From NCBI GenBank assembly GCA_964220215.1, contig CAXPTH010000018.1, positions 1-22,021 on the forward strand: DNA of 22,021 nt, written 5' to 3'. This DNA comes from Alteromonas sp. (GTDB taxonomy: Bacteria; Margulisbacteria; Marinamargulisbacteria; UBA6595). The position numbers were made by a program, and so were the translations under genes. Below are positions 1-22,021 of this stretch, piece after piece. The notes beneath the pieces were generated by a model, which was not told the DNA's origin, made no database searches, and worked only from the letters and a program-made list of their open reading frames with translations. Every line of letters starts with the position of its first letter. Within the stretch, counting starts at the first letter, position 1.

Positions 1-1
1 C

Positions 2-187
2 GTTTTTTTGGATTTTTGCAATCAGTTAAAATCCACCCTAATTATTCGGTCCATGTTTATTCACAATGGAGTGGTGCGGACTCAAGCGGCTGCAGGCGTT
101 GTGGCGGATTCTAAGCCAGAGGACGAATGGCTAGAAACCAACAATAAGATGCGCTCGGTTGTGGAAGCCATGGAGGCATGTTTATGA
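2..187 (+). CDS. 3' end of anthranilate synthase component I / aminodeoxychorismate synthase component I (TrpE/PabB), partial at window edge
   Basis: Frame from nt 2 reads VFLDFCNQLKSTLIIRSMFIHNGVVRTQAAAGVVADSKPEDEWLETNNKMRSVVEAMEACL*, matching the MST C-terminal IR(T/S)...QAG(A)G(I/V)VADS.P..E..ET..K pattern. Stop TGA 185-187 overlaps the next ATG (ATGA). Not in the ORF track. Confidence 0.85.
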   Translation, partial: VFLDFCNQLKSTLIIRSMFIHNGVVRTQAAAGVVADSKPEDEWLETNNKMRSVVEAMEACL

Positions 188-771
188 TTTTAATGATTGA
201 TAATTACGACTCATTTACCTACAATTTGGTGGATTATTTGGGTCAGCTAACCGATATGCCCGTGGCGGTGTATCGCAACGATGCGTTGGATGTGGCAGCC
301 GCTCAGCGATTAAACCCGACATGCGTTGTAATTTCCCCGGGGCCCAAAACTCCGGCCGAAGCGGGGGTGTCCAAAGCGTTGATTCAGGCGATGCACCCCA
401 CAACACCGATCTTGGGTGTGTGTTTGGGGCATCAGGCGATTGGGGAGGTGTTTGGCGCGACGGTGGTTCGGGCGCCTCGGTTGATGCATGGGAAAACCTC
501 GTGGATTGAGACCCAGCCGTCGCCGCTGTTTGACGGGGTTGAGAATCCATTTGAAGCCACACGGTACCATTCGTTGGTGTTGGATCCACCGACGATTCCG
601 GACTGTTTGACTGTTATTGCCACAGCGACCGATGATGCTACGATTATGGCGGTCGCTCATGCGTCGCATCCGGTGTATGGGGTTCAGTTTCATCCGGAGT
701 CTATTTTAACGGTGTCGGGTAAACAGCTGTTGCGCAATTTCTTGAGCTTAGCTGGTGTTTCATGCCATTAA
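184..771 (+). CDS. trpG: Class I glutamine amidotransferase, anthranilate/ADC synthase component II (TrpG/PabA)
   Basis: MILMIDNYDSFTYNL, ISPGP, GVCLGHQ (catalytic Cys), MHGK, RYHSL, GVQFHPES. GGAGG at 172-176 and the ATGA overlap favour ATG 184 over 178. Confidence 0.93.
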   Translation: MILMIDNYDSFTYNLVDYLGQLTDMPVAVYRNDALDVAAAQRLNPTCVVISPGPKTPAEAGVSKALIQAMHPTTPILGVCLGHQAIGEVFGATVVRAPRLMHGKTSWIETQPSPLFDGVENPFEATRYHSLVLDPPTIPDCLTVIATATDDATIMAVAHASHPVYGVQFHPESILTVSGKQLLRNFLSLAGVSCH

Positions 772-2096
772 GTGCCCAATTTGAGCATGATTTTTCCGAA
801 ACCCCCCTGCATACATTAACGCTGTTACGGGTGCCGGCACCCACGGCTGGGTTTGGGCATACCGCTGTGTCGGAGTCTCCCACGTTATATTGGCAATCTA
901 AAGCGGATCCGGTGGCGTATTGGGCTGTTGGCGTTGCGCGTGTTGCCCAGTCGGACACCAATCGGTTGGGGGTTATGGATACCGTGGATCAGTGGTTAAC
1001 CCAGCATCCGGACGTGCGGGTATTTGGGGGGTGTATGTTTCCCACCCAGCGACCCATTATGGATTGGCCGGGGTTTTACACAACTCAGTATTGGGTGCCG
1101 CGGTTGGTCTGGGCGTATGATACGCAGGCGCAGCAATCCGTGGATGTGCAGGCTTGGGTGTGGTTGGAGTCGGAGTCCCAGCGGGCTGAGCAGCTGGCTT
1201 GGTTTCGACGGGCCATTCCGGCGTTGTTTGAGCCCATGGAATCCAAATTTTCCGGGCGCATTACGGTGGGCGATGTGCATCCCACCGAATCGGTATTTAA
1301 ACGCAATGTAGCGGATATTGCCCAGCAGTTAGCGGCATCGGAGTCGCTTCAGAAAGTGGTGGTGGCCCGTCGGTTGGATGCGCAATTGGACACGGCGGTT
1401 TCTCCCATGACGGTATTTCATCACGTGCGAGATAGTGAGCCGGATGCCCATCATATTTGTTGGCAGATTACGCCCGATACAGGGTTTATGGTGGTGTCGC
1501 CGGAGCGGTTGGTGTACCGCTATGGGGCATCGGTGATGATGGATGCCATTGCAGGGACTCGGCCGAGAGGGGATACCCCAGCGGTGGATGCACAGTTGGC
1601 AGAGGCCTTGCGGCAGGATGCCAAAGATCAACACGAGCATGGGGTGGTGTTGCAGTATAATATTGAGCGGTTAAATCGTGTCTGCACGCAAGTGGAGCAT
1701 GACCCGGATTGTTCAATCGTGAAGCAGCGCTATGTTCAGCATTTGCACCAGCGTATTTGGGGACGGTTGGCCGATGAAACGGGGGTTAACCGACACTTAA
1801 TTGAGACCGTGTTCCCCACGCCGGCGGTTGCGGGACAGCCGTTTCAGCAAGCGGTGGATGTGATTGATGCGGTGGAACCCTTTTCCCGAGGCTTGTATGG
1901 GGGTATTTTAGGCTTTATTACACCCACAACATCCGATTATGTGGTGGGCATTCGCGCTGTGCATCAACAGGGAAAATCGGTATCGATCTACACGGGTTCG
2001 GGGTTGGTGTCCGGGTCGGAACCAGAGGCAGAGTGGCACGAGCATGAGACCAAAATGGCGACAGTGCTTGCGCCATTGATGGGGATGGCTCGTTAA
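762..2096 (+). CDS. menF: Chorismate-binding MST enzyme, isochorismate synthase (MenF-like)
   Basis: LQKVVVARR (catalytic Lys region), SPERL, AIAGTRPRG, KDQHEH, VQHL, PTPAVAG, RGLYGG, GIR, GSGLVSGSEPEAEWHE..TK. Overlaps the trpG end by 10 nt. Confidence 0.75.
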   Translation: MPLSAQFEHDFSETPLHTLTLLRVPAPTAGFGHTAVSESPTLYWQSKADPVAYWAVGVARVAQSDTNRLGVMDTVDQWLTQHPDVRVFGGCMFPTQRPIMDWPGFYTTQYWVPRLVWAYDTQAQQSVDVQAWVWLESESQRAEQLAWFRRAIPALFEPMESKFSGRITVGDVHPTESVFKRNVADIAQQLAASESLQKVVVARRLDAQLDTAVSPMTVFHHVRDSEPDAHHICWQITPDTGFMVVSPERLVYRYGASVMMDAIAGTRPRGDTPAVDAQLAEALRQDAKDQHEHGVVLQYNIERLNRVCTQVEHDPDCSIVKQRYVQHLHQRIWGRLADETGVNRHLIETVFPTPAVAGQPFQQAVDVIDAVEPFSRGLYGGILGFITPTTSDYVVGIRAVHQQGKSVSIYTGSGLVSGSEPEAEWHEHETKMATVLAPLMGMAR

Positions 2097-2119
2097 ATAC
2101 CCTAGTTATCGTCCAAACG

Positions 2120-2148
2120 TTGACAAATTTAGAAAAAACAGGTATGAT
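2120..2148 (+). promoter_or_regulatory. Sigma70-type promoter for the 2194 ORF
   Basis: TTGACA (2120-2125), 17-nt spacer, TATGAT (2143-2148) in an AT-rich intergenic region, with a GGAGG SD before ATG 2194. Confidence 0.75.
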
Positions 2149-2193
2149 TAACAATCATAATTAAAAATTTCAAATACACAGGAGGGAATTAAT

Positions 2194-2763
2194 ATGAGCA
2201 TTCATTCATTATGGTTGACTAACGGTCATAGCATTCGACATTGGTTCGTATGGGGGATGATCATCATTGGCTTGGTACTCATGAGCGTAAACGGCCACGC
2301 CAAGACATCAAAATCGGTGGGGATTCAGTTGGGTGTTGATAAAGGATCGTTAGAATCGATATCCGTATCCACGCAAACCCAGTCATCCGATACGGCTGCG
2401 CCTCAGTCTCCGGCAGCACCGGCAGCACCGGCAAATCAACCGGCCCCATCCGCATCCAACCAAGCCCTTCAGCAACAGTATCTTGATTTGTTTATGCAAG
2501 TGCAGCAACTCATGGCTCGCGTTAACCAACAGCAACTTCAGCTGAATCAACAGCAAACGCAAATCAATCAACTTAATGTATCGGCAAGTAGCGCTTCACC
2601 ACAGCCAACGACGCCCGCTAAAGTGCACACCTGCTATATCAATGAATCCCGCAACACCTTTATTGGTGAAGGCAAGACCCAGGTAGCGGCTAAAGCGAAA
2701 GCCTTGTCGCAGTGCAAGTCCGCCAATGGTTGGTGCAAGCCCGATACGTTGGTGTGCGATTAA
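2194..2763 (+). CDS. Hypothetical exported protein: signal peptide, Ser/Ala/Pro linker, Gln-rich coiled coil, C-terminal 4-Cys domain (DUF4189-like)
   Basis: Own promoter and SD. Hydrophobic WFVWGMIIIGLVLMSVNGHA segment, a Q-rich heptad stretch, and C-terminal HTC...GEGKTQVAAKAKALSQC......C......CD. Confidence 0.75.
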   Translation: MSIHSLWLTNGHSIRHWFVWGMIIIGLVLMSVNGHAKTSKSVGIQLGVDKGSLESISVSTQTQSSDTAAPQSPAAPAAPANQPAPSASNQALQQQYLDLFMQVQQLMARVNQQQLQLNQQQTQINQLNVSASSASPQPTTPAKVHTCYINESRNTFIGEGKTQVAAKAKALSQCKSANGWCKPDTLVCD

Positions 2764-2840
2764 GCAACTCGCACTGGCCATTGGTGGTCCAATAGAGTAT
2801 ACTGATAAGTAATTTTTGCATTGCTGTATTGTTTTGCAAT

Positions 2841-2927
2841 GCCGAAGTGGCGGAATTGGTAGACGCGCTGGTCTCAAACACCAGTGAGCTTAGGTTCGTG
2901 CCGGTTCGACTCCGGCCTTCGGTACCA
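2841..2927 (+). tRNA. tRNA-Leu(CAA)
   Basis: Acceptor GCCGAAG/CTTCGGT, D-loop GGAATTGGTAGAC, anticodon arm CTGGT-CTCAAAC-ACCAG, long variable arm, GGTTCGACTCC, encoded CCA. A TATACT -10-like site lies at 2798-2803. Confidence 0.97.
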
Positions 2928-2946
2928 TTTAACTAACAAACGATTT

Positions 2947-4680
2947 ATGAATAAATACAAACCATTATTTCAACGCGCCCGGCCATTTCTAGGGCTTATT
3001 TTGCTATCCTTTGGGATTACCTTGGTCTACTTAACGGCGAATATTTTTACCATGCCGTTGGCTCGAGATATCATTGTCATTTTGTCAGAGGCTAAGTTTG
3101 CGAAAGTTCCCGGGACGTTGGTCTTGGTTGTGGTGTTGTTTGGGATTCGCCAATTGTGTGAATCGGCCCAAGCCGTTTTGATGGGCTATGTGGGGCATCG
3201 ATTGCAAGTGGATTGGCGTCGCGATTTGTTTGATCGTATGTTGCGATTATCCATGACCTTTCACTCGAACCAAAAAGTTGGGGACTTGTTGACGCGATTG
3301 GGGGGGGATATCGGGATGGTTGGAACAGCCATTATGCGAAATATTCAAAAGCTGGTGCCGCAAAGCCTAACCATTTTGGGCGTTTTTGTGTATTTGCTGT
3401 TTCAAAATTGGCAGTTAACGATTGCGGCGACAGTGGTATTTCCGGGTGTTATTGCGGTCATTGTAGTCGCCGGGAACCGCATGAAGCGGATCGTCCGAGA
3501 GATTCAAGAGTCGGCTGCAGATGGGGCCCACATTGCACAAGAGTCGTTGAACCATGTGGGGATTGTCAAAGGGTTTGTTCGGGAGTCCTACGAGTTAAAT
3601 CGATTTCATGCGCTTAATATATTTGCCCTAAAACGGGGGATTCGTACCATGTTAATTGACCATGCGTCGATTGTTGGGGTTTCCCTGATGCAACTGGTTG
3701 CCTTAACCAGCGTCGTCGGGTTTGGTATTTATCAGGTGAAAGTGGGCCAATTGGCAGCGGCTGAGTTGTCTCAATTTGTCGTTGGAATTGCGTTAATTAT
3801 AGACCCGATGAACACCATATCGGTATTGTACAAAGATACGGTTTCAGCCATGGCTGGGTATGATCGTGTGTTGGATATCATGGGGCAGTCCGATGTTATT
3901 GTGGAGTCCAAAGACCCCGTTCCTCTATCCAATGTTTCCGGTGAGCTTGTGTTAAATTCGGTATCGTTTCGGTATCCCAGCAGTACAGCATTAGCCCTGG
4001 ATGGCATTGATTTAACGGTTAAAGCGGGGTCGATGGTTGCCTTGGTTGGGGCATCGGGTGCCGGTAAGTCAACATTAATTCAGCTAATTCCTCGATTTTT
4101 TGACCCAACATCGGGGAGTATTACGTTGGATGGGCGCGATATTCGTGAGCTATCCTTGGCGGAACTGCGTAATCACGTGGGCATTGTTCCTCAAGAAAGC
4201 GTTTTGTTTACGGGTACAGTTGCTGAAAATTTGAGGTATGGGAAGCCTGATGCAACGCATGAAGCATTGGTTTCAGCGGCCAAGCAAGCCAATGCCTGGT
4301 CTTTTATAGAAACGTTGCCAGACGGTTTGGATACGTATTTGGGCGCTCGTGGGCATCGGTTATCGGGCGGTCAACGGCAACGGTTGTCTATTGCTAGGGC
4401 TATCTTAAAAGACCCAGCTGTGTTAATTTTAGATGAGGCAACCTCATCATTAGACTCTGAATCGGAGCGATTGGTCCAGGACGCCTTGGATAAGCTTATG
4501 AAAGATCGCACAACTATTGTCATCGCACACCGATTATCCACCATTATTCGCGCCGACCAAATTGTGGTTATGCAGCGCGGCAACATCATTGAAACTGGAA
4601 CCCATACGGCCTTATTAAAAGCGAATGGGATCTATAAGAAATTTTATGAATTACAATATACTGACACAATAGGAGGTTAA
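2947..4680 (+). CDS. ABC exporter, fused TMD+NBD (MsbA/ABCB-like)
   Basis: N-terminal transmembrane region, Walker A GASGAGKS, Q-loop VPQE, LSGGQRQR, Walker B LILDEATSSLD, IAHRLST. The track start 2884 lies inside the tRNA, so ATG 2947 (MNKYK) is used. Confidence 0.92.
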   Translation: MNKYKPLFQRARPFLGLILLSFGITLVYLTANIFTMPLARDIIVILSEAKFAKVPGTLVLVVVLFGIRQLCESAQAVLMGYVGHRLQVDWRRDLFDRMLRLSMTFHSNQKVGDLLTRLGGDIGMVGTAIMRNIQKLVPQSLTILGVFVYLLFQNWQLTIAATVVFPGVIAVIVVAGNRMKRIVREIQESAADGAHIAQESLNHVGIVKGFVRESYELNRFHALNIFALKRGIRTMLIDHASIVGVSLMQLVALTSVVGFGIYQVKVGQLAAAELSQFVVGIALIIDPMNTISVLYKDTVSAMAGYDRVLDIMGQSDVIVESKDPVPLSNVSGELVLNSVSFRYPSSTALALDGIDLTVKAGSMVALVGASGAGKSTLIQLIPRFFDPTSGSITLDGRDIRELSLAELRNHVGIVPQESVLFTGTVAENLRYGKPDATHEALVSAAKQANAWSFIETLPDGLDTYLGARGHRLSGGQRQRLSIARAILKDPAVLILDEATSSLDSESERLVQDALDKLMKDRTTIVIAHRLSTIIRADQIVVMQRGNIIETGTHTALLKANGIYKKFYELQYTDTIGG

Positions 4681-4683
4681 AGT

Positions 4684-6720
4684 ATGATATTTGGTCCAGA
4701 AGCACAATTAGAACGATGGGAATTTACCCAATTAGATGAAGAACAGGTCAAGTCTATTGGGCATCAATACAGTTTGAGTCGATTGTTATCTCGCTTGTTA
4801 ATTATTCGAGGATTAACCAAAGATGAGGATCAGTTAAAGCAATTTTTGACGCCTCCACGGGCATTGATGACGGACGTGTCCGGTTTGGGGGATGCGGATC
4901 ATCTGCAGCGAGCCTTAGAGCGGATTAAAAAAGCCATCGTTTCCGATGAAAAAATTGTTATTCACGGGGACCCCGATGCCGATGGAATTACCGGCACGAC
5001 GATTTTAGTGGCTGGATTGCGCCAATTTAAAGCCCGTGTGGCCTATGACTTTCCAATTCGAGCCATCGAAGGCCACGGTTTGCAGCCACGGATTATCGAA
5101 GAGGCTAAAGACAATGATGTTAAACTGTTAATTACCACAGACTGTGGGACCAAAGACGTGGAAGCCGTGGCGTATGCCAAGTCCTTGGGTATTGATGTTA
5201 TTATTACCGATCACCACATTATGGGGAATATTCACCCCGATGCCCATGCCATTATTAATCCACAAATGTTGGAACCCGATAGTCAATTCAAAGTCTTATC
5301 CGGTGCCGGCGTGGCGTTTAAAGTAATCATGGCCTTATTTACGCATATGAATGAATCGTTTCCCAAGCCATTACGCCAATATTTGCTATCGTTGGTGTCC
5401 TTGGGAACTCTATCGGATCGAATGTCCTTGTTGGTGCCCATGAACCGTTTGTTGGTTCAGCGAGGCGTCGAAGCCTTGTCTGAAACCAATATGGAAGGGT
5501 TGAAAGTCTTAAAGCGTGTGTGTGGGCATGGCATGAATGCCTCTATTCACGCCCACGAGCTAACACGGACGATTGTGCCACGCTTGAATGCTCCGGGCCG
5601 AATTGGGAACCCCAAGGCTGGGATTGCGGATTCTAATTTGGTTGTGGATTTGTTGTTAGTGGGTACGGGAAGCAGCAATGCCAAGCGGGCCACGGTGTTG
5701 CTGAACAAATTTTTACAAGCCATGGATGAGCAAAAGCCCAACAATCAAGACCAGCCTTTAGAGCAGGCATCCATTGTGAATGAGGTGAATGAAGAGCGTA
5801 AAAAAATTACCAGTCAAATTGAAGATGAAATTGATCGGTTGATTGACGAGCAAGTCGATTTGAAACACGACCGTGTGATATTAATTCGAGGTAAAAATTG
5901 GAACCCTGGGGTTATTGGAATTGATGCGGATCGATTGAAAGAGCGGTTTTTGCGACCGGCGATTATCTTGACTTCGTATCCGGATAGTGAATATGTTCGT
6001 GGGTCGGCTCGCAGTATTCCGGGCATTAACTTGTACCGAATTATTGAGGAAGCCGATTTGGAATTTGAAAAAGAGCATGGCCGAAAACTTTTTCTATCAA
6101 CCGTTCAAACCCCATTGGGTGAGCGTCAAATCAATGCCTTTGGGGGTCACTCCCAGGCCTGTGGGTTTTCAATTCACCAAGACTTAGTGGAGCCGTTTGT
6201 AGCTAGTTTGCGAGAAAAAATGACGCGGTTGGATCCGGCTGACTTTTATTGTCGGTATGAAATTATAGACGAATTGGAGTTGAATCAAATATCCGTTCGG
6301 TTTATTCGCGCCTTAAATCACATGGGGCCCTATGGTCAACATTTTGATTTTCCAGCATTTGTTATTAAAAAATGCCACTTGTCGAAAGACGGCAAATTGT
6401 TTGGAAACAAGTATCAAAAAGTACGGTTTCCGCATGTTCAGTTTGATGTGCTAAATGAGCATAAAAATGGATACACCCAACGCATTAAGGCCATCGGGTT
6501 TGGCTTAGCCGACAAGTACCAAACACTGGTTCAAACGGATGAAAACACAACGTTTGATATTATTTGTACCCTCGAGCTGGACATGCGTCGACCCGGTCGT
6601 CGCGGGTATCAGCAAAACCGGCCGGAAACGGTTCGCTTGAATGTTAAAGATATCCGCTTGTCGGCGGATTCTCATGTATCGGATGTCACAACAACCGTCA
6701 CGCAAATGACGGAGTTATAA
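4684..6720 (+). CDS. recJ: Single-stranded-DNA-specific exonuclease RecJ (DHH/DHHA1)
   Basis: HGDPDADG, TDCG, TDHH, INP, LSGAGVAFK, LGTLSD, PRLNAPGR, GSARS, FGGHSQACG, PYG. AGGAGG SD upstream. Confidence 0.88.
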   Translation: MIFGPEAQLERWEFTQLDEEQVKSIGHQYSLSRLLSRLLIIRGLTKDEDQLKQFLTPPRALMTDVSGLGDADHLQRALERIKKAIVSDEKIVIHGDPDADGITGTTILVAGLRQFKARVAYDFPIRAIEGHGLQPRIIEEAKDNDVKLLITTDCGTKDVEAVAYAKSLGIDVIITDHHIMGNIHPDAHAIINPQMLEPDSQFKVLSGAGVAFKVIMALFTHMNESFPKPLRQYLLSLVSLGTLSDRMSLLVPMNRLLVQRGVEALSETNMEGLKVLKRVCGHGMNASIHAHELTRTIVPRLNAPGRIGNPKAGIADSNLVVDLLLVGTGSSNAKRATVLLNKFLQAMDEQKPNNQDQPLEQASIVNEVNEERKKITSQIEDEIDRLIDEQVDLKHDRVILIRGKNWNPGVIGIDADRLKERFLRPAIILTSYPDSEYVRGSARSIPGINLYRIIEEADLEFEKEHGRKLFLSTVQTPLGERQINAFGGHSQACGFSIHQDLVEPFVASLREKMTRLDPADFYCRYEIIDELELNQISVRFIRALNHMGPYGQHFDFPAFVIKKCHLSKDGKLFGNKYQKVRFPHVQFDVLNEHKNGYTQRIKAIGFGLADKYQTLVQTDENTTFDIICTLELDMRRPGRRGYQQNRPETVRLNVKDIRLSADSHVSDVTTTVTQMTEL

Positions 6721-6729
6721 GGAGGTTTT

Positions 6730-8139
6730 ATGACCACGGCAACACACGATTATAAAGTCGCAGATATCAGCTTAGCCGATTTTGGACGGCACGAAATTAC
6801 CATTGCTGAGCATGAAATGCCCGGCTTAATGGCGCTTCGGGAGCAGTACCAAGCGCAGCAGCCCCTAGCCGGCTTGTCGATTACGGGTTGTTTGCACATG
6901 ACCATTCAAACGGCTGTGTTGATTGAAACGTTAGTCTGCTTGGGGGCGTCAGTTCGATGGGCGTCGTGCAATATTTTTTCAACCCAAGACCATGCGGCTG
7001 CAGCCATTGCGGCAGCGGGAATCCCAGTGTTTGCGTGGAAGGGGGAAACCTTGAGCGAGTACTGGTGGTGTGTGGAGCAGTCCCTAACATGGCCCGATGG
7101 CTCAGGCCCGGACTTAATTGTGGATGATGGCGGGGATGCAACCGTATTTGTGCATTTGGGTGCCAAAGCGGCGACGGATCCATCGGTGCTGAGTCAAACA
7201 CCCAGCAACGACGAAGAGGCGTGTTTATTTGCGACCCTCACAGAGTCGCTAAAGGCCGATACTCAACGTTGGGAAACCGTGATTCAGCGCATTAAAGGCG
7301 TGTCAGAAGAAACCACAACGGGTGTGAGCCGATTGTATCAGATGCTAAATCGGGGTGAGTTGCGTTTTCCAGCCATTAATGTCAACGACAGTGTGACCAA
7401 GTCTAAGTTTGATAATTTGTATGGATGCCAAGAGTCCTTGGCCGACGGCATTAAACGAGCGACTGATGTGATGGTTGCCGGGAAAGTCGTGGTGGTCTGT
7501 GGCTATGGCGATGTGGGCAAAGGGTCTGCGGCTGCCATGCGGGGCTTGGGCGCTCGAGTCATTATCACTGAAATTGACCCCATTTGTGCCTTACAAGCGG
7601 CCATGGAGGGGTATCAAGTGACCACCCTTGAATCCGTGGTCCAAACGGCGGATATTTTTGTAACGGCCACGGGCAACAAAGATGTTATCACGGCTTCTCA
7701 CATGGCCCAAATGAAAGATTATGCTATTGTGTGCAATATCGGGCATTTTGATAATGAAATTCAAATGAGTGCCTTAGAGGCGTGGCCCGGTATTCAGAAA
7801 TCAACGGTAAAGTCCCAAGTGGATCAGTACATTTTCCCGGACGGCCACCGCATTACTGTTTTGGCCGAAGGCCGATTGGTGAATTTAGGGTGTGCAACGG
7901 GCCATCCGTCGTTTGTGATGAGCAATTCGTTTTCGAATCAGGTATTGGCACAAATTGATTTGGTTCAAAACAACCGATCCTTGGGTGTCCATGTCTTAGA
8001 CAAGCACTTGGATGAACAAGTGGCACGCCTGCATTTGGATGCTTTGGGCGTGAAACTAACGGAATTAACTCCCGAACAAGCCAATTATCTCAACGTACCA
8101 CAAGCGGGGCCATACAAACCCGATCATTACCGGTATTAA
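6730..8139 (+). CDS. ahcY: Adenosylhomocysteinase
   Basis: [93 protein letters not shown]. Confidence 0.98.
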
Positions 8140-9209
8140 TGCCTGAGTCTGCGCCGTCAACCTTGGGGGTTAGCTGCTTTTTGGAGGCCCTGCATGGGAC
8201 CAATCAGACCGGGCGCCCCCCCATTTGGATGATGCGCCAGGCCGGCCGGTATTTGCCGGAGTATCGGGCCATTCGGGATGAGGCCGAGCGCAAGCACAAC
8301 GGGTTTTTGACGATGATTCAGACCCCTGAGTTGGCCACGGAAGTGACCCTACAACCCTTGCGCCGTTTTGGGATGGATGCGGCCATTTTGTTTTCAGATA
8401 TTTTGGTGACGGCGTCAGCCTTGGGCTGTCCGGTTCGCTTTGTTGAAAAACAAGGCCCCGTATTTGATACACCGATTCGGTCCCCCGAAGCCTTGGCTGC
8501 GTTGCGACCGGCATCCGAAGCTGTTGCGGAATTGGATTATGTGATGGCGGCTATTCGCATGCTTAAAGGGGTGCTCACGGTGCCGCTCATTGGGTTTGCC
8601 GGCGCACCGTTTACCGTCGCCAGTTACATGATTGAGGGGCAAAGTTCGTCAACCCTGAGTCGAATCAAGCGCATGCAGTACGAGCAACCGGCGGTGTTGC
8701 ACGGATTATTATCTCAGTTAACCGAGGTGACGATTGCGTACTTAAAGCAACAAGTGGATGCCGGTGTGGATGCCCTGCAACTGTTTGATACGTGGACCAA
8801 TCATCTGTCCGTATACGATGCCCAGCAGCTATGTTTCCCCTACATTCAAACGATTATTACAGCCATGAAGGCGTATACGTCGATTCCGATCATTGTATTT
8901 TGTAAAAACACCGGTGTTTTATGGCCCGATGTGCTGGCCACAGGTCCCACAGCCATTAGTCTAGACTGGGGCTGTGATGCGGCAACGATGCGGGCCTGCA
9001 TACCCGATACTATTGCCGTTCAGGGTAACATCGACCCATTTTTGCTATATGCCAACCCGCAAGTCATTGAGCAACGTGTTAAAACAGTGCTGAATGACTT
9101 GGGCGATTTGCCCAATTACATTGTTAATTTAGGCCATGGCATCATGCCCGACATTCCCGTTTCGCATGTGCAAACGGTGGTGGACACCGTTAAGGCTTGG
9201 GGTTCTTAA
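8139..9209 (+). CDS. hemE: Uroporphyrinogen decarboxylase
   Basis: PIWMMRQAGRYLPEYR, AAILFSDIL, LIGFAGAPFT, QGNIDP, NLGHGI. TAATG overlap with ahcY. Confidence 0.97.
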   Translation: MPESAPSTLGVSCFLEALHGTNQTGRPPIWMMRQAGRYLPEYRAIRDEAERKHNGFLTMIQTPELATEVTLQPLRRFGMDAAILFSDILVTASALGCPVRFVEKQGPVFDTPIRSPEALAALRPASEAVAELDYVMAAIRMLKGVLTVPLIGFAGAPFTVASYMIEGQSSSTLSRIKRMQYEQPAVLHGLLSQLTEVTIAYLKQQVDAGVDALQLFDTWTNHLSVYDAQQLCFPYIQTIITAMKAYTSIPIIVFCKNTGVLWPDVLATGPTAISLDWGCDAATMRACIPDTIAVQGNIDPFLLYANPQVIEQRVKTVLNDLGDLPNYIVNLGHGIMPDIPVSHVQTVVDTVKAWGS

Positions 9210-9216
9210 TGGAGTG

Positions 9217-9225
9217 TGGTATGCT
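9217..9225 (+). promoter_or_regulatory. Extended -10 promoter for tRNA-Leu/pyrF
   Basis: TGGTATGCT (TGn + TATGCT) about 20 nt upstream of the tRNA. Confidence 0.45.
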
Positions 9226-9244
9226 TATGCATAGATTTTTGGAT

Positions 9245-9327
9245 GCGCGTGTGGTGAAATTGGTAGACACGCTAGACTTAGGATCTAGTGCTTCGGCATG
9301 GGGGTTCAAGTCCCTCCACGCGCACCA
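9245..9327 (+). tRNA. tRNA-Leu(TAG)
   Basis: Acceptor GCGCGTG/CACGCGC, anticodon arm CTAGA-CTTAGGA-TCTAG, variable arm TGC-TTCG-GCA, GGTTCAAGTCC, encoded CCA. Confidence 0.97.
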
Positions 9328-9330
9328 ACG

Positions 9331-10122
9331 ATGACCACCAATCATCCCGTTTATACGCGGCTCCTTGACCGTCAATCCCAACTGGGACACAGTGTGTGTT
9401 TGGGTTTGGATCCTGTGTTGAGTCAGATTCCGGCGGCCTATCCTCAGACAATGGCGGGTGTCACACAATTTTTAGAGCGACTCATTGACGATAGTTTGCC
9501 CCATGTGGTGGCTTATAAACCCAATATCGCTTTTTTTGAGGCCTTGGGCCTGGATGGGCTTCGCGTGTTGGAAGCTGTGATTAAACGGATTAATCAGCAG
9601 GTTCCGGTTATTTTAGATGCCAAGCGGGGGGATATCGGGACAACAGCGACGCAACAGGCACGGTATTTAATTGATTATTTTGGGGCCGATGCGACGACGC
9701 TGCATCCGTACATGGGGCACGATAGCATTGAGCCGTTTTTGGCGTATCGGGACCAGTATCATTTTGTGTTGGTGCTAACGTCCAATCCAGGGGCTCAAGA
9801 TATTGAGCAGCAGGTATTGGCCAATGGCCGACGGGTGTATGAGCATGTGTTGGATCTGTGCAGTCAGTGGCACTCGGTGTATGGCAATGTGGGGTGTGTG
9901 GTGGGGGCGACTCAGCCGGATGTAGCGGCATTGCGTCAACGCGATCCACAGTTGGTGTATTTAATGCCTGGGGTGGGTGCTCAGGGTGGGTCGTATGCTC
10001 AGACGCAGCAGGCGGGTAAAAATGGGGATGGCTTGGTTGTGATTCCAGTGTCTCGGGCCCTAATGATGGGTTCCGGGGATTCGTCGTTTGAATCGCGTCT
10101 GACGCACGTGTTGAGCCAATAG
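9331..10122 (+). CDS. pyrF: Orotidine-5'-phosphate decarboxylase (subfamily 2)
   Basis: CLGLDP, YKPNIAFFE, LDAKRGDIGTT, TSNPG, VVGAT, PGVGAQGG, VSR. The track start 9298 lies inside the tRNA, so ATG 9331 is used. Confidence 0.95.
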   Translation: MTTNHPVYTRLLDRQSQLGHSVCLGLDPVLSQIPAAYPQTMAGVTQFLERLIDDSLPHVVAYKPNIAFFEALGLDGLRVLEAVIKRINQQVPVILDAKRGDIGTTATQQARYLIDYFGADATTLHPYMGHDSIEPFLAYRDQYHFVLVLTSNPGAQDIEQQVLANGRRVYEHVLDLCSQWHSVYGNVGCVVGATQPDVAALRQRDPQLVYLMPGVGAQGGSYAQTQQAGKNGDGLVVIPVSRALMMGSGDSSFESRLTHVLSQ

Positions 10123-10136
10123 TTTGATTGATTGGA

Positions 10137-10166
10137 TTGACAACGTTAGGCTTTCTGGGCTAAAAT
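10137..10166 (+). promoter_or_regulatory. Sigma70-type promoter for yebC and the two downstream envelope genes
   Basis: TTGACA (10137-10142), 18-nt spacer, TAAAAT (10161-10166). AGGAGG at 10191-10196. Confidence 0.65.
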
Positions 10167-10200
10167 TTAAATTAAATGTTTAATCAATCGAGGAGGCTGA

Positions 10201-10950
10201 ATGGCTGGGCATAATAAGTGGTCAAAAATTAAGCATAAGAAAGCCAAAACAGATGCTCAGAAAGGCAAGGTTTTCTCAAAAATGGGGCGTGAAATTACAG
10301 TGGCTGTTCGCATGGGCGGTGGCGGAGATGAGGCGACTAATTTTCGGTTGCGTTTGGCGGTTCAATTGGCCAAAGCGGCGAATGTTCCCAATGATATTAT
10401 CAAGCGTGCCATTCAGCGGGGGTTGGGAGCTGATGATGGGGAGCAGTTGCAAGAAAAATTATTCGAAGCGTATGCGCCGCATGGTGTTGCCTTGATGATC
10501 GAGACGTTGTCGGACAACAACAACCGGACGGTATCCAATTTGAAAACGATTCTAAATAAAAATGGGGGCAGTTTAGCGACCAAAGGAGCGGTGGCTTACC
10601 AGTTCAAGCGGGTGGGGGTGATTGAGGTTGCCTCCACAGACTATGATGCGGTGTTGGCGAGTGCGTTGGCGAGTGATGCGGATGATGTTGAGCCCATCGA
10701 CGGCGGCGGGCATTCAGTTCGATGTCAGCCGGACCAACTGGCCACGGTTCAAGCGGCCTTGGACGCAGACGGGTTGGAGTGCCAGTCGGCTCAATTGGTG
10801 TATGAAGCGGATACAACGGTTGTTTTAGATGTTGACCAAGCGGGTACTATTATTAAAATGTTGGACCAATTGGATGATGATGACGATGTGCAACGCGTGC
10901 ATGGCAATTATGTAATTCCGGATTCAGTTCTGGAGCAGTTGGACGTATGA
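10201..10950 (+). CDS. yebC: YebC/PmpR family protein
   Basis: MAGHNKWSKIKHKK..D..KGK.F.K, N.RLR.A...AK..NVP, DNNNRT, GG.L...G.V.Y.F, L.D.DDVQ.V..N. Confidence 0.96.
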   Translation: MAGHNKWSKIKHKKAKTDAQKGKVFSKMGREITVAVRMGGGGDEATNFRLRLAVQLAKAANVPNDIIKRAIQRGLGADDGEQLQEKLFEAYAPHGVALMIETLSDNNNRTVSNLKTILNKNGGSLATKGAVAYQFKRVGVIEVASTDYDAVLASALASDADDVEPIDGGGHSVRCQPDQLATVQAALDADGLECQSAQLVYEADTTVVLDVDQAGTIIKMLDQLDDDDDVQRVHGNYVIPDSVLEQLDV

Positions 10951-13850
10951 TGAAACGGGTGCTGGTTTTGTTAGTGTTGGTGTGTTTGATTGTAAGCTGC
11001 AATGTATTTGGCAATACGGCATTTGTGGCGAATGGTTCATCAGTGTTTAAAACGTTAGTGGTTCCAAAAAATGGGCAAACTGATTTACATTCAAATGAAC
11101 CTTTAATACAGTTTCAGTTTCAGGCTGTAACGGATAACATTACCATTGATGATATTGGGGTTAGTGTGAACAATTCCGCGTTGATTTCAACGGCTAGCGT
11201 TAGCATCAAAAAGCAAAACAATAATGAGACTCTGAACTTTTTTATTGGTTCTTTTTTTAATAATGCTATTGATAACATAATGAGAAATGGAGCAATTAAA
11301 ACATTTACTGTTGCTTCCGGTGATATCGTAACGGTTATTATTAATGCTAAAGTGTCTGCGCTTGCCGTACCCAGTAATAGGCTTGAACTTAAAGTCCATT
11401 CTATTGGTTCTACTTTTGGTTCTAGTTCGTTTAATTCGTATGCTGTAGATAAAACCGCAACAGTTACCGTATCCGGTTTCCAAGCCGTTACGGTGAATAG
11501 TGTTGTGAGCGATTCAAAAATACTGGCGGGGCATGAAAACTTTCCGGTGCTAAATGTCGAGGTGGGGCCTATGGTAGGCGAGGGGCTTGATTCAGGGTTG
11601 TCTGTTGTTGTCGAAAAAAATTCTGATGATATTATTAACCGGGTACGATTGTGTGAGGATATTGATAAAGACAAGAGCATTGATAATATTAGCGATTGTG
11701 GGGACTATGTATCCTTTTCAGAGAATCGAGCAACGCCAAATTTAAGTAGTATTTTAAATAGCGCAAGCAACACAACCAATGTTTTGGTTGTGTATGATTT
11801 GTCCACTAGCACACCGAATGGTTCAGTTAACTACGAGGCTAAGGTAAGTACTGTATTGGGGACGGGGGCTGCGTCTAACCAGGCAATAAGCGAGACTACA
11901 TTTATTGGTAATCCTCTGCTAGATCTTAATTTAGTGGGTGTTATCGTGAATGCCACAGCGGACACGCCAACGGGTAATGTAATCCCGGGTAATGTGACCA
12001 ATGATATGCTTATTATTGAGGTAAAGCCGATAGGAGTGACTGTTAATGTTGCGAAATTAAAGATTGGGAATGGGGAAGGTGTTGAGTTTCAAGACGGTCA
12101 AAACAACAAAGTAAAATCTATTCATATCTTTGATGGGACGTCGCTAAGTTCAGCAGATTCGTTTACGAGTGCTGTTTCGGAGGCTACTGTGACGTTAAAT
12201 AAACGAATCCTGTCCGATGCTAATACTAACTTTACCATTCAATATGTGCTTCCAGCGTTTACAGATAATGCGGCAACCGTTCAAGCGGTTGTGAAAAACA
12301 ACTCAGAATTTCAGGTTACTGTAAACGGTACTGCGTACATTGCCAATAGCGGGTCCGGGACGGAAAACTTCAAGGTATTTAACTTGCCCATTTCGTCAGA
12401 AGAACGCTCGGTGAGTGATGTTGACGATAAAGTTGTGTTGCGATCGGTGACGCCGAAAACCAATAATTTAGTTTTTGTTGGCCAACAAAGTGTCCCCATA
12501 TTTGATTTGGACATTTCAAACGATAAAAACGAATCTGTGGTGGCTGAACTAACTGTGGAAGCCATAGTTAATTCCAACGGTTCCTCGGGGTTTAATGCAG
12601 AGAATCAGAGGATTGTTGGGATTAGTGTTTTAAATGATAGTGGCAACAGTGTTGGGTTCTTATCGGTTTTAGACTCTAATTCAAAGCAAACCATTCAATT
12701 TTCAGTGCCAAAAAACCTTGATCCTGAAACCTATACCGTTGGTGTGAATGTCGGTCAGGATCCAGGCGCTGTGAAATACTATACACTGAGTTTAGACTCG
12801 ATTCAATCGGGTATTGATGTAGTTAAATCGGAGGATATTGGCAAGACAACCAATTTTTCAGTTGCTACGTACAATCTAGAGGCGTCCTTTTATTCGTTTA
12901 TAGACAACGTTGCGACGATCACCGTCACCAACAACACGGGAGCACCGGTTACATTAAATCGGGTGTCGTTATCGGCATTTGAAGACGGCCTAGGGGGCAA
13001 TGTGGTGGCCTTGCGTGTAACACCGTCAGAGAATGTTGTCATACCGTCGGGGGGTAATTCAACAATTTTGCTGTCTGTGGACGCAGTACTCAACGCTGAA
13101 ACGATGGATATTGTGTTTTTGCCAATTATAGAGGCGACGGTATCGGGCAATGCGGTTCTCCTATCCCGGTATCGCGCCGAAAATAACTTTACGAGTCCGT
13201 TTCAGACGCATACGCGGGGTATCCGTCAATCATTTTCAGCCAATACGGCGGTGGATCCATCCATGGTTCATATTGATCGTATTGAAGTTAAAAAGGGCGA
13301 CGATGTAATTGGTAAATTTTTAAATGGTGATGCGGTGACTCCCAATAGTAAGTTTCTTATTCATATGCGCAATCCCAGTTTGTGGGAATCCGTTCAACTA
13401 GAATCCGTTTCGGCGCCTCATTCCGGTTCAGATGGGGATTACAAGGCAGAAGAGGGTCAGCTAGAAACTCGGAAATTTGAAGGGTCGGGGTCCTTTTCAT
13501 TGCGGGTGACGCCCACTGATGGGTCTCCGTTTAGTATCCCAATTCGATTTTTAATGTCTAAATCCCTCGCTGTTTCAGATCCGTTATTGTATCCCAATCC
13601 GTATAATACTGCGGGGGGGAGCCCCTTGACGCTGTCGATTAACACCACAACACCATCGGATGTTGACATTACCCTGTATGACATGCGAGGGCGGGCCGTA
13701 GTTGCTCACAATCAATCGGTGCCGTTGGGTTACACCAACGTGACTATTCCCGGCACGGGGCAGTTGGCTTCGGGAATGTACATTGCCTATGTGGTAATTA
13801 AATCCAATGGAGAGTCTGTGAAAAAAGTGGTTCGGTTGGCGGTGTACTGA
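10947..13850 (+). CDS. Large exported beta-rich (Ig-like repeat) protein with a T9SS type-A-like C-terminal sorting domain
   Basis: Signal peptide MKRVLVLLVLVCLIVSC (possible lipobox IVSC) and a V/S/N/T-rich body. C-terminus LYPNPYN...ITLYDMRGRAV...LASGMYIAYV...KKVVRLAVY fits the YPNP/YD..G..V/L.SG.Y/K pattern. Confidence 0.8.
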   Translation: MMKRVLVLLVLVCLIVSCNVFGNTAFVANGSSVFKTLVVPKNGQTDLHSNEPLIQFQFQAVTDNITIDDIGVSVNNSALISTASVSIKKQNNNETLNFFIGSFFNNAIDNIMRNGAIKTFTVASGDIVTVIINAKVSALAVPSNRLELKVHSIGSTFGSSSFNSYAVDKTATVTVSGFQAVTVNSVVSDSKILAGHENFPVLNVEVGPMVGEGLDSGLSVVVEKNSDDIINRVRLCEDIDKDKSIDNISDCGDYVSFSENRATPNLSSILNSASNTTNVLVVYDLSTSTPNGSVNYEAKVSTVLGTGAASNQAISETTFIGNPLLDLNLVGVIVNATADTPTGNVIPGNVTNDMLIIEVKPIGVTVNVAKLKIGNGEGVEFQDGQNNKVKSIHIFDGTSLSSADSFTSAVSEATVTLNKRILSDANTNFTIQYVLPAFTDNAATVQAVVKNNSEFQVTVNGTAYIANSGSGTENFKVFNLPISSEERSVSDVDDKVVLRSVTPKTNNLVFVGQQSVPIFDLDISNDKNESVVAELTVEAIVNSNGSSGFNAENQRIVGISVLNDSGNSVGFLSVLDSNSKQTIQFSVPKNLDPETYTVGVNVGQDPGAVKYYTLSLDSIQSGIDVVKSEDIGKTTNFSVATYNLEASFYSFIDNVATITVTNNTGAPVTLNRVSLSAFEDGLGGNVVALRVTPSENVVIPSGGNSTILLSVDAVLNAETMDIVFLPIIEATVSGNAVLLSRYRAENNFTSPFQTHTRGIRQSFSANTAVDPSMVHIDRIEVKKGDDVIGKFLNGDAVTPNSKFLIHMRNPSLWESVQLESVSAPHSGSDGDYKAEEGQLETRKFEGSGSFSLRVTPTDGSPFSIPIRFLMSKSLAVSDPLLYPNPYNTAGGSPLTLSINTTTPSDVDITLYDMRGRAVVAHNQSVPLGYTNVTIPGTGQLASGMYIAYVVIKSNGESVKKVVRLAVY

Positions 13851-16090
13851 TGAAGCGACTCATTCTCTGGCTGTTAATCATAAGTGTGGGGGTGTTAGGC
13901 AGTACAGCAGTGCCCAATTTTCAGTTGGATATGGTATCCACCCGGTTTGCGGCTATTGGGGGTGAAAACGCAGCGGTTCAGGGCGATACCGGTGGTATTT
14001 TTATCAACCCATCGACAATCGCTTACAATCAAACTCCGCAGTTGTTTTTCAGTTCTCGGCAATTGTACAATGCCTTTGACTATTTATCGGTTGCGTATAG
14101 TCGACCGTATCGATCATGGAATTGGGGGGTGTCGGCGGGTTCTGTTATTTTGGATGATATTGTTCGAACGAGTGTATTGGATAACCGGATTCGGCCTCAG
14201 TCGTCGTTTTCAAGTGGGTATTATGTGGTCCAGGGTACGGTGGCCCGGACAACATTGCGCTCACTGTGGGGGATGCGATCCATCAGTTGGGGGGTTAACA
14301 CAAAGTTGTATCAGCAATTTGTGGATTCAGACTCTCGGTCTGGGTATGGGGTTGATGTCGGCGTTCAGGCGATTACGGGCATTCGGACGCGGGGCTTGGA
14401 GCAATTGGATGTTGGGGTATCCTTTATTAATGTGACGAGTCAGTTATCGCCCTGGAATGTGACGGATTCCCAGGGCAATGCGGTATCGGGAAGTACAAAC
14501 TTTAAGCAGGATACGTTGTTTGGGCTTCGGGGGTATCACAAGAACCGTCGGTTGCAATCGTATCTGCATCAAGTATCGGGTGGCTTGGGGGTTGGGGCTG
14601 AGTATTATAGTAATGATTTGGTGGTGTTTCGGGCGGGTAAAAACACGGCTCTGGATACCAATCAAATTGGGTTTGGTTTGATCATGGATAACTTGTTAAA
14701 TTGGGGGAAAACGGTGTACACGATGCGGTTTGATTATACCTATGGGATGCATGCCAATTCTGGGTTTAATGATCATGCCTTCAGCATTAGTATTATGGGT
14801 GATTCTAAGCGGCGTCAGCCAACGATTGTATCGCCCAAGTCGGGTGAAATAACGGCTCAAAAGCAGCTGGTGTTGGCTGGGTACAGCTTACCCGACTCGG
14901 ATATTTTGGTGTACAACCATGGGGCCTTGACCTCAAGCACACGCAGTACTGCCCGTGGGGATTGGTCGTTGGATCAATTGCCGTTGCGTGAGGGCGACAA
15001 TAGTTTTCAGGTCAAAGCGTATACGCAGTTGGGGCAGTATTCTGAGTTGTCGGATCCGGTGGTGGTTGTGGCGGATTTTACGCCACCTGAAATACAGCCC
15101 TCGATGCGCATTGCCGACAACCAATTGGATATTATTGTTCGGTCCAATGAGCCGTTATCCTGGATTGATGCGGAGTTGATGGGCAATCCGGTTATTTTTC
15201 AGCGGGTGAATGATCGGTACTGGGAAGCCGGTGTTCCATGGGATTCAGCTGGGTCTAGTCGAGATGGTATGGAGTTGGTTCCGGATGTGGCGAAAGTGTT
15301 GACGGTATCGGCGATGGATGAGTTGGGCAATGCCACAGTGCCTATGACAATGCCGTTATTTTTTCAATTATCGTATCCTAAGCACAACCAAGTGGTTTAT
15401 CAGCGATTTGTGAATTTAGTGGGGCAGTCATCGTCGTTTGTGAAGCGGTTGGTTGTAAACAACGAAGTTATTCCGGTGGACAATCGGCATCAATTTGAAT
15501 TTCCATTGTTGTTGCAGCCGGGTCAAAACAAGGTGGTGTTCCATGTTGAGTTACACAATGGGCAGATGCAGCAATATTATATGGTTATTAATAGCATGAA
15601 AACGTTTTCAGACTTGTTTGATGATTTGCCAGAAAAATCCGACATTGAAGCATTAGCCAGTATTGGCGTTTTAACCGGTGATAAAGGTCGGTTTAATCCG
15701 GAGGAGACGATTTCACGTCGGGACTTCGTGCGACTTTTGGTCAAGCTGAATCAGCTGTCCTTGTCGGACTCCTTGACGTACCAATTTCAAGATGTGGATC
15801 CACAATCTCGGGATGCTCGAGCCATTCAATCGGTGATTCAGCGGGGCTGGATGCAAGGAACTAGCACGAATACATTTAGTTTGAATGGGCGCATTACCGA
15901 AGAACAGGCTTGGGTCGTCTTTCAACGTGCGGATATGGTTGAAGGGGATCCCCCGGTGCCCTTGTCTCGGGCCCCACTAAAGCGCAAACGCTTGGCCACA
16001 CTCTTGATGGAGGTGAAGCGCTTGCAAGGGATGCTCAATGCCTTGGAGCAGTCACTAAAATACAATTTTAGCTCGGATACCCCAGATTAA
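13850..16090 (+). CDS. PorV/PorQ-like beta-barrel + Ig-like domains + C-terminal SLH domains
   Basis: Signal peptide, then RFAAIGGENAAVQGDTGGIFINPS (PorV/FadL-type plug motif) and amphipathic strands (GYGVDVG, VVFRAG, MRFDYTY). P.IVSP...L.EGDNSFQVKA...DFTPP are Ig-type motifs. FSDL...LTGDKGRFNPEETISRRDF and FQDV...GWMQG...FSLNGRIT are SLH-type repeats. TGATG overlap with the upstream gene. Confidence 0.72.
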   Translation: MKRLILWLLIISVGVLGSTAVPNFQLDMVSTRFAAIGGENAAVQGDTGGIFINPSTIAYNQTPQLFFSSRQLYNAFDYLSVAYSRPYRSWNWGVSAGSVILDDIVRTSVLDNRIRPQSSFSSGYYVVQGTVARTTLRSLWGMRSISWGVNTKLYQQFVDSDSRSGYGVDVGVQAITGIRTRGLEQLDVGVSFINVTSQLSPWNVTDSQGNAVSGSTNFKQDTLFGLRGYHKNRRLQSYLHQVSGGLGVGAEYYSNDLVVFRAGKNTALDTNQIGFGLIMDNLLNWGKTVYTMRFDYTYGMHANSGFNDHAFSISIMGDSKRRQPTIVSPKSGEITAQKQLVLAGYSLPDSDILVYNHGALTSSTRSTARGDWSLDQLPLREGDNSFQVKAYTQLGQYSELSDPVVVVADFTPPEIQPSMRIADNQLDIIVRSNEPLSWIDAELMGNPVIFQRVNDRYWEAGVPWDSAGSSRDGMELVPDVAKVLTVSAMDELGNATVPMTMPLFFQLSYPKHNQVVYQRFVNLVGQSSSFVKRLVVNNEVIPVDNRHQFEFPLLLQPGQNKVVFHVELHNGQMQQYYMVINSMKTFSDLFDDLPEKSDIEALASIGVLTGDKGRFNPEETISRRDFVRLLVKLNQLSLSDSLTYQFQDVDPQSRDARAIQSVIQRGWMQGTSTNTFSLNGRITEEQAWVVFQRADMVEGDPPVPLSRAPLKRKRLATLLMEVKRLQGMLNALEQSLKYNFSSDTPD

Positions 16091-16113
16091 ACCTTCTCTT
16101 GTGGGGCAGTATT

Positions 16114-16122
16114 TGGTATACT
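16114..16122 (+). promoter_or_regulatory. Extended -10 promoter for tRNA-Gln
   Basis: TGGTATACT 15 nt upstream of the tRNA 5' end. Confidence 0.5.
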
Positions 16123-16137
16123 ATCTATACCATTCGG

Positions 16138-16211
16138 TGGGGCGTAGCCAAGCGGCAAGGCATCGGGTTTTGGTCCCGTGATCGTTGGTTCGAATCCAGC
16201 CGCCCCAGCCA
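16138..16211 (+). tRNA. tRNA-Gln(TTG)
   Basis: Acceptor TGGGGCG/CGCCCCA, AGCCAAGCGGCAAGGCA D-arm, anticodon loop TT-TTG-GT, GGTTCGAATCC, encoded CCA. Confidence 0.97.
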
Positions 16212-16225
16212 TGTTTTTACTTTTC

Positions 16226-16515
16226 TAGATATCTCCTAGCCCTAAATTCCTAAAGCTCTAAAGCCCCCTAAATCCCCCTAAAGGGGGACTTTGATGCGAA
16301 GGTCAATGAAATTGCCCAGGCCCCTAAATCCCCTAAAGGGGACTTGGGTGTATTTGGATTGTTGAAATTACTTTATCTAAACTTGACCCAATGCTATGGT
16401 GTCGTCTAAACGTCACACCCAATTCCTTTTTATTGAGATTATCCGTATCACAAGTCCCCTTTAGGGGATTTAGGGGCCTGGGTATTAAGTGCTTAGAGAT
16501 ATTTAGGGGCCTGGG
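16226..16515. repeat. Left cluster of CnTAAATCnTAAAGnACTT palindromic (REP/BoxC/triplex-like) repeats
   Basis: Degenerate CCTAAA lead-in at 16235-16262, direct copies at 16263-16291 and 16315-16346, an inverted copy at 16451-16482 and a partial inverted copy at 16501-16515. Confidence 0.9.
16315..16482. mobile_element. 168-bp MITE/REPIN-like unit with perfect 32-bp terminal inverted repeats; interior resembles a DUF559 gene remnant
   Basis: CCCAGGCCCCTAAATCCCCTAAAGGGGACTTG (16315-16346) is the exact reverse complement of 16451-16482, enclosing 104 bp. A second copy of the unit begins at 21938 in the opposite orientation. Confidence 0.7.
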
Positions 16516-16618
16516 TGGATAGAATCATAGGTGCATACTGACCCCAGTTAAGAAGAAGTGACTGAAGCGGCTCTTTTTTTTCTTTGAGAAGTTTATTTTT
16601 GAATAGCTTAGCCATAGT

Positions 16619-17223
16619 TTATTTAGCAACCGCTACTTCATCAATCTGAGCCATAAACTCTGCTTTAGTGGGCAAATAAGTTTGATATTGGCTAGTAAAT
16701 ATCTGTTTATTGTCTTTAGGCAATGTGATTTCAACCAAGCTGTCTTTCTTGTCCTTAGAAAGCACAATCCCAAGAATTCTAAAATATAGGGATCTTTTAC
16801 TGCATCTTGCGGGTTGTTAATAAGCTGACCGTTTTCACTTAATGCTTTAACGCCTTCTTTATCTCGGCTCAAGCGTAAACGATCATAAAGGGCTGAATTG
16901 AATTGTCGGTTTAGTTCACGTAATGACCAATTGTTTTCGGTTGCTTCAATCTCATAAAAACATCGTTCATGTTCTGGTAACCGCATTAAAAAGACATAGT
17001 GGGACCAACTTAGTGTAAAAGATGTGGGCTTCAGGGTACTTGATTCCAATTCCGCAGACGGTGTTTGCGTTTTTCGATAAGTCAGATAAAACTTTCGCAT
17101 GGTTTCAATATTTCGAATCGAAAACCCTTTGCCAAATTCTTGTGTAAGCGCATCACTAAGTTGCTTTAAGGTTCCTTTTCCATATTTAGCATTCTCTTGT
17201 CCCTTTTGCTCATGTTCAACAAT
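16619..17223 (-). pseudogene. YhcG/DUF1016 PD-(D/E)XK nuclease family pseudogene (5' truncated, nuclease core deleted, frameshifted)
   Basis: From 17223: IVEHEQKGQENAKYGKGTLKQLSDALTQEFGKGFSIRNIETMRKFY...LSWSHY...FYEIE...WSLREL.RQ..S.LYDR...KDPYILEFLGL. A different frame then gives the family C-terminus GIVLSKDKKDSLVEITLPKDNKQIFTSQYQTYLPT...* (stop 16619-16621). In-frame TGA lies just upstream of 17223. Confidence 0.85.
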
Positions 17224-17343
17224 TCAAATTCAAAATTTTAAAGAGACCACCATGCGTAATATAGTTTCACTAAAGTATGAAGCCGAAACGGAGGCTTATG
17301 CCTATTTTTCATATGATAGATACCCCTACCAAGTATTGGCACA

Positions 17344-17556
17344 TCACACCCACTCCACGATTTCCTTGATCATAGGATGCATGTGCTTTTTTTGGGCCCA
17401 TTCATTGATTTCAAGGGCACTTGTAGTTTCTACAGTTTGAAAAAGTTTTACCCCTGCTAGATAGGAACCTTTTTTTTGCGGCTTGTCCTTAAAAAAAAGG
17501 AGGTAGTTATTCTGCAATAGAACAATATAAATAACCTGGTTCTCTGAGTTTTCCAT
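17344..17556 (-). CDS. Small hypothetical protein (70 aa)
   Basis: ATG start with weak AGGT upstream, same strand as its neighbours, globular-looking composition. No family recognised. Confidence 0.35.
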   Translation of the reverse strand: MENSENQVIYIVLLQNNYLLFFKDKPQKKGSYLAGVKLFQTVETTSALEINEWAQKKHMHPMIKEIVEWV

Positions 17557-17800
17557 CTCTACTTACCTGTGCCCTATCTCATATCGTGTATTAGATTGAT
17601 GTTTAATTTTTTTGTTACTCATATTTTGTATGCTCCGTTTACTGGTATTTGGCTTTATCTAAAATTTGGTAATAATCGGTGCTTTATGTTTTCAAAAACG
17701 GAGAGAATTACATGTATGATAAATATATCATCGCTAATTAAGAGTATAGCATTATATAGGAAGGATATGGAATCGGAAGGGTCTATACTCGCCCTACTTG

Positions 17801-19084
17801 CTATAGAGGTTTCGATCGATAACCACGTTGCTTTCTTCCCAAAAAGTTCTTAGATTTATTACTTTTTTTCTTTTTCTTAAATGCAAATCTTCGGTCCAAA
17901 CTAGACTCTGGCAATTCAAGCGCTGGAACAAAATTCTCTATGATCTGTCGGGGCAGTATCTGTTTAATAAGCCGTTCTATAGGGATTAACAATTCAAACT
18001 CCTCCGCACAGACTAATGAAATTGAGTTTCCCACAGCACCTGCTCGGCCTGTTCTGCCAATACGATGTACGTAATCTTCTGGTACGTTTGGCAAATCGAT
18101 GTTTACTACCTGTGGAAGCTGATTAATATCTAAGCCTCTTGCTGCAATATCTGTCGCCACCAAGATCGCAACGTGACCTTGCTTAAAGGCTGCCAATGCC
18201 TTTGTTCGTGCGCTTTGACTCTTATTACCATGAATGGCAACTGTACGGATGTTATTTTTTTGCAAATAACGGGTTAATTTATCGGCACCATGTTTCGTAC
18301 GGCAGAACACTAAGGCCTGTGTCCACTTATGTTTAGTGATAAGATGCTTAAGCAATTCGGGTTTTCTTTTTTTATCGACGGGATACACACTCTGTTCAAT
18401 AGCTTGAACAGTTGAATTTCGAGGTGTCACCGAAATTTCAATAGGGGCTTTTACCAGTCCTTGGGCAAGTCGTCGTATATCGTCTGAAAACGTGGCTGAA
18501 AACATAAGTGTCTGGCGTTGTTTAGGCAATAAGGATATTATTTTTCGAATATCTTTGATAAAACCCATATCTAACATGCAATCTGCTTCATCCAATACGA
18601 GCACTTCTAAGTTGGCAAACGTAATCGTTTTTTGCTGATACAGATCTAATAACCGTCCAGGAGTGGCTACTAATATATCTACACCTCTGGATACTTTTCT
18701 CTTCTGTGGATTAATATTCACACCACCAAATACAACCTCTATATTCAAAAACAAATGCTCAGCATACGATACAGCATTAGCCCCTACTTGAGCCGCTAGT
18801 TCACGTGTTGGTGTTAACACGAGCACTTTCACTTGCTTTTCTTGTGCACGAGCCCCCTTCGTAAGTCTATGCAAAATGGGCAACATAAATCCAGCGGTCT
18901 TCCCCGTACCTGTTTGGGCAGCTCCCATAACATCATTTCCTGCTAAAATTGGGGGGATAGCTTTGGCTTGAATAGGGGTAGGGCATACATAACCTTGGGC
19001 AATAACCGCTTCAAGAATTGCGTCATCTAAACCAAAGTCTGTAAAGTTCACTGGGGCATCATTCTGTAGTGTCTCGTTCATCAT
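17801..19084 (-). CDS. rhlE: DEAD-box RNA helicase, RhlE-like
   Basis: Q motif PTPIQ, AQTGTGKT, PTRELA, GG, TPGRL, DEAD, SAT, HGNKSQ..R..AL..FK, ARGLD, HRIGRTGRAG and a basic tail. GAGGT SD at 19095-19099 supports ATG 19084 over the track TTG 19117. Confidence 0.92.
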   Translation of the reverse strand: MMNETLQNDAPVNFTDFGLDDAILEAVIAQGYVCPTPIQAKAIPPILAGNDVMGAAQTGTGKTAGFMLPILHRLTKGARAQEKQVKVLVLTPTRELAAQVGANAVSYAEHLFLNIEVVFGGVNINPQKRKVSRGVDILVATPGRLLDLYQQKTITFANLEVLVLDEADCMLDMGFIKDIRKIISLLPKQRQTLMFSATFSDDIRRLAQGLVKAPIEISVTPRNSTVQAIEQSVYPVDKKRKPELLKHLITKHKWTQALVFCRTKHGADKLTRYLQKNNIRTVAIHGNKSQSARTKALAAFKQGHVAILVATDIAARGLDINQLPQVVNIDLPNVPEDYVHRIGRTGRAGAVGNSISLVCAEEFELLIPIERLIKQILPRQIIENFVPALELPESSLDRRFAFKKKKKSNKSKNFLGRKQRGYRSKPL

Positions 19085-19109
19085 TTTATCAATAACCTCT
19101 TCATTGCAT

Positions 19110-21023
19110 TTACTCAATTAAAATATTGCCATCTGGCGTCTCTTTTTTTAGACGAATCAGTATGGCCTTTCCAGCCTCTTCTCGATCATCAAAATGGATG
19201 GTTTTAGATTTTAAAATTTGATAATCTTCATGTCCTTTTCCAGCAATAACAACAACATCGTTGTCTTTCGCTTTATCAATAATAAACGCGATTGCCTCTT
19301 TTCTTTTATGTATTAATTTGTATTCTCTAAAATCGGGGTTAACGCCATCTAAAATATTTCTCATAATACCCTGATTATCTTCACCTCGAGGGTTATCGTC
19401 CGTAATTACCATTAAATCAGCTATTTCACAGGCAATCTTACCCATTTTAGGCCGTTTGCCTCGGTCTCTGTCGCCGCCACACCCAAATAAGACTAAAAGT
19501 CTCCCTTTACGTTTGTCAGCAATTTTTTTAACGGTGCTCAATACATTTTTTAAGGCATCTGGGGTATGAGCATAATCCACAAGCACCATGTACAGTTGGC
19601 CTTTTTCTACACGTTCTAGCCTGCCGCTTGGTGCTTTACACGACGATAGGGTAGTTTCTATGATTTTTTCAGGGACATTCATATGCCTGAGTGCACATGC
19701 CGCTGCTTTAATATTCAAAAGATTATACTCACCTAATAATAATGTTGAAAAATAGATGGGTTCTTTTTTGAAACTTTCTGGATAAATTTTATATCCATCT
19801 CCTTCATGCATAAAACTCAATTTGGTTTTTTGATAGTTTTCAAATGTTTTGTGATAGTCTAAATGATCCTGTGTAATATTGGTAAGCAATTTAATATTAA
19901 AATCAATGCCCAAAACACGCAATTGATCGATGCCCTCGGACGTTACTTCCATAATAAAATGTGTCCCGCCTTTATCTAGGTGAAGCCGCATTAACCTTAA
20001 TGTTTCTATGGACTCTGGTGTCGACAGGTCTTTATTGCCTGAATTTAGAGTCCCTAATACAAATGGGTTGTTTCCTGCTGCTTTTAGCACTTCTCCTATT
20101 AAGTAAGTAACAGTTGTTTTTCCGTTTGTCCCAGTCACACCAATAACACAGAGTTCTTTAGAGGGGTTCCCATAGTGGTTGTGTGCATAGTTAGCCAGTT
20201 CTGTGGGATTCATTGTCTTTATCAATTCAGATTCTTTTTTGCAACTTTCCAGCGACAACCCCTCAATATCAAGTGCTGACTCAATAGATTTTTTATAATA
20301 TAGGTCTAAGTCTTCTGCTGTTGAATAGGCTGTTTTCATACCAGGAAATTCAAACATCAGTGAGGTCTTTTGCATGAATTTCATAAGATGCCCAAATACA
20401 CGATTCACCCATTCACGATCTGCCTTTGTACAAAGCCCATCTAGTTCCAATAAATTTAGAGGCGAGTGTGTAACTACAAAATGGCTTGGGTCATGCGTTG
20501 CAATAAGGCCAACTAGAAACTCCATTTCTGGCTCGGCTTGAAAATCAGGTCGACACGTTTTTATAGAGGGGCTATAAAAACAACGATTTAAATCAACCCC
20601 ATTCTTTTTTATTCTCGTCGGCATAAAGTGTTCTTCACCTGTGCCTAAAAAACAATCCGGATTTAACAACGGGATTACGATGATTCGGTTTTTCATCTCA
20701 GAAGACGATTTCCCTCTTAAAAATTGTATTAAAAGTTTCCAAAGTGTGTATAAAGGTGCTATTTCATCGGGATGAATCCCCCCCAACAGCAAAACGCTTT
20801 TGAGTGAGGGTGAGTCCTCATGTGGCTCAAACACATAATACAGCAGTGGATTCCCATACTCTGAATAGGCATACCTTCCTTCTGCGTTACGATGGTGACA
20901 GGCTTTCAAAGCCAATTGATCAAGATCATGCTTGGTTGCCTTCAAGTTTAACCCTAGTTTTTTAAATTGATCGGCAACTTCACTTAAATAATCCTCAATA
21001 TTTTTCTTATTTTTTTCGGGCAT
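19110..21023 (-). CDS. murE: Fusion: M14 zinc carboxypeptidase (MpaA-like) + compact MurE (UDP-MurNAc-dipeptide:meso-DAP ligase)
   Basis: N-terminal GGIHPDE, IPLLNPD, NGVDLNR, AEPE, THSP, FEFPG. C-terminal YGNPS..L..IGVTGTNGKTT, MEVTS, TNITQDHLDYH, GRLE, VDYAHTPDAL, FGCGGDRD..KRP.MG, DNPR, AGKGHEDYQ, FDDRE. GGAGG SD at 21032-21036 supports ATG 21023. Confidence 0.85.
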   Translation of the reverse strand: MPEKNKKNIEDYLSEVADQFKKLGLNLKATKHDLDQLALKACHHRNAEGRYAYSEYGNPLLYYVFEPHEDSPSLKSVLLLGGIHPDEIAPLYTLWKLLIQFLRGKSSSEMKNRIIVIPLLNPDCFLGTGEEHFMPTRIKKNGVDLNRCFYSPSIKTCRPDFQAEPEMEFLVGLIATHDPSHFVVTHSPLNLLELDGLCTKADREWVNRVFGHLMKFMQKTSLMFEFPGMKTAYSTAEDLDLYYKKSIESALDIEGLSLESCKKESELIKTMNPTELANYAHNHYGNPSKELCVIGVTGTNGKTTVTYLIGEVLKAAGNNPFVLGTLNSGNKDLSTPESIETLRLMRLHLDKGGTHFIMEVTSEGIDQLRVLGIDFNIKLLTNITQDHLDYHKTFENYQKTKLSFMHEGDGYKIYPESFKKEPIYFSTLLLGEYNLLNIKAAACALRHMNVPEKIIETTLSSCKAPSGRLERVEKGQLYMVLVDYAHTPDALKNVLSTVKKIADKRKGRLLVLFGCGGDRDRGKRPKMGKIACEIADLMVITDDNPRGEDNQGIMRNILDGVNPDFREYKLIHKRKEAIAFIIDKAKDNDVVVIAGKGHEDYQILKSKTIHFDDREEAGKAILIRLKKETPDGNILIE

Positions 21024-21255
21024 AATTCTTGCCTCCACTATGTTTTTGGGTATTGGTTTCTATTTTTATTGCTGTCTTACTTGTATCTTGAAACACTTCA
21101 TAGAACTCTGGAATACTAGGGCCACGCGTGGATGCCTCTGGAACAGCCTTATAGGGATGTGTCTCTGATAGCACATGTATATGGTTTGTCTCTCCAAAAA
21201 CGGGAGCAAGCATAGAGGCAATGGAAAGTGATATTATTAAGTTTATAGTTCTCAT
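21007..21255 (-). CDS. Small hypothetical exported protein (82 aa)
   Basis: GGAGGT SD, signal-peptide-like MRTINLIISLSIASMLAPVFG, and a 17-nt overlap with the start of the peptidase-MurE gene. Confidence 0.6.
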   Translation of the reverse strand: MRTINLIISLSIASMLAPVFGETNHIHVLSETHPYKAVPEASTRGPSIPEFYEVFQDTSKTAIKIETNTQKHSGGKNYARKK

Positions 21256-21366
21256 GCCACACCTCCAAGGAACACATGTTGTTATATTTTTGGAGGTAAA
21301 AAAATGTACTAGCTAGGGCACACGAGGACAGTTTGTATCTCTTTGAATACTTAAATTATAGATTTA

Positions 21367-21395
21367 ATTTTACTTCATATTCATGAATCAGTCAA
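21367..21395 (-). promoter_or_regulatory. Sigma70-type promoter for the 82-aa ORF / peptidase-MurE / helicase operon
   Basis: Minus strand TTGACT (21395-21390), 17-nt spacer, TAAAAT (21372-21367). The spacer contains the palindrome ATTCATGAAT (21379-21388). Confidence 0.6.
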
Positions 21396-21589
21396 ATTTC
21401 AGGCTAAACTAACTGCAGCACTCAGTTTGTCACTCCCCATTCAATAATTTCTAAACAGGTTACAGGGATACGCATATACTTCAATGTGGTAAATACGACT
21501 TCTATTAGGTTGCTTGTTTTTAGGAGGTTTTCTTTAATAGTTTTCTTAGTTATTGGTGCTCCTTTTTTATGTTAAATTTATGCTTTTCA

Positions 21590-21808
21590 TCATATAAGAA
21601 ATATTGAAAAATACGTATTGACAAGTTGGCTAGTTTTGCTGCTGGCCGATGGTTTTCTGGGCATAAAATTGAGTTTGCCCTCTAATATCAACTTGCGAAG
21701 GGATTCAACCTCAATCGGATCATAAATGCGATAGTTACTGATAGGGTGTCGTTTAGTTATAGTGTCCCATCGTCTTAAAGTTGCTGGATTTTTTCTAATT
21801 TTATAGAT
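21590..21808 (-). pseudogene. MerR-type helix-turn-helix remnant
   Basis: Startless frame reads IYKIRKNPATLRRWDTITKRHPISNYRIYDPIEVESLRKLILEG..., matching the MerR-like P.TLRRWD...RHP.(N)YR.Y pattern. Its 5' end runs into the repeat cluster. Confidence 0.6.
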
Positions 21809-22021
21809 ATCACCTAGGCCTAAATCCCTAAAGCCCCCTAAATCCCCCTAAAGCTCTAAAGCCCCTAAACCCCTAAATTCCTAAGGCCCCCTAAATCCCC
21901 CTAAAGGGGGACTTTGATGCGAAGGTCAATGAAATTGCCCAGGCCCCCTAAATCCCCCTAAAGGGGGACATTGATACGGATAATCTAAATAAAAAGGAAT
22001 TGGGTGTGACGTTTAGACAAC
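21804..22021. repeat. Right cluster of the same repeat family, with an expanded CnTAAA tandem lead-in; runs off the window
   Basis: 21886-21947 is identical to 16263-16324 (62 bp). 21938-22021 is a near-identical reverse complement of about 16402-16482. About 10 degenerate CnTAA(A/G) units lie at 21819-21905. Confidence 0.9.

Follow-up and report, generated by a model that had tools for sequence, protein, structure and literature searches.

Why would a marine bacterium join, in one polypeptide, a ligase and a hydrolase that seem to address the same peptidoglycan bond? The question is raised by a gene on the minus strand, at 19110..21023 of the 22,021-nucleotide stretch of DNA analysed here (the window). 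In the literature searched, no single polypeptide was found that combines the synthetase and the hydrolase of one peptidoglycan bond. The reading frame runs from 21023 to 19110 without internal stop and encodes 637 residues, which comprise an M14 peptidase domain, a helical linker and MurE domains 2 and 3. All the motifs quoted by an earlier, sequence-only reading could be located, namely GGIHPDE at residues 81–87, NPD at 121, DLNR at 144, EPE at 164, THSP at 185, FEFPG at 224, GTNGKTT at 298 and DNPR at 543. Pfam searches place Peptidase_M14 at residues 54–161 (26.5 bits, for a cut-off of 21.6), Mur_ligase_M at 296–406 and Mur_ligase_C at 467–597, with no match in the 637-residue protein for the N-terminal Mur_ligase domain (domain 1). 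The fusion proposed earlier is confirmed as genuine, an M14 zinc-peptidase domain and MurE domains 2 and 3 being joined in a single frame. The Shine–Dalgarno sequence was also rightly recognised (GGAGG at 21032..21036, minus strand, 8 nt upstream of the ATG). The intact-looking promoter reported with it comes down to a consensus match: the scan gives 20 consensus sites, where shuffled sequences give 12.9 ± 3.3, and upstream of the gene the best promoter-like site on the minus strand is about 340 nt away.

The peptidase domain, delimited by Pfam, alignment and a structure model, covers approximately residues 11–257 (20253..20993, minus strand, as for all features of the gene). The helical linker, defined from the structure model and the relatives, extends over about residues 258–289 (20157..20252) and holds M271 (20213). 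The ligase part (19140..20156) is of the short Margulisbacteria type. N-terminal hydrophobicity, used as a proxy rather than a dedicated signal-peptide predictor, is −0.03 for the window protein and at most 1.72 for 22 fusions, which indicates no signal peptide, and the fusion protein is thus likely to be cytoplasmic.

The ligase half shares with MurE (NF001126, TIGR01085; 1E8C, 4C13, 2WTZ) the fold of domains 2 and 3, the P-loop, the Mg site, the carbamylation lysine and the DNPR motif. It passes both MurE HMMs (NF001126, 384.7 bits for 373; TIGR01085, 376.4 for 257.3), and matches the structures 4C13 and 1E8C with Z scores of 38.4 and 38.0, respectively. The 19 positions checked for ATP, Mg and DAP binding show no variation in 21/21 fusions; the same holds for K302 and T303 of the P-loop (GTNGKTT, residues 298–304, 20112..20132, from motif and alignment), the Mg-binding E359 and H387, and the carbamylation residue K401. 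Residues D543, N544 and R546 of the aligned meso-DAP motif (DNPR, residues 543–546, 19386..19397), together with their partners R519 and E599, are also invariant. DNPR is a marker of meso-DAP specificity (PMC3829189), and the DAP specificity earlier attributed to this half agrees with the conservation of its ATP and meso-DAP residues. From its sequence, the ligase half is predicted to ligate meso-DAP to UDP-MurNAc-dipeptide in an ATP-dependent manner.

In contrast to MurE, the fusion is joined to a hydrolase and has no domain 1, and its domain 2 is shortened as in Margulisbacteria. No remnant of domain 1 was found in the fusion, even of the short one carried by the resident copies. The sequence-only reading remarked neither on this absence nor on a wider family of stand-alone headless relatives. 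Only three columns are fixed differently between the 21 fusions and 30 resident MurEs (S334, T361 and E363 in the fusion): STP and EVTSE replace TTP and EVSSH in 21/21 fusions, two of the three changes being conservative Thr/Ser swaps. In the window's alignment, LSTP (for LTTP) occupies residues 333–336 (20016..20027), with S334 where 30/30 resident MurEs have Thr, and EVTSE residues 359–363 (19935..19949), with T361 and E363 for the Ser and His of the resident EVSSH. The three columns align with T195, S222 and H224 of Mycobacterium tuberculosis MurE, of which T195 and S222 are listed as UDP-MurNAc-dipeptide contacts (PMC5312000). Six of the ten contacts listed fall in the missing domain 1. 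The equivalents of R230 and E198 are kept in the fusions (E in most rows), and the His of EVSSH is not constant even among ordinary MurEs, 8F5D and L068 having Ile at this position. Nothing but a headless MurE matches at E 1e-30 in seven relatives (G070, G072, G074, G075, G076, G077 and G079; genomes 63–100% complete), and in G072 it lies directly upstream of murF. In Margulisbacteria, the normal reaction thus seems not to require domain 1. Its loss was rejected as proof of a non-UDP acceptor, since the only strong MurE match of these seven relatives is headless.

In the peptidase half, H84, E87, R137, N146, H186 and E225 are invariant in 22/22 aligned rows, and R147 is nearly so. By analogy with carboxypeptidase A, we take H84, E87 and H186 to be the zinc ligands, R137, N146 and R147 to hold the C-terminal carboxylate, and E225 to be the catalytic residue. 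Mean pairwise identity among the fusions is 71% in the M14 core versus 42% over the first 55 residues. The models match M14 structures at Z 16–20, and a carboxypeptidase fold is predicted with zinc ligands and catalytic Glu present.

The description of this half as MpaA-like stands in part. It has the M14 fold, zinc ligands, catalytic Glu and lack of signal peptide in common with MpaA (NF007897; 4AXV, 5HXD), which is its best characterised match by sequence: the PDB sequence search returned just two matches, both MpaA (4AXV, E 0.00085; 5HXD, E 0.02). The model of an intact fusion (pLDDT 90.2) aligns with 5HXD at Z 19.5 and 27% identity, the highest among the M14 rows, a Z score tied with that of procarboxypeptidase B (20.4). 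The DL-carboxypeptidase Csd4 (4WCK) shares the M14 fold (Z 16.1), with an identity of 20%, lower than that of MpaA. Csd4 cuts the same bond; it is exported and acts on the sacculus. Against a full assignment, the MpaA equivalog HMM NF007897 gives only 37.8 bits for the window and 36.1 for the fusion P0002, for a cut-off of 157. In a tree with 30 comparison proteins, mostly database-named MpaA, without experimentally characterised MpaA or outgroup, the peptidase half falls with an unnamed secreted-type clade, sister to and outside the comparison set. The nearest stand-alone peptidases look secreted, with a hydrophobic N-terminus in 13/14, so that their substrate may be a sugar-linked tripeptide rather than a free peptide. 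The peptidase probably derives, as judged from the tree and these N-termini, from this uncharacterised signal-peptide-bearing clade. The pocket motif is W-S-F-G in 22/22 fusions and G-S-L-G in 102/109 MpaA-like relatives. Three distant matches (L018, L019 and L022; 28–30% identity over about 100 residues) were dropped as members of a different M14 group. Among the matches listed by Foldseek, which Mur ligases fill, nothing falls on the peptidase half, and the ESM Atlas returned generic M14 and MurE clusters only.

The copy in the window is a deletion allele. The segment between EWVNRV and FGH had been suspected to be short, and 29 residues are indeed absent relative to all 21 aligned homologues. 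The deletion is in frame, between V209 and F210 (20396..20397; alignment and model), and these residues are present in all 22 other fusions. In 8/8 runs, the domain junction and position 20396 lie on one and the same gap-free contig; among these runs, X1 and X4 may be the window's own source, and X6 and X7 seem to represent a single data set. The JGI contigs L010 and L011 likewise cross the junction, which is no misassembly. The deletion is thus real and widespread. It takes out the end of a helix, one strand, a conserved Tyr and the W-S preceding F-G, a segment predicted by modelling to be a substrate-pocket loop; the complete loop (Tyr ... S-x-G) is kept in 22/22 other fusions. In the model of the window allele, confidence falls below 50 at residues 206–217 (local collapse), and the Z score to 5HXD is 16.5 (191 residues aligned), compared with 19.5 for the intact model. 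The zinc ligands and the catalytic Glu are still intact. With the predicted pocket loop missing, the window's peptidase is likely crippled, and the ligase alone is probably retained. Intact and naturally deleted alleles are 98% identical. Differences between the window and P0002 amount to 9/255 in the peptidase half versus 3/382 in the ligase half (p 0.017, unpolarised). Other deleted alleles also bear changes in the ligase (D350N, G522D), so that the whole gene may be drifting. The editing or salvage functions earlier proposed for the window's own gene therefore fit the intact family members rather than this copy.

The fusion gene is accessory. It is carried by 3/146 Margulisbacteria genomes, each of which also has a separate housekeeping murE, and it lies outside the dcw cluster, as had been noted. 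The accessory block recognised earlier is a low-GC stretch (16240..22021; 36–43% GC per kb, 38% overall, for a genome GC of 47%) with a tRNA-Gln at its edge (16138..16211, plus strand) and GC-rich dispersed repeats within it (16240–16516 and 21819–22021). L011 ties this block to core genes. The neighbouring genes had been called decayed, which holds for a DUF1016 fragment; the next gene is an intact RhlE-type DEAD-box helicase of 438 residues (17801..19117, minus strand), which overlaps the fusion stop codon. In L012, too, the fusion is followed by an RhlE helicase (69% identity), which is the only neighbour to recur, at this one independent locus of seven; no conserved cell-wall neighbourhood was seen. 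None of the genes read or scanned next to the fusions belongs to cell-wall recycling. In the RNA runs, 5–7% of words were present.

The caution that the fusion might be accidental is countered by its recurrence. M14 and MurE are fused, and not only found as separate genes, in 22 other clusters (21/22 homologue matches, together with P0285), with 47–87% identity to the window's peptidase half for 21 of these. Stand-alone relatives of the ligase half number 99, some of which carry names from the Proteobacteria or from cable bacteria, and the LSTP/EVTSE signature occurs in 93/100 further relatives. From these sequences, the LSTP/EVTSE ligases form a wider and apparently undescribed headless MurE family, within which the fusions nest, the stand-alone lineages branching first. 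The loss of domain 1 and the signature were thus rejected as consequences of the fusion, since the 99 stand-alone relatives share both and branch earlier. Within the fusion part of the tree lie at least three groups of stand-alone proteins. The Met at 20213 had been regarded as a possible ancestral separate start: three stand-alone relatives do start at the equivalent of M271, but nested as they are among fusions, they look like secondary losses of the peptidase. P0289 and P0307 retain remnants of the peptidase end, and P0004 ends early. Direct duplication of the host murE is unlikely, since the identity is 42%, versus 59% with other members of the class. Searches of plasmids, phages and viruses yielded only ordinary MurE below 40% identity, or nothing. 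The history that we infer would start with a short Margulisbacteria-type MurE, from which a headless family of mobile genes arose; a secreted-type M14 gene minus its signal peptide would have been captured by one of its branches, and the peptidase would later have been lost or damaged on several occasions.

What the intact fusion does can be answered tentatively. Our leading reading, to which we give somewhat less than an even chance, is a cytoplasmic two-step substitute for Mpl, the window's deletion allele being probably a ligase only. The peptidase would act on gamma-D-Glu-meso-DAP turnover peptides to release meso-DAP, which the ligase, possibly coupled to the peptidase, would attach to a new UDP-MurNAc-dipeptide. 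MpaA is a murein tripeptide amidase according to PMC4600125 and PMC6403190. Mpl (TIGR01081) has the Mur-ligase fold in common with the fusion and the same proposed end, re-use of the stem peptide, but ligates the whole tripeptide to UDP-MurNAc, whereas the fusion would recover DAP only; the fusion scores 28.2 bits with TIGR01081, for a cut-off of 388.7. No mpl exceeds the cut-off in 3/3 carrier genomes. AmpG was not found in 5/5 genomes searched and an AmpD-type amidase only in 1/3 carriers (genomes 77–89% complete), so that it is not evident where free tripeptide would come from. Both dapA and lysA are present in the hosts, and dapF in 4/5 genomes (not in G000), so DAP is not obviously limiting. 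Since the housekeeping MurE could equally use freed DAP, salvage leaves the fusion itself unexplained.

Proofreading is another reading, which we consider unlikely. The intact protein would then be a Mur ligase with a built-in proofreading M14 domain, and would represent the fused members of an undescribed headless family that has spread horizontally and is marked by a distinct acceptor-site signature. In the manner of a tRNA synthetase's editing domain, the M14 domain would strip a wrong third residue (L-Lys, ornithine, LL-DAP or lanthionine) from UDP-MurNAc-tripeptide and return the dipeptide to the ligase site for addition of meso-DAP. Both sites address the same bond, and the peptidase, devoid of signal peptide, occupies the place of the UDP-binding domain in the chain. 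Sugar-linked tripeptide may be the substrate of the secreted-type relatives, as it is of Csd4, and the apparent lack of tripeptide import or release genes (AmpG, most AmpD) also suits a precursor substrate. Precursor editing exists at position 1, where PMC12280929 and bioRxiv 10.1101/2021.12.07.471703 describe PgeF (YfiH), a cytoplasmic hydrolase of stem-peptide precursors. The resemblance is one of function, and PgeF is a protein separate from its ligase. On the other hand, the editing site must discriminate against meso-DAP, otherwise ATP would be burnt in a futile cycle, and W-S-F-G resembles G-S-L-G, with no sign of reversed specificity. Presence in so few genomes, with repeated loss, is also unlike a fidelity factor.

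It is similarly improbable that the LSTP/EVTSE ligases use an acceptor other than UDP-MurNAc-dipeptide, such as a gamma-D-Glu peptide, free or bound to a lipid, or a metabolite unrelated to the wall, with the M14 domain as matching processing or turnover enzyme. The location of two of the three signature columns at dipeptide contacts, the spread of the signature and the contacts lost with domain 1 would all suit such a change. MurT/GatD offers a precedent, in which a Mur ligase without domain 1 acts on lipid II with a hydrolase supplying the nucleophile (PMC6113224), but as two chains, with a glutaminase and not an M14 enzyme, and the fusion scores 30 bits versus 800. The conservative swaps, the variable His, the retained R230 and E198 equivalents and the headless sole copies all speak against it.

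Slightly more doubtful still is the absence of any functional coupling, a mobile accessory MurE having captured a neighbouring peptidase gene, with independent halves or a dispensable passenger. This agrees with a mostly stand-alone ligase family, whose stand-alone lineages branch first, with the stand-alone groups and remnants among the fusions, with the early end of P0004 and with the spread of the deleted allele. A passenger, however, would not keep its peptidase core and catalytic residues conserved down to about 50% identity with the window's sequence; linker length is also nearly constant, and no close stand-alone copy of the peptidase was found on any long contig. Finally, an assembly or binning artefact, suggested by the lower GC of the block and its position at a contig end flanked by dispersed repeats, has practically no chance and is already refuted for the fusion itself by the gap-free contigs of 8/8 runs with L010 and L011, which rule out that either the junction or the deletion is misassembled, by the 22 other fused clusters and by the link of L011 to the same core genes.

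The intact and deleted alleles, so close in sequence, are ready-made material for probing the coupling of the two sites. If the intact fusion salvages DAP, it would represent a new route round Mpl; if its peptidase edits position 3, proofreading of precursors would extend beyond PgeF, and take place inside a ligase. Independently of these readings, the analysis brings to light a wide accessory family of headless MurE whose signature is fixed, and the three-domain picture of Mur ligases is challenged by Margulisbacteria that have no MurE other than one without the UDP-binding domain.

The gene at 21023-19110 on the minus strand, which joins an M14 zinc peptidase to domains 2 and 3 of MurE, is open throughout its 637 codons, and every M14 and MurE motif listed in the sequence-only reading lies where it had been placed. 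The window makes up all of contig C18 in a host genome of 1.19 Mb that is 82% complete; close homologues carry the name Candidatus Marinamargulisbacteria, and the host is probably a member too. Pfam recognises Peptidase_M14 and two of the Mur ligase domains, middle and C-terminal, but not the N-terminal one; the NCBIfam MurE model is passed with 384.7 bits (cut-off 373). Mapping reads across the junction had been advised: one gap-free contig spans it in all eight sequencing runs, which amount to five independent data sets, since X1 and X4 may represent the source sample and the numbers for X6 and X7 coincide. The same gene is found on the JGI contigs L010 and L011, the latter tying it to the core genes of the window.

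The suspicion that the fusion is accidental does not survive a domain-architecture search (query residues 1-270, target proteins of 350-1115 aa), where 21 of the 22 matches are fused to MurE. These matches share 47-87% identity and are mostly 660-666 aa long, one of them (P0004) having only 436 aa; a further fusion, P0285, came from the ligase-half search. Within the phylum, carriers number 3 of 146 genomes (the host, G007 and G008), from three different families, with none among the 72 near-complete genomes. Neither of the two further genomes from the genus of the host, which are 89% and 77% complete, contained a match; the former, G046, also has no MurE match at E 1e-30, probably because of an assembly gap. 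A second, canonical murE, as had been asked for, is present in all three carriers, with a short domain 1 and amid cell-wall genes. The fusion gene has a GC content of 38% versus 47% for the genome, and the low-GC block around it begins at a tRNA-Gln, its bounds marked by a repeat that recurs on 14 contigs. Given the few carriers, the resident murE, the low GC and these boundaries, we take the gene to be accessory and to have probably moved horizontally.

Several features of these surroundings can be described. The repeat, at 16240-16516 and 21819-22021, is GC-rich and palindromic and is based on CCCCTAAAT; copies occur on 14 of the 29 contigs. A DUF1016 N-terminal domain gene is broken up at 16633-17230, where a 155-aa frame covers Pfam positions 72-137 of 137. 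An RhlE-type DEAD-box helicase lies 3' of the fusion in two lineages (17801-19117 in the window and L012:2375-3721; 69% identity); another host DEAD-box gene, on C21, is 41% identical to the window copy. On L010 (433-6615) the low-GC block extends past the window end with genes that have no Pfam matches, including similar frames of 301 and 314 aa, each adjoining a short membrane-like frame. Directly after the host housekeeping murE lies a 226-aa MurF-like remnant (L033:797-1477, contig C25), a longer MurF-like gene being found on C23, near 16300-17640.

In the peptidase half, H84, E87, H186, R137, N146 and E225 are unchanged in all 22 aligned rows. Pairwise identity among intact fusions is 71% in the peptidase core, 42% in the first 55 residues and 75-81% in the ligase, a sequence pattern that points to purifying selection on the core. 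The model of P0002, an intact fusion nearly identical to the window allele, has a pLDDT of 90.2, and its residues 11-287 align with M14 structures: procarboxypeptidase B (Z 20.4, 13% identity), MpaA 5HXD (Z 19.5, rmsd 3.5, 208 aligned, 27% identity) and Csd4 (Z 16.1, 20% identity). The proposed likeness to MpaA stands insofar as the only two PDB sequence matches, both weak, are MpaA structures; a profile search adds carboxypeptidases A2 and A4 with similar E-values. As an identity it is unproven: the fusion falls below the NCBIfam MpaA cut-off (37.8 versus 157 bits), and in a midpoint-rooted FastTree of 60 chosen rows, all from uncharacterised proteins, 13 fusions form one branch (support 100) inside an unnamed stand-alone group set apart (99) from 30 comparison proteins, mostly database-named MpaA. 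The peptidase thus works like MpaA at best. Its closest stand-alone relatives have 290-350 aa, and 13 of the 14 checked bear a hydrophobic N-terminus, which the fusions lack (by a crude proxy, threshold 1.9).

Other apparent pairings of M14 and Mur-type ligase were seen. On L018, L019 and L022 a distant M14/AstE-like gene lies in a conserved cluster with apparent poly-gamma-glutamate synthesis genes (frames read by eye). P0059, a single cluster of 688 aa that may be a read-through artefact, combines a FolC-like Mur-ligase part, an SH3 domain and an MpaA-like M14 domain.

The EWVNRV-FGH segment is indeed short in the window allele, 29 residues being gone between V209 and F210 compared with all 21 aligned homologues. 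P0002, which keeps them, otherwise matches the window protein at 98% identity. At 70%, conservation of the missing piece is on a par with the rest of the core; the piece holds the Tyr and W-S of a motif present in 22 of 22 other fusions, which stand-alone relatives carry as G/W-S-x-G; by carboxypeptidase A numbering, we take these residues to be the lid Tyr and S1' pocket wall. In the window model, pLDDT drops below 50 at 206-217, the next helix is lost, and Z against 5HXD is down to 16.5 over 191 residues. The deleted form occurs in all eight runs and both JGI contigs, a measure of its spread and not of its frequency, the runs having been picked by likeness to the window. The window differs from P0002 at 9 of 255 peptidase residues versus 3 of 382 ligase-side residues (p 0.017, unpolarised). 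Two points speak against a damaged peptidase: the zinc ligands and catalytic Glu are still in place, and sister alleles also bear two changes in the ligase, so that drift may affect the whole gene. In its likely state the window gene is an accessory ligase whose attached peptidase is crippled.

On the ligase side, all 19 positions checked for catalysis and DAP binding are the same in 21 of 21 fusions; DNPR serves as the meso-DAP motif (PMC3829189). Comparison of the 21 fusions with 30 resident MurEs (from 31 loci, one without a usable frame) leaves just three columns with a fixed difference: the residents have T at 334, S at 361 and H at 363, where the fusions have S, T and E. Counting along the alignment places these columns at T195, S222 and H224 of M. 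tuberculosis, the first two being among ten contacts to UDP-MurNAc-dipeptide listed in PMC5312000 and PMC3133487. The best 120 matches to the ligase half comprise fusions and 99 stand-alone proteins (P0286-P0384; 366-472 aa, 59-73% identity). Some of these bear names from Gamma- and Alphaproteobacteria and cable bacteria (Cellvibrionaceae, Methylococcaceae, Magnetovibrio, Ca. Electrothrix). The N-termini of the stand-alone proteins show no domain 1 recognisable by reading, and STP and VTSE occur together in 93 of 100 new rows. A quick, midpoint-rooted FastTree, for which similarity to the fusion decided the rows, unites fusions and stand-alones in one branch (99) among short Margulisbacteria MurEs; stand-alone lineages diverge earliest within it and several sit among the fusions. 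P0289 and P0307 are stand-alones retaining pieces like the peptidase end. From these relationships we infer that a headless family may have given rise to the fusion, followed by repeated peptidase loss. Some stand-alone proteins may be miscalled fragments.

The intact fusion is predicted to be cytoplasmic, its ligase apparently equipped for ATP and meso-DAP and its putative carboxypeptidase most like an enzyme cutting gamma-D-Glu-meso-DAP. If both sites used UDP-MurNAc-tripeptide indiscriminately, a futile cycle would result, so that one site needs another substrate. Our leading, still tentative, reading is a two-step stand-in for the murein peptide ligase Mpl, in which DAP, released by the peptidase from tripeptide that is scavenged or stems from turnover, would then be spent by the ligase. 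No mpl was found in the three carriers. This DAP-salvage reading is weakened because AmpG was not found in five genomes examined, all incomplete, an AmpD-type amidase occurs only in G008 among the incomplete carriers, and DAP synthesis genes are present in these hosts. Less likely is that the peptidase edits stem position 3 before the ligase restores it; PgeF offers an editing precedent at position 1, but nothing in the peptidase suggests that its specificity is reversed.

About as likely as editing is that all of the LSTP/EVTSE family uses another acceptor. The fusion is without domain 1, which carries the uridine site of MurE, but the idea that this loss signals a new acceptor is weakened because in seven Margulisbacteria relatives the sole strong MurE also lacks domain 1, starting at the strand before the P-loop (L070:6027-7070, L071:5521-6537, L072:3858-4877, L073:4955-5974, L074:1130-2215, L076:5341-6360 and L077:5300-6481). 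These copies keep EVSSH, TTP and DNPR; the gene lies directly 5' of murF in G072 and outside the dcw cluster in most others. G054 and G056 have MurE frames of ~740 aa (L078:450-2681, L079:5065-7284), probably MurE joined to a MurF-like part, with DNSR replacing DNPR and an mraY-like gene directly after. Least probable of these readings, by a little, is that the halves are uncoupled and function separately.

No description of an M14-MurE fusion or of a headless MurE family was found among titles and abstract starts, subscription journals being poorly covered. Both halves are known folds. We consider it unlikely that the intact fusion is a proofreading ligase; if true, it would be a case of editing of stem position 3 within one ligase chain.
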